Source: an uncultured delta proteobacterium
GTDB lineage: Bacteria > Desulfobacterota > Desulfobacteria > Desulfobacterales > JAFDCJ01
DNA: 64,000 bases
NCBI GenBank assembly: GCA_963769935.1
Contig: CAVYNY010000016.1
Location: 32,001-96,000, forward strand
Direction of reading: 5' to 3'
The position numbers and the translations under genes were made by a program. Below, in pieces: positions 1 through 64,000 of the stretch. A model generated the notes under the pieces. The model did no database searches, was not told the DNA's origin, and was given only the letters and a program-made list of their open reading frames with translations. Within the stretch, counting starts at the first letter, position 1; each line of letters opens with the position of its first letter.

Positions 1-2
1 AC

Positions 3-233
3 GGCCAACTGGGCCAGTTCGACAAAGCCCTGGCCCTGATTGACAAAGCCCTCGAGATGCAGCCTCAAAACGGATTGTATCTCTACGGCCGCGGCCGAGT
101 CTACCTGCTGGCCGGCGAAAAGGAGAAAGCCATGCAGGATTTCAAGAAGGCTGCCGAACTGGATAATGGTGATGCCCGGAATTATCTGGATTGGCTCGCG
201 CGCAATGAAGAATCACCGACAAGTGACGAATGA
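3..233 (+). CDS. TPR-repeat protein, C-terminal part (starts before window)
   Basis: Manual frame-3 translation GQLGQFDKALALIDKALEMQPQNGLYLYGRGRVYLLAGEKEKAMQDFKKAAELD...SDE-stop shows TPR periodicity; not in the ORF track. Confidence 0.8.
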   Translation, partial: GQLGQFDKALALIDKALEMQPQNGLYLYGRGRVYLLAGEKEKAMQDFKKAAELDNGDARNYLDWLARNEESPTSDE

Positions 234-340
234 AGCAGATAATTACTCCGCCCTGCAAAATAGCGACATCAGGTACGGATAAAACAAAGTCTTCCAATTT
301 GAAGCTGATGAGGATGTTTAATGTTATCCGGGCGGATTAA

Positions 341-3319
341 TTAGCTGTCAGCGGTTTTTGGCGCCAAAATAACGGCCTGGGATTTTTTACCGTCAATTTT
401 TATGGTCAGGGGATTTTCCAGCCGGGCATGGTTCAGATAGGTGGCTTCCGCCTCGGTGGGCATTGATCGCAGCCACTGCCAGTCAATGAAATCGGTGTCC
501 AAAGGCGCGGCGGTTAAATAGCCGATACCCAGCGATGTGATGTTTTGAAAAAAATGGGACCCCTGGGATGGATCGGCTTTCAGGTTTTCGATGGTGGTTT
601 CGATGATGACCCCCACACCCGAGATATCATGCCAGCTCACCGGTATGCCGAGCCAGCGGTCGGCCGAACCCCACCGGCCCGGACCGATCAGCAGATACTT
701 GCGCTTTTGCTGAACCAGCTTTTTGTTGATCCGGCCGATCTCGGCAGCGATCTCAAGGGTGCGGGCCGGATCGAACGTGTCGGGATTGACGTAGACGATG
801 TCGGCGATATCATTTGAACTGCCGTTGCCCAGGGCTGATGTTGAATAACAAACGGCCGCGTCAACATCTTCAGCACTGATCTCCACGTCCATCTGATGGC
901 GGCTGATTCCCATGGGCCTGATCTGGAGCAAATCAAACGACGGCCGCACCGCACCTTCGGCGGGCAGCTTCACCGCAAATTCCATTTCCACCGGACATCC
1001 CATGCCCCGCCGCCCGATTTCCAGCACGTCCGCCAGTATCTCCGCCAGAGGAAATGCGCGATATTTGAGTACATTGGCAAATGTCAGCACGGGATATCCG
1101 GTATTGCCGGCGCCGTCCCTGATCCTGTGATCCTGGGGGGAATATGAGCTGGTCAGGAGCTTTACCGGCGGGTCATCGGCGGCCTCATCAATTTCCAGCT
1201 TTGCCAGGCTCGCCGCTTCGTTGACTTCCAGGTTTGGCGTAAAATTCTTCAGCTTCAGGGCATAGAAAAAGCGCTGGGAATTTTTCAATATATCATCCAC
1301 GGTTGAAAATTGTGGCAGAAATTGGGGATATCTGGGAGAAAAACGCAGCGACGTGCCCCCTTCCACCACGGTTTTGCCAAGCCCCAGGGCAATGTGGGCA
1401 ATACCTTCTTCCGGTTTCAAATGAGAGATGGGGTAAAAATTATAGGACTGCGCCACGCCGGAGATGGTCGGGTAAAAATAATCGCCGTAAACCGCTCCGG
1501 TTAACTGCTGGATGACCACCGCCATCATCTCGTCCTCCATGCGATGAAACGTGCTTTTGGCATAGGCCTTGGGACTCTCATAATAGGTGGACGCATAAAC
1601 CAGCTTGATGGCCGCAATCAGACGCGCGAGCCGGGCGGCCGGGTCGGGATGGTTGTTGGGCAGCATGTAGGTTTTATAGATACCGGCAAACGGTTGAAAC
1701 TGGGCATCTTCCAGCAGACTGGAAGACCGCACGGCCAGGGGATAGCGCGCCTGCGCTACGAACAATTTAAGGTCGGTTTGCAGCCATTCCGGAAATCGGG
1801 CCTTTAGAAATAAATCGGCGATCTCCGCATCGCTGCGCTCGGAGGTTGCCAACCCTTTGAGGTCGTTATCGTTGACAAAGGCATCAAATCCTTCGGTTGA
1901 AAGCACCAGAGATTTGGGGACCTGGATGTCGACATCCTTAAATTTTTTTTGCAGATCCGGGTTTTCTTTGAGTTGGGTTGAGATAAACGCCAGCCCTCTG
2001 GCTTTGCCGCCGAGGGAGCCTTTGCCGACTTTGACAAAGTCGGCATCCGGATCATATGCGCCTTTCACCAGCTCTGTAATCAGCCCCTTCTGGCGTCCCT
2101 TGCGCCGCTCGTGGATGCAGTTGACCAGATACTTTTTAAGTTCGCCGGCGTTCGGAAAATCACTGACCTTGACCAATTTGAGTTTGGAGGCCAGCATCAC
2201 TTCGGAGCGGGCCATCAGCCAGCTGGAAAAATGGTTGTGCCGGCCATGATAATAAATGGATTCGTCCGGAATAGCGGGCAAAATATTTTCCATCTCGCGC
2301 AAATTCGATGCCCGGGCGATTTCCCGGCCAATCGGCAGGCGGAAAATAAAATCACCGAACCCCAGATATGTCATAAAAAAACTGCGAATATCCGAATGCA
2401 GGGTGGGTGAGTTTTTGTTCAGGAACATGGCCGCAATCTCCCGCGCCTGATGCCGGTTGGATTCTTCCGAGCTGAGGTTGAGCAGCGGCAGGTCGGGCTC
2501 TTCCTGCCGGATCCGGCTCAGCAGCTTGAATCCGGCCTGATCATCCATTTGTCCGCCCCTTGGAAAGCGAACGTCTGAAAAAACGCTGAGCAGATACGGC
2601 CGGTATTGCTGATAGAGATCGAGCGCTTCCTCAAAAGTTTCGGCCAGCAGGATTTTGGGACGTGCGCGCATCCTGAGAATCCGATGCTCATCATTAACGG
2701 ATTCTTCCATCACGGCCTGGGTTTGCGTGACGATCTCCTTGTAAAGCAGCGGCAACAGTAAAGAGCAAAAGATGGGAGAGTCTTCCACCAGAATAATCAC
2801 CCGCACCCGCGCGCGCCGGGTGTCGTAGGCGACATTCATCTGATCTTCGCGATTTTTAATAAGCGCCAGCAAAAGATCCGAATTGCCGTACCAGACCCAC
2901 ACCCGATCGATGGATTTGCGCTCGGTGTATTTGCGCTCGAGCAGGTGTCTGCTCGTGTCCTGTATCATCAGGTAAACCGGCAGCTCCGCATGGATGTCTT
3001 TTATCTGCCTTCCTAAATCATAGGCATTGATTTCATCAACCTGGGGCATGGTAATGACAAGATCAAATTTCTTGCGGGACAGGGCATCCAACGCTTGCCG
3101 GGCGGAGGACACCCAGGTCAGCATGGGGGGGCGCGAAAGGTTCAGGCCGCGATATTCATAGATGATTCGTTCGGCCAGCCGGCCCTCTTCCTCCATTATA
3201 AACGCTTCATAGGGGCTTGAAACCAGAAGGATATCCGTGACCTTCCGGGCCATCAGCTCATGGAACACTTTGAAAGATAGGTCAAAAGCCTCTGAATTTT
3301 GAATGAGATCGCTGAACAT
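341..3319 (-). CDS. PEP/pyruvate-binding (PPDK_N) domain protein with N-terminal receiver-like domains
   Basis: 992 aa; GSLGGKARGL, LAVRSSSLLED, GLGKTVVEG and LLQIRP motifs of the PPDK/PEP-synthase nucleotide-binding domain; REC-like segments (FDLVIT, IILVED..SDVRFP). Confidence 0.8.
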   Translation of the reverse strand: MFSDLIQNSEAFDLSFKVFHELMARKVTDILLVSSPYEAFIMEEEGRLAERIIYEYRGLNLSRPPMLTWVSSARQALDALSRKKFDLVITMPQVDEINAYDLGRQIKDIHAELPVYLMIQDTSRHLLERKYTERKSIDRVWVWYGNSDLLLALIKNREDQMNVAYDTRRARVRVIILVEDSPIFCSLLLPLLYKEIVTQTQAVMEESVNDEHRILRMRARPKILLAETFEEALDLYQQYRPYLLSVFSDVRFPRGGQMDDQAGFKLLSRIRQEEPDLPLLNLSSEESNRHQAREIAAMFLNKNSPTLHSDIRSFFMTYLGFGDFIFRLPIGREIARASNLREMENILPAIPDESIYYHGRHNHFSSWLMARSEVMLASKLKLVKVSDFPNAGELKKYLVNCIHERRKGRQKGLITELVKGAYDPDADFVKVGKGSLGGKARGLAFISTQLKENPDLQKKFKDVDIQVPKSLVLSTEGFDAFVNDNDLKGLATSERSDAEIADLFLKARFPEWLQTDLKLFVAQARYPLAVRSSSLLEDAQFQPFAGIYKTYMLPNNHPDPAARLARLIAAIKLVYASTYYESPKAYAKSTFHRMEDEMMAVVIQQLTGAVYGDYFYPTISGVAQSYNFYPISHLKPEEGIAHIALGLGKTVVEGGTSLRFSPRYPQFLPQFSTVDDILKNSQRFFYALKLKNFTPNLEVNEAASLAKLEIDEAADDPPVKLLTSSYSPQDHRIRDGAGNTGYPVLTFANVLKYRAFPLAEILADVLEIGRRGMGCPVEMEFAVKLPAEGAVRPSFDLLQIRPMGISRHQMDVEISAEDVDAAVCYSTSALGNGSSNDIADIVYVNPDTFDPARTLEIAAEIGRINKKLVQQKRKYLLIGPGRWGSADRWLGIPVSWHDISGVGVIIETTIENLKADPSQGSHFFQNITSLGIGYLTAAPLDTDFIDWQWLRSMPTEAEATYLNHARLENPLTIKIDGKKSQAVILAPKTADS

Positions 3320-3394
3320 AGCGCACTAAGTATAGAAATGTTGGGCAATGAATGCAACAGTTTTGCGAGGGACGGGAGGGTGGGGATCGAAGAT

Positions 3395-3930
3395 GCCCAG
3401 CTCATAGTTCATAGGTGAGAGGCATGGCGAAAGGAGAGAAGGTGAGAGGGTGAGAAGTCAAGGGTGAAAGGCTGAAAGGTTAAAGGTTAAAGGTGAAAGG
3501 TGGGGGCAATGGAGAGAAGCTGAGAGACTAGGAAGGCTGAAAAGATTGAAGTTGAGAAAGTGGGAGGGTGAGAAGGTGAAGAGGTCAAAGGTGAAAGGCG
3601 AAAGGCTAAAGGTGAAGGTGGGCGGCAACGGAGATGTGAGCTGGAAAGCTGAAAGATGAAGCTGGGAAGCGGGATGCGGCGCACGGCTGGAAGGCGAAGG
3701 GCTGCGAGGCATGGAACGAGCGTTGCGGGGTGCGGGGTGCGGCCATGGGGCAAAGTAGCATGGCGCATTAGCGTAAAAAAGCAGGAGCGGGGGATGGGCT
3801 ACGAGTTTCGTATTCCAGTCGCGAGTCGCATAAACAGACGCAAGGCATAGGGCTCAAGGCGCAGGGCAGACGGTATATGGTATATGGTGTAAGGTTTAAG
3901 TCCGCGGGCAAAGGACATAGGACCTGGCAT
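3395..3930. repeat. Purine-rich mosaic of ~7-nt tandem repeats
   Basis: Runs such as GGTGAAA/GGCTGAAA/GGTTAAA, GTGAGAAG, GCGGGGT, GCATAGG, GTATATG read directly. Confidence 0.75.
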
Positions 3931-3946
3931 AAAGCTTATCTAATTC

Positions 3947-4882
3947 CTATGAGCTATCAGCTGGCGCGGCAGCGCCTCCCAGCTTCCCCTGCCAGGAATC
4001 TCTTTTTTCCAGCATTGCTTGTATTTGCGCCAGAGTTTCGGATTTTCTGAGCGACCATTGGGGTGCCGTGAGTTCATCGGGATGGGGATCGCCCGTCAGG
4101 CGCTGAATGATCATATGGCGTGGAATACGTTCAAGAAAATCACATACAAGATCGACATATTCCTGCTGCTCCAGGCACCGGTAACGGCCCTGGCGGTATA
4201 GTGTTTCAAGCCGGGTTCCTTTAATCACATACAGCAGATGCAGTTTGAGTCCGTCGATACCCGACGCGGCTATGACTTGAGCGGTGTGGAGCATATCGCT
4301 GCGGCTCTCAGCGGGCAGGCCGAGAATTACATGGGCACAGATTTTGATTTGCCTGTTTAATGTGGCGTTGACCGCATCCCGGAAACATTGGACATCGTGC
4401 CCCCGGTTGATCAAAACCAGCGTTGCATCGCTGGCGGACTGCAATCCGTACTCGATCCAGACCAGGTATCTCTGGGCGTAATCCTGCAACAGATCCAAAA
4501 CCGGCTCATCGACACAATCCGGGCGCGTGCCGATGGAGAGACCGACAACGTCTTCTACGGCCAGGGCTTCATCATACAGGCGCTTGAGCGTGTCAATCGG
4601 AGCATAGGTGTTGGAAAATGACTGAAAATAGGCCATGAATTTCCCGGCCTTGTAGCGCCGGGAGAGCGCTTGTTTGCCCTGCACTAGTTGTTCGGTTATC
4701 GACAGCCCGCGGGAGAGAGCGCCGGTTCCGGACCCGCGGGCATTGCAGTAAATACATCCACCGGCGCCAACTGTGCCGTCGCGATTGGGGCAGGAAAGCC
4801 CGGCATCGATGGTTATTTTTTGCACCCGGCAGCCGAAGAGGGATCGAAAATAGGTGTTCAGATCGTTGTAGCGCTTGTACAT
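3947..4882 (-). CDS. Radical SAM protein, TIGR01212/YhcC family
   Basis: CPNRDG...GGCIYC, YFQSFSNTY, IGTRPDC, GLKLHLL, QRLTGD motifs. Confidence 0.9.
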   Translation of the reverse strand: MYKRYNDLNTYFRSLFGCRVQKITIDAGLSCPNRDGTVGAGGCIYCNARGSGTGALSRGLSITEQLVQGKQALSRRYKAGKFMAYFQSFSNTYAPIDTLKRLYDEALAVEDVVGLSIGTRPDCVDEPVLDLLQDYAQRYLVWIEYGLQSASDATLVLINRGHDVQCFRDAVNATLNRQIKICAHVILGLPAESRSDMLHTAQVIAASGIDGLKLHLLYVIKGTRLETLYRQGRYRCLEQQEYVDLVCDFLERIPRHMIIQRLTGDPHPDELTAPQWSLRKSETLAQIQAMLEKRDSWQGKLGGAAAPADSS

Positions 4883-5054
4883 AATTAATCCGCCCTGAAA
4901 AACAGCAAATTCAGAGTCCTATGGGGTTTTTGAAAACTGAAGTAACTTGTTTGATCGAACATCCCGCGGCTTAATTATTTTATGCTGCGCATTTTTTTCT
5001 TTTCTTATAAGCGGTTATCTGGAAAGTTCCAGTTGAATTCGATTGTAAGTTATC

Positions 5055-5130
5055 TCACCACGAAGAACACAAAGATCACGTGGGAAAGACAGAACATATT
5101 GACATTCCCTCTTCATGTCCTGCGTGGTTA
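5055..5130. repeat. CACGAA-type inverted-repeat element
   Basis: TCACCACGAAGAACACAAAG ... CTTCATGTCCTGCGTGGTTA; related to 57952-58071. Confidence 0.55.
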
Positions 5131-5281
5131 AAGGTGTATTAATTAAGCTTTCTGCATAAACGTTTAGAATTTACTTTGACATGACTCTGTCCATTTATTA
5201 CCAAACCTTGACCGCACCATCGGTCGGCAGTATAATCAACGTTCTTCTAATATCAAAGTACGCGACCAGTGGCAATTCATA

Positions 5282-7165
5282 ATGACTTTTTACACTGAAA
5301 AATACGACGTCATCGTCATCGGTGCCGGACACGCCGGGTGCGAAGCGGCGCTGGCGGCAGCACGCATGGGGTGCCGGGTGCTGATGTTGGCCATCGATCT
5401 CGATAAACTGGCGGCCATGCCCTGCAGTCCATCCATCGGCGGTATGGCCAAAGGACAGCTGGTAAAAGAAATCGACGCCCTGGGAGGCGAGATGGCTAAA
5501 ACCACCGACAAAACGGCCATTCAATACCGCACCCTCAACACCAAAAAAGGTCCTGCCGTTCAATCATCCCGCACCCAGAACGACAAAGTGCGCTATCATT
5601 TGGCCATGAAAGCGGTGGTGGAAAGCCGGCCGGGCCTCGATCTCAAACAGGCCCTGATCGAACGGCTGATCGTCGAAAATAACCGCATTGCCGGGGTTGA
5701 GGATTACACCGGCTTCGGCTACCAGGCGCCGGTGGTAATTCTAGCCACGGGCACCTTTTTAAGCGGCCTGGTTCACATCGGCTTCAACTCGATAAAGGCC
5801 GGCCGCGCCGGCGAATTCGCCTCCTATGGCCTGGCCGCCAACCTGAAAGAACTTGGCTTCCGGCTGGGACGGCTCAAAACGGGCACCCCTCCCCGGCTTA
5901 AAAAACAAAGTATTGATTTTACCAAATTCAGCGCCCAGGGGACCGATGCCGCCCCCAGCCCGTTTTCCTTTTTTACCGATAAGATAACCATGCCGCAGAT
6001 GCCCAGCTACATGGGGTATACCAGCCCGCGGAGCCATGCAGTCTTGCGCCGCAATCTAGCACGCTCGGCCCTTTACGGCGGCATTGTAAAGGGGATCTCC
6101 GCCCGCTATTGTCCGTCATTTGAGGATAAAATCGTTAAATTTCCCGGCAAAGACCGCCACCAGATCATCCTTGAACCGGAAGGGGTTGATACCGATGAAA
6201 TCTATGCCAGCGGTTTGGGCAACTCACTTCCCATGGAAGTTCAGGTTGAACTGGTCCGGTCAATTGATGGCCTGGAATCCGCTGAAATCATGCGGCCGGC
6301 CTACGCCATCGAATACGACTACGTCAACCCCATCCAGCTGAAGCCGACCCTGGAAACAAAACTGGTGGCAGGACTCTTCCTCGCAGGGCAAATCAACGGG
6401 ACATCAGGCTATGAAGAAGCCGCCGCCCAGGGAATTTGGGCCGGCATTAATGCCGCCTGCCGGATACAGGCAAGACCGGCCTTTATTTTGGACCGCTCCC
6501 AGGCTTACATGGGAGTGATGATTGATGATCTCGTTACCCGCGGCACCCTCGAACCCTACCGCATGTTTACCAGCCGGGCGGAATATCGTCTCATGCTGCG
6601 GGAAGACAATGCCGCCTTGCGGCTGATGAAAACAGGCCATGAACTCGGTCTGATTGATGATCTTGCCCTCGCCGAGCTGCAGGAGCGCAAGGACCAGATC
6701 GAAAACGAAATTAAGCGCGTCAAGCAAACTGTCGTAAAACCGACGACTATTACCAATGAATACCTGCTGAGCCGGGGATCAAAACCAATCGACAATGGAA
6801 TCCATCTGGCCCAATTGCTTAAAAGGGGCGAACTGGACTACCGCGCGGTGCAAGCCCTTGCCGCAAGCCCTTTCGGTATCCGCCCGGAAGTTGCCCGCCA
6901 GGTGGAGATAGAGATTAAATACGAAGGCTACATTCAAAAACAACTGCGGGAAATTGAACGCTTTAAAAATTTAGAACAGATTAAAATACCGGCTGATTTC
7001 GAATTTTCAAAGGTCCACGGTTTATCCAACGAATTAAAAGAAAAACTGACCGGTGTAAAACCCACCTCGCTGGGCCAGGCCTCCCGCATCGAAGGCATCA
7101 CCCCGGCCGCCATCTCGGTGCTGATGGTGGCGCTGAAGGCCGGAGCGCAAAAGATTGAAAATTGA
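5282..7165 (+). CDS. mnmG: tRNA uridine-5-carboxymethylaminomethyl modification enzyme MnmG (GidA)
   Basis: [68 protein letters not shown]. Confidence 0.98.
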
Positions 7166-7290
7166 ATACCGTAGATTGAATATTTAAGGTATTCTTCCTG
7201 TTTTTATGGTACCGGCTGATTTGTTAAGATGGCATATAAAATGATAACATTCCACAAATATTCAGTATTCAATTTTCAGTATTCAATTTT
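7153..7290. repeat. ATTGAA/TTCAAT heptamer inverted-repeat element
   Basis: Head GATTGAAAATTGAA..GATTGAATATTTAAGGTATTCT, tail AAATATTCAGTATTCAATTTTCAGTATTCAAT; closely similar to 63303-63415. Confidence 0.75.
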
Positions 7291-7414
7291 TATAAAATCC
7301 TTGTATTCTTGACACGTTAGCTCTTGCACATTATCTTTTTAGCAAAAAAAAACAATACCGGTTCGTCGGCTTCGTTAACATTTAGACGAATGATGATAGT
7401 GAGGTTTGTCCAAG

Positions 7415-8329
7415 ATGGCTGAAGATTATTACCAAATCCTGGGTGTCAAAAAAGACGCCAGCCGCGATGAAATTAAAAAGGCTTACCGCAAGCTGGCCAT
7501 GAAGTACCATCCCGATCACTCCAAAGGCGATAAAGCTGCTGAAGAGAAATTCAAAAAGATAAGCGAAGCTTACGCTGTACTGAGCGATAAAGAGAAACGC
7601 AAAGAGTATGATACATTCGGCTCCGAAGGTTTTCGCCAGCGCTTCAGCCAGGAAGATATTTTCCGTGGATTCGATTTTGGAGACATTTTCAGAGAATTCG
7701 GGTTCGGCGGCGGAGATTCTTTCAGCGGCCGATCAGGCGGCAGGCGCTATAACTTCGGCGGCGGTTCAGGCTTCAATTTTGGCGGCGCGCAACAACAGAC
7801 CCGGACGAAAGGGTCGGATCTGGTTTACGAACTACCGCTGACATTGCAGGAGGTCGCCGCTGGCACCAGTAAAGTGATCACCTTTCAACATCAGGGCGGA
7901 ACCGAAAATCTAACCGTGAAAATTCCTCCGGGATTGATCAGCGGTAAAAAGCTGCGATTGGCCGGAAAGGGTAGTCCAAGCCCTTACGGCGGACCGGCCG
8001 GTGATCTTTTCATAAAATCGAAAGTCCTCAACGACCCGGTTTTCGATACCGAAAAGCAGGATATTTTTTTAAATCGGGAGTTAAAGCTCAGCGAAGCAAT
8101 TTTGGGAACCACCATCTCTGTTCCGACGATTGACGGCAAGCAATTGAGCCTGAAAATACCGGCCGGTACAAAACATGGGACCAAGATGCGGTTGTCGGGT
8201 CACGGCCTGCCGGGGATGAAAAGCAGTAAAAAAGGCGATCTTTTTGTCCGGATCCAGGTCAATATACCGAAACACCTCAGCGCCCAGCAAAAAAAGTTAG
8301 TTGAAGAATTGGCTGCCGCCGGGCTGTAA
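7415..8329 (+). CDS. DnaJ-class co-chaperone without zinc finger (CbpA-like)
   Basis: J domain with HPD, G/F-rich linker, DnaJ_C; no CxxCxGxG repeats; GAGGT RBS before ATG 7415. Confidence 0.9.
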
Positions 8330-8342
8330 GGAATCAAAATTA

Positions 8343-8371
8343 TTGACAAGAACGCTCAATCGAGGTAATCT
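8343..8371 (+). promoter_or_regulatory. sigma70-type promoter
   Basis: TTGACA-N17-TAATCT upstream of the 8450 CDS. Confidence 0.55.
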
Positions 8372-8449
8372 TATACAGGAAAATAGACAGAAAGTCCGGC
8401 ATCTTACCACCCAGGTTAAGCCTAAAATTACAAGCAATGGGGTTAACGT

Positions 8450-11119
8450 ATGATTATTACCTGTGAAGAGTGCAATTCAAGCTTCAATGTTAGCGACAGT
8501 CTGATAAAAGAGAGTGGTTCCAAAGTTAGATGTTCAAAATGTGACAACGTTTTTGTGGCATATCCGCAACTGTCTGACGATGAGTTGGCACTCGAGGCCG
8601 ATGAACCATTGCCGGGGCAGAATGAAAATCTGGAGTTGGAAGATCTTGATTCTGCACTCGGTGATTTTTTAAACGAAGATAAAGAAGATGATGAAGAAAC
8701 TGAAGCGCCGACGGCGTATTCCGCAACCGAGGAAATCGAACTTGATTTAGATGACTTTGATAACACTCCGGAACCGGAGTCGAAAAATGCATTGCAGGAG
8801 ACCGACGGCGAACTGGAACTGGATCTGGATTTTGACCAGGACGACGACTCCGGTCCGGTGCTGAGCCAAGAGGAAGCAGCCGGCGATGAGCTGCCGGATC
8901 TGGGTGATCTCGAGGACCTCGATGATATCGAGGATATCGAGGATCTGGGCGCGCTTGATGAGGCAGGATTGACCGAGGAAGAGAATGATTCCGGTTTTGA
9001 AGACCTCGAGCTTGAAATGGAAAACGAAGCCGGCGGCGAATCAGAAGACGGCGAGCTTGAACTGGAAGAAGAGGGCGGGTTGGATCTTACCGGCCTGGGA
9101 CTCGAAGAAGAAGACTTATCAACATTGGAGAAGCAGCCGGCGGCAGAATCTGAGGAGTCGGATCTTGGGCTGGATCTTGAACTGGACACCGCGGATCAGA
9201 ATGGCCGGGAGGATGCCGGGGCGGATTTGGAAGTGGAAGATGCCGATGAACTGGACCTTACGGATTTGGAGCTGGCTATCGATAATGAAGCCGATACCGC
9301 AGCTGCCGGGAAACCCGAATCCGAAAATTCGGCCCTTGCCCGGAAAGCCGAACACCCTCTCGGTATCGAAGATTCGGATGCCGGTCTGGAAATGGAAGAA
9401 GCCGATGAGCTTGATTTATCGGATTTCGAGCTTGACATGGAAGATGACACTGTATCCGAAGAAGCCTCGGCCGCCGGATCGGATGATTTGGATTTCGACC
9501 TTGACTTGGATTTCGAATCCGAAGCCGGCGCAGACGGTAGGGATGCTGAAACAGAAACGGCAGAATCAGATGCGGATGAACTCGACCTTTCCGACCTTTC
9601 GGATATAATGGATGAAGCGGCCGCGCCGACGGCTGATTCTCAGCCGGATGAATTGAACCTTGAATTGGAACTTGAATCCGACGGACGGACAGCTGAAGAG
9701 GCGACCGCCATGACTGACAATTCAGAAGGCGTCGACGAGCTGGATCTCTCAGATTTGGGCGATTTCATGGAAACCGGTGAGACGCCTGCAAAACAGACCG
9801 CCGCAGAGGATACGGTGCAGGACCTTGAGCTGGATCTCGATCTTGATATGGCGGAGAGCCCCTCTGCAGCCGATGCCGCTGCCAATGCCGGCGATGAGTT
9901 GGACTTTTCAGATCTGGAACAGTTGCTGGAATCCGATGAGACGCCCACGGTTGAAGCTGCTGACAATAAAAATACCGATGAGCTCGAACTTCAGTTCGAT
10001 CTCGATGAATCTTCCGGCGGCGAACCTGCAGCGGCTGCCGGTCAGGATGGTGAAGCCGCCCAAGAGGATGACTTTTTAGATATCGAGCAGATGCTGGAGG
10101 AAGGCGAGGCCACGACCTCTGAGCAGCCATCTGACTATGCGGCCGATATAACGGACTTGCCCCTGGAAATGGAAGCCGCACTCGATGATGCCTCAAAAGG
10201 GGCTGAAGCCGAACTCGAGCTGGATTTTGACCTGGAAAGCGAGCTCCAGGAAAAAGAGGATATGTTTGACAGGGGTCCGTCAGACGATCAACAGCTGGAA
10301 TCAAATTTGCTGGCATCCGATGAAGTCGATTTTCTAGAAGAGGCCGGAATCCAGGAGACGCAATTTCAGGATGGGCCCGAAACGAGCGTTGTCGGCACTG
10401 ATGATTTTGCCTCGGATGAGCTTGGTGCAACGCAGGGTGCCTACGGCGCCACTCACGTGCTGCCCGCTGCCGGAGATGATTCGGCGGCGGAAGCAGAAGA
10501 ATTTTATGAAGAGGAGCCGCCGCTGCGCAGATCCGGTGGTCGGTCGAAAAAGCCGGTACTCGTCGTATTGTTGCTTCTGGTTTTGGGAGTGGGTGTAATT
10601 ATTGTTCCCAATATGCTGGGAATAAAAATTCCCTATATTAGTGATATCAAAATTCCCTACCTCAGCGACCTGCAGGTCAAGATTCCCTATTTGAGCGATT
10701 GGCTGAATCCCGAGGGACAGGATGTCGCCGGCAACCTGAAACTCATCCCCCTGGGAAACACGATCAACGGAAAGTTTGTTGCCAACTCCCGGATCGGTCA
10801 GATCTTTGTCATTCAGGGCGAAATCAGAAATGACTATGATCACCCGCGCAGTCATATCAAAGTAACCGGCAAACTTTTTCAAAAAGGGAATAAAATGGCC
10901 CAAAAGGCCACCGTCTACTGCGGCAATGTGCTCTCCGATTCAGAGCTGGCTGCCATGGATATGACGACCATCCGGAAAAGATTGATGAATCCAGCCGGCG
11001 ATAGGAGAATCGACCTGAAAGTCAAAACCGGAAATATGGTCCCTTTTATGATCGTGTTTGACCATCTTCCGGGCAATCTTGACGAATTCAGCGTTGAAGT
11101 GGCGGGATCCTCAATTTAA
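8450..11119 (+). CDS. Zinc-ribbon + long acidic linker + TM + DUF3426-like protein (ZitP-like architecture)
   Basis: MIITCEECNSSF...KVRCSKCDNVF zinc ribbon; ~650 aa D/E/L-rich region; TM VLVVLLLLVLGVGVIIV; C-terminal IQGEIRN...PFMIVF...F.VEV. Confidence 0.8.
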   Translation: MIITCEECNSSFNVSDSLIKESGSKVRCSKCDNVFVAYPQLSDDELALEADEPLPGQNENLELEDLDSALGDFLNEDKEDDEETEAPTAYSATEEIELDLDDFDNTPEPESKNALQETDGELELDLDFDQDDDSGPVLSQEEAAGDELPDLGDLEDLDDIEDIEDLGALDEAGLTEEENDSGFEDLELEMENEAGGESEDGELELEEEGGLDLTGLGLEEEDLSTLEKQPAAESEESDLGLDLELDTADQNGREDAGADLEVEDADELDLTDLELAIDNEADTAAAGKPESENSALARKAEHPLGIEDSDAGLEMEEADELDLSDFELDMEDDTVSEEASAAGSDDLDFDLDLDFESEAGADGRDAETETAESDADELDLSDLSDIMDEAAAPTADSQPDELNLELELESDGRTAEEATAMTDNSEGVDELDLSDLGDFMETGETPAKQTAAEDTVQDLELDLDLDMAESPSAADAAANAGDELDFSDLEQLLESDETPTVEAADNKNTDELELQFDLDESSGGEPAAAAGQDGEAAQEDDFLDIEQMLEEGEATTSEQPSDYAADITDLPLEMEAALDDASKGAEAELELDFDLESELQEKEDMFDRGPSDDQQLESNLLASDEVDFLEEAGIQETQFQDGPETSVVGTDDFASDELGATQGAYGATHVLPAAGDDSAAEAEEFYEEEPPLRRSGGRSKKPVLVVLLLLVLGVGVIIVPNMLGIKIPYISDIKIPYLSDLQVKIPYLSDWLNPEGQDVAGNLKLIPLGNTINGKFVANSRIGQIFVIQGEIRNDYDHPRSHIKVTGKLFQKGNKMAQKATVYCGNVLSDSELAAMDMTTIRKRLMNPAGDRRIDLKVKTGNMVPFMIVFDHLPGNLDEFSVEVAGSSI

Positions 11120-11198
11120 GTATTGAATATTTTCGACTGAATATTGAATACTTAGTTGTGGTTACAACTCGTCGTATTCAGATTTAATTAAACCCATT

Positions 11199-11243
11199 GG
11201 CCCCGCGCAATGCTTTCCGGTTTCGGCGGGGTCTCTTTTTTTC
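11199..11243 (+). terminator. Probable intrinsic terminator
   Basis: GGCCCCGC...GCGGGGTC followed by a T run. Confidence 0.5.
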
Positions 11244-11412
11244 TAAATTGAGCGTTCTAAATTTAAAAGAAGAAAGACCTGAGCTGAACGATTACGATAC
11301 GAACATTGGAACATTAGTCGAGATAGATATTTAGCTTTTTCGACTTGACTTGGAGCCACTAAGTTGGTAGATAGTCGGCCTGCTGGAAAATGCCGGCGTT
11401 GGTCGAACATGT

Positions 11413-11489
11413 GGCGATGTAGCTCAGGTGGTCAGAGCATGCGGCTCATATCCGCAGTGTCCGGGGTTCAAATCCCTGCATCGCCACCA
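11413..11489 (+). tRNA. tRNA-Met (CAT), probably elongator
   Basis: GGCGATG/CATCGCC acceptor stem, TGCGG-CTCATAT-CCGCA anticodon arm, GGTTCAAATCC T loop, encoded CCA; paired 1:72 argues against initiator. Confidence 0.93.
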
Positions 11490-11592
11490 TACAATAATAA
11501 AATCAATAAGTTACAGGCGAAAATCATAGAGTTTTAGCTCACTGGGTCACCTTAATGGGTCACCGGATGACCCTCCAGAGGAGCTAAAATCT

Positions 11593-12033
11593 ATGAGAAA
11601 CTCCACAAGAAACGGATCACCTTCCTACCTCATTCAGACCCCCTATGGCTATCATTTCCGGTTTAAAATCCCGAAAGACCTAAAGCCTCACCTCGACAAC
11701 AAACAGGAATTGCGGTACTCTCTGAAGACAGGCTCAATATGTGAAGCTAAAGAGAGGGCCCGGTTGCTGGCGGGAAAAATTCAGAAACTGTTTCGGAAAC
11801 CCAAAACAGAAGGAAACTTTATGAGTTCAGACTTCAGCGAGAATAAAGTTTACAGTCTCATCCGGGAATATCTGACCGAAGTCCTGGAGGATGACGAAAA
11901 AGAAAGGGTAATGTCCGAGGTACCGGTACCTTATGAAGTCCATAAGGAGCAGGTTAGCGAGTACGATTCGACAACCGAAATATTCAAGATGCAATTAGCT
12001 TTGGGCGATTATTCCAGCAGTATGACTGTGTAA
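11593..12033 (+). pseudogene. Truncated tyrosine integrase, N-terminal (DUF6538-like) part only
   Basis: YHFRFKIPKDL...ELRYSLKT...EA motif; 104 bp downstream of tRNA; stops at 146 aa with no catalytic domain. Confidence 0.7.
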
Positions 12034-12174
12034 AATTATTCACAATTTTTTGTAAAATACTTCTCAAAGTGCACTTCCCTTTCTAAAATATAGCGCTCTT
12101 ATCTTATTTCTTCATTTAATTTAACTACTTAATATTAATGGTATTATTCCATAACTTTATTGTTTAAATTTAAA

Positions 12175-12190
12175 TGGTACAAATTTTGCT
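12175..12190 (+). promoter_or_regulatory. sigma54 (-24/-12) promoter of the PEP-CTERM gene
   Basis: TGGTACAAATTTTGCT = GG-N10-GC; TGTAAA boxes upstream at 12029 and 12051. Confidence 0.7.
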
Positions 12191-12251
12191 TAATTAGTAC
12201 AAGACAAGTCTGAGAACCTTTCACGGATAGAATAACCTAATTTTTAGGAGA

Positions 12252-12557
12252 ATGGAAATGACCTGGTCAAGGCTGAAAATTCTATTTTGCGTAGCGGTGA
12301 GCCTCACCTTTTTGATGGCACCATGTGCACTTAATTTTGATGCAGGGGGAAAAGTTTACGCCATGGGAGGCGGCGCTGGCAAAGGAAGTCGTAACCCTGC
12401 AGTTTCAACTCAAAGGATGAAGACAAATTATGTAATGAATGAAGAAAATGGTGGTAATACTCAAATACCAGCTCCTGTCCCAGAGCCGGCAACAATCTTA
12501 TTAGTGAGTGCCGGTTTAGGAGGCCTCGCAATTTTTAGAAAGAAATTTAAAAAGTAA
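12252..12557 (+). CDS. Small PEP-CTERM sorting-domain protein
   Basis: Signal-like N terminus; C-terminal VPEPATILLVSAGLGGLAIFRKKFKK; AGGAG RBS. Confidence 0.88.
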   Translation: MEMTWSRLKILFCVAVSLTFLMAPCALNFDAGGKVYAMGGGAGKGSRNPAVSTQRMKTNYVMNEENGGNTQIPAPVPEPATILLVSAGLGGLAIFRKKFKK

Positions 12558-12583
12558 ATTTTGATGATAGTAAGATACATTTT

Positions 12584-12634
12584 ATGCCACGAAATTTACA
12601 AGCAATTCTGGCAAATTCGTGGCATATTTTTTTT
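12584..12634 (+). terminator. Intrinsic terminator
   Basis: ATGCCACGAA...TTCGTGGCAT followed by an 8-T run. Confidence 0.6.
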
Positions 12635-12792
12635 GGGCTTATAGGAGCAGAAAATAAAAAAATCTGAGAAATCAAATCAGAAGCTCCTATTTCTGTGGGA
12701 TTTTAACCCTGTTTATATAACGGATAAGGCTATAAAAACATTTGATAATGGTGCTAAAATATTTGGAATCAATCCCGACGACAGGGGGTTTT

Positions 12793-14304
12793 TTATTTTG
12801 GTTGAACCGGGAAAATTTTTTCGGCTTCCAGGAAATGCTGACCGATGTCGCGCCTCAAATCCAGTCGATTGCCGTGCGGGTCTTCACGGGGCGCTACTCT
12901 AATCTTGCCGTTGTCAAAGGCCGCCAGCAGTTTGTTGCGGAACCGTTCGGCAACCTCCCCCCGGTTTTGATCGGGCTTGACGGTGACATTCGCGTTTAGA
13001 TAGGCAACCCGGGTGCCGTCGGATTTGAAGCCGCCGTCCTCCGATGCGCAAATCATGGCGGACGGGATCACCTGAATGCCTTTGCGCTGCATATACTTGA
13101 AATCAATTTCAACCGGTTCTCCCCGGGTGCACGACCAGGGGTAGCCTTTTTGTCCGTCCGGACCACCCGGGCCGGTAACCAAAGCCGCACACAGGGCCAG
13201 TTGATCCGTTCTCACTTCCGGCTCGATTTCCTTTAAATTACCTTCCAGAGTTGCCTGGAGGAGCGCACCCAAATTTCTCAGCCGACGAACGACCGGCTGC
13301 GCTTCAGGTTCGCCGGGACGGATGTTTATTTCAGACACCCGGATGGCGGTCGGACGCCCGGCGCCGTCCAGGGAAACAAAGCAGCCCGGATATAGAACGC
13401 ATGGCCGCAGTATTCCCCGTGCTTTCATCATCCTGATTAAAGGCCCGGCAATCACGTCACCCGCCATCTCCATCAATATGGGCGATTCCAGCGGGTGGGG
13501 TGAAACCGCTCCCATGCCGCCGGTAATCGGATTGTTTTTGCCGGCCGGCCCCTCGAAGCGTTCCGGATAATCCATGGCGGTGGGCAAAATCTGAAAACTC
13601 CCGTTTCCGTCGACCAACAGAGTAAATGTAATTTCCACACCCGACATCAGGGATTCAATCAAAAGCGGCCAGCGCCCTTTGCTGCCGAACATCTTTTTAT
13701 AGCTGTCTTTGTAATCTTTGATCAGGGTATCATAAACTTGTCTGATTTCCCAGGAATTCAAAATCAGGCGGGCCCCTTTGCCACCGGCACTGTATGGATA
13801 TTTCAGCACGACACCGCCATAGGTATGGATGTACTTCAAGCACGCCGGCAATAAACTCTTATAATCCCTGGCATCCACGTCGGTCCAGGAATCGGCGACC
13901 GGAATGCCGGCCTCACGGCATAGTTTTTTGCATTCAATTTTATCACCTTCGATAAAGGCGCCGGATTTGGCCAAACCGATGATATGATCACCGAAGCCGG
14001 CCTGCTCAACGGCATCCACCAGGCCTTCAAACAGAAGCGCTTCCGGCATGGGTATGACATAATCGACAACGCCCGCTTTCAGAGCTGTAATAATGGCAGT
14101 CGTGTAGTCTGCAACCGAGTTGGTTGCCGTCGCAACAAACTCCACCGGCCAATTCATGATCTCACAAAATTTCGGCATTGAAGGCGTTCCCCGGATGACA
14201 ACGCCTTTAAATTCTTCTTTGTATGTTTCGCTGGTCGCGGTGGCGGTCACCAGCGCACTCAACAAGGTTCTGCCATCGGTTCCGGCAAATGCTATTTTTT
14301 TCAT
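12793..14304 (-). CDS. Divergent phosphoribosylamine--glycine ligase (PurD-like ATP-grasp)
   Basis: IEGDKIECK, AGGKG, ITGGMGAVSP, EINIRPGEPEAQ, KGYP, D..RRDIG motifs; start taken at MKKIAF (GGAAGG RBS). Confidence 0.75.
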   Translation of the reverse strand: MKKIAFAGTDGRTLLSALVTATATSETYKEEFKGVVIRGTPSMPKFCEIMNWPVEFVATATNSVADYTTAIITALKAGVVDYVIPMPEALLFEGLVDAVEQAGFGDHIIGLAKSGAFIEGDKIECKKLCREAGIPVADSWTDVDARDYKSLLPACLKYIHTYGGVVLKYPYSAGGKGARLILNSWEIRQVYDTLIKDYKDSYKKMFGSKGRWPLLIESLMSGVEITFTLLVDGNGSFQILPTAMDYPERFEGPAGKNNPITGGMGAVSPHPLESPILMEMAGDVIAGPLIRMMKARGILRPCVLYPGCFVSLDGAGRPTAIRVSEINIRPGEPEAQPVVRRLRNLGALLQATLEGNLKEIEPEVRTDQLALCAALVTGPGGPDGQKGYPWSCTRGEPVEIDFKYMQRKGIQVIPSAMICASEDGGFKSDGTRVAYLNANVTVKPDQNRGEVAERFRNKLLAAFDNGKIRVAPREDPHGNRLDLRRDIGQHFLEAEKIFPVQPK

Positions 14305-14623
14305 GCAGACTTTCCTTCCACAACAGTCAATCTTCAATCTTCAATGGATGGTGGTCCATCTCCTTATCAAATTGTTGCCGCCCGGGTCAAATACAAGTTT
14401 GAAATCTCCCAAGATCAACCGCCGGAGGCCGGCAGGGCTCCAAGGACTGGTGAGAAAGAGCTGAAATCCCCCCCCTAATATTTTCCAATTTTAATAGATC
14501 ATAAAATATGATATAAATTATTTATATAAACTTGAGGAGATACTTCAGGATTCAGGGATGAAAATCGGATCATTTCCTGACTCTCAATCTGCCATCCGAA
14601 TTCTGAAATCCGCAATCAAACCG

Positions 14624-15007
14624 ATGTTACCGGGATTCAATAAAATCGTAGAAGAACGTATTCGCATGGCCCAGAAAAGGGGGCAATTCAAAAATCTGGC
14701 AGGATCGGGCAAACCTCTCGTCCTGGAAGATGACAGCCATATCGCGGAAGAGCTGCGGTTGGCCTATAAAATTTTAAAAAATGCAGACTGCCTGCCGCCC
14801 GAAGTGGAGTTAAAAAAAGAGATAGAGCGCACGGAAGAACTGCTGGGCGGCATGGGGGACACTGCCGAAAAATATCGCACCTTAAAAAAATTAAATTTTC
14901 TTATCATGAAGTTAAATTCCCTGCGCAACACCTCAATAGAATTTGAAGTGCCCCAGCAATATTCGGCCAAGCTGGTGGAACATTTGGAGACGGCTAAAAA
15001 AAGATGA
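14624..15007 (+). CDS. DUF1992 domain protein
   Basis: IVEERI..A...GQFKNLAGSGKPL....ELRLAYKILKNADCLPPEV. Confidence 0.85.
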   Translation: MLPGFNKIVEERIRMAQKRGQFKNLAGSGKPLVLEDDSHIAEELRLAYKILKNADCLPPEVELKKEIERTEELLGGMGDTAEKYRTLKKLNFLIMKLNSLRNTSIEFEVPQQYSAKLVEHLETAKKR

Positions 15008-15083
15008 AAAATAGGAGTGAGGCAACTTAAAGGTTTCAGATAAAAGGCCGCTAAACGGCCTAACGAAAAGAAGGACAATTTCT

Positions 15084-16016
15084 ATGGAAAAACTCACAGT
15101 CGCACTTCTGGCCGGTGGGATCTCATCCGAACGTGAAGTATCACTGCACAGCGGCGAGCAGGTTTATGAAGCGCTGGATAAGAATAAATACAGCATCATA
15201 AAGTATGATCCTAAAACCGATCTGGCCCGGCTGATGCAGGATGCCTCCAAAATCGACATCGCCATGATCATTCTGCACGGACCCTATGGCGAGGATGGAA
15301 CGGTCCAGGGCCTGCTGGATCTGCTCGAAATTCCCTATCAGGGATCGGGTGTTCTGGGCAGTGCCCTTGCCATGAACAAAGTTGTCACCAAACAGCTTTA
15401 TGAAAGGGCCGGTCTGCCCGTGCCGCCTTATGTCGTATACGAAGGCCAGGAAGCGGTGGACGCGGCTGAATGTGTCTCGCAAATCGGTCTGCCCCTGGTT
15501 GTGAAGCCGGCGGCAGCCGGTTCCAGCGTCGGGATGTCGATTGTGAAGTCGGCCGCCGACCTGCAGCCTGCCATGGGCAAAGCACGTGAACATGACCCTG
15601 TCGTCCTGGTAGAATCGTTCATTGATGGGACCGAGCTTACCGGCGGGGTGATCGGCAACAATCAACTGGAAGCATTGCCGCTGATAGAAATAATCCCGGA
15701 CAAATCCCATGATTTTTTCGACTATGAAGCCAAGTACACGGCCGGCGCTAGCCAGGAAATTTGTCCCGCGCGCATCAATAAAGAATTGACGCGCAAAGCA
15801 CAAAATTACGCCAAAATTGCCCACCGCGCACTTTTTTGCAAGGGATACAGCCGAACCGATATGATTCTGAAAGATGATGAAGTCTATGTCCTGGAAACCA
15901 ACACGATTCCCGGAATGACTGCCACCAGCCTGTTTCCCCAGGCCGCACAAAAGGCCGGCATGAGTTTCAGCCAGGTTCTTGACAAACTCATCGAACTGGG
16001 TCTGGAGGGGCGTTAA
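15084..16016 (+). CDS. ddl: D-alanine--D-alanine ligase
   Basis: GGISSEREVS, LHGPYGEDG, GSSVG, FDYEAKY, LETNTIPGMT. Confidence 0.96.
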   Translation: MEKLTVALLAGGISSEREVSLHSGEQVYEALDKNKYSIIKYDPKTDLARLMQDASKIDIAMIILHGPYGEDGTVQGLLDLLEIPYQGSGVLGSALAMNKVVTKQLYERAGLPVPPYVVYEGQEAVDAAECVSQIGLPLVVKPAAAGSSVGMSIVKSAADLQPAMGKAREHDPVVLVESFIDGTELTGGVIGNNQLEALPLIEIIPDKSHDFFDYEAKYTAGASQEICPARINKELTRKAQNYAKIAHRALFCKGYSRTDMILKDDEVYVLETNTIPGMTATSLFPQAAQKAGMSFSQVLDKLIELGLEGR

Positions 16017-16197
16017 GATTATTGAAGAGCGAATATCGTATCTTGAATATTTATGGATTTCAGCCTATCTAATTCCTCACCCCTTTGCGGAAAATATCAA
16101 AGAAGGGAAGAGATCGGCAACATCGACAACAAATAGTCGCTAAGCCTTTGTTAACCGCCTAAATAACAATCACTCATCTTAAAGGAGATCATGTCTG

Positions 16198-16734
16198 ATG
16201 GCCGGTGAAAATAATCGGAACGGCAGTGCCGGAGCGCCGCAGGTTGGAATCGTGATGGGAAGCGATTCCGACCTTGAAATCATGCAAGAAGCGGCAGCAG
16301 TATTGAAGAAGTTTCAAATCCCCTATGAAATGACCGTGGCCTCGGCCCACAGAACTCCGCAGCGGGCGGCCGAATTTGCCGGTTCCGCCCTGCAAAGAGG
16401 CTTAAAAGTGATCATCGCCGGTGCCGGTCATGCGGCCCATCTGGCCGGCGTGTTGGCCGCCCACACCTATCTGCCGGTGATCGGAGTTCCCATTGATTCT
16501 TCATGCCTGCAGGGACTGGATGCCCTGCTGGCAACCGTGCAGATGCCGCCGGGAATTCCGGTGGCAACCATGGCCATCGGCAAACCCGGTGCCCGCAATG
16601 CCGGCATTTTAGCGGCCCAAATCATCGCGACGGCCGACCCTGATCTTGGCCGAAAGCTCGCAGAATTTAAGCAGGAGATGGCCCGGCAGGTCGAGGCGAA
16701 GGCGAAGGCAGTTGAAAGCGAATTCGGGACCTAA
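16198..16734 (+). CDS. purE: N5-CAIR mutase PurE
   Basis: MGSDSD, SAHRTP, AGAGHAAHL, VQMPPGIPVAT. Confidence 0.97.
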   Translation: MAGENNRNGSAGAPQVGIVMGSDSDLEIMQEAAAVLKKFQIPYEMTVASAHRTPQRAAEFAGSALQRGLKVIIAGAGHAAHLAGVLAAHTYLPVIGVPIDSSCLQGLDALLATVQMPPGIPVATMAIGKPGARNAGILAAQIIATADPDLGRKLAEFKQEMARQVEAKAKAVESEFGT

Positions 16735-17362
16735 CATAATAAAAATAGCACCCGCCAACCCTGCCCCGGCAGCAATTAACAAAGCGGCCGCCATTGTCAA
16801 AGCGGGCGGAGTTATCGCGTTTCCCACCCGCTGTCTGTACGGTTTGGGCGCGGATGCTTTCAACACCGAGGCGGTCGAGCGGATATTCAGGATCAAGCAG
16901 CGCTCGTTCCACAATCCGATCCTGATACTGATTGACCAACTGAACCGTTTGGATCGGCTGGTTTCCGAGGTATCACCCGTGGCCGTTCGTATCATGGATC
17001 ATTTCTGGCCGGGCAGAATCACCCTGGTTTTCAGGGCCGGCGAGGCTGTGCCGAGTTATCTCACCGCCGGCACCGGCAAGATCGGAATCCGGCTGCCGGA
17101 TCAACCCGTGGCCGCGGCCCTGGTTAAAGCCCTGCAAACACCTCTAACCGGCACCAGTGCCAATCTTTCCGGCAGACCCGGTTGCCGTCGAATTGAGGAT
17201 CTGGAATTTCAAATTGCAGGTAAGCTGGATCTTATCCTGGATGCCGGCTCGCTGAAAGGCGGCCGCGGATCAACCGTGGTCGATGTGACAGCCGCTAAAC
17301 CGGAAATCCTGCGGGAAGGAGAAATATCCACCGCCGAAATTATGGATTTTATCTTCTTCTAA
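16712..17362 (+). CDS. tsaC: L-threonylcarbamoyladenylate synthase (YrdC/Sua5 family)
   Basis: IAFPT..LYGLG, KQR, FWPG.ITL, TSANLSG, STVVD; probable TTG start overlapping the purE end. Confidence 0.88.
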   Translation: MKANSGPNIIKIAPANPAPAAINKAAAIVKAGGVIAFPTRCLYGLGADAFNTEAVERIFRIKQRSFHNPILILIDQLNRLDRLVSEVSPVAVRIMDHFWPGRITLVFRAGEAVPSYLTAGTGKIGIRLPDQPVAAALVKALQTPLTGTSANLSGRPGCRRIEDLEFQIAGKLDLILDAGSLKGGRGSTVVDVTAAKPEILREGEISTAEIMDFIFF

Positions 17363-17433
17363 AAATCTTTGATGCTATTAGAAAAAATTTACTTGGCAAC
17401 TTCCAGCATAACGAATTCATATATTCATACGCC

Positions 17434-17462
17434 TTGACATTCCTGTCATTCTTGCATATAAA
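17434..17462 (+). promoter_or_regulatory. sigma70 promoter of tRNA-Leu
   Basis: TTGACA-N17-TATAAA 11 bp before the tRNA. Confidence 0.7.
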
Positions 17463-17473
17463 ACCAGATCAAC

Positions 17474-17561
17474 GCCGGAGTGGTGAAATTGGTAGACGCG
17501 CTGGACTCAAAATCCAGTGGCCCTTGCGGCCGTGAGAGTTCAATTCTCTCCTCCGGCACCA
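17474..17561 (+). tRNA. tRNA-Leu (CAA)
   Basis: GCCGGAG/CTCCGGC acceptor, CTGGA-CTCAAAA-TCCAG anticodon arm, long variable arm, CCA. Confidence 0.95.
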
Positions 17562-19504
17562 CTGACAGATGAGGGCACCTTCTTTAGTAGGTGCCCTTTT
17601 GTATTTGGATGCATCGGGTTCTGCGGCAGCTTCGATTGCCCGTCCGAGTCTCCCCGATCCTGTCTCTGTTTTTCAATTTTTGTCAGATTGCGGCGGGCCT
17701 GCTCCAGATTGGGATTTATTTGGAGCGCACGGGCAAAGAGCCGATAGGCAGCTTCGATTTGCCCCTGATCCATGCGAACCAGTCCGAGATTATTGAGGGC
17801 ATCGGCATGGTCGGGGTCGATGGCCAGAGCCCTTGAAAGATGCCGAATGGCACCATCCGGGTCTCCCTGTTTCATTAGGACAAATCCGAGATTGCTGTGT
17901 ACATCCGCATCTGAAGGGTAAATTTTAAGGGCCGCCTGCAGATAGTCCATAGCCTCCTGGTATCGGCCCAGAAGCACCAGTGCCACCCCCAGGTTGTTGA
18001 GGGCTCTGAGATTCTTAGGTTCAAGGCGCAGTGATTCTTTAAATTCGTGAATTGCCTGCTCGAGATTTCCCTGTCGGGCCAGGGCATATCCCAGGTTGTA
18101 GTGAGCGTCGGCATAGTCGTATTTAAGGGCCAGGGCTTTGCGAAATTGATCGACAGCCTCTGTCAGACGCCCGTTATGAATCAGGGCTGCGCCCAGATTG
18201 TTTTGGGCCCGCGCTTTGGCGGGAGACTTTACTGCACAGTCCTGATACAAGGAAATTTCATCCGCCCAGACGCTGTTCCTTTCGAAAGTCCAGACAGTAA
18301 AAACCGTCCCCGCAATACACAGCGGGAGTACCGCCAGCCAAACCGGCTTGATATACCTGAATACCAGGGCAACCAGGGCCATTATGGCCAGCATGGAGGG
18401 TAGATAGTTGCGATGTTCGAATACGAGTTCCAACCCGATGACCGACGATTCGATGACCAGATTGCCGAAAAACCAGAGAATACCAAAGGATAAAAGCGGA
18501 TCCCGCCGGGCGGTCAGAACTGCCAGAACGATCAACGCCAAAATGACCAGGAGCGCCAAAAGGGTTGTTATCGGATCGGTCAAGGAATAAGAGAGGGCAA
18601 AATCGTGATCCAGATTCAATCTTGACGGCCGGGGCCATAATAGAAGGCTGATATAGAATATGACAACTCGAAATTGCGTTAGCACCCGCTCAACCAATGT
18701 GAAGTCCCTGTGATCGTAACTGGACAGTATTCGGGCAATCGGGTCGTTTTTGAAATAGGCCAGTGAAATTAAGACGATAACCAAGCCGGCACCGAGCAGA
18801 ATCAACAAATGGCGCCGGCTCCATTGTCGGCTCGATCCCTGGAAAAAATACCATTCGTATAAAATGATAAACCCCGGCAGAGTAGCGCTGATCTCCTTGG
18901 TACCGAAAGCCAGCAGGCCGGATACAACACAACCGGCAAACAGCAGCCATTTCGAGCGGGTGGTGACTGACAGGCGAAATCGGACGTAAAGCAGCATTGA
19001 CAAAATATAAAACATTGCTGCCAGGCTGTTCATGCGTTGGACGAGATAGGTGACCGATTGCGTTTGCAGCGGATGAACGATCCAGAGGAACACCGTAAAA
19101 AAAGGGATCCAGCCAAATCTACCGTATCCGCCCTTCAGCGCTGGAGTCGACAGGGTCGCTTTTGCCAGAAAATAGAGAAAAAAACCCGTGGCAATGTGAA
19201 TTAAAACATTTACCACATGAAAGCCCACCGGATTGTAGCCGTGGATGTAGTAATCCAGTGCAAAGCTGATGTTGGCAACCGGTCGATTGGCTATGGGGCT
19301 GTGGAACGCGGCCCAGGCCAGATTTTCCAGACTGAGAGAGGGAATCCGGATCTGCGGGTTGTCCCGGATGCTGCCGATGTCGTCAAAAATATAGGGCGTC
19401 GTCAGGGAAGGCGTATAGATCATGACGACAATAACGGCCAGCAGCGACAGCAGCAGGATTTCATGCCTGGGACCGTCCATTATTGATAAGCTGCCTTTGG
19501 CCAT
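17540..19504 (-). CDS. TMTC-like multi-pass GT-C membrane protein with C-terminal TPRs
   Basis: YIFDD after TM1, RP, FHVVN..IH, VHPLQTQSV.Y..QR, KE, EHRNYLP, RN.VW, then ~5 TPRs. Confidence 0.8.
   Translation of the reverse strand: MAKGSLSIMDGPRHEILLLSLLAVIVVMIYTPSLTTPYIFDDIGSIRDNPQIRIPSLSLENLAWAAFHSPIANRPVANISFALDYYIHGYNPVGFHVVNVLIHIATGFFLYFLAKATLSTPALKGGYGRFGWIPFFTVFLWIVHPLQTQSVTYLVQRMNSLAAMFYILSMLLYVRFRLSVTTRSKWLLFAGCVVSGLLAFGTKEISATLPGFIILYEWYFFQGSSRQWSRRHLLILLGAGLVIVLISLAYFKNDPIARILSSYDHRDFTLVERVLTQFRVVIFYISLLLWPRPSRLNLDHDFALSYSLTDPITTLLALLVILALIVLAVLTARRDPLLSFGILWFFGNLVIESSVIGLELVFEHRNYLPSMLAIMALVALVFRYIKPVWLAVLPLCIAGTVFTVWTFERNSVWADEISLYQDCAVKSPAKARAQNNLGAALIHNGRLTEAVDQFRKALALKYDYADAHYNLGYALARQGNLEQAIHEFKESLRLEPKNLRALNNLGVALVLLGRYQEAMDYLQAALKIYPSDADVHSNLGFVLMKQGDPDGAIRHLSRALAIDPDHADALNNLGLVRMDQGQIEAAYRLFARALQINPNLEQARRNLTKIEKQRQDRGDSDGQSKLPQNPMHPNTKGHLLKKVPSSVSGAGGEN
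17571..17600. terminator. Terminator hairpin after tRNA-Leu
   Basis: GAGGGCACCT-TCTTTAGT-AGGTGCCCTTTT. Confidence 0.7.
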
Positions 19505-19610
19505 TGTGTTTGCCTTAAGCCTCCTGCGATCCGCTATACCCTATGCCCCATGCTCTATGCGGCTATCGCCCGCAACCCGCATCCCTGCACCCCGCAACTC
19601 GCACCCCGAG

Positions 19611-20862
19611 CTACCTCGGCTGAATCCGGGGCCTGAAGCCGGCTGCCGCAAGCTGCTCGGCAAGCTGCCTGGCGGCATCCTGACTTTCATAAGCGCCGAC
19701 TAATATTCTGATTTTCCCGGGTACGGTGGGATCGGGGAGAGTGTAGGCAGTATAGCCTTTGGCGCGCAGACGGGTAATAATCTCAAAAGCCGCCTCTTGG
19801 GAATCAAGCAGCCCCACCTGCACGGCATAGGGCTTGCGGGTCACCTGAACATAGCTGAATTTTCTCTTTTTCAATTCGGCTGCAGATTCCCGGGCTTCGT
19901 CCAGCGATCGATAAGAGCCGAAAAAGACCCTGTTCCAGTCGCCTTTGCCGGGGATAGAGACCGGACAGGCATACGCAGGATCGCCTTTGGCCGACAGCGA
20001 TGTTGCAACGCGAAAGGATTGGACCGGGTCGCGGTAAGCACTGATCTGAATGGTATAGGGATAGATTCCGGTCAATGGATTTTTATCCGGGAGCGGCACC
20101 ACAGTCGGCGGCCTGCCGGTGGCGGCCGCCTTTTGAGGCGGGATAAATTCCTCGGCCTTGACCGGCGGGCTGGGAGCGGCGTATTCAATCCGCAGAGGTT
20201 TGCCGGTTTTGTAGGTCTTAAGCCGAGCCAGGTAAGGGTCGAGCCCATCGGCCCGTTGCTGCTGGATCAGCAGTTGAACAACCCGTTTTTGGGTGGCAAC
20301 GGCTTCATCAAATTGACCGTTGGCCGCATAGGCAGCGGCCAGGGTATCCAGGGAATCGACACCGGCGTTTATCTGCACTGCTTTTTGCGCCAGTTCCAGG
20401 GCCTGGGCGCCGTCCCGAAACGCTTCCTGTGAACTGGTGGCCAGTATCCAGGCTTTGCTGTTGTAGGCATCCAGCAAAACCGGTTTAATTTCAATCGCCC
20501 GGCTGAAGTCGTCAAGGGCCTGTTTGAGGTTTCCTTTTTTAACCCAGGCAAAGCCGCGGTTATTTAACGCCTCGGCGAATTCGGCCCTGATTTGCAGGGC
20601 CATGGTGTAATCGACAATAGCCCCATCGTAGTCCGCCAGATTGGTCCGGGCCAGCCCGCGGTAGTTATAGGCCTCAAAATCACCGGGGATCACCTCGATG
20701 GCGGTTGAAAAAGCCTCTATGGCTGCATCATATTGTCGGTCTCTGATAAGCCGCAGGCCCTTTTGAAACCAGTCTTCCTGGGCCGACGCTTGAAGAGACC
20801 ATAGCAGACAAAGCTGCCATCAGGCACGCTGACCGCAGCCTGTTTCCTTTGATCATTTTCAT
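19611..20862 (-). CDS. Exported TPR + two SPOR domain protein (+1 frameshift near 20810)
   Basis: ORF 19611-20693 has TPRs and two SPOR-like repeats (YTIQISAY, YAVQVG); its frame stays open upstream (QEDWFQKG...) and joins the signal peptide MKMIKGNRLRSACLMAA if one T is removed. Confidence 0.75.
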
Positions 20863-20943
20863 TCCATGGTATCCAAGTTTTAAAGTTAATTAAATAATAC
20901 TTGAAATTTCAGCAAAAAGCAAACTTGGGGCGGCAAATAGAAT

Positions 20944-20972
20944 TTGACAGACAGGCAATTTTCTAATATCCT
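20944..20972 (+). promoter_or_regulatory. sigma70-type promoter
   Basis: TTGACA-N17-TATCCT. Confidence 0.55.
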
Positions 20973-20997
20973 TTTGCTGCCATGACGGGTATCCAAG

Positions 20998-22794
20998 ATG
21001 AAGAATAAAGAAAAATTTCGCAATACCATAATGGATTCAATGGTCGTAACCGGCATCAGCCTGGCTTGTATCTACTGGGTCTGCGAATCCTTCATGTATT
21101 TCTTTCTAAAACCGGAAGCCAATTTCATTCAACATCTCCTCGGACCGGATACCTTCCAAACCTGGACCCGGATATTGGTGCTGTGTCTCTTTGCCATATT
21201 CGGATCGCATGTCCAATACACGCTCAGCAAACGCCGCGAGGCGGATGACGCTTTGCGGGAAAGCGAGGAGAAGTATCGAACCATCCTGGAAAGTATAGAG
21301 GAAGGCTATTTCGAAACCGATCTTGAAGGCAATTTAACCTTTTTCAACACCCCCTTCTGCAAAATAATGGGGTATTCCCCCAATCAATTGATGGGCATGA
21401 ATACGCGGCAGTATACGACGCCTGAAACTGCCGAGCGAATGGACCGCATGGCCGAGAGGCTGCGCGAACACCGTATGCCCGAAAACGCCACGGACTATGA
21501 TGTAATCCGTCGCGGGGGGGATAAAGTGATGCTGGAACTCTCGTTTTCATTGCGGGAAGATCCGGATGGCCGGCCGATCGGATTCAGGGGCGTGCTGCGG
21601 GATGTTTCCGAACGCAAAAAGGCCGAAGAAGAAAAGCATAAGCTTCAAACCCAGCTTCAACAGGCCCAGAAAATGGAATCCATCGGAACCCTGGCCGGTG
21701 GTATCGCCCATGACTTCAATAACATTCTGATGGGGATTCAGGGAAGCGCATCGTTGATGCTGCTTAAAATCAGTTCGGAACATCCAAATTACGAAAAGAT
21801 CAAAAACATCGAACAGTACGTCCAGAACGGCACCGCCTTGACTAAACAACTGCTCGGCTTTGCCCGCCGCGGCAAATATCTTGTTAAAGCCACTGATCTA
21901 AACGAAATCATTGATAAATCTTCTTCATTGTTTGCCAGAACCAGAAAGGAAATTCGGGTCCACACCAACCTATTCGCGGCAATCTGGTCCGCAGAGGTCG
22001 ATCGGGGCCAGATTGAACAGGTTCTGCTGAATCTTTACGTCAATGCCTGGCAGGCCATGCCCGACGGCGGCGATCTTTATCTTAATTCGGAAAATATCAT
22101 TCTTGACGGCAGTTATGTCAAACCGTACAAAGTAGAGCCCGGTCGTTACGTGAAAATTTCGGTTACCGATACCGGAGTCGGCATCGACCCGGAAACTCAA
22201 AAGCGAATTTTCGAGCCTTTCTTCACGACCAAGGAAATGGGACGGGGAACGGGACTGGGTTTGGCCTCCGTGTATGGAATCATAAAAAGCCATGGGGGCT
22301 ATATCAATGTCTACAGCGAATTAGATCAGGGCACGACCTTTACGATCTACCTGCCGGCTTCGGGTAAAGAGGTTATGGAAGATGAAGCGGCGTCGATTGC
22401 CATCATCAAAGGCACCGGAACCATTCTCTTGATTGATGACGAGAAGATGATCCTCGATGTCGGGCGGGAACTGCTGGAAGAACTGGGTTATACGGTGGTG
22501 CCGGTCATGGGCGGCCAGCAGGCGATCGACGTATTCGAGAAGGACCACGACAAAGTCGATCTGATCATCATGGATATGATAATGCCCGGCATGAGCGGTG
22601 GTGAGACATTTGATCGCCTGAAAGAAATCAAACCGGAGGCAAAAATTTTGCTCTCCAGCGGCTACAGCATTGACGGTCAGGCGACTAATATTTTGCGGCG
22701 CGGCTGTGACGGTTTCATTCAGAAACCATTTAATATGAATCAGCTTGCTGAAAAGATTCAGAGAATTCTATCCAGCGGAGGACAAACAGATTGA
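20998..22794 (+). CDS. Hybrid sensor kinase (2 TM-PAS-HisKA-HATPase-REC)
   Basis: AGGIAHDFNN, NAWQAM, DTGVG, FFTTK..GTGLGL, C-terminal REC (DMIMPG, QKPF). Confidence 0.92.
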   Translation: MKNKEKFRNTIMDSMVVTGISLACIYWVCESFMYFFLKPEANFIQHLLGPDTFQTWTRILVLCLFAIFGSHVQYTLSKRREADDALRESEEKYRTILESIEEGYFETDLEGNLTFFNTPFCKIMGYSPNQLMGMNTRQYTTPETAERMDRMAERLREHRMPENATDYDVIRRGGDKVMLELSFSLREDPDGRPIGFRGVLRDVSERKKAEEEKHKLQTQLQQAQKMESIGTLAGGIAHDFNNILMGIQGSASLMLLKISSEHPNYEKIKNIEQYVQNGTALTKQLLGFARRGKYLVKATDLNEIIDKSSSLFARTRKEIRVHTNLFAAIWSAEVDRGQIEQVLLNLYVNAWQAMPDGGDLYLNSENIILDGSYVKPYKVEPGRYVKISVTDTGVGIDPETQKRIFEPFFTTKEMGRGTGLGLASVYGIIKSHGGYINVYSELDQGTTFTIYLPASGKEVMEDEAASIAIIKGTGTILLIDDEKMILDVGRELLEELGYTVVPVMGGQQAIDVFEKDHDKVDLIIMDMIMPGMSGGETFDRLKEIKPEAKILLSSGYSIDGQATNILRRGCDGFIQKPFNMNQLAEKIQRILSSGGQTD

Positions 22795-22999
22795 ATAATG
22801 AAAATTGAAGATTGAATACTTATTGAATTCTATCCTTATATATTTTCTTTAATTGCTCCCCGGCAACAAGAATCTGAAAAATATGATAGCATTTCCTAGA
22901 ACAGCTGGCGTTTGATCTATTGAGGGCAGAGATACTCCCGCATACAAACCGATTATATCCTCATCACAATATTCAATCGTCAGTCTTCAATAGTCAATC
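22789..22999. repeat. ATTGAA/TTCAAT heptamer inverted-repeat element
   Basis: GATTGAATAATGAAAATTGAAGATTGAATA ... ATATTCAATCGTCAGTCTTCAATAGTCAATC; contains the stop codons of both convergent genes. Confidence 0.75.
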
Positions 23000-25096
23000 G
23001 TCACTCACCACCGGTTCCCGCAAAATTTTTTCAATACTCTTGCCGGCGGTTGCGGCAGCCTCGGGGAAGACGTCTTTAAGATTACGGACATGCCGCAGGT
23101 TGTCGGCGGTTCTTAAAATCAACGTGGCCAGATCCCCCTCCTCGATTTCAGCAATTCTCAGCACGCTCTCCCAGGAAAGTCCCCGGCTCCATGCGCAGAC
23201 CGTTGCGGCGGGACGCAGCAGCAGGGGTCGCACCTCAAAATTTCGTTGAATCATCCTGCCGGCAAAAGATGTTAACCCTCTGGTCAGCTTTGAAAAGGCG
23301 GTTCCCAGGGCATCGGGGATCAGTTTTTTGCTGATGCGGTCGTCGGCTTCGCGGTCATTGACAAAGCAGGCAATGATGGCGGCCAGAATGTCCGGCTCCG
23401 ATTGCGGAAAAATTCCGCGTCGAAAACCTTCGGCAATTAACAGCGGCTGATCGACTCTCAGCTGGGATGCCCATCTTCCGTCCGGCGTCAATTCATTTTC
23501 CGGGGTTACGTAGCCGGTTGCCTTCAGAAAATCAAGATGCCGCAAAAAATCCTGCCACAAATGCTCATGGCTGTTCCGGCTTCCTTTTTTGTGCCGGGAA
23601 TGGCGGATTAAAAAATCGGCAAATGATTTTCTCAACAACTCTTCGATCTGGGCGGGCGTATGGGAAAGCAATAAATTCAGCACCATTGAAAAATTGATTT
23701 TAATCTGGCTGACCACATCGGACGGCGGTGCATCGAGCAGTCTGGCCATCAGGCGGACATCCATGAATTTGTCGGGTATCATTAGCGCAAAACCGATATT
23801 GTCCATTCCCCGGCGGCCGGCTCGGCCGGTCATCTGGTGGAATTCGGTGGCGGTCAAGGGCAAAAATTGTTTACCGTTAAACCGATCCGAATTCAAAAAT
23901 ACAACCGTCCGGGCCGGAAAGTTAACCCCGGCGGCCACCGTCGATGTTGCGAACACCGCATCCAGCAAGCCCCGGGTCATCAGGTTTTCCAACATCAGTT
24001 TCCAGGCCGGCAGCTGACCGGCGTGATGGGCCCCGACGGCCAGCTGTTCCAAATGCCACAGCTGGCGATGAGCGGAGAGGTGCGGCATCTGCTGAATATG
24101 TACGGCAACTTCTTGTCTGATCTGGACTTGCCGTGATGGGTCGCTTATCAGGTTGTCCCGGCAGGAATCCAGGGCCCGGTCGCAATCAGCCCGGGATTTG
24201 AGAAAAAAAATGGCGGGCAGCAGATCATATCTTTTCATGACCCGCAAAATCTCGCCAAACGGCGATGGGCCGAGCTGCGCTTTCCTGCGTCGCCGGGACC
24301 CGGCTTTGATAATTTGATGAACTCTTTTATCCAGCTGCGGCCGGCTGCCGGCTTTGGCCGGTGCCATCAGCGGCAGCACAGTGCCGGAAGGGTGAAGCAA
24401 AAGTGGAAACAACGAAACCGGCCGGGTGGTCTCTTCAATGACCGTACAGGCAGTGGATCGAATAGATTCAAGCCAGTCGGAAATTTGACCGGCATTGCCG
24501 ATGGTTGCCGACAACAGCAGAAGCGGGATTCGAGCCGGCAGATAGATCATGATTTCTTCCCAGACCACACCGCGCTCCGCATCGCCGAGAAAGTGGGCTT
24601 CGTCTAGGATTACAAAGTCGGCGGGCAAGGATTCGCCCCGGTGCATGGCATCATAGAGCTGATTGCGCAATATTTCAGTGGTGCCGACGATGATCGGTGC
24701 CTGCGAATTTTCCCGGTAATCACCGGTCAGAATCCCGACGTTGGCAGGACCGAAAATATCGGAAAATTCGGCATACTTGGCATTGCTCAGGGCCTTTAAG
24801 GGGCAGGCATACCAGGCCCGACCGTTTTGCCGCTGTCGGATGCGGGCAATTGCTTGAACGGCAATCCATGTTTTACCGGCGCCGGTGGGCGCCGTCACCA
24901 GACAATCGGAGTGTTCAATCGCCTTCAAGGCCTGGGTTTGAAAAGGATCCGGGGTAAAAACCCGGCTTGGCGGGACTCCGATGGTGGCAAAAACTTTCTT
25001 CAGGCGAACGTCCGCACCGGGCTTCAGGTGCGGCGGTTCATGTTTTTTAGGAAAGCGGCGTTTAAATTTTGGAAGATGCTGCTTGGGCCTGGACAT
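22994..25096 (-). CDS. Ski2-like SF2 RNA helicase (HelY-like)
   Basis: APTGAGKT, PLKALSN, DEAH, LSAT, HHAG, QMTGRAGRRG; start probably at MSRPKQ. Confidence 0.88.
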   Translation of the reverse strand: MSRPKQHLPKFKRRFPKKHEPPHLKPGADVRLKKVFATIGVPPSRVFTPDPFQTQALKAIEHSDCLVTAPTGAGKTWIAVQAIARIRQRQNGRAWYACPLKALSNAKYAEFSDIFGPANVGILTGDYRENSQAPIIVGTTEILRNQLYDAMHRGESLPADFVILDEAHFLGDAERGVVWEEIMIYLPARIPLLLLSATIGNAGQISDWLESIRSTACTVIEETTRPVSLFPLLLHPSGTVLPLMAPAKAGSRPQLDKRVHQIIKAGSRRRRKAQLGPSPFGEILRVMKRYDLLPAIFFLKSRADCDRALDSCRDNLISDPSRQVQIRQEVAVHIQQMPHLSAHRQLWHLEQLAVGAHHAGQLPAWKLMLENLMTRGLLDAVFATSTVAAGVNFPARTVVFLNSDRFNGKQFLPLTATEFHQMTGRAGRRGMDNIGFALMIPDKFMDVRLMARLLDAPPSDVVSQIKINFSMVLNLLLSHTPAQIEELLRKSFADFLIRHSRHKKGSRNSHEHLWQDFLRHLDFLKATGYVTPENELTPDGRWASQLRVDQPLLIAEGFRRGIFPQSEPDILAAIIACFVNDREADDRISKKLIPDALGTAFSKLTRGLTSFAGRMIQRNFEVRPLLLRPAATVCAWSRGLSWESVLRIAEIEEGDLATLILRTADNLRHVRNLKDVFPEAAATAGKSIEKILREPVVSDD

Positions 25097-25170
25097 TCGG
25101 ATAGCGTTGACTGGTTGAATGGTTGATGCGCTGAGAAGCAGCAAAAGCAATGATCCGGCGTTATCTGACA

Positions 25171-25927
25171 TCAAAGCCTGGCGATCATCGATTTAATCTC
25201 GGTCTTGCACGACGAAGTGACGTCAAAAGGGGATATACCGTTTAAATCCGCCTCGATCAAGGCGTCGTCATACGGCAGAAATCCGATAAATTCAAAGTCG
25301 GACAGATGTTTTTGGAGAAACTCCTGGTCTTTGGGGACCTCGTATTTTGTTGCCGACAACGGCGATGGTCTCCAGGCCGATTTCTTTTGCCAGCTGCCGG
25401 ATATGCTCAGCTGTGTCGATACTGCGCCTTCCCGGTTCGACCACGACGATAAGCTTATCAACTGACTTGGCGGTGGCCCGCCCGAGGTGTTCGATACCGG
25501 CTTCCATGTCCATTACCACGACTTCATCCCTGGCCAGCACCACATGCATCACCAGCGCCCGCAACAGGGCACTTTCCGGGCAGATGCACCCTGCCCCGCC
25601 CTTTTTGACGCCGCCCAGGCGCATGAGTTTGATGTTTTCAAAGGTCGCCGACAGAGCATCCGGCAGATCATCCACCCTGGGATTAAGTTTGAAAAAGCCG
25701 CCGATACTGCCGGGCTGCGCCCCGGTGCGCTCAAAAACAAGTTCTTTCATCTCTGAGATGGGAACGATGCTTTCGGCATTATCGATGCCCAGTCCCGCGG
25801 CCAGATTCGCGTCCGGATCCGCATCGATGGCCAGCACCCGTTTTCCCATTTGATTGAATGTGCGAATCAATAAGGAGGCAAAGGTTGTTTTGCCCACCCC
25901 TCCCTTGCCGCTGACTGCAAGCTTCAT
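25171..25927 (-). CDS. cooC: CO dehydrogenase nickel-insertion ATPase CooC (+1 frameshift at 25333-25336)
   Basis: GKGGVGKT, DADPD, GCIC, DMEAGIEHLGR; after GNKIRGP it continues in another frame as KDQEFL...LPYD. Confidence 0.85.
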
Positions 25928-26248
25928 CCGTATATCCTTTCTGAATCGTAACGATTACAGGCGCTTAGCTATTTTATTTCGACAATCGGCTGCGCGGGCT
26001 GTCTACATCAAATGGTTGCTGAACCGGAGGTAAGTGACTGTTAAAATTAATTGACTCCGCCTTCAATCAGTCCATCAACCCGACAACCGATCGACTATCT
26101 AATCCAAAAATGATTTTTTATCTACCAAAATAACGCAGGAATTGGAGCATGCAAGGGCAGACTTGTGTGAATGTCCAACGAAACAGGAGGGCAGCGCCTT
26201 GGAAGCCTTCCGGTTTGATGGGGTACGAAATTTGGAAATTTTACCCGA

Positions 26249-26686
26249 TCAGGGATGTCGCATCCATCTGGCCGGACCTACGGTGGTGGAAGGCGTTCGA
26301 CTCAAAAAGACGGTTTTGCCACTTCCTCTAAAGCCCAAGGCTCCATCTGTTTCAACTAGATCGCCATCCCATGCATATGCTTTGCCGAGATTCGGGTAGG
26401 TACCGGTGGGGTCGTCTTTCATTTTTCCCCAGACAGCACTGTCCCCGCTGTCCGGGTCATAGCCGGATACGGAACATTTGACGGTCGCCCACAGCAGACC
26501 TTCTCTGCCGTTGAGTTCGGCGATGGCCGCATCGATGGCCCTTTCATCTGCATTGGCCTCCAGGCTAATGTAGCGCGGAACGGCTATGGCAGCTAAAATG
26601 CTGAGCAGTATTATCACTGCGAGAAGTTCTACGAGAGTAAATCCCTGCGCCTGTAGGCCGCAAAATAATCGCTCATCGGGTCGCAC
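26249..26686 (-). CDS. Type IV pilin-like protein (second pilin)
   Basis: QG/FTLVELLAVIILLSILAAIAVPRY prepilin site; GTG start inferred behind GGGGT. Confidence 0.85.
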   Translation of the reverse strand: MRPDERLFCGLQAQGFTLVELLAVIILLSILAAIAVPRYISLEANADERAIDAAIAELNGREGLLWATVKCSVSGYDPDSGDSAVWGKMKDDPTGTYPNLGKAYAWDGDLVETDGALGFRGSGKTVFLSRTPSTTVGPARWMRHP

Positions 26687-26724
26687 TACCGTCACCCCTA
26701 TCAACCTGTCACCGATCGGCCGGC

Positions 26725-27123
26725 CTATTTTCGAACCCAGACGCCGGGCTTTTTTGTAGTGGACTCTGTACGGGACATGGTCACCGGAGTGCCGCTTTTG
26801 AATGACAATTGACCGCCGCCAACGCCAAGAGCAGGAGAGGCAGACCATACATAACTAGCGCCAAGATCCTTGTCGATCTTACCAAACAGTGTAGCATCAT
26901 CTGTATAACCGGTGGTGGATATTTTGGTATCGGCCCACGTCAGGCTTTCGCGGCCGTTTAGTTCCGCCACCGCGGCATCAAGGGCTCTCATTTTGGCGTT
27001 GGTTTCCAGGTCGATATAGCGCGGTACGGCCACAGCGGCCAGGATGCCTAGAATGATCAAAACGGCGATGATCTCCACCAGGGTAAAACCTTCTTGATTA
27101 CGTAACGGATTTTGATTTTTCAT
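26725..27123 (-). CDS. Probable major type IV pilin (MshA/PilA-like)
   Basis: NQEG/FTLVEIIAVLIILGILAAVAVPRY; strong GGAGG RBS; own sigma54 promoter. Confidence 0.9.
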   Translation of the reverse strand: MKNQNPLRNQEGFTLVEIIAVLIILGILAAVAVPRYIDLETNAKMRALDAAVAELNGRESLTWADTKISTTGYTDDATLFGKIDKDLGASYVWSASPALGVGGGQLSFKSGTPVTMSRTESTTKKPGVWVRK

Positions 27124-27214
27124 GACGAATAATCCCTCCCTTGGGTCTTAATGTTAGCAAACTTTAGCTCAAAAATAATGATTTATTAAAATTCTTGTCT
27201 TGGTTGATGGTTAT

Positions 27215-27230
27215 AGCACAAATGATGCCA
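27215..27230 (-). promoter_or_regulatory. sigma54 promoter of the pilin genes
   Basis: Minus strand TGGCATCATTTGTGCT = GG-N10-GC, ~90 bp upstream of the pilin ATG. Confidence 0.75.
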
Positions 27231-27375
27231 ACCGGGTATTCTATTTAGCGCTGAAATCATAATTTCATTATTATTTTAAATAGTTAAAATTTTAAAAAGT
27301 TATTGGATTTTTTATTGTTCGTAAAGAGACAACCGGTAATCTACAAAATATGATAGTTTGGGGGCCTGGAATTCA

Positions 27376-28711
27376 TCAAATTTCGGTGTTTTTTAACCCC
27401 TTGACATCAATGTTGTACTTTTTTATACGATGCCACAGGCTGCGCTGATTTATTCCCAGGAGTTCTGTAGCCCTTACCTGAACCCCGCCGGTTTTTCGCA
27501 AGGCTTCGATGATCATGCTTTTTTCAATTTCCCGCAGTCGTTCGTCCAGAGCGAGATTGACCGGAATCTTGAAATCCGAATTGTTTGGATTGTTAAATAA
27601 GCCGGTAATTTTAGCCGGAAGCTGGGCAGGCTCGATGTATCCGTTTTCGGCGATTACAGAGGCGCTCTCAATCGTATTCTGCAATTCCCGAATGTTTCCC
27701 GGCCACGAGAACGCTACCAGCATTTGAAGGGCCACCGATGAAATTTCAACTTTTTTGGGGGCATTCTGCAGGAAATAGTCTACCAGCAGGGGGATATCTT
27801 CTTTTCGCTCCCGCAAGGGCGGAAGGTGAAGGGTAAAGACATTCAACCGGTAAAATAAATCCTCGCGAAAGGTGGCCTTCCTGAACCATCCTTTCAAGGT
27901 TCTTATTCGTTGAAGCAATGATGCGAACATCCACCCTAATGGTGCGGCTGCCGCCGACCCGGTAAAATTCCTGTTCCTGAAGTACCCGCAGGATTTTTGC
28001 CTGCAGATTTAAGGGCATGTCGCCGATTTCATCGAGAAAAATGGTTCCGCCATCGGCCATATCGAATTTGCCGGGCTTAAATTTGGCGGCCCCGGTAAAC
28101 GCACCTTTTTCGTGTCCGAACAATTCACTTTCCAGCAACTCGGCCGGAATGGCGGCGCAATTAAGTTTAATAAACGGTTTATCATTGCGTTCGCTGTTCT
28201 CATGGATACTGGTGGCGATCAGCTCTTTGCCGGTGCCGCTTTCGCCCAGAATGAGAACAGTGGAATCGGTCGGGGATACTTTACGGATCAAGCTTAACAA
28301 CCCTCGCATGGTCAGACTTTCCCCGATGATATCCGGAAAAAAATTACGGGCATCCATGCGGCTGAGCACCGATGTGACCTGATCGAAAACACTGGAAAAC
28401 TGCTGAATTCTATCGACCGACCAGTCTTTTTTCCTGGTTTTGGGCGATCCGGAAAAGTGGGCGAATTTACTGGCTTTTTCGACAAAATCCTCGACCGGTT
28501 TGAGTATGAGGCGCACCATCGCAAAACCGGCCGCATAAGCAAAAAAGCTGATGACAATGATAAACCAGAAGACCGGTCGTGCCGGCTCCACGCCGTGCAG
28601 CATACCATATTTGGTCAGCCGGAAGGAGACAATGGCGGCAAATATCGTAAAACCCGTGAAGATAAAAGGAATGATGATATACAGACTTATGTAGAAGCGC
28701 GAGTGTTTCAT
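27376..28711 (-). CDS. Membrane-anchored sigma54 enhancer-binding protein (+1 frameshift near 27875)
   Basis: Two TM helices, then [45 protein letters not shown] and a Fis-type HTH in the second frame. Confidence 0.88.
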
Positions 28712-28715
28712 GACC

Positions 28716-29936
28716 TTACTTCGCCATCAGGGTCAAATCCCACATCGGCAGAAAAATCGCGGTGGCAAAAAAACCGACCACGGCCGCCAGTCCAATGGTC
28801 AACAGCGGTCCGATGGCCTCGGATAGTTTTTTCATGGCATACTCAACTTCGGTATCGTAGTGTTTGGCCACATCCTTCATCAATTCCTCAAGGTTGCCGG
28901 ATTCTTCACCGATAGCCACCATGTTGATGAGCATGGGAGTAAAATATTTGGCCGAACTCAAAGGTCCCGCAATTCCATGGCCTTCAGCCAGACGGTCTCT
29001 GATCCCCGTCAATTCACGGGAAATAGCAGAATTGCCGATGGTTTCGGATAAAATATCCATCACCTGCAGAATATCTACTCCGCTGGCCTGTAAAATGGAA
29101 AATATGCTGGCAAAGCGGGATATGGCGCTTTTTATGAACAAAGGCCCCACGATAGGCAGCTTCATCATTGCCGTATAAAATACGTACTTGCCGTTCTCGG
29201 TCCGCAGGTAATAGTATAAAGCCACCCCGCCGACCACCAAAATACTCATAAGAATGTACCAGTATTGGACAATGGCGGTGTACAACAGCATGCAGATCTG
29301 AGTCGGCAACGGAAGTTTCAGGCCGGCGCTTTTGAAAATGTCCACAAAACGGGGAATGACTCCCGTCAGCAGCACAAAAAAGGCAACAAACAGAAAGCAA
29401 ACCACGATAATCGGATACATCAGGGCGGCTTTAATGTCGGATTTTACCCGGTGTTCGTGTTCGATGATGTAAGTCAGGCGATCGAGCACCTCGTTCAGAG
29501 CACCGCTGGTTTCTCCGGCTTTGAGCATGTTGCAATACAGCGGTGAGAAGGCTTTGGGGTGTTTTCGAAAGGCTTCATGCAAACTGGAGCCTTCCTTGAT
29601 GTCCCGGTGGATGGTGCCCAGAATCCTGCGCAGTTTCGGATGCTCGGTTTGCTCTTCCAAAACCTTCAACAGAGACAACATCGGCACGCCGGCACGAATC
29701 AAGGTATTGAACTGCTTGGTAAAAAGTATCAATTCCGGGGCTTTAATCGGGGAAAGAGAATCAAGGAGGCTGCCCACTTGAGCACCGGATACCGCAGAGC
29801 GTTCTTCCTTGACCCGGGTCGGAATATATCCCTGGGAGGCCAGCAAGCTGCTGGCTTTCTCGGCAGATTCGGCCTCGACTTCACCGGTTGTGGTTGTACC
29901 GTCCTCGGTGATGGCGCGGTAGCTGAATTTTGGCAT
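28716..29936 (-). CDS. pilC: Type IV pilus platform protein (PilC/MshG/GspF family)
   Basis: F.Y.A N terminus, GETSG.L, ALMYP, LPLPT, GEESG.L, IFLPMW. Confidence 0.92.
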
Positions 29937-29965
29937 AATGATCTCGGTTTCGAATTCTTTATTTT

Positions 29966-30350
29966 AGGTTTCAGGTTTCGGGTGTCAGCCCAACCGCCGG
30001 CCAAAACAACGGCCGATCTGATCGAAAAAAAACATATTGGTTCACCGCAGAGCCCGCAGCCTCCGGCCCATAGGGCCTACGCCCCGGTGGGAGAACGCCG
30101 AGAAAGAAAAGTTAAATTAATCTCTGCGCTCTCTGCGCTCTCAGCGGTGAGACACTTCGTAAAAATGGCATCGAATTTAAGGAAGTTTCATATGAGGTGT
30201 CAGTGTTCAAGTTTCGGACTCACAGCGCTAAACTACACTCGAATTATATGTGTGAAACTTTGTAATTTCGGGGGCTTTTAATTTGTGTCCGATTTCCAAA
30301 ATTCGATATATCGGCCTTTGCCCGGCAACGCTGAGCTGAACCTGAAACCT
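29966..30350. mobile_element. MITE-like non-coding element with nested repeats
   Basis: Terminal inverted repeats AGGTTTCAGG/CCTGAAACCT; 5' part shared with 56546-56704. Confidence 0.55.
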
Positions 30351-30425
30351 ATATCCAGCAAAAAAGACACCAATGAACGGATATAAGGCGACCGGCCCAA
30401 AAGTGTTGATATGCCTCTACCCGGG

Positions 30426-32132
30426 CTATACCATCACCGCCGATGCCGCCTCTTCCAGGGATGTTATCCCCAGAATCACTTTTTCGGCCGCATTGTCTTT
30501 CAGGGTTGCAAACTCTCTGACTTCTTTGACCTCACGGGTAATCTCATGCGCGGAGACCCGTTTGAGGATCAGATCCTGCACGAGATCGTCAATGACCAGC
30601 ACTTCATAGATCCCGGTCCGGCCTTTGTATCCGGTATGCATACAACTGAAGCATCCCTTGCCCTGCTGAAAATTGGCATTTTCCACGGTATCCAATCCCC
30701 AGAATTTCAGCGCTTCCGTTGGCGGCTGGTAGCTGGTTTTGCAACTCGGACAAACGGTGCGGACCAGCCGCTGGGCAAAGGATACGATCATCACCGAAGC
30801 CACCAGGAAGGGTTCGATCCCCATGTCCATAAAACGTGTGATCGCTCCGGGAGAGTCATTGGTGTGCAGGGTGCTCAGCACCCGGTGTCCGGTCAAGGCG
30901 GCCTGAACTGCAATGTTGGCTGTTTCCGAATCACGTATTTCTCCAACCATGATCACATCCGGATCCTGGCGCAAAATCGAGCGCAGCCCGCTGGCGAAAG
31001 TCATGCCGGCCTTGCGGTTGAGCTGAACCTGGCGAATTTTATCAATCCGATATTCCACCGGGTCCTCCACCGTTATGATGTTGATGTCCGGCTGGTTGAT
31101 TTTCTTCAATATGGAATACAGGCTGGTACTCTTGCCGCTGCCGGTGGGGCCGGTGCTGAGAATCATGCCATAGGGCCTGGCGATCATCGACTCAAGTTTC
31201 AGGCGGTCTTTTTCATTCATACCCAGCCGTTCCAGCGAATAGATGCTGTTGCTGGTATCCAGCAGGCGCAGCACCATGTTTTCACCGTAGATGGAAGGAA
31301 TCGTGGAGGCCCGGATATTAATATCCTTGTTTTTCATTTTAACAGTGAAGCGCCCATCCTGTGGGATTCTGGACACGGCGATATCCATATTGGCCAGTAT
31401 TTTAAGCCGGGAGATAATCGGCAAAAACATTGATTTTGGCGGAGCCGGTACTTCGTGAAGTCGACCGTCCACCCGAAAGCGAACCTGCACCGATTCTTTT
31501 TCAGGGCTGACATGGATATCGCTGGCGCCTTCCCGAACACCCTGCGATAAAATGGAATTGACCAGCCGGACAACCGGTGCTTCTTCGGCCATGCCTTGCA
31601 AGGAACTGACTTCTACATCTTCGGTGGTTGAAGTTTTCTCCTCGGCGGTTTTATCGATTTCCATCTCTTCCATGTCTTCCAGCACACCGCCGATCCCCGC
31701 ATAGCTGCCGTAGAGGCTGTTGAGCAATTGATTCAATTGCTGCTCGGTGCAGATGATGGCTTCGACTTCGCAATTGGTATACACCTCAATGGCATCCAGT
31801 GCATTGATATCCAAAGGGTCCATCATGGCGATTGTCAGCAGAAGTCCGCTTTTATGGAGCGGCGCTGCCTGATATTTGTGGGCAATGTCTGCCGGAAGCA
31901 GGTTGGCAAGATCCACATCGATGGTGTATTTATCCGGCCGGTATTTCTCCAGCCGCAGCTGATTCGAGACCAGATCGACGATCTGACTTTCACTGACAAT
32001 TCCTTCGCGAACCAAAAACTGGCCGAGTTTCAAATTGCTCTTCTTTTGAAAGGGCAGCGCCTCTTCCAACTGCTTTTGCGTCAGCAGGCCGCCCTCTACT
32101 AATATTTCACCTAATTTCTTTCTCGCTCTCAA
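30426..32132 (-). CDS. pilB: Pilus assembly ATPase (PilB/MshE) with MshEN-type N terminus
   Basis: KLGEILVEGGLL..QLEEAL..Q and KLGQFLVREGIV repeats; GPTGSGKST, LRQDPD, TGH, four-Cys motif. Confidence 0.93.
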   Translation of the reverse strand: MRARKKLGEILVEGGLLTQKQLEEALPFQKKSNLKLGQFLVREGIVSESQIVDLVSNQLRLEKYRPDKYTIDVDLANLLPADIAHKYQAAPLHKSGLLLTIAMMDPLDINALDAIEVYTNCEVEAIICTEQQLNQLLNSLYGSYAGIGGVLEDMEEMEIDKTAEEKTSTTEDVEVSSLQGMAEEAPVVRLVNSILSQGVREGASDIHVSPEKESVQVRFRVDGRLHEVPAPPKSMFLPIISRLKILANMDIAVSRIPQDGRFTVKMKNKDINIRASTIPSIYGENMVLRLLDTSNSIYSLERLGMNEKDRLKLESMIARPYGMILSTGPTGSGKSTSLYSILKKINQPDINIITVEDPVEYRIDKIRQVQLNRKAGMTFASGLRSILRQDPDVIMVGEIRDSETANIAVQAALTGHRVLSTLHTNDSPGAITRFMDMGIEPFLVASVMIVSFAQRLVRTVCPSCKTSYQPPTEALKFWGLDTVENANFQQGKGCFSCMHTGYKGRTGIYEVLVIDDLVQDLILKRVSAHEITREVKEVREFATLKDNAAEKVILGITSLEEAASAVMV

Positions 32133-32157
32133 TTTTTATCTCTTATTCCATAGCGTT

Positions 32158-33969
32158 TTAGTTTTTCAGGTTCAAATAAGGATTGGCAAAATAAACAGTC
32201 CCCTTATCCCACCATGACATTATCGCTGGACTGGATGCCATGCCGGCGGGGATTTTTTGCAGCTCATTGCGCGCGGTCTGTTCATCCTTGAAGGCCTTGT
32301 TTAAGATTAACGCAAACCGGGTGCCGTCCGAAGGACTCCAGTACGGTATCAAACGAACGGCCGGCGAGCTGTCGGAAAGATTGCGCAGGAGGCTATAGGC
32401 AGCTTCCAGTGAATCTTTTTCGTCAACTTTGACCCACCAGACGGGGGTTTCCGGTGGCTTGACCCTGACAGGGATGGCTGGCAGGGATATAATCTGGCCG
32501 ACTTCAACATGGTCGGGATCTTCAATAGCGGGATTGGCCATGATGAATGATTTGAAATACCGAGAACTATACCCGCCATAGACGCACTGGATTATCCGCG
32601 ACAGGGTCTCATTGCGCTGGAGGGCCAGTTGTCCCAGTATCGCCGCATAGGAGGGCTGGGAAACTGCTACGGCACGAGCCTCGGAAAACGTTTTACCCGC
32701 AGGTGCCGACTCATGTGCCGGGTCCTCCATCTGTCTAGGCTTCCCCGTCTCAGGCAACTGCGCCACCGTTAACGGGTCTTGGCCGGTTGCCGGATCGCTG
32801 TTATTTTCCACCGGCGTGATATTTTTCACACTTTGTCCATTGAATGAATCGGCTGCCTGAGCCGGCTCTTTTTGCTCAAGTACGGGCTCAGGGTCCGGTT
32901 CGCTGCGGTTCAGGTCGGGAAAATCCGAAGCAATGATGTGGGCGCTGTAAGTCTGGGGCTTTGGTTCAGGAACCCGCCTACTGATTTCCGGATTGCGTTT
33001 TGGGGAGAATATGCTTATCAAGCTCTGAATACCGCGAGATTGCAGAGCTCGGTATCGATCCGACGGCTGTAAGATTAACAGGGTCAATGCAATCACCCCG
33101 GCCACGGCGGCCGCTGTTCGGATGCGCCTTTTTTTTTGGGCTTCTTCCGGGAACACCCTGCGGGCACAGGTGCTGACCAGGAAATATCCGACTTTGGACC
33201 GATTTTGAATGATCATCGACAAAATGCTCTGGTGACAGAGGTTGATGATTTTTCGAGGATATCCGCCGGTAAGGCGATATATGACCCACAACGCCTGATA
33301 GGTGAACAGATGCAGTTTTTGGGCAGAATTGCTGGATTTTTCCAGCCGATATTTTATCATCAGCCGCGTATCGCGGAAATTCAATGGTCTTAACTGGTGG
33401 TACAAATTGATGCGGTCGGCAAAATTGGGATATTTGCGGATGGTGCTCTCAAACTCTTTCTGGGCAAAAATGACAATTTGCAATAATTTAAATTCATTAG
33501 TCTCATAATTTAGAAATTCACGCAAAATTTCCAGGCAAAACGCCGGTATTTTTTGCCCTTCATCAATAATGAGCACGATGGTTTTGTTCTCATCCACGCC
33601 TTTGCTGAATAGATGCTGCTTAATCTGTTCCTTTGCCTGCCAGTCATGGCTTCCCGCCGGCGGTTTTTTACCGGTAAACAATTCGGTTACAGTGGCCAGG
33701 AATTCGGTAGCGTTGAGAAAATACGGATCCAGAATAAGATGGGTCTCAACCTCATCCTTCTGGGAAAAGCGGCGGATGAGCTGACGACACATGGTGGTTT
33801 TACCGGTTCCGACATCCCCGATGATCACGTTCAGTCCCCGACGAAGCAGCAAAGACAGCTCTAATTTTTGCAGGCAGTCCAGATGCTGGCGGGAATGAAA
33901 AAAAAATTCGGGATCCGGCGAATTGGAAAACGGCTCCCTGCTTAAATTAAGTATGCTGAAATAATCCAT
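32158..33969 (-). CDS. ExeA/MshM-family AAA ATPase with TM and LysM-like domain
   Basis: EPFSNSPDP.FFF, GDVGTGKT, IIDEGQ, GGYPR.IN; later ETLSRI...ANPAIEDPDHVEVGQII. Confidence 0.88.
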   Translation of the reverse strand: MDYFSILNLSREPFSNSPDPEFFFHSRQHLDCLQKLELSLLLRRGLNVIIGDVGTGKTTMCRQLIRRFSQKDEVETHLILDPYFLNATEFLATVTELFTGKKPPAGSHDWQAKEQIKQHLFSKGVDENKTIVLIIDEGQKIPAFCLEILREFLNYETNEFKLLQIVIFAQKEFESTIRKYPNFADRINLYHQLRPLNFRDTRLMIKYRLEKSSNSAQKLHLFTYQALWVIYRLTGGYPRKIINLCHQSILSMIIQNRSKVGYFLVSTCARRVFPEEAQKKRRIRTAAAVAGVIALTLLILQPSDRYRALQSRGIQSLISIFSPKRNPEISRRVPEPKPQTYSAHIIASDFPDLNRSEPDPEPVLEQKEPAQAADSFNGQSVKNITPVENNSDPATGQDPLTVAQLPETGKPRQMEDPAHESAPAGKTFSEARAVAVSQPSYAAILGQLALQRNETLSRIIQCVYGGYSSRYFKSFIMANPAIEDPDHVEVGQIISLPAIPVRVKPPETPVWWVKVDEKDSLEAAYSLLRNLSDSSPAVRLIPYWSPSDGTRFALILNKAFKDEQTARNELQKIPAGMASSPAIMSWWDKGTVYFANPYLNLKN

Positions 33970-34069
33970 TGATTTGGCCGACTATGAATATTCAATTATA
34001 GGAAGATAGCTAATATTGCCCGATATTTCGCGGAAACCCATAATGAAAAAAAATCAAACCTGCTAAATC

Positions 34070-35598
34070 CTAGCCGCCGGAACCTTTCGGCTTCAGGATA
34101 TGCGGCGTGATAAAAATGAGCAGTTCCTCCATTTGATCGGAGCTGCTTTTACGTTTAAACAGATACCCCAGACCCGGGACATCCTCCAGAAATGGTGTTC
34201 CCGTGTCATTGCGGCTCGACGTATCAATGCTCAAACCGCCGATGACGATGGTCTGTCCGTTATTCTGGAGGACGTTGGTCTCGGCATTTTTGGTGATAAT
34301 GGTCGGGTTGCCAAGGACGGTTCTGGAAAAATCCGGCTGGTCCTTTTTTACCTTTATGACCATTTTAAGGGTCTCGCTGTCAATTACATGCGGTGTTACA
34401 TCCAATCTGAGCACCGCTTTCTTATACTCGACCTTTACCTCGCCGTCTTCTACCGACTGATAGGGAACATCCTGACCACTCTCGATAAAAGCATTCTGGT
34501 TGTCCAGGGTGGTGATCGAAGGACTCGACAGGATGTGGAGTTTGCCCTGATCCTGCAAAGCCGAAAGCTGGGCCGATAGAATGTATTCCCCTACCTTGGC
34601 GTAGATCAGCCCCAGGGTCGTGGGATCAAACCCGCTCAGCGACGAGGCCGGCAGGTTAACCACCGATCCTGAAGTCACATCTATCGGCCCGTCGAGTGGG
34701 ATGGTCTGCGTTCCGGTTTGCTGCCCGGTAAAAATCGCCTGCTTATCGCCGCTTTTCCCGGCATAAATGCCGCCCCACTGGATACCCAGCTCACGGGCAA
34801 CATCCTTGTTGGCCTCAACAATGTAGCGCTTCGATCAGCACCTGGGGGGTGGGACGGTCCAGCCTTTCAATTACCGCCAGGATGTTGTCCATATCACTTT
34901 TAATTGCCTGAATAATCAATGCGTTGGAGTGCTCATCCACCAGGATGGATCCGATCGGTTTGCCGCTCTTGTCAACCGCGACAAATTTATTCAAGATTGT
35001 CTTTGAGTTTGGTGGGCTCCATGTATTTAACTGCCACAATCCGGGTCAACGGCGACTGGGAAAGGCTCAATTCTCTGCTGCGGGCCTTGCTTCGAATATC
35101 GGCATCCAGATCCTCGGAAGTCATAATGCGGATAATGTCGCCTTCCCAGGCGTAGGTCAGCCCATGGGTCTTCAAAATACCTAAAAACACCTGATCCCAG
35201 GGCGCCTGGTTAATATTGATATCGACTTTTCCGGTAACTTTCTCGTTGAGAATGATATTCTGATCAGCAGCCTTGGCAAGCGCGCGCAACAGCACGGACA
35301 CATCAATACTGTTCATCTTCAGGCTTATTTTGCGCGTGGGAAGCGGTTTTTCGACTTCAGGTTTAACCTTTTCCACCATCTCTTTGGGGCCTATCTCAAA
35401 GGGCGCTTCATTAGCCGGAGGAGGTTTGACCGCAGAATGCCCCTTTGATTCTTCTGCCTTAACCCGCCACTGCTCAAAAAACGGGTCTTGGACATCTTTT
35501 AGTTCATGATTCTGAGAACAGCCGTTGATCCAGGCCGCCGTCATGCAAAGACACAGCATTCCCGTAAAAAATGTAAATACACGCATAAATATAGCCAT
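34070..35598 (-). CDS. pilQ: Secretin (PilQ/MshL position), split by two +1 frameshifts (34989, 34826)
   Basis: Lipoprotein-like N terminus (NGC), PWDQ, VDEHSNALI, PQVLIEA-YIVE..ELGIQW, LDVTPH, ELLIFITP.IL across three frames. Confidence 0.88.
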
Positions 35599-35610
35599 CG
35601 GTTATCAATC

Positions 35611-36105
35611 CTATTCGATTTCTTCCATTGGAAGGATCAAAGTTTTATTCTTATTATCGGGTGCAGCGACCACGACATGAGAAGGACTAATACTCTGCAC
35701 AACCAGTCCGGCCCGCTCCAATATGTCACCGACCTCATATTCCATCCCATTGATGATTGCCAGCCGTTTATTTCCCATTTCCAGAAATCCGGTGTATAAC
35801 ATCTTGCTGTTCAATGCCAGCGGTTGCCTTTGCGCTTCTTCATCCCGGGCCAATTTGGGTCGGATCTGAATAAAGGGGTCCTGTTTCCATTCAGCCTGGG
35901 CTTTCTGCAATATATAGGTCTGCTCTTTTGACAGGCCGGTCTTAGTTTGATCGGCAACTTTGGTAACAAACGAGTTGAGTGTTTCCAGTTCCTTATGGCC
36001 ACTTGAAACTGACACCGCGCGCGGTGCAGAAAAAAACACGGTGTATACACCATAAACTACGGCCAAGACCATAAGGCCAACAATTACTTTTTCTCTGTTA
36101 GTCAT
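35611..36105 (-). CDS. GspB/MshK-like (PilP-position) pilus protein
   Basis: N-terminal TM, DPF, LAIING..YEVGD, I.P..VV; lies between PilO and secretin. Confidence 0.65.
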   Translation of the reverse strand: MTNREKVIVGLMVLAVVYGVYTVFFSAPRAVSVSSGHKELETLNSFVTKVADQTKTGLSKEQTYILQKAQAEWKQDPFIQIRPKLARDEEAQRQPLALNSKMLYTGFLEMGNKRLAIINGMEYEVGDILERAGLVVQSISPSHVVVAAPDNKNKTLILPMEEIE

Positions 36106-36230
36106 GATTCGAGTTGTGAGCAGCTCTTTCCGGTTTGCAGGTTACGAGTTACGTGATGCGCGTTGCGAGTCTCGGGCCAAAGTTCAGCCTTTTGGTTCCT
36201 ATCATCTGTCCTCTGTCTTCTGTCATCCAT

Positions 36231-36764
36231 TCATTTCTGCGCCATCTGGATTCTCAAATTATATTCCCTGGTCCCCTCAATGGCGCGGATTTTGATTTCT
36301 TCGATTTGCTCCAGCGCAGAGATAGCCGATAGATCCAACAAAAAATCACGAAACTGCATAAAATTGCCCGTGAGGCTGATTCGCATCAGCATATTCTCGG
36401 AGTTTTTCATCAGCGCGGCGACATCGGTGCTGATATCCTTCATCTCAAGGTTGTGACGTTTCGCTATTTCCCGCAGGAGATCCGTAATCCCAGTGATACC
36501 GCCGCCTGCCGGTTTGAACTTTGGAGCCGCCGGCAGCTCGGTCGGCTGTTCTTGCTTGGCTCGCTTTAAAAGGCTTTCGAAAACCGGCCGCAATATCCGC
36601 TGTTCTTCTATCCGATCATTTACTTTTTGAATGTCTCGATCCAATTCGGCAGAAGTTTTCTGGCCGGGGATGATTATCATAAAAATAAATGCAATGAGTC
36701 CAGCACCGCATATAACGCTGTAAATAATACTCTGGGTCGGCAGGATTGATAGAATCTTTTTCAT
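36231..36764 (-). CDS. PilO/MshJ-like alignment protein
   Basis: Single TM, coiled coil, LTGNF..FRDFL motif. Confidence 0.75.
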   Translation of the reverse strand: MKKILSILPTQSIIYSVICGAGLIAFIFMIIIPGQKTSAELDRDIQKVNDRIEEQRILRPVFESLLKRAKQEQPTELPAAPKFKPAGGGITGITDLLREIAKRHNLEMKDISTDVAALMKNSENMLMRISLTGNFMQFRDFLLDLSAISALEQIEEIKIRAIEGTREYNLRIQMAQK

Positions 36765-36775
36765 AAGAATACAGG

Positions 36776-38656
36776 TTATAATAGTTTCAATCGAGCGGTG
36801 AAATTCAGCACCTCCTGATCTTCGTAGCGCTCGAAGGATTTTTTACTTATCGTTGGTTTATCGAACATCGGAGAATTATTTAGCGCCATCAGATAGCTGG
36901 CCAGGGTCGATTCCAGGTTGAGCCGGTCTCCCCTGACGATGCCGCTTAAAACCAGATCCCGATTTTTCTCAGCCTTCTTCCCTTCCGGACCGTTATCCAG
37001 TTGGGCCGCTATGTCGAGCAAGCGCACATTTGCAGGCGTTAGATCCGAAATTTCACTGATAACGGCCACCCCGATGTATTTCTTGCCAATTACCAGGACC
37101 TCCTTATTTTTGGCACGGATTTCATCAACGAGTTTCAATATGAGGCCTTGGTCAACCCGCAGGGTAATAGTTTCAAGCTGATGCTGTAATTGCGCTTGCT
37201 GATATTCTTTCTCCTTAACGGTGCCGGCCTGGAAGTATGACACCCCAACGCAGATTGACATCAACAGGAGAAAGCCGGCAAAAACAGCTCGGTTGATCCT
37301 CTGGCTCCTAACCGCCTTTTGCTTGTCTTTGTAGGTATATAAAAAATTAGGGGTCAGCGTATTGCCGGCGAGAGCCATGCCCATCGCCGGTACATACGAG
37401 CTTTGCTCAGAGACGACTTCAGGGCTAGGCGTCAGGGAAATAAAATTTTCACTGTCCGCAAAAGGATTTAATATTTCCGTAGGAATGCCAAGTTCTTCAC
37501 CGATATAGTCAATGATTCGCTGATGGGGATTTACCCCGCTGGATATATAAATTTTCCCTACCCGGGCATTTTCATAGTTCAACGAAAAATGTCTCAGAGT
37601 TCTTTCCACCTGCCGCACCAGTCGCTCCAGGGCAGGCAAAATCATCTTAAATATTTTATCTTCCTTAAGCAGGCGCTGCCTTTCGTCCATGGCTGATGGT
37701 GAGCTATCATGGATGACACCGAAAAAAAGCTGGTGGGCATGATCCAGTTCAAATTTCAGTTTCTTTTTAATGGCCCGGATTCTTGCGGTATCTTTGGTAG
37801 GCGACTTGGCGATGGAAAGCTCAAACAAATTGCCTTCGATTTCGGTGCGCAGCGCCTCAATCATGGTTTTGACGCCGGCTTTGATGCCGCGGGAAAGCAT
37901 GAGATTTCCTTCAGAAAAAATATCGATACGCGACCAGTCCCGGCCGATGTATAAACTTGACACATGGATTTCGTCAGTAGCGATCCGTCCCGATCTCAGA
38001 AGGGTTTGAAAGGCAAAAGGTACGATTGATATACCCGTGAGGGGAAAACCGGCTTTGTTAAAAAGATCTCTGAGGTCTCTTATCTGCTCCTGAGGGGCAG
38101 TGTAGGCCATGATGTCGATTTTTGTTTTATTGCCGTCCTCGACTTCACCCAGCAATTCAAAGTCAAACAGATTGTCTTTCTCACTAAAAGAAGATAATTT
38201 TTGATACGACCAGTATGCAGAATTGGGGATTTGTTTTTGACTGACCTTTGGTATACGAAGCTGACGTGTTTCCACTTTGGCTGAAGAAATGGTGCACCAG
38301 ATTTCAACGTTCTTTGAATTAGCGCAAAAGTTTGCCAGGACCGGTCTTAAAAATTGGTGAAACTGGGGACTTTCCCGGGGGATATCAGAGTCAAACGGAA
38401 TCCGAGCGTATTCAAGCATTTCGAATTTTTGATCTGAAATCCGGTGAATTTTAACCATTTTTAAATCATCGTGCCCCAGGTCCACCCCGACCGAAATCGT
38501 CTTTCGAAAGGATACCGGATTATAGATAATACCTTTAAGTCGATGGCCAATAGATTTTTGTGACCTTCGGTCGGCGACCGTGTGCTCGGCTTGGCCGTCG
38601 TCACGTATCAGATCAAGAAGCCTTTGGGTTGATGATATCTCATCACGTTTTGCCAA
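36776..38656 (-). CDS. Fused PilM-PilN (MshI-like) protein
   Basis: VGVDLG actin-like start, KIYISSG, LNPF, GMAL, then NFL, TM and a PilN-like domain (L.P.NV.L, SPMF, F...L); GGAG RBS before TTG. Confidence 0.8.
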   Translation of the reverse strand: MAKRDEISSTQRLLDLIRDDGQAEHTVADRRSQKSIGHRLKGIIYNPVSFRKTISVGVDLGHDDLKMVKIHRISDQKFEMLEYARIPFDSDIPRESPQFHQFLRPVLANFCANSKNVEIWCTISSAKVETRQLRIPKVSQKQIPNSAYWSYQKLSSFSEKDNLFDFELLGEVEDGNKTKIDIMAYTAPQEQIRDLRDLFNKAGFPLTGISIVPFAFQTLLRSGRIATDEIHVSSLYIGRDWSRIDIFSEGNLMLSRGIKAGVKTMIEALRTEIEGNLFELSIAKSPTKDTARIRAIKKKLKFELDHAHQLFFGVIHDSSPSAMDERQRLLKEDKIFKMILPALERLVRQVERTLRHFSLNYENARVGKIYISSGVNPHQRIIDYIGEELGIPTEILNPFADSENFISLTPSPEVVSEQSSYVPAMGMALAGNTLTPNFLYTYKDKQKAVRSQRINRAVFAGFLLLMSICVGVSYFQAGTVKEKEYQQAQLQHQLETITLRVDQGLILKLVDEIRAKNKEVLVIGKKYIGVAVISEISDLTPANVRLLDIAAQLDNGPEGKKAEKNRDLVLSGIVRGDRLNLESTLASYLMALNNSPMFDKPTISKKSFERYEDQEVLNFTARLKLL

Positions 38657-39439
38657 AACTATTCTCCGTCTACCTCAGACTTTACAAAAAATGAAATCCA
38701 GCCGGGTCTATCAAGATTTTCGGTAAAAATAGATTTAAAAATTACCTGATTTTAAATGATATTTTTAATTATTTAATAAACTGCCTGAAATGTCAAGAAA
38801 TAACGCTTTTGATCATTGAATCATATTCAGTTGACAAATGAGACCGCATTTGGTATCAAGATTAATATAACATAATGATTTTTTTAATAATACAGTACAA
38901 AAAAAATCTTACCGCCATGATTGAGAAACAATCCGGGCAAGGGCGTAAGTGCCATTTTAAATGGAGCGCTTTGGTTTTCACGCGAACTTCTGGTCAAATG
39001 CCTATTTGAATCCAGAGGCAACAGCGATGAACCCGATTTAGTAAAATATGCCCGTTGGACAGCAAAATACCTCTACCCAGGGATCAAATTTAAATTAGGA
39101 CGTTTGACCGATTGATTTCTGCAATCAAATCAGATAAGAAGGTGTTGAAGTCGATAATATAAAGCGGTATTGAATTCTTTATTATTGTCAAATGAGATAA
39201 TAGTCGATAGGATTAAAGGGATTTGAGTGCCTTGGCCTTGTCTGCCTGTCGGAAGGGTGAATTTTAAAAACAGATCACTATTGTTTAGTTGTTAGAACCT
39301 TCAAAGGACGATAAAAGTGGCGGCAAAGCATTACTAAAAACCTCCCGAAAGGTATTGCGGACGGAAGCGGGCGGCATGGCAATCTGCTTTGATAGAAACT
39401 CAAAAATTTTGCCTTTTCCAAGAAAACAAATGATTTAAC

Positions 39440-40483
39440 ATGGAACCTACAATTATCGGCGTCAGCAAAAATATTCAGAGAATAAGAGAGCTGATCGAAC
39501 AGGTTGCCGATACCGGACTGAATACCGTTGTATATGGAGAAACCGGCGTCGGCAAGGAGTTGGTGGTCCAGAATCTTTATCAAAAATCCGATAGAGTCGG
39601 CAAACCTTTTGTCAAAGTCAACTGTGCAGCCCTGCCGGACACATTGCTGGAAAGTGAGATGTTCGGTTACGAACAAGGTGCCTTTACCGGAGCCGAGCGT
39701 CGCAAGCGAGGCAAATTCGAGCAGGCCAGCGGCGGCCTATTATTTCTGGATGAAATCGGGGATATGTCGCTTCCCTTGCAGTCAAAACTTTTACATGTGC
39801 TGCAAGGCGGCGATTTCAGTCCTCTGGGCTCTGAAAAATCCGTTAAAATGGGAGCCTGGGTAATTGCTGCCACCAACCATGAACTTGAAACAGACATGGT
39901 AAACGGTGACTTCAGAGAAGACCTGTATTATCGGTTGAGCACCATAAAGATTCATATCGAGCCTCTTCGCAGCCGTCCCGAAGACATCCCGCTTCTCATC
40001 GACCATTATGTCAAAACCTATACCGCTCAGTTTGACGGTAAACGGCTTTTGACTCCCAGCCCCAAAGCCATCGAGAAACTATCCGCCTACCATTGGCCCG
40101 GCAATGTGCGCGAGCTGCAAAATGTGTTAAAGCGTCTTATGATCCTGGGCAATGGTGAAGACAGCCTGGACGATATGCTCATCGGCCCTCCGGCCAAGCC
40201 CCGGGCAGCCGGTTTGCCGCCATCGGCCGATCAGCCGCCGTCCCCAATGGATTTTTTGGGTTTTGACATTAATAAACCGCCTGATCTTTCGTCATTATCT
40301 TTGAAAAAAATAAAGAAAAAGGCAATGGACCATGTCGAAAAGGAAGTCATTGCCTATGTCCTCGAAAAAACGGGGTGGAATCGCAGCAAGGCTACCAAGG
40401 TGTTGAACATCAGCTATAAAACCTTGCTGTACAAAATTAGAGATCTGGGAATAGAGCCACCGGAAGGTCCCGGGGGAGAATAG
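39440..40483 (+). CDS. sigma54 activator lacking an N-terminal regulatory domain
   Basis: Starts directly at IIGVS; GETGVGKE, GAFTGA, FREDLYYRL, WPGNVREL, HTH. Confidence 0.92.
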   Translation: MEPTIIGVSKNIQRIRELIEQVADTGLNTVVYGETGVGKELVVQNLYQKSDRVGKPFVKVNCAALPDTLLESEMFGYEQGAFTGAERRKRGKFEQASGGLLFLDEIGDMSLPLQSKLLHVLQGGDFSPLGSEKSVKMGAWVIAATNHELETDMVNGDFREDLYYRLSTIKIHIEPLRSRPEDIPLLIDHYVKTYTAQFDGKRLLTPSPKAIEKLSAYHWPGNVRELQNVLKRLMILGNGEDSLDDMLIGPPAKPRAAGLPPSADQPPSPMDFLGFDINKPPDLSSLSLKKIKKKAMDHVEKEVIAYVLEKTGWNRSKATKVLNISYKTLLYKIRDLGIEPPEGPGGE

Positions 40484-40613
40484 TTTATATCGAGAGATTG
40501 TTGAAAAAATGTAACAATGGTATTGGTATATTTTTTCACAATTATAAGAGATTTATTTCACATTTTGCCAAAATTTGTCATTCCCCTGATGGGGGGAGAG
40601 TCAGTGTCAAGCG

Positions 40614-40645
40614 AAGCAGGCAGAGAGTAATTGCCTGTTTTTTTT
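40614..40645 (+). terminator. Intrinsic terminator
   Basis: AAGCAGGCA-N9-TGCCTGTT plus T run. Confidence 0.6.
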
Positions 40646-40711
40646 CGATTTCACAATGAAGCAATCCAATAAATTTAAGTTGGCTGGGCCGGCAAAGTCA
40701 GTTTGTGATAA

Positions 40712-40727
40712 TGGCATGGAAAATGCT
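40712..40727 (+). promoter_or_regulatory. sigma54 promoter
   Basis: TGGCATGGAAAATGCT = GG-N10-GC; palindrome TGCCAAAATTTGTCA at 40566-40580 is a possible enhancer. Confidence 0.65.
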
Positions 40728-40816
40728 TTCTCATCCTGTTTACAAAGAATCGGGTAAGAGGCGGCCGGATCCGTTTCTATCGTGTTCTATCGTGATTTTT
40801 ACGTTCGGTCTTGACC

Positions 40817-41005
40817 ATGGAAAAGAATGAGAATGACATTTTGGAACGGCTGATTTCTTTGGATAATGGAGGCAGAAGATCTGGCGGGGATCGCCGCAAC
40901 TACTCTTATACCCTTCACATCCCGGAAAGAAGAAACGGCCAAGACCGCCGCAGTGGAACAGATCGTCGCCTAAATTCCCGGACCAAGGCCAACCTGCGAA
41001 GCTGA
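40817..41005 (+). CDS. Small arginine-rich (D/E)RR-repeat protein
   Basis: DNGGRRSGGDRRNYSY...PERRNGQDRRSGTDRR; follows a sigma54 promoter; RBS weak. Confidence 0.7.
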   Translation: MEKNENDILERLISLDNGGRRSGGDRRNYSYTLHIPERRNGQDRRSGTDRRLNSRTKANLRS

Positions 41006-41254
41006 GTAATAGGATACCCATCCAACCTCAATAATCCGGCCTTCTAGATTACGAATTTTAAAAGCACCCTCTTTCCTTTCCCGCTATCCAATAACAGCCC
41101 AAAGTAAAAACTGCGCATTTATTGCCGTACCATCGAATTTTCTCTTGCCGTCGCAAACGCGGTGCAATATGCTCACTGGTAAAGTAAAGAATCCTGACCC
41201 AAAGGACCAGGTTTTCAATGGGGGAATAAACCATTTCCATTGCGGAGGCCTTGG

Positions 41255-43972
41255 ATGAAGAACAAACAGCCGAAGACAGACAAAAAAATAATCACGGTCC
41301 ACTTTTGGGATCAGATGGTATTGATCGGCATCGGACTCGCTCTTTTTTATACGATTTTTGATTCCGTATTATACATATTTTTATCCTATGATGTTGATTT
41401 TTTTAAGAGGCTTTTTGGACCGGATATCAGTGAAATCTGGACCCGCATTACCATTGCCTGTCTATTTCTTATCTTTGGTTCGCATGCCCAGTTTACCATC
41501 AACAAGCGCGCATTGGCCGAGGCGGCCTTGCGGGAAAGCGAAGAAAAATTTCGTACGATTATTGAAACCACTCCCGACGGGTATTTCGAGATGGACCTGA
41601 ATGGCAACTTTAGATTTTTCAATGACTCCATGTGTACGATTCTTGGCTATTCACGGCAAGAGATAACGACCATCAACCAGCAAGAATGGCTTGATGAAGC
41701 CAATTCGCAAAAGCTGAAGGATACATTCCATAAAGTACTTGAAAACCGGGAACCGGTGAAATCGGTGGGTTGGACGCTGATCAGCAAAGACGGTTCCCAG
41801 CGATATGTTGAATCATCGGTTTCATTGATTAACGATCCAAAGGGCAACCCGGAGGGATTTGGCGGCTTCATTAGAGACGTAACTCAGCGTCATCGGGCCG
41901 AATCTCTGTACCGGGCGAAAATGGCTGCGGAGGCCGCCAGTCGGACCAAAAGTGAATTTTTGGCAAGCATGAGCCATGAAATCCGCACACCGTTGAATGC
42001 CATTATCGGTCTGGTGGAACTCATGCTTAGCTCGGAGTTGCCTCCCAGTCAGCGGGAAGACCTGGATGTTGTCAAGTCCTCGGCATATTCACTGCTCTCC
42101 ATAATAAATAACATTCTTGATTTTTCGAAAATTGAGGCCGGTAAACTGGAATTTGAACAGTCCCCCTTCAGTCTCCGGCATTTTTTAGATGAATCCTTGA
42201 AAATCATGGGCATGAAATCACACGAGAAGGGGATCGAGCTGGCCTACCGCATAGCACCCGGCGTACCCGACCGCTTGCTGGGTGATCCGATACGCCTGCG
42301 TCAGGTTCTGCTCAATCTGGTCGACAATGCGATTAAATTTACGGCAAAAGGGGAAGTGGTGGTCTTGATCGCGGCCCAGTCCATTGCGGAATATGATGTG
42401 TATTTGCACATTTCCGTCGTTGATACGGGCATCGGAATTCCCAAAGATCAACAACGCAGCATCTTTGCCGCCTACAATCAGGGTGGTTCCGGAACGACTC
42501 GCCGGTACGGAGGCACCGGTCTGGGCCTGGCGGTTTCAGCACAGCTGGTAAGCTTGATGGGCGGCAGGATCAAGGTAAGAAGTCAACCCGGCCTCGGCAG
42601 CCGTTTTCGTTTCACCGCGCACTTTACGCGACAGCAAAACGGGCAATACCAACCGCAGGCACCACTTCAACCTGAAATAATCCATCCCGGACTGGCGGGT
42701 TTAAAAGTACTTATCGCCGATGATAATATTTCCAGCGGCAGGATCATAAAAGAAATTTTACAAAACAGCCGGATGATTCCCAGACTGGCCCCCGGTGCGC
42801 AGGAAACCATAGAAATTCTGTTGCAAGCGCAATCCGAGGCAACGCCGTTTGATCTAATTGTTCTGGATTCGGATATGCCCGCAACAGATGGATTTGCTTT
42901 GGCGAGCAGGATTATTGAGCAGAAAATTTCAGATGCGGGAATAATAATGATGCTGACCTTTCCGCATCTCAAACGCAAACCTGAACTTGAACATCTGGGA
43001 ATCACCGCCAGTATTGTCAAGCCCTTCGGACCTTTGGAACTGACAGACACAATCAAGCGTGCAGTGGGAATTGACAGGGTTGATTCTGAGCCTAAGGTAT
43101 ATACACCGCAACGAATAAGCCGGGTCCCCGTGCGCCCGCTGAAAGTTTTGGTGGCCGAAGACACGCCGTTTAACCAAAAATTCATCATGCGCCTGCTTGA
43201 GCGTTGGAATCATCGGGCGACTTTAGTTGAAAACGGAAGGCAGGCGCTTGAGACCTGGCAAAAGGAGTCCTTTGATCTTGTTTTAATGGATGTCCAAATG
43301 CCGGAGATGGATGGATTGACAGCCACTCAAGAAATCCGCAAGAGGGAGGCGGAAATATGCAATGGAAAAAATGCGCTGAATGCCCAGTGCGCCAAATTCA
43401 ATGAAAACGCCTCCCAGGAGCCAGCAGCTTTCAGCATCCGGAATCCGTCTTCCAGCACCGGGCAGCGGGTCCCAATCATTGCCATGACCGCCCATGCCTT
43501 GAAGGGTGATCGGGAACGATGTCTTGAAGCCGGCGTGGATGAATATATTTCCAAACCCATCGATTCGGATAAATTATTTGAAGCCATCGAAAATCTCACG
43601 AAAAAATCAATCGAAACCCAGGATGCCGCTGATAGTCTCGTAACCATCGACAAAGAAATTCTGCTAAAAGCCTTTGACGGCGACTGGAGTTTTCTTGAAG
43701 AAGTTGTGGAGGTCTTTTTAAGTGATTATCCGAGGCTAATGGATGAGCTTCGCAAGGCCGTAAAAGAAAGCGACGGCGACTTATTGATGCGGTCGGCCCA
43801 CAGTCTGAAAGGCATGTTGAAGAATTTTCAGGCCGATTCCGCCGCCGAGGCGGCGTTCGAACTTGAAATAAAGGGAAAATCGGAAGATTTTGATGGTGTG
43901 CAGGAAAATATTGAAGCTCTGCAGGATCGCATCGCCGAGGTTGATAAAGTGCTGCGAAAAATGATACAGTAG
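41255..43972 (+). CDS. Unorthodox hybrid kinase (2 TM-PAS-HisKA-HATPase-REC-REC-HPt)
   Basis: [21 protein letters not shown], two REC domains, AHSLKG HPt; GGAGG RBS. Confidence 0.93.
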
Positions 43973-44077
43973 CAGTTCGGCTGGATTGGAGTTTGGCGCG
44001 GCAAGACGCGCAAGAGCATGAAAAGAAGTAAAGATGATATAATAACAACTCACTTCCTTTAATATGGAGTCTCATCG

Positions 44078-45965
44078 ATGAGAAAAAAGATCCTTGTGGT
44101 TGATGATGATCGGGTCATGTTAAAATTTATTACCAAGTTGCTCACACGCGAAGGTCACGAGGTGCTTACGGCCGAGGACGGATTTGCCGCCTTGAATCTG
44201 CTGGCCACCTTTTCGCCCGATATAATGTTCTTTGACCTCATCATGCCCAAGATTGACGGGGGCAAGTTGATTAAGATCGTTCGCAGCATGCCGCAGCTAA
44301 AAAGTTGTTATTTGGTCATTATCTCCGCTGCCGTCGCCGAAATCGATTTCGATTTCGAGGAGACCGGCGCCGACTCTTACATTGCCAAAGGTCCGTTCAG
44401 CTCGATGGCCGAACACATCAAGGCCGCTATCGAAGTATCTGATGCACCACCGGATAAGGACGAGTCAAAACCCATTCGGGGGCTGGAAAGCGTTTATGCC
44501 CGCCAATTAACCAAGGAGCTGCTTTCACGCAATCGGCACCTTGAAACCATTTTAGAAAGCATGGCGGAGGGAATTTCTAGAAGTTTATTCGGATAAAATC
44601 GTCTATGCCAATGGTGTTGCCATTTCTGCCCTGGGTCTTCCACTGGAGAAAATATTGGCGGCCTATCCGCCCGATTTGTTCAGCCGGAGCATCGGACAAC
44701 GGCTGGATAAAATACTGCAGTCCAAGTCCGATGAACCAGCTGCCATCGGTGAAAAATTGCCGGTAGACTTAAACGGCAGGCAAATCACCCTTAAAATCCT
44801 GCCGGTAAGAGGAGAGCCGTCCACGGCCATCATCATGCTCACGGATGTGACCGAGCGCAAACAACTGGAAATGCAGCTGCAGCATATTCAGAAGATGGAG
44901 GCGATCGGAACGATTGCCGCCGGGGTGGCCCACAACTTCCGCAACACCCTTACCGAAATTCTGGTAAACAGTCAGCTGATTCAAATGAACTATGAAGACC
45001 AATCCGGCCTGCATAGTGTGGCTGATCGAATCAACACCTCCGTGAGAAGGGGAGCCAGGCTGGTTGATGGATTGCTCCAGTTTTCCCGCAAACAGATCAA
45101 AGAAGAGTTTAAATTAATCGATCTGGTTCGCGTTATCAATGAGGTTTATCAGATCATCCAAAAATCGTTCGATCAAAAAATTACCATTCAAACCGAACTG
45201 CCGAACCATCTGCCGATCATGGGGGATTCTACCAGCCTTAGCCAAGCCCTGATGAACCTCTGCACGAATGCCCGGGATGCTATGCCGGATGGCGGCAAAC
45301 TAACCTTGAGGGCCGTCCGGGAAGGCAAACGAATCCTGGTGACAATCTCCGATACCGGCCAGGGAATGGATAAGGAATCTGCCGAAAAATGCTTTGATCC
45401 GTTTTTCACGACCAAGCCGATCGGCAAAGGAACCGGTCTGGGACTTTCCACCACTTACGGGATTATCAAAAGCCACGAGGGATTAATCAGCGTCGCATCC
45501 CAGTCCAATCAAGGTACTACATTTAAAATGCATTTTCCGGCGGCAGCAGCTGAAGAACGACGCCCGGCCCATGTCAAGCCGACCATCGTCCGCGGCAACG
45601 GCCAACGGGTGCTGGTAGTGGATGATGAACCCGAGATCCTCAAAGCCATGGAAGGGTTGCTCCAATATCTGGGTTACCAGGCAGACTTTGCTTCAAGCGG
45701 TAAAGAAGGTTTGGAAAAATATCTGCAGCGCAGACCCGATGCGGTTTTGATGGATATTAACATGCCCGAAATGGACGGTGTCGCCTGCATTGAAGCATTA
45801 TTGAATCATGACCCCCACGCCAACATTTCGATAATATCCGGCTATGAGATGGAGGGCATCAACGGCTTGAGCAAACAGACCAAAGATTGCATCAAAGATT
45901 ATCTGGCGAAACCCGTAGGACTGGGCGATTTGAGTGCTTTGCTGGCCAGGATGTTGAAAAATTAG
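44078..45965 (+). CDS. REC-PAS-HisKA-HATPase-REC hybrid kinase (+1 frameshift at 44574-44576)
   Basis: [12 protein letters not shown] continues as [12 protein letters not shown] if one T is removed; AHNFRN, NARDAM, FFTTK, C-terminal REC. Confidence 0.85.
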
Positions 45966-46110
45966 GCGCTTAACCAAGCGATCGACAATTCATCGTCGAT
46001 GTTGACGAGTGCTCTGATTTAAACGACTTTACCATAAACTTGCTGCCCCGCTGGGGCCACTTCTACCGCACACAGTCTCGGTCGAAGCTCAGATACTAAG
46101 GCGTTTAATT

Positions 46111-46980
46111 ATGCACTATGAAGGCAACATTATCAGACCTCCCAGCGAAGCCGGCAGCATTTTGCTGCAGGTGACGGTGGGATGCTCGCGCAACAAATGC
46201 ACCTTTTGCGGAACCTACACGGGAGAGCGATTCCGCATTAAACCGGATTCGATCATCATGGAGGATATCGAGTTTGCCGCCCGCTACTGTGGTCGACAAC
46301 GGCGTGTATTTCTCTGCGATGGGGATGCCTTGATTATTCCGCAAAAAAGGCTGTTGAAAATCCTTCAGGCCATTCAGGAGCGGCTTCCGTGGGTCACCCG
46401 GGTAGGAGTGTATGCGAATGCAAAAAGTCTGAAAATGAAAACCCTTGAGGAGCTTAAGACGCTGAAAACACATGGACTGGGGATCGCCTATATGGGGCTT
46501 GAAACCGGCGATGACCTCACTTTGAAAAAAATCAACAAGGGCGCCGCCGCCAAGGATATGATCGCAATGGGCAAAAAAGCCAGAGCAGCCGGCATCAAAC
46601 TCTCGATCACGGTTCTCCTAGGGATTGCGGGCCGGGACCGCTCCCGCATCCATGCCGCAGAGACCGGCCGGGTGCTTTCAGCCATCGATCCGGAATACGT
46701 GGGCGCTTTGAGTCTCATGCTCATTCCCGGCACCCCGCTTTTTGATGATTATGAAGCCGGCGAATTCCCTCTGATAGAACCGCATGAGATGCTGGCGGAA
46801 TTAAGAATGATGATTGCCTGCACGAGCCTTTCAAGGGGGCTTTTCCACGCCAACCACGCATCCAATTATCTGCCCATCAGAGCCCGATTGCCGAGGGATA
46901 AAGAGGCCGTCTTAAAACTGATTGACGAGGCCCTGGCGGGCAAAATTCCCCTCAAACCGGAATATATGCGGGCGCTCTAA
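46111..46980 (+). CDS. Radical SAM protein
   Basis: RPPSEA, GCSRNKCTFC (Cx4Cx2C), GLETG, ANHASNY. Confidence 0.85.
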   Translation: MHYEGNIIRPPSEAGSILLQVTVGCSRNKCTFCGTYTGERFRIKPDSIIMEDIEFAARYCGRQRRVFLCDGDALIIPQKRLLKILQAIQERLPWVTRVGVYANAKSLKMKTLEELKTLKTHGLGIAYMGLETGDDLTLKKINKGAAAKDMIAMGKKARAAGIKLSITVLLGIAGRDRSRIHAAETGRVLSAIDPEYVGALSLMLIPGTPLFDDYEAGEFPLIEPHEMLAELRMMIACTSLSRGLFHANHASNYLPIRARLPRDKEAVLKLIDEALAGKIPLKPEYMRAL

Positions 46981-47063
46981 TTCTATTTTGTCCATACTTA
47001 TCTTGGCATCAAAATCCTCTTATCGCATTTGCTAATACATCAATAATAATAATGAGGTGATTT

Positions 47064-48194
47064 TTGAAATACATTTTAGGCTTTTTAATAATTGCAGCGA
47101 TGAGCGCCGGCGCCATTCTCAGTGAGGGTTCTGCAATAGCGCAACCTGCCGAATTCCCCCCCTTGATGGATCATTTACGCATCAGCGGTCCGCTGGATTT
47201 TTGCGGGGAAACCGTCGAGGTGGAAATTCAGGATGTGCGGGAACGGCTCGAAAAGGAATTGCTTCTCATGTTGTGGGATCGCCCCCAGGTCGTGCTGTGG
47301 ATTAAACGGTCCCGCCGCTATTTGCCGATCATTGAAAAAATGCTGCAGGACAACAACATGCCGCAAGACCTAAAGTATATTGCGATTATTGAAAGCGCCT
47401 TGAGGCCCCATGCCGGCTCTGGACAGGGGGCCATTGGATTCTGGCAATTTCTGGAATCCACCGGCCGCAAATACGGTCTGACCATCGATGCCGCTAAGGA
47501 TGACCGTCGCAACATATTTAAATCGACCGAGGCGGCAATCACTTATTTCAAGGAACTGTATGAACTCCTGGGGTCCTGGACGCTTTCAGCGGCAGCCTAC
47601 AATATGGGGGAACAGGGTCTGCTATCGGAAATGCTGGCTCAAAACACCGATAATTATTATCATTTGTATCTGCCCCTGGAAACCCAGCGTTATGTGCTGC
47701 GGGCCATTTCCGCCAAAATCATTCTAACCGCTCCTGAAGCCTACGGTTTTCGATTTACCCAAGCCGATCTGTATCCGCCCCTGCAATTTGATCGTATCCG
47801 GCTGGAGTGTTTTCAGGAAACACCGATTTCAATCGTCGCCCAGGCAGCAGATACCTACTTTAAAATGATCAAGGATTTAAATCCCGAAATCAGAGGACAC
47901 TATTTGGCTGCCGGCAGTCATTGGCTCCTGGTTCCCCCGGGAGCGGCAAGCGGCTTTCAGGCGCGCTTTAAGAAACTCGTCGATCAGTGGACGGCTGAAA
48001 ACCGCGAGCGAATCTATGTCGTCAGGCAAGGGGATAATCTATCCACCATCGCAGAGCGTTTCAATGTTCCCCTGCCGGCATTGATCATCTGGAATCGGCT
48101 GGAGAATAAAAAGCACATCCATCCCGGAGACCGGTTGGTGATATATTCGGTTGAAATCGAGACTCCGGAGGGGGAGCCGGAGAATGAGGAATGA
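47064..48194 (+). CDS. MltD-like lytic transglycosylase with LysM
   Basis: IES, G.WQF, AAYN.G, ETQRYV; C-terminal VRQGDNLSTIA LysM. Confidence 0.9.
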   Translation: MKYILGFLIIAAMSAGAILSEGSAIAQPAEFPPLMDHLRISGPLDFCGETVEVEIQDVRERLEKELLLMLWDRPQVVLWIKRSRRYLPIIEKMLQDNNMPQDLKYIAIIESALRPHAGSGQGAIGFWQFLESTGRKYGLTIDAAKDDRRNIFKSTEAAITYFKELYELLGSWTLSAAAYNMGEQGLLSEMLAQNTDNYYHLYLPLETQRYVLRAISAKIILTAPEAYGFRFTQADLYPPLQFDRIRLECFQETPISIVAQAADTYFKMIKDLNPEIRGHYLAAGSHWLLVPPGAASGFQARFKKLVDQWTAENRERIYVVRQGDNLSTIAERFNVPLPALIIWNRLENKKHIHPGDRLVIYSVEIETPEGEPENEE

Positions 48195-48207
48195 CGGATG
48201 TTGAATT

Positions 48208-48516
48208 CTATTGCGGTAAAACGATCTTCCGTTTTGCGGGATCGCCGTGCGGTTTGTAAAAAATTGCAGTATGCCCGATCATGCCGGCCATCCGGCTGCC
48301 TGTTTTTTTCTCGAGGGCGGCTGCAATCTCTATTTTCTGTTCCTTCTCCTTGAAGTCAATGAATTTAATCTTGATGAGTTCATGACGGTGAAAGGCTTCG
48401 CCGGCAGATTTGATCAAGGCCTCTGTCAGCCCCTTTTGTCCGACAAACACAACTGGTTTAAATGCGTGGGCCAGGCCTCTTAAGTATTTTGCCTGGGAAC
48501 TGGTAAGTGCTTTCAT
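48208..48516 (-). CDS. yhbY: CRM-domain RNA-binding protein YhbY
   Basis: LT..Q.KYLRGLAH..KPVV.VGQKG, HELIKIK, IGH. Confidence 0.9.
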   Translation of the reverse strand: MKALTSSQAKYLRGLAHAFKPVVFVGQKGLTEALIKSAGEAFHRHELIKIKFIDFKEKEQKIEIAAALEKKTGSRMAGMIGHTAIFYKPHGDPAKRKIVLPQ

Positions 48517-48734
48517 ATGGCCCCCATAAGGATAATTTTTCAATGCGCAAACTCCTATCATTTTGGCACTGTGAAATCAACATAAACAGGCTGAAGGGAG
48601 TTGAAGCTTTGAAAAATTGTTTTATAATTAAATTTCAAATATCGAACCCGGTCCGCCCAGGCCGCGTGGCTGGATACCCTTATCCGAATTGAAGCGTATT
48701 ACAGTAAAGAATCCTGTCCCAGCTTCCTGCCCCG

Positions 48735-48814
48735 CTTCCAGCCCGTAGGGCTTACAGGCCGGAGGGTAGGCCTACAGCCCGGCTTCCGGCTCGTAGAGCC
48801 TGCAGCTCGGAGAG
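48735..48814. repeat. Tandem REP-like hairpins with a GTAG..CTAC core
   Basis: CTTCCAGCCCGTAGGGCTTACAGGCCGGAGGG and CTTCCGGCTCGTAGAGCCTGCAGCTCGGAGAG; another copy at 30060-30091. Confidence 0.65.
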
Positions 48815-48901
48815 AGGGAGGGTCAGGCTTTGACTTTACCCCGGAGAGGTGGCCGTAGCCGTCAGTTAACCGATGGAATAATGATACCAGGAGAATCAGA
48901 T

Positions 48902-49246
48902 ATGAACCTTGAAAGTTATCCTCAGGAGGCTGCAAAATTTCAGATCGAAGCCTATAAAAAGCCGAGAGACCTGCATCTTTTGAGAAAAGACCATGTGCCT
49001 TTTACAGGCTCTCCGAGAAAACACCCCTATGATTCCGATAAGGTTATATTGATTGCCGACCCGTTCAGTTCGAATAACCTTTATTATGAATTCAATAAGG
49101 ACGACATATCCTACGTGGAAGAGCTTCCCAACCTGGTAAACCTGGATGGTGAAACCATTGCGGTGGTGAGGGTTTGGGTGAAAAAATTGAGCGTGGGAAT
49201 TCGATGCACGCCTTTCATTGTTGAGGACACCCGGCTGCAGGTATAG
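48902..49246 (+). CDS. Hypothetical protein
   Basis: AGGAG RBS, 114 aa, protein-like composition (FTGSPRKHPYD, LIADPFS); function not assignable. Confidence 0.75.
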   Translation: MNLESYPQEAAKFQIEAYKKPRDLHLLRKDHVPFTGSPRKHPYDSDKVILIADPFSSNNLYYEFNKDDISYVEELPNLVNLDGETIAVVRVWVKKLSVGIRCTPFIVEDTRLQV

Positions 49247-49261
49247 AAGGGGAATATCTTT

Positions 49262-49831
49262 TCAGGTTAAACCGGCCGCTTCGAACATCTTTTTAATTCC
49301 CGGTTTATTGGCGAACATCTCCTCGCGGGTGAGGCCGTCCAGTTCGTGGGGGAATATCAGCCACCGGTCGGTTTCGTGAACATAATAATCCGGAATAATG
49401 TCGGTCGTATTTTTTGCCGGTTTATACCAGGGAGTAGCGACGCGGATATCGCGGGGCAGATTGCGCCGCATCTTTCTTTGAAGGGTTGCGATGATGGCTT
49501 TAACGCTGCTGCCGCTGTCAAATACGTCGTCTACGATCAGCAGTTCATCTTCCCAATTCGCATTCTGGATGACATACTCCAGTCCGTGCACCCGGACATG
49601 TTTGTCTCTTTTGTCGATTCCGAAATAAGCCGATGTCCGAATGGCGATATGATCGGAGTTAACGCCTAAATAGAACAGTATCTCCTGGACCGCAATTCCC
49701 ACCGGCGTGCCGCCGCGCCAGACACCGATAATAAAGCTGGGCCGGAACCCGCTTTTGAAAATACGGAGGCCGAGCTCAAAAGAATCATTCAGCAATTCCT
49801 GGGCGGAAATGTAAATTTTTTCTTCCATCAT
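49262..49831 (-). CDS. Type I phosphoribosyltransferase (purine PRT-like)
   Basis: GVWRGG, LIVDDVFDSGSS PRPP loop, PDYY, WLIFPHE. Confidence 0.88.
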   Translation of the reverse strand: MMEEKIYISAQELLNDSFELGLRIFKSGFRPSFIIGVWRGGTPVGIAVQEILFYLGVNSDHIAIRTSAYFGIDKRDKHVRVHGLEYVIQNANWEDELLIVDDVFDSGSSVKAIIATLQRKMRRNLPRDIRVATPWYKPAKNTTDIIPDYYVHETDRWLIFPHELDGLTREEMFANKPGIKKMFEAAGLT

Positions 49832-49863
49832 CGGGCAAATGACTCCGCTTTTTTCGTGAACCC

Positions 49864-50512
49864 TTAGTGGAGAGTCGGGGTGTCATCATCATTATCATAC
49901 TCATCATCATCGTCGTCGTCCCGGAACTCACCGGCCATAGCCAGGGCTTCGTAGACGGCATCTACGATTTCCTCGTCTTCGGAATCCAGCAGGGGGCTGA
50001 GGATCTCGGCGGCCTCCTGCGGGCGGATGAGGGCCGCCGACTCAATGGCGGCAAAAAGCAGGTATTTTTCAGTTTCCCCGGACGTGACAAAGGCTGCGAT
50101 GCACGGCCACGCTGCATCGATTTCCCAGTTGCCTGCCCCGCAAACGGCTTCGTAGAGAATGTCCGGATCCTCGCTTGACAGTGATTCGAGGATCTGTTTA
50201 TCGAATCCGCGGAGAAACTGCATGCAAAAAACTGCGGTCAGTTTCCAGGCGTCATTATCGCGGGTGTAGGCATCACGCACGGCATTTTGGTGCCAGTCCT
50301 GCGGCGCGCGTACCGAGGCTTCCAGGATCCGGCGCCGCACCAGCTTCGGCACAGTTTCATCCAGGTGCAGCTTGTAAAGCGTCTCCTGGATTTTATGGAA
50401 CATCGGTTCGGTAATCGGAACCTCTGCCGGATCTTCGAAATCTTCTATGAACGCATATTCCAGGGCAGGTCCCAACGAGATAGCCGCCTGACCGCGGAGA
50501 TCATCCGGTGAT
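49864..50512 (-). pseudogene. HEAT-repeat-like protein, probably 5'-truncated
   Basis: Helical repeats (AVCGAG, AIESAA, AVYEAL) and an acidic tail; frame extends upstream (LRGQAAISLG) to a stop with no good start or RBS. Confidence 0.5.
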
Positions 50513-50808
50513 TTTTAAACTTCGAATCTTAGCTCGCATCGGCCGATCGACGAGTTGGACCAAAATATTTTGATTGTGTATCGCAGATTTTGCCTCAAAA
50601 AGCAATACCTGTCTTTTATCCAATAATATGAAAAGCAGGCCTATCATATTTTTCAGTTGACCGTAAGCTGCGATAGTGGCACAGAGAAAGCTGCTCAGTC
50701 CGCAAATGACCAGTCCGGCGGCGGAACCTCGCTAAAAAATCTTGAAGAGTATGAAGCAACCATTTTATAGGTAATGCCAATTTGCCCAAGTCTGGAAGGA
50801 ATCCCGTA

Positions 50809-53103
50809 ATGGCAGCAGCCCCTGCAGGCGCTTCGCAAGAGACTGAAGTTACATTCGCCCGTGACCTGGGTCTTTTTGATGCCACCATGATCGGAATCGG
50901 AGCCATGATCGGCGCCGGTATTTTTGTGCTCACCGGCATTGCCGCCGGTGAAGCGGGACCCGCGGCGCTGCTGGCATTTGGCCTCAACGGGCTGGTAACC
51001 CTGCTCACGGCCCTCTCATATGCCGAACTGGCCTCGGTCTATCCGAAATCAGGCGGCGGCTATTCCTTCATCACCAAAGCATTCCCCGGTCCGGCAGGGT
51101 TTGCCTCAGGGTGGATGCTGTGGTTTTGCTACATCATTGCGTGCGCGCTGTATGCGCTTGGATTCGGCAGCTATTTCTGGGAATTTATTCAGCGCTATTT
51201 TCCCGCCATCGCCGATCTTGTCTTCAATAACGCCGGTCACAAAGCCCCGGCACTGACGATGACCGTTTTGGTGAACATCATTTTTATTCTTGTCAATATG
51301 CGGGGCACGGCCTTAACCGGCAGCGTTGAAAATATCATCACAATGGCCAAAATAATCATTCTCGGTATATTTATCGCTTATGGGCTGAAGCGAATTTTTC
51401 AAATCCCCGGCGAAGCAGCGGCAAACTTTACGCCCTTTCTGCCGAACGGTGCCGGCAGTGTGGTCATCGCCATGGGGTTGACATTCATCGCCTTTGAAGG
51501 CTATGACCTGATCGCAACCGTTGCCGAAGAGATCAAAGCGCCTGAAAAAACCATTCCGCGGGCCACGTTGATTTCTCTGAGCGTCACCGTCTTCATCTAT
51601 CTGATGATCCTGCTGGTTTGCATTGGAGCCATTCAACCCGATTCGGGCAAATCCTGGGAGTTTCTGGGTCGGTATCAGGAAACGGCCATTGCCAAGGCGG
51701 CGCAGAACTTCATGCCGCTTTTTGGTGTGGCGCTGATTATCTTCGGGGGGTTGCTTTCAACAATATCCGCTTTAAACGCAACCATCTTGGCCTCATCGCG
51801 GGTGGCCTTTTCCATGAGTCGCGACAAAATGCTGCCGGTGTCCCTGAGCACGATCCATGCCCGGCGTCGCACACCGCATATTGCCATTGCGGTCACCGGG
51901 GTGATTGTCCTCGTCATGGCATTGCTTTTCCCGATTCACGTGATCGGGTCCGCTGCCAGTGTTATGTTTTTGCTGACATTTACCCTGGTCAATCTCTCAC
52001 TCATCGCGCTGCGCCGCAAGTTCCCGGAATTGAAAGGCGGGTTTCGGGTGCCGCTATATCCGGCGACCCCGATTGTCGCCATCGCGCTCAACATGTTTCT
52101 GGCGGTCTATCAGTTCAATTTCGATCCCCGGGCCTGGTATATTGCCATGGCCTGGATCATCGTCGGTTTGTTCATTTACTTTATGTACTTTGAAAAAGTC
52201 TCGGCTGCCGATATGCCCCAGGTGCTCGAAGTCCAGCAGCCGAAAAGTCCGAACAGCTATTCGTATCGCATCCTGGTTCCACTTCATAACCCCGATCACG
52301 TGGTCCCTCTGATGAAACTGGCCATTCCCGTTGCCAAGGCCCACCAGGGCGAAATCATCGTGCTTGGCGTCACCGATGTTCCGATCAACCTTCCGCCTCA
52401 TGAAGGGATGCGATTTGTCCATCACAAAACGCCGCTTCTGAGAAAAGCGATCGAGTACGGCAACGAGCAGGGCGTCGAAACCCGCTCGGCGGTCCGCATT
52501 GCGCATCAAGTGTGGGACGGAATTCTCCATGCCGCCGAAGCGGAAAAGGCAACCCTCATCCTGATGGGCTGGAAAGGCTTCACCACCACCCGCGACCGGA
52601 TTATGGGCGAAGTCACCGATAAAGTTGTCAGGTATGCCCCCTGTGATCTTATCACGGTGAAACTGATGGGAGATCATCCGATCCGGCGCATACTGATCAC
52701 AACGGCCGGCGGTCCGCATGCGGCGCTAGCTGCCGAATATATGGGAATATACCACGACACGGAAGGATACGAGGTGACGTGCTGCTACGTGGTGGAACCC
52801 GGTTCAGGGGATGGCGATCGCGAAACAGCCCGCCAATGGATTCAGAAGACCATCCATCTCACCAATCTGGAAGGCAAGGCCGACATGCGCCTCCTGGAAG
52901 GCAAAAGAGTGGCGACAACGCTGGTCAAGGCGGCGGCGGATTACGATATGATCGCCCTGGGGGCATCCCGGGAAGGGGTCTTCTCAAATGTGCTGTTCGG
53001 TGAAATCCCGGAAAAGGTTGCCCGGTACTCCAAGTCACCGGTAATGATCGTGCAGCGCTACGAAGGTCCGGTCAAATCGCTCGTAAAAAGGATAATGGGA
53101 TAG
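50809..53103 (+). CDS. APC-family amino acid permease with two USP domains
   Basis: GAMIGAGIF, YAELAS..P.SGG, FEG, EEIK.P; C-terminal RILVP / ILITTAGGPH USP folds. Confidence 0.9.
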   Translation: MAAAPAGASQETEVTFARDLGLFDATMIGIGAMIGAGIFVLTGIAAGEAGPAALLAFGLNGLVTLLTALSYAELASVYPKSGGGYSFITKAFPGPAGFASGWMLWFCYIIACALYALGFGSYFWEFIQRYFPAIADLVFNNAGHKAPALTMTVLVNIIFILVNMRGTALTGSVENIITMAKIIILGIFIAYGLKRIFQIPGEAAANFTPFLPNGAGSVVIAMGLTFIAFEGYDLIATVAEEIKAPEKTIPRATLISLSVTVFIYLMILLVCIGAIQPDSGKSWEFLGRYQETAIAKAAQNFMPLFGVALIIFGGLLSTISALNATILASSRVAFSMSRDKMLPVSLSTIHARRRTPHIAIAVTGVIVLVMALLFPIHVIGSAASVMFLLTFTLVNLSLIALRRKFPELKGGFRVPLYPATPIVAIALNMFLAVYQFNFDPRAWYIAMAWIIVGLFIYFMYFEKVSAADMPQVLEVQQPKSPNSYSYRILVPLHNPDHVVPLMKLAIPVAKAHQGEIIVLGVTDVPINLPPHEGMRFVHHKTPLLRKAIEYGNEQGVETRSAVRIAHQVWDGILHAAEAEKATLILMGWKGFTTTRDRIMGEVTDKVVRYAPCDLITVKLMGDHPIRRILITTAGGPHAALAAEYMGIYHDTEGYEVTCCYVVEPGSGDGDRETARQWIQKTIHLTNLEGKADMRLLEGKRVATTLVKAAADYDMIALGASREGVFSNVLFGEIPEKVARYSKSPVMIVQRYEGPVKSLVKRIMG

Positions 53104-53236
53104 CAGTTACCCTGAAATCCGATCGATCACCGTTAGATCCGATTATCTCGTTTTGAAGTATATATTCCCAAAATGGCATGTCTCCCCCTCCCCTCAAAAG
53201 AGAAAGGCCCAACATTTCTATTGGACCTTTAAAAAT

Positions 53237-53312
53237 TGGCTCCCCGGGTAGGACTCGAACCTACAACCTAGTGGTTAACAGCCACCCGCTCTGCCTATTG
53301 AGCTACCGAGGA
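53237..53312 (-). tRNA. tRNA-Asn (GTT)
   Basis: Minus strand TCCTCGG...GTGG-CTGTTAA-CCAC...GGTTCGAGTCC...CCGGGGA-G-CCA. Confidence 0.96.
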
Positions 53313-53382
53313 TCAATTTGAACGACCTTATTTAGTTAAATAATCAATTGATGTCAAGACAAATTTGAATGTCATGCTGTTT

Positions 53383-55185
53383 TCAATTGTCCTGGCTTGT
53401 CTGAATACCCGGCCGCAGTTTCAGGTGCAGCTCCTCCAGCTGCTCCTTGGCGGTGGTGGAAGGCGCCCCGGTCAGCAGGCAGGCGGCTTTCTGGGTTTTG
53501 GGAAAGGCGATGACATCCCGAATGGAAGCTTCTCCGCACATTAGCATGACCAGCCGGTCAACTCCGAGGGCAATTCCCCCGTGGGGCGGCGCCCCGGAAT
53601 CCAGCGCCGAAAGCAGGAAACCGAATTTTTCTTCATAGGTTTCCCGGTTCATTCCCAGCGCTTTAAATACCTTTTCCTGAACCTCGCGTTGATGAATCCG
53701 GATGCTGCCGCCGCCGATTTCAAATCCGTTTAACACCAGATCATAAGCACGGGACTGCACCGCCAGGGGATCATTTTCCAGCTTGGCATAGTCTTCTTCC
53801 AATGGAGAAGTAAATGGGTGATGCAGAGCCTGGTAACGTTTTTCGGTTTCATCGTATTCAAACATGGGAAAACGGGTAACCCATAAAAATCTGAATTCTT
53901 TCTCATCAATCAGGTTGAGTTTTTGGCCCAGATGATTTCTCAGGTTCCCCAGGGATTCATTAACCACCTTGGGCCGGTCGGCTACAAAAAAGACAAGATC
54001 GCCGGGCACCATCCGGATGCGTTCGGCCAGGGCCCGTTTTTCATCGTCGGTAAAAAATTTCGCAATCGGGCTCTGCCATTCATTCTCTTTGACTTTAATC
54101 CAGGCCATGCCTTTGGCCCGATACACGGCGACAAAATCGGTCAGATCGTCGATTTCCTTGCGTGAAAAATTAATACATCCCTTGGCATTCAAGGCCTTGA
54201 CGATACCGCCTTTTTTGACGACCTCGGAAAAGACCTTAAACCCGGAGCCCGCGACAATATCCGAGACATCATTCAGCTCAAGATCAAAGCGCGTGTCGGG
54301 TTTGTCCAGGCCGAAGCGTCCCACCGCCTCCTCATATGTCAACCGCGCAACAGGGGTTGTTATGTCCAGATTCAGCACTTCTTTAAAGAGGGTGGTCATC
54401 ATCCCCTCCGTCAGGTTCATCACATCTTCTTCACCCACAAAGGACATTTCGATATCGATTTGGGTAAACTCCGGTTGGCGGTCGGCGCGAAGATCTTCAT
54501 CCCGGAAACAGCGCACTATCTGGTAATAGCGGTCGAAGCCGGCGATCATAAAAAGCTGCTTGAATAACTGGGGCGACTGCGGCAGCGCATAAAACTGACC
54601 GGGATTGACCCGGCTGGGCACCAGGTAGTCCCGGGCGCCTTCCGGGGTACTGCGTGTCAGAAACGGCGTTTCAAGATCCAGAAATCCCTGACTGTTCAAA
54701 TAACTGCGTACGGAAGTGGTGGCCCTGTGTCTGAAGATAAGATTTTTTTGCATCTGAGGGCGCCGCAAATCCAAATGGCGGAATTTGAGACGAGTCAATT
54801 CCGACACTTCGATATCGTCCTCGATTCCAAAAGCCGGGGTTATAGCCGGGTTTAATATTTTAAGCTCCGTGACCATCACCTCGATCTCGCCGGTTTTCAG
54901 GTTGGGATTGACCATGCCTTCCGGTCGCGGCTCGACGTTGCCCCGCACGGCCAGTACATATTCATTTCGAATCTCATGGGCCTTGGCATGGACGGTTTGG
55001 TCGACCTCGGGGTTGAAAACTACCTGGGTGAGGCCCTCACGATCGCGTAGATCCACAAAAATCACGCCCCCGTGGTCCCGCCGGCGCAGGACCCAGCCCA
55101 TCAAAACCACTTCCTGGCCGATATTACCGGCGCTCAGTTCGCAACAGCTATGCGTTCGCCGCATATCTCCTAATTGGTCGGACAA
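53383..55185 (-). CDS. aspS: Aspartate--tRNA ligase, probably non-discriminating
   Basis: [45 protein letters not shown]. Confidence 0.97.
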
Positions 55186-55201
55186 CTTATTATTGCTCCT
55201 T

Positions 55202-56455
55202 TCAGCGAATTATATTCTTGATGGTTTGAATTATATTATCTAAAGGCACTGAGATTTGTTCTTTATTTTCCATATTCCGCAGTATCGCCGTTCTCTCCTT
55301 CAACTCGTTGTCCCCCAGAATCATAACGTAGGAAGCGCCCAGCCGGTCGGCGCGCTTCATCTGGCTTTTAAGGCTGTTGTCGCTGAAATCCATCTCAACC
55401 CGAATACTTTCCAGGCCCAGCTTGCACATCCACTCAAATGCCCGCGTTTGACTTTTAGCGCCCAAGGCCGCCACAAAAAGGTCCGGCTTTTGGATCGGCA
55501 CCGATGCATTCAATGCGGCCAGTTCCGCCAGTCTGTCAAATCCGACGGCAAAACCGGTGGCCGGGATATCGGGCCCCCCCAGTTCTTTTACCAGATTGTC
55601 GTAGCGGCCGCCGCCGGCCACTGCGCTCTGGGCACCCAGGGAAGTTGTCTGAATCTCAAAAGCGGTGCGGGTGTAGTAATCGAGCCCGCGCACCAGCTGT
55701 CCGTCAATGACATAGGTCACATCAAGCCGGGTCAACGCTTGCCGAACCTGATCGAAATCAGTCCGGCACTCCCCACACAGGTGGTCCAGGATGGAAGGCG
55801 CACCCGTTAAAGCCTCCCGGCAGGAGGGAACCTTACAGTCCAGAACCCGCAACGGATTGCGGTCCCGCCGGCGAATACAGTCCGGACACAGCCGATCGCC
55901 GACAGTCAGCAAAAAGTCACTCAGGGCCTTTTTGAAATGCGGCCGGCATTGGGGGCAGCCCAGGGAATTGATGCGGGCTTCAACATCCTGCAGTTTCAGC
56001 CGCGTGCAAAGTGTCACCAATAAATATATCAACTGGACATCCACCAGACCGGATTGCACACCGAAAATCTCGGCATCGATCTGATAAAATTGCCGGTACC
56101 TGCCCTTCTGCGGTCGTTCGCGCCGAAACATCGGCCCAATCATGTAGAATTTTTTAACCGGATCCTGATTATATAATTTGTGCTGGATATACGCGCGGCA
56201 AATCGAGGCGGTGGCCTCAGGTCTCAGCGTCACCAACTCCCCTCCGCGGTCGGGAAAAGTATACATCTCCTTTTCGACAATATCCGTATCTTCGCCGATG
56301 CCGCGTTTAAAAAGTTCGGTGCGTTCCATGATCGGAATCCGAATCTCACTGAAGCCGAAATCTTCAAAAAGCTTTCGTGCGACCCTTTCGATCTCCTGCC
56401 AGAGTTCCACTTCACCGGGTAGGATATCCTTAAATCCTCGAATCAACTGTATCAT
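55202..56455 (-). CDS. hisS: Histidine--tRNA ligase
   Basis: [36 protein letters not shown]. Confidence 0.97.
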
Positions 56456-56545
56456 GCGAATCGTTTAAACCCCGCTGCCAAGAATATTTCAGTCTTCTTT
56501 TAGACCCTACGGCGATTTATCTAACAACGTGTTGCCAGAAACTTA

Positions 56546-56704
56546 AGGTTTCAGGTGTCAGCGGCGCCGCTGGCCTGAAAACCGGCCAGCTTGATCGATA
56601 TCCCAAACTTGTTTTAGAATGAGTCTAAAAAAATAGAAGGGGGCACAGGTGGTCAGGGATGTATTTTCTTTCTCCCGACATCCGATTCCTGAAACCTGAA
56701 ACCC
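56546..56704. mobile_element. Short MITE-like element (same family as 29966-30350)
   Basis: AGGTTTCAGGTGTCAGC..CGCTGGCC..GGCC..TGATCGA ... CCTGAAACCTGAAACCC. Confidence 0.55.
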
Positions 56705-56838
56705 ATCCGTATCACGCCGACCCCCGAAGCGGGGTCTCCGCTCCGAATGGCTTGTCCAGGTTAGTTTAGCAATGCATAAGTTGGTATTATTAGCTCATTA
56801 AACAATTTAAAGTCAATATTAATATTTTCTTTTTAAAC

Positions 56839-56867
56839 TTGACACCTTAGGTGCTTTTGCTTATAAA
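56839..56867 (+). promoter_or_regulatory. sigma70 promoter
   Basis: TTGACA-N17-TATAAA. Confidence 0.65.
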
Positions 56868-56900
56868 AATCAATTTTATAGATCGAATGATCAGGAGCAA

Positions 56901-57908
56901 ATGTTGGCAAAGCCGGGCAAGCAAAATTCCCTAACGGATATCGAAGGGATTCTGGTTGGAAATTATACGGATCAGAAGGCGGTCAGCGGAGTGACGGTGG
57001 TCCTCTGCCCGCAAGGTGCTGTCGCCGGTGTGGATGTGAGAGGCTCTGCTCCGGGAACCAGAGAAACCGATGTGTTGGCCCCCAACAATCTGGTCGAGCA
57101 GGTTCAGGCTGTTGTTCTGGCCGGCGGCTCCGTTTTCGGGCTGTCGGCCTGCGATGGGGTGACCCGCTGGCTGGCCGAAAAAGGTTATGGTTTTCCGCTC
57201 GATCAGGGATATGTCGCGCCGATCGTACCGGCCGCCGTGCTTTACGATTTAGGTCGCGGCGCGCAATTTATTCCACCTATCAACGGGGATTGGGGCCGTT
57301 TCGCCTGTGAAGGGGCCGGCGATTTTCCGGTGGAAATGGGTTGTGTCGGTGCCGGAACCGGCGCATTGGCCGGCAGCATAAAAGGCGGACTGGGTACGGC
57401 CAGTCTTTTGTTGGACAGCGGAATCACCGTAGCGGTCGTAGTGGCCGTCAACCCGGACGGCTCGGTTGTCAATCCTGCCGACGGCCGTCCCTGGGAAATC
57501 GGCCGGGAAATCAATGGAGAATTCGGTCGGCAGGGAAAACGTGCCGTGAGGTTGCCGCCCAAACCGACGCCCGGTCCCATCCGAAATACCACAATCGGAG
57601 TCGTGGCAACGGATGCCGTTCTTACCAAGCCGCAGGCCCAAAAGGTCGCTCAGATGGCCCACGACGGTATGGCCAGGGCAATTCGCCCGGCCCACACCAT
57701 GTTTGACGGCGACACCGTATTCTGCCTGGCCACCGGCAAGCAGGAACTGCCCCCAGCACCCGGAATTTTTGCCGTGCCCAAAGCGCAAAGCCTGAATGAA
57801 ATCGGCCATGCCGCCGCCGACTGTATGTCCCGAGCAATTATCCACGCCATTTTGCATGCGCATTCTATTGCGGGCATGATCGCATTTTGCGATCTGGACG
57901 ATTTTTAG
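56901..57908 (+). CDS. P1/S58-family (DmpA/NylC-like) peptidase
   Basis: GSAPGTRE, GGSVFGL, VPAAVLYD, VGAGTGA, NTTIGVVATD, HTMFDGD. Confidence 0.9.
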   Translation: MLAKPGKQNSLTDIEGILVGNYTDQKAVSGVTVVLCPQGAVAGVDVRGSAPGTRETDVLAPNNLVEQVQAVVLAGGSVFGLSACDGVTRWLAEKGYGFPLDQGYVAPIVPAAVLYDLGRGAQFIPPINGDWGRFACEGAGDFPVEMGCVGAGTGALAGSIKGGLGTASLLLDSGITVAVVVAVNPDGSVVNPADGRPWEIGREINGEFGRQGKRAVRLPPKPTPGPIRNTTIGVVATDAVLTKPQAQKVAQMAHDGMARAIRPAHTMFDGDTVFCLATGKQELPPAPGIFAVPKAQSLNEIGHAAADCMSRAIIHAILHAHSIAGMIAFCDLDDF

Positions 57909-57951
57909 AGCCTTAAATTTAATATCTTTGGCTTTTATAAAAAAAATATTT

Positions 57952-58071
57952 TCACCACGAAAACACGAAATCTTGAAAGCACGAAATTTAACTTGCCTTT
58001 TTTTCGTGTTTTCGCCCGCCCCGTTAAACCTTTTTTCTCTGTTTAACCGGGGTCCTTTCGTGCTTTCGTGA
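57952..58071. repeat. CACGAAA/TTTCGTG inverted-repeat element with nested hairpin
   Basis: Three CACGAAA, then TTTCGTG copies interrupted by CCCCGTTAAAC...GTTTAACCGGGG. Confidence 0.7.
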
Positions 58072-58143
58072 TTAAGTTCTTTTTTGGTTCGGACTTGTCC
58101 GGATTAAGAAGAAGTTGACAAATTCAGAAAAGGAGATTGAATA

Positions 58144-59640
58144 ATGAAAAAGTTTCTATTGATTTCGATGGTACTGGCCCTCATGGTTCCAGTGCAGGGG
58201 TCTTTGGCCGCCACCCCGCAAAAAGGCGGGAATCTGGTTCTGTGTGTGGGCGACGAACCACCGGGACTGGATCCCACCGCCAGCGCCTCCGCCGCCATTG
58301 ATCGGGTGGTTTACGCCAACATTATGGAGGGTCTGGTCAAGGTCGACAGCAACGGCCGATTTGTGCCGGGTTTGGCCACCAAATGGGACGTATCGCCCGA
58401 CGGCAAGGTTTACACCTTCCACCTGCGCCAAGGCGTCACCTTCCACAACGGGGAAGCTTTCAATGCCCAGGTGGCCAAGTGGAACCTGGAACGCGGTGCG
58501 GCCGAAGGCACCAAGAACGCCCATCCGGAATTTTTCCGTGTTATTGAAACCATCGCAGCCCCCGACAACAACACGCTGAAAGTAACCCTCAAGGATGTGG
58601 ATGCCCTGTTCATCGTCCATATGGCCGAGGGGGATGCGGTCATGCTGCCGATGAAGGGCTTTGAAAACATGGCTGCCGAGCCGATCGGGACCGGGCCGTT
58701 CAAGTTCGCGAAATGGACGCGGGGCGACAGCGTGGAAATGGTCAGGTACGATAAATACTGGAACCCGGCCCTGCCCTATCTGGACAAGGTGACCTACCGA
58801 TTTATCAAGGACCCCAGCGCCCAGGTTGCGGCCTTGAAGGCCGGCGACGTCGATCTGATAGGCTGGCTCTTTGCCCCCGAACTGGCGACGGACATCGCCA
58901 GGGATAAGCGCTTCAAGGTGCTCGCCGGTGCTTCCACTTCCGAAGTTATCATGTCCACCAACAACAAGGCCAAACCTTTCGACAACAAGCTCGTACGCCA
59001 GGCCATGGCCTACGCCATCGATCGGCAGACCGTCATTGATTTGGTCATGGCCGGCTACGGCACCGTCATCGGATCGCACTGGCCGCCCATCACTCCCTAT
59101 TACAAGGATCTGACCGGCCTGTTCCCCTATAACCCGGAAAAAGCCAAAAAGCTGCTGGCCGAGGCCGGCTACCCGAACGGTTTTGAAGCGACCATCAAGC
59201 TGCCGGCCATCTATCCTTATAGCCAGCGCGCCGGCGAGGTGATCGCCGACATGCTGGGTCAAGTCGGCATCAAACTCAAGATCGAGATCGTGGAATGGGG
59301 CTACTGGCTGGATCGCATATTTAAGCAGCATGATTACCAGCTGTCCATGATCGGCCACGCGGAAGCCTGGGACATCGGCATTTATGCCAACCCGAACTAC
59401 TACTTCCAGTATGACTCCCAGGAGTTCCGCGATGCCTATGCCAAGGCGCTGAAGGCCCCCAACGAGGCGGAAAAAGCCAAGTGGTTCGGCCGCTGCCAGG
59501 AGATCGTGGCGGAAGACGCCGTCAACGGATTTCTCTTCCTGTCGCCGGCGCTTTCAGCCATGAAGGTGGAACTGATGGGCTGGTGGAAGAATTATCCCAC
59601 CATCGCCATGGATTGCACACAAGTATGGTGGCAAAAGTAA
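58144..59640 (+). CDS. Peptide/nickel ABC substrate-binding protein (family 5)
   Basis: Signal peptide, LDP, PGLA..W, YTFHLR.GV.FHNG, GTGPF, VRQA. Confidence 0.93.
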   Translation: MKKFLLISMVLALMVPVQGSLAATPQKGGNLVLCVGDEPPGLDPTASASAAIDRVVYANIMEGLVKVDSNGRFVPGLATKWDVSPDGKVYTFHLRQGVTFHNGEAFNAQVAKWNLERGAAEGTKNAHPEFFRVIETIAAPDNNTLKVTLKDVDALFIVHMAEGDAVMLPMKGFENMAAEPIGTGPFKFAKWTRGDSVEMVRYDKYWNPALPYLDKVTYRFIKDPSAQVAALKAGDVDLIGWLFAPELATDIARDKRFKVLAGASTSEVIMSTNNKAKPFDNKLVRQAMAYAIDRQTVIDLVMAGYGTVIGSHWPPITPYYKDLTGLFPYNPEKAKKLLAEAGYPNGFEATIKLPAIYPYSQRAGEVIADMLGQVGIKLKIEIVEWGYWLDRIFKQHDYQLSMIGHAEAWDIGIYANPNYYFQYDSQEFRDAYAKALKAPNEAEKAKWFGRCQEIVAEDAVNGFLFLSPALSAMKVELMGWWKNYPTIAMDCTQVWWQK

Positions 59641-59685
59641 AGCCTGCTGACTTCTCAAATCGGTAAAAACCGGTATAAAAACGAA

Positions 59686-59715
59686 CGGGCAGTCCCGGTT
59701 CGCGGGGGCTGCCCG
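59686..59715 (+). other. Intercistronic stem-loop after the SBP gene
   Basis: CGGGCAGTCCC...GGGGCTGCCCG. Confidence 0.55.
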
Positions 59716-59726
59716 CTTTATCTGCC

Positions 59727-60671
59727 ATGCTGCGTTATTTTACAAAAAAGCTGATCACCCTGGTTCTGCTGCTTTTTCTGGTCTCGCTCACGGTGTTCTC
59801 GGTTCTCTTTGTCCTGCCCGGCGATCCGGCCCAGATCATACTCGGGATCAACGCCACGCCCGAGTCGCTGGCCAATCTGCGCGCCGAGCTGGGCCTGGAC
59901 AAATCTTTCATGGGTCAATACGCGGACTGGATCGGAGATCTCCTGCAGGGACGGAGCCAACAGTCCATCCATTACAAGATGCCGGTGTATGCGTTGATTC
60001 TTGACAGCCTGGCCGTGACCGGCCCGATGGCCCTTCTGGCCATGGTGTTCGCCCTGGCTATTTCACTGCCTTTGGGTATCTACGCCGCCCGGCATCAAAA
60101 TCAAACCGGCGACGTAACGGTCATGGTTTGCACCCAGCTCGGCCTGGCCACACCGGAATTCTGGTTTGGAATCCTGCTGACGCTGCTGTTCTCGGTCCAG
60201 TTGGGCTGGTTCTCGGCCGGCGGCTTCCCGGGCTGGAGCAAAGATTTCTGGGGATCCCTCAAAGCGCTGCTGCTGCCGGCCTTCGCCCTGGGTGTCATCC
60301 GCGCCTCCATCCTGACTCGGCTCACCCGCTCCTCCATGCTCGAAGTGCTGCGCGAGGATTACGTCCGCACGGCGCGGGCCAAGGGCCTCAGGGAACGGAC
60401 GGTGGTTTACGTGCATGCTCTGCGCAATGCTCTGGTTCCGGTTCTGACCATTATGGGGCTCCAACTCGGGCAGCTTTTGGCCGGCGCCATCATCATCGAA
60501 AACGTCTTCTTCCTGCCTGGACTGGGAAGACTGGTGTTCAACGCCATCGGGCAGCGCGACCTGCCGGTGGTTCGGGACATCGTGCTGTTTATGGCCGCAG
60601 CCGTCGTGCTGGTGAATTTTATAGTGGATATGGCCTACGCCTGGCTGGATCCCAGAATCCGGATAGAGTAA
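59727..60671 (+). CDS. Peptide ABC permease (DppB-like)
   Basis: LPGDPA, P.FW, YVRTARAKG, HALRNA, DPRI. Confidence 0.93.
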   Translation: MLRYFTKKLITLVLLLFLVSLTVFSVLFVLPGDPAQIILGINATPESLANLRAELGLDKSFMGQYADWIGDLLQGRSQQSIHYKMPVYALILDSLAVTGPMALLAMVFALAISLPLGIYAARHQNQTGDVTVMVCTQLGLATPEFWFGILLTLLFSVQLGWFSAGGFPGWSKDFWGSLKALLLPAFALGVIRASILTRLTRSSMLEVLREDYVRTARAKGLRERTVVYVHALRNALVPVLTIMGLQLGQLLAGAIIIENVFFLPGLGRLVFNAIGQRDLPVVRDIVLFMAAAVVLVNFIVDMAYAWLDPRIRIE

Positions 60672-60858
60672 TTGAAAATTGAAGATTGTATATTGAATAT
60701 TTGAGGCCCGCCTGCGGCGGATCAGTTTTAAAATAACCGCAGTTGAAGGCCTCCTCTATAGGAACGGGACAAAGGTTCCGGAGGGCTTGCGGCCGGATGT
60801 CATGTTTAACTTTAGGATCTGTGCCCATCCGTGTTCATCCGTGTCCGAATATATTAAA

Positions 60859-61683
60859 ATGAAGCGATTTTTTAATAATAAAAACTTTACCGTCGGGTTT
60901 GTCCTGTCGGCGATAGTGGTCGTCGCGGCTCTGATCAGTCTGCTCTGGACGCCCTATGACGCCAATAAGATGAATGCCCCGCAGCGCCTGAAAGGACCTT
61001 CCTGGCAACATCCGCTGGGCACGGACCAATACGGCCGCGACACGCTCTCCCGGGTGATGGTGGGCGCGGGCAATTCGATCATCGTCGGACTGGTGACCGT
61101 AGCCATCGGACTGAGCGCCGGGGTCCTGCTGGGATTGGCGGCCGCCTACTACGGTAAGCTGGTGGACGAATCCATCATGCGGTTTTCGGACTTGCTGTTC
61201 GGTTTTCCGGCGGTGCTCACGGCGATTCTGATAACATCCATTATGGGACCTTCGATGATCAATGCCATGCTGGCCATTGGAATTTTCTACATCCCGGTGT
61301 TTGCCCGCCTGACCCGGGCCGTATCCCTGACCATCTGGGAGCGGGAGTTTATTGCCGCCGCCCGCGCCAGCGGTATCAGCGAATGGGCCATCACCTGGCG
61401 CCATGTGCTGCCCAATATTTTATCGACCCTGATAATCCAGGGGACCATTCAGTTTGCCGTGGCGATTCTGGCCGAGGCCGGCCTCAGTTACCTGGGGCTG
61501 GGCACTCAGCCGCCGAACGCCTCCTGGGGCCGCATGCTCAACGAGGCCCAGACCTATATGTCTTTGGCGCCCTGGATGGCAATTTTTCCGGGCCTGTCCA
61601 TCGCCTGGGCCGTACTGGGATTTAATTTGCTGGGAGATGGATTGAGGGATACATTGGACCCGAGGATGGTAAAGGTGCGATAG
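60859..61683 (+). CDS. Peptide ABC permease (DppC-like)
   Basis: HPLGTDQYGRD, AARASG, RHVLPN, LSYLGLG, GDGLRD.LDP. Confidence 0.93.
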   Translation: MKRFFNNKNFTVGFVLSAIVVVAALISLLWTPYDANKMNAPQRLKGPSWQHPLGTDQYGRDTLSRVMVGAGNSIIVGLVTVAIGLSAGVLLGLAAAYYGKLVDESIMRFSDLLFGFPAVLTAILITSIMGPSMINAMLAIGIFYIPVFARLTRAVSLTIWEREFIAAARASGISEWAITWRHVLPNILSTLIIQGTIQFAVAILAEAGLSYLGLGTQPPNASWGRMLNEAQTYMSLAPWMAIFPGLSIAWAVLGFNLLGDGLRDTLDPRMVKVR

Positions 61684-61756
61684 TGTTGTGGCCCACAATT
61701 AGCTTAAAAAAACTGGAACTGGATAGATAAACTATAATTGCGTCTTTGAATATAAA

Positions 61757-61983
61757 AAATTCCAAGTTCCAAAAAAACAAATAACAAACAATATCCAAAT
61801 TCCAAGCTCCAATGACCCAAACAGGTTTTGAATTGCAGCAATATGCTTGCTGGGGTCTGAACTCAGGCAAAATGAAGTTTATCAGAAATTATCGAATAGA
61901 CATGATTTACTGTAATCTGAAATTTGTTTCGAATTTGAGTTTTGAGATTTATTTGAAATTTGGAATTTGAGATTTGGAATTTT
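61757..61983. repeat. AAATTCC/GGAATTT heptamer inverted-repeat element
   Basis: AAATTCCAAGTTCCAA..AAATTCCAAGCTCC head; TTGAAATTTGGAATTTGAGATTTGGAATTT tail. Confidence 0.65.
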
Positions 61984-62020
61984 TTTCAGATTTCGTGAAC
62001 CGGCTTAGGAGTAAGGTTAC

Positions 62021-63307
62021 ATGACAACTACTAAAGACATTATCGATAAGGTACTAAATGAAATTGATGCCGACGAGCTGATCAGATTAACCTCTGATCT
62101 AGTTAAGATTAATTCCGTCTGGGATCCTGTCGCCGGGACCAGTGAGCAGCCGGCGGCCGATTATGTTTTCAAATGGGCACAGGAGCATGGATTTGAGGCG
62201 CAGCTGGAAGAAGTTGCACCCGCTCGACCGAACGTAATTGTGCTTTGGACCGCCGGTCCCGGCAACCGTCGGCTGATGTTTGAAGGACACACCGATGTGG
62301 TCACCCCGGGGGATGTTGCGGCCTGGAAGTATGATCCTTTCGGCGCTGAGATTGTGGGTCGTAAAATGTACGGTCGCGGCACCAACGATACCAAAGGCAA
62401 CCTGGCAGCCATGCTGATTGCCATGGCGGCGCTTAAGGACTCCGGTGTGCAGCTTTCCGGAACCGTTGTCGGCGGGGTGCTGTGCGATGAAGAAGATCAA
62501 ATGCTGGGAGTCAGAAATTTCATCGATAGGGGCCATGCCGACGCGGTTACCGCCGCCGTCATCTGTGAGCCCCAGGATGGTTTGATCTGCACCTCCCAAA
62601 AAGGGTCGCTGCGGGCCCGGTTTACCATCAAGGGCCGCATGAGTCACGGTGCCATGCCCCTTTCCGGCTTGAACACCGCTCCGGCCGTCGCCCATTTGAT
62701 CAACGCTTTGCACGATCTGGAGCGCCGGGCCGTGCGGCAGCCGGGACAGGACGAGCATCTGGGGTGGCCCAGCTTCACTCCTACGGTCATCCTGGCACCG
62801 TCCGCCGGTGCGCCCCAGCTCAATGTCATGCCCGGCGAGACCCATTTACTGGTGGATATTCGGACCGTTCCCGGACAGTCCCATCCGGACATCCTGAAAG
62901 ACCTGGCAAACATGACGCTTGAAATTGAACAGCAGGTTCGCCGACATTACGTTGATTATGACAAACTGCTCCATATTGACCGCGAGCATGACCTGCATGT
63001 CACGCTGGAAATTTTAACCGACCGTCCCTGCACGCTGACGGATCGTAATGATCCGGCAGTTCTGGCAGCCGATTGGGCCACCCGGCAATTGAGTAAAAAA
63101 ACGCCGGTCTACGGCGGCGTTCCCGGCGCCACGGACGGCACCTTTCTGTGGGCTTTAAAAAATATTCCTATCGTCACCATGGGGGCCGGCGACCGTCAGG
63201 TTCCGCACCAGCTCGATGAGTGGGTCAATCTGGATCAACTCGTCGAAACCGCCAGGATATATGCGCTGACGGCGCTAAAATACCTGTGGCCGGGGGACAG
63301 CCATTGA
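62021..63307 (+). CDS. M20 metallopeptidase (ArgE/DapE-like)
   Basis: GHTDVV, GRG..DTKG, DEE, CEP, H..DE. Confidence 0.9.
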   Translation: MTTTKDIIDKVLNEIDADELIRLTSDLVKINSVWDPVAGTSEQPAADYVFKWAQEHGFEAQLEEVAPARPNVIVLWTAGPGNRRLMFEGHTDVVTPGDVAAWKYDPFGAEIVGRKMYGRGTNDTKGNLAAMLIAMAALKDSGVQLSGTVVGGVLCDEEDQMLGVRNFIDRGHADAVTAAVICEPQDGLICTSQKGSLRARFTIKGRMSHGAMPLSGLNTAPAVAHLINALHDLERRAVRQPGQDEHLGWPSFTPTVILAPSAGAPQLNVMPGETHLLVDIRTVPGQSHPDILKDLANMTLEIEQQVRRHYVDYDKLLHIDREHDLHVTLEILTDRPCTLTDRNDPAVLAADWATRQLSKKTPVYGGVPGATDGTFLWALKNIPIVTMGAGDRQVPHQLDEWVNLDQLVETARIYALTALKYLWPGDSH

Positions 63308-63415
63308 ATATTTTCGATTGAATATTGAAAATTTAAGGTATTCTGTCGATTAATTAAAATAGACGGAGCGCAGCGACATCCATAAATATTCAATTTTCAA
63401 TCTTCAATTTTCATT
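63303..63415. repeat. ATTGAA/TTCAAT heptamer inverted-repeat element
   Basis: ATTGAATATTTTCGATTGAATATTGAAAATTTAAGGTATTCT ... AAATATTCAATTTTCAATCTTCAATTTTCA. Confidence 0.75.
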
Positions 63416-63425
63416 TTTTTGATAA

Positions 63426-64000
63426 ATGGGCAGTAAACTACTAGAAATAACGGACCTGTCCGTCCATTTCCACACCCCCGAAGGTATTGCCCGGGCGGTG
63501 GACGGGGTCAGTTTCCACCTGGACACGGGTGAGACCATCGGTCTGGTGGGTGAATCAGGTTGCGGCAAGAGCGTCACTTCCCTGAGCATCCTGGGATTGA
63601 TTCCGTCGCCGCCGGGAAAGATTGAAGGCGGTAAAATCAGGTTTGCCGGCCAAAATTTACTGGATTGCAACAACGAACAGCTCCGCAAAATTCGGGGGCA
63701 AAAAATCTCGATGATATTTCAGGAGCCGATGACCTCCCTCAACCCGGTGCTGCCAATCGGCCGCCAGGTGGCGGAACCGCTGATGGTCCATCAGGGGCTT
63801 AGCCGGACCGCAGCATTTGAGAAGGCCGCCCGATGGCTGGACTACGTTAAGATACCGGCCGCCGCCAAACGGCTGAATGACTACCCGCATCAGCTATCGG
63901 GCGGCATGCGCCAGCGGGTCATGATCGCCATGGCCATGGTCTGTGGCCCGAAGCTTTTGATTGCCGATGAACCCACAACCGCTTTGGATGTCACGATCCA
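63426..64000 (+). CDS. Peptide ABC ATPase (DppD-like), runs off the window
   Basis: [11 protein letters not shown]...GESGCGKS...[11 protein letters not shown]...[12 protein letters not shown]...[10 protein letters not shown]. Confidence 0.93.

Follow-up and report, generated by a model that had tools for sequence, protein, structure and literature searches.

A predicted membrane-anchored, receiver-less sigma-54 activator behind pilC as candidate regulator of a second, MSHA-like pilus

What controls the pilin genes of the pilus cluster in the window (the whole 64,000-nucleotide stretch of DNA analysed here), and which signal might the regulator read? The initial annotation had pointed to a sigma-54 activator gene between pilC and the pilin genes and had proposed it as a one-protein replacement for PilS/PilR. 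The genes of the cluster are encoded on the minus strand. At its head are PilP/T2SSB-like, PilO-like and long PilM-like genes (35611-38656), followed by the secretin gene (34070-35598), the gene for an ExeA/MshM-like AAA protein (32158-33969), a PilB/MshE-type assembly ATPase (30426-32132) with an MshEN domain and a c-di-GMP-binding motif (NF053729, above cut-off), the PilC/MshG-type platform gene (28716-29936), the activator gene (27376-28711) and two pilin genes. The first of these (26725-27123) is major-pilin-like, has a class III signal peptide and residues E5 and P22 that are invariant in 54 orthologues; the second (26249-26686) probably starts with GTG. A segment of about 385 nucleotides between pilB and pilC (29974-30361) is absent from the contigs of relatives and matched by many unrelated contigs, making it a repeated intergenic element. 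Divergent from the pilM-like gene, a sigma-54 activator without N-terminal sensor is encoded on the plus strand (39440-40483); it has a paralogue in the host genome (C13:162466-163587), and a divergent AAA+ gene is found in five related loci. Rfam families were not found in the window between 24000 and 42000.

The cluster resembles that of the MSHA (MSH) pilus of Vibrio and Shewanella, which likewise combines an MshEN-type ATPase, platform, secretin, MshM/ExeA-like AAA protein and pilins in one locus, and the MSHA gene order is similar to that of the window cluster. Functional equivalents of mshA, mshE and mshG as well as mshL and mshM are present in a comparison made without an MSH-specific profile set (mandatory MSH genes according to the available text of PMC6668835). 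In contrast to MSHA, the secretin is closer to PilQ than to MshL (the MshL model scores it at 101 bits against a cut-off of 250, and the PilQ model scores higher), and a sigma-54 regulator is located inside the locus. ATPase and secretin pass no family cut-off; the c-di-GMP motif does. Judged by its genes, the cluster appears MSHA-like in content, in the sense of functional equivalents rather than of established membership in the MSH pili.

The activator gene starts directly behind pilC, as had been noted, with a gap of 4 nucleotides between the end of pilC at 28716 and the ATG at 28711. Its length of 1,336 nucleotides corresponds to whole codons plus one base, and two frames are used in the open reading frames. 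The apparent frameshift goes back to a superfluous assembly base at 27878, which is missing in the contigs of all four DNA runs and of three of the four RNA-library runs; the fourth has no cover there. These seven public runs come from three studies. The best-matching DNA run may be the source sample, and the two other studies give the same result. Relatives are intact, nearly all of the 120 matches listed having 443 to 446 amino acids. Because the public contigs lack the extra base and the relatives are intact, the frameshift is an assembly error, and a real pseudogene is ruled out on the same grounds. Dropping the one base yields a protein of about 444 amino acids, and the inactivating frameshift that the initial annotation had allowed for is not borne out. 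RNA-library contigs of relatives also span the locus, which indicates neither transcription nor its level. Compared with the locus of an intact relative, three genes are split in the assembly, the secretin, the activator and a CooC-like gene, and the extra bases in the secretin and CooC-like genes are likewise missing from public contigs. Altogether, further single extra bases absent from public contigs lie at 25171-25927, 26051, 26236, 34003, 34826 and 34990, the last two splitting the secretin gene. Further away, a receiver and a kinase open reading frame (44078-45965) resemble the halves of one hybrid kinase and perhaps reflect another assembly frameshift.

The two hydrophobic helices described for the N-terminus were recovered as hydrophobic segments, with Kyte-Doolittle 19-residue means of 2.13 and 2.19 at residues about 10-32 and 47-69 (28616-28684 and 28505-28573, minus strand); their prediction as membrane helices comes from hydropathy and a structural model. 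A short, poorly conserved loop precedes the second helix. In helix 1, 91 of 93 non-redundant relatives have P15, and I17 and G20 are almost as well conserved. Family conservation peaks in two places, the first half of helix 1 and the junction of helix 2 and HAMP, and is lowest in the outer loop and the connector. A conserved charged residue like R24 of PilS does not stand out in either helix of the family profile.

The helices are followed by a divergent HAMP domain (28352-28516, minus strand), a helix-connector-helix unit behind the last membrane helix with a conserved proline (P72 in 92/93) and a DE motif (D100 in 72/93). HHalign comparison of the family profile (93 sequences) with HAMP domains of the host genome gave 95% probability (E 3.9e-8, 59 columns) with the proline and the DE motif aligned; a reversed control gave 0.85%. 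The HAMP-like stretch is thereby supported at the profile level and missed by Pfam prediction, which found no match to HAMP (PF00672), whether in the window protein or among the 17 further members of the family that were scanned. The second HAMP helix continues without a break into the AAA+ domain. For the intact relative P0002, an AlphaFold2 model (pLDDT 88.4) has helices at 10-38, 43-83 and 100-124, the third with low confidence, followed by a standard AAA+ domain, whose fold matches structures of FleQ, NtrX, NtrC1 and ZraR, and an HTH. Fold searches with a monomer model of the N-terminus (pLDDT 71.6, pTM 0.46) revealed nothing at E<=0.001, the matches being generic helical hairpins with Z<=8.5. 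An Atlas search, which serves as a lead only, gave two clusters, a Thermodesulfobacteriota one at 0.91 and a HAMP one at 0.81.

The AAA+ core (27682-28246, minus strand) was identified with Pfam and by its motifs, which are all intact: Walker A (28246-28223), the GAFTGA loop (28132-28088), Walker B (28042-28025), the arginine finger (27870-27844) and sensor II (27705-27682). Pfam detects Sigma54_activat (E 2e-66), an AAA lid and HTH_8 (E 3e-13) in the window protein; receiver, HisKA and HATPase domains were found by Pfam neither there nor in P0002. This agrees with the earlier reading of an AAA+ domain with intact GAFTGA and an HTH but no receiver. HTH profile and alignment place a family-specific recognition segment at 27427-27459. 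With its AAA+ motifs, a C-terminal Fis-type HTH, a -24/-12 promoter with upstream palindrome, and rpoN in the host genome (an open reading frame with RpoN box at C22:558360-559823), the protein has the attributes of a sigma-54 enhancer-binding protein. A membrane region, predicted by hydropathy and model, and a DNA-binding domain on one chain also place it within the definition of transmembrane transcription regulators given by Demey et al.

The protein belongs to a family: of 613 candidates, 582 match its residues 1-130 at E<=0.001; among 50%-identity representatives there were 118 matches, at least one of them spurious. Judged by record titles and names, carriers are Desulfobacterales and other Desulfobacterota, including the cultured Desulfonema magnum, Desulfobaculum bizertense and Desulfonauticus submarinus. 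In a sample of 401 genomes of the phylum, the N-terminal profile matches 17, 13 of them strongly, and the distribution is therefore patchy. The host genome has a single copy. A set of 80 loci contained 76 one-component genes and four hybrids. By every available computational test the activator is real, conserved and functional, and it represents a new architecture within a known class, the sigma-54 activators.

Synteny was surveyed among homologues, as had been proposed. PilC is encoded directly upstream in all 74 one-component loci of the 80-locus set with enough flanking sequence and in 11/11 loci from the 401-genome sample (85/85), and a same-strand pilin just downstream in 60/63 and 7/10 (67/73); because the genomes carrying these loci are related, the counts here and for the palindrome below do not stand for independent trials and overstate independence.

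The sigma-54 promoter of the pilin gene, a GG-N10-GC box (TGGCATCATTTGTGCT, 27215-27230, minus strand), lies 145 nucleotides past the activator stop, where the initial annotation had placed it, and an equivalent is found in the great majority of the pilin-followed orthologous loci. Mostly 110-135 nucleotides upstream of the box the family has a palindrome with the consensus CTACA-N5-TGTAG. In the window the predicted enhancer is TATCA-TATTT-TGTAG (27341-27355, minus strand), with a degenerate left half and three mismatches. Leaving aside loci with less than 200 nucleotides of downstream sequence, 63 of 69 pilin-followed loci have the palindrome with at most two mismatches and 55 with at most one (shuffles: 7% and 0.5%), compared with 1/7 loci without an adjacent pilin at the two-mismatch level. 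The scoring matrix was trained on loci L021-L113. The window site is the best palindrome-promoter pair of the whole host genome (scores 13.7 and 22.6), and none of 3,000 random windows reached a palindrome score of 13; six weaker pairs were found genome-wide, and three of their neighbourhoods were inspected. An IHF-like AT-rich site between enhancer and promoter (27273-27287, minus strand) is a lead only, its relaxed pattern occurring in 23/69 loci.

Six loci with enough flank have no same-strand pilin next to the activator: two have an inverted pilin, two a distant one, and in two it was not found. Palindrome and box accompany both inverted pilin genes (genomes G080 and G269) as well as the distant pilins in the complete chromosome of Desulfonema magnum and in the genome of L087 (scores 18.0/20.0 and 15.6/13.9). 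A related pilin with palindrome was not found in the genomes of L075 and G349, which keep the activator. In pilC-pilin loci without regulator, the palindrome score is below 8 in 10/11. The exception is genome G347 (L131), in which pilC is followed directly by palindrome, sigma-54 box and pilin; the activator was not found in this fragmented assembly of 240 contigs, meaning recent loss, relocation or an assembly gap.

Five orphan paralogues of the window pilins are present in the host genome, among them C10:459953-462211, C10:481941-482360, C10:704789-705286 and C16:259693-260094. Two have sigma-54-like boxes and none the palindrome (scores 2.5 or less), and therefore we do not claim a wider regulon. 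Upstream of one orphan paralogue lies a c-di-GMP-I-GGC riboswitch (C10:704625-704699; L217:326-400; 71.8 bits).

The same genome encodes a canonical PilS/PilR system. A kinase with the six-helix PilS domain (PF25323) is located behind a second pilC (C30:23260-26134), and a PilR-clade regulator at about C3:945-2348 beside a classical pilA at the contig end. This pilA has its own sigma-54 box, and PilT-like genes are also present. In the AAA+ tree PilR forms a clade of its own (support 97-99) that includes the C3 regulator and excludes the one-component family. Loss of the canonical system in the host is thus ruled out. Homology of the window sensor to six-helix PilS was not found: the activator has two helices, no Pfam match to PF25323 and an HHalign probability of 0.35% against PilS. 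Among sampled genomes, six-helix PilS occurs in 13 of the 14 with the one-component form and is listed for none of the 10 with the two-component form described below. Since the host keeps PilS, PilR and pilA, the activator is regarded as the regulator of a second pilus, outside both families; it likely serves the MSHA-like pilus of the window and works like PilS/PilR without being a member, as far as gene content indicates. The family palindrome is absent from the canonical pilA promoter (score -3.3). That promoter (C3:130-945, L219) combines a sigma-54 box with a palindrome of its own, TGACA-N5-TGTCA, which has the ACA-N5-TGT core in common with the family site and differs in the flanks; this difference may insulate the two pilus regulons.

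Two-component counterparts occupy the same slot elsewhere. We surveyed the genes behind pilC in the 48 further genomes of the sample that encode a close PilC: the one-component gene is present in 13, a kinase and a receiver-AAA+-HTH regulator in 10, and neither in 25, the last figure referring to the stretch fetched, which in some cases ends at a contig end. HHalign aligns the N-terminus of these kinases with that of the activator (97.6%, E 3e-12; membrane part alone 94.6%), in contrast to six-helix PilS (0.2-0.35%) and to unrelated TM2-HAMP segments compared with the membrane part (1.3%). Two further kinases match the family N-terminal profile at library-wide E values of 7e-14 and 7e-9. The recognition segment is also common to both forms (ERS[IM]WYR and QRSLWHR), and on the family HTH profile nine slot regulators score 74-85 bits and 33 family members 68-107, compared with 35-50 for six PilR and at most 48 for 55 other activators of the host genome. 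The palindrome is present within 500 nucleotides of the regulator in seven of the 10 two-component loci and before a later pilin in an eighth; of the remaining two, one locus is truncated at a contig end and the other lacks a nearby pilin. In the two-component regulators the receiver linker terminates at an F-x-x-I/V-I/V-G-x-S junction, and the HAMP output helix of the activator terminates there too. AAA+ trees do not join the one-component family with these regulators, and AU tests on a 50-row subset of the 111-row set do not reject such a union (p 0.42), and neither do they reject a union with PilR (p 0.175). Because trees and AU tests are uninformative, the shared origin rests on sensor, HTH, operator and position. 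Likely the family arose from a homologous two-component pair by loss of kinase and receiver, or the same modules were reshuffled. A more distant kinase (L121:8792-11636) has a weakly related membrane hairpin and a PAS domain, and its regulator an HTH with 66 bits on the family profile; pilus genes were not found in the 18 kb fetched.

The idea of a PilS/PilR replacement therefore stands in part: two-component counterparts sit in exactly the same slot in 10 genomes, but a replacement of the canonical pair in the cell is not supported. What is upheld, by architecture, synteny and palindrome, is its core: a sigma-54 activator that is anchored in the membrane, lacks a receiver and is linked to pilC and a pilin promoter.

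In the PilS-PilR systems of Pseudomonas, Neisseria (Nps/Npa), Geobacter and Myxococcus, a membrane sensor and a sigma-54 activator act through an upstream site on a GG-N10-GC pilin promoter (available text of PMC6058289 and PMC6528607). The window activator is similar in its position behind pilC and in the predicted combination of a membrane sensor with sigma-54 activation of a pilin gene. It differs in being one polypeptide without kinase or receiver, in having two helices and a HAMP instead of six helices, in its HTH and palindrome, and in coexisting with a true PilS/PilR. The nearest precedent is Rsp of Neisseria gonorrhoeae, a chimera of the membrane part of PilS and the DNA-binding domain of PilR, which likewise links a membrane sensor with the C-terminal portion of a pilin regulator; in the available text, one paper describes it as a repressor and the other sees no apparent role in pilE transcription (PMC10269533; PMC6528607). 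Unlike Rsp as described there, members of the window family have a full AAA+ domain including GAFTGA, and the family is conserved in many lineages. NifA, NorR, DmpR and one-component enhancer-binding proteins of Desulfovibrio and Clostridiales also have sensor, AAA+ and HTH on one chain with intact catalytic motifs. Their sensors are mostly soluble GAF, PAS or V4R domains according to the accessible parts of PMC4641369 and PMC6615313, whereas that of the window activator is a predicted TM-TM-HAMP unit. ToxR, CadC and TcpP are one-component inner-membrane regulators too, and some of these types control pilin or fimbrial genes (Demey et al. 2023; accessible part of PMC10269533); unlike them, the activator has to assemble into an oligomer that hydrolyses ATP and remodels sigma-54 polymerase. 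In the Demey survey 72 entries (0.14%) have HTH_8, and none of the 30 of these 72 rows available has a sigma-54 domain (PMC10269533). A description of the family or of a TM-HAMP-AAA+-HTH activator was not found in the full-text literature as far as available, subscription papers lying outside this scope. With the intact relative, NCBIfam models all stay below their cut-offs.

Taken together, the best explanation, which we find plausible on balance, is that the activator likely binds the palindrome, likely drives the pilin promoter of the second pilus and probably answers unassembled pilin in the membrane. Its parts differ in strength. Sequence data make it very probable that the protein is the dedicated activator of the window pilin promoter, and fairly probable that control by the membrane hairpin runs through HAMP and needs no phosphorylation; the proposal that the intramembrane input is the pilin pool, pilin depletion turning transcription on, is argued by analogy and evenly balanced. 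Several observations speak against the explanation: the mismatch with six-helix PilS and the missing R24-like charge, the promoter elements of G347 with no activator found, the activators in the genomes of L075 and G349 with no palindrome-bearing pilin found, the degenerate left half of the window palindrome, and AAA+ trees that keep the family apart from the two-component regulators. The HTH would bind CTACA-N5-TGTAG and the AAA+ domain would activate sigma-54 polymerase at the pilin promoter, gated by the hairpin through HAMP. In NtrC1 and DctD, an off-state dimer is held by the linker helix after the receiver. The HAMP output helix occupies the position of this linker, ending at the junction where the receiver linker ends, and therefore would assume its role, holding the AAA+ domains as an off-state dimer until a signal change releases them to oligomerise.

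Conservation in helix 1 and at the helix 2/HAMP junction, together with a short and unconserved outer loop, suggests that the input probably lies within the membrane. PilS senses pilin, the basis for which is described in the available text of PMC6058289 and PMC6528607; because the window sensor is unlike six-helix PilS, PilS gives an analogy only, and by this analogy pilin would be the likeliest ligand. In its complete form, in which the two-helix hairpin of a fused descendant of a kinase/regulator pair counts unassembled pilin and signals through HAMP to oligomer assembly and sigma-54 activation without phosphate, this proposal is tentative.

Instead of free pilin, the hairpin might read the assembly machine, either its PilC platform or its c-di-GMP-gated motor PilB/MshE; pilin would then be made only once this machine is built or active. 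The link to pilC (85/85) is tighter than that to pilin (67/73), the cluster ATPase has a c-di-GMP motif, and P0145 and P0153 (953-955 amino acids) carry the TM-HAMP-AAA+ module fused to an MshEN-PilB-type ATPase in place of the HTH. However, both fusions are single-member clusters, and the slot behind pilC is the usual one for pilin regulators, a canonical PilS being found behind the other pilC of this genome and in many sampled loci, and we consider machine sensing unlikely. More doubtful still is a hairpin that reads no pilus component and serves as a passive tether or generic sensor of membrane state (envelope stress, energy or lipid state, proteolytic release). Known membrane-bound regulators respond to many inputs (accessible part of PMC10269533), the module is reused away from pilC in the hybrids (4/80 loci), and the weakly matching L121 kinase has no pilus genes in the 18 kb fetched, but the HTH-bearing members examined with enough flank are all behind pilC, and the conservation of the HAMP makes signal transmission more likely than mere tethering. 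It is highly improbable that the gene is broken or incidental and the pilin promoter is driven by another activator, be it canonical PilR or the one without sensor at 39440-40483: the assembly shows a frameshift, the host genome has at least 57 other activators, PilR included, and G347 has the promoter elements with no activator found, but the extra base is absent from seven runs, the palindrome accompanies the family HTH type in one- and two-component forms alike, and the canonical pilA promoter lacks it.

A HAMP domain wired directly to an AAA+ activator would be a new HAMP output. To our knowledge, enhancer-binding proteins are regarded as soluble, and the role ascribed to HAMP domains is that of inputs to kinases, cyclases and chemoreceptors. 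A membrane-tethered oligomer also raises the question of how the DNA is reached. Sensor, recognition helix and operator are common to the one- and two-component forms, so the proposed origin of a membrane one-component regulator from two-component pairs would be testable by swaps, and both ends of the transition could be compared at the same gene position and operator. The locus moreover supplies a candidate regulator and operator for the unstudied second pilus of sediment sulfate reducers.

Related modules occur in other arrangements. The hybrids (L081, L082, L083, L086 and P0128), of about 745 amino acids, have the order TM-HAMP-AAA+-HisKA-HATPase-receiver and are encoded away from pilC; GAFTGA is degenerate in three of the four hybrid loci, and their AAA+ domain nests inside the family. 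A 597-amino-acid TM-HAMP-like-PAS-AAA+ activator (L120:4562-6355) is encoded upstream of a pilin with sigma-54 box and divergent from pilB. It has another C-terminus and no palindrome and is possibly an independent membrane one-component activator.
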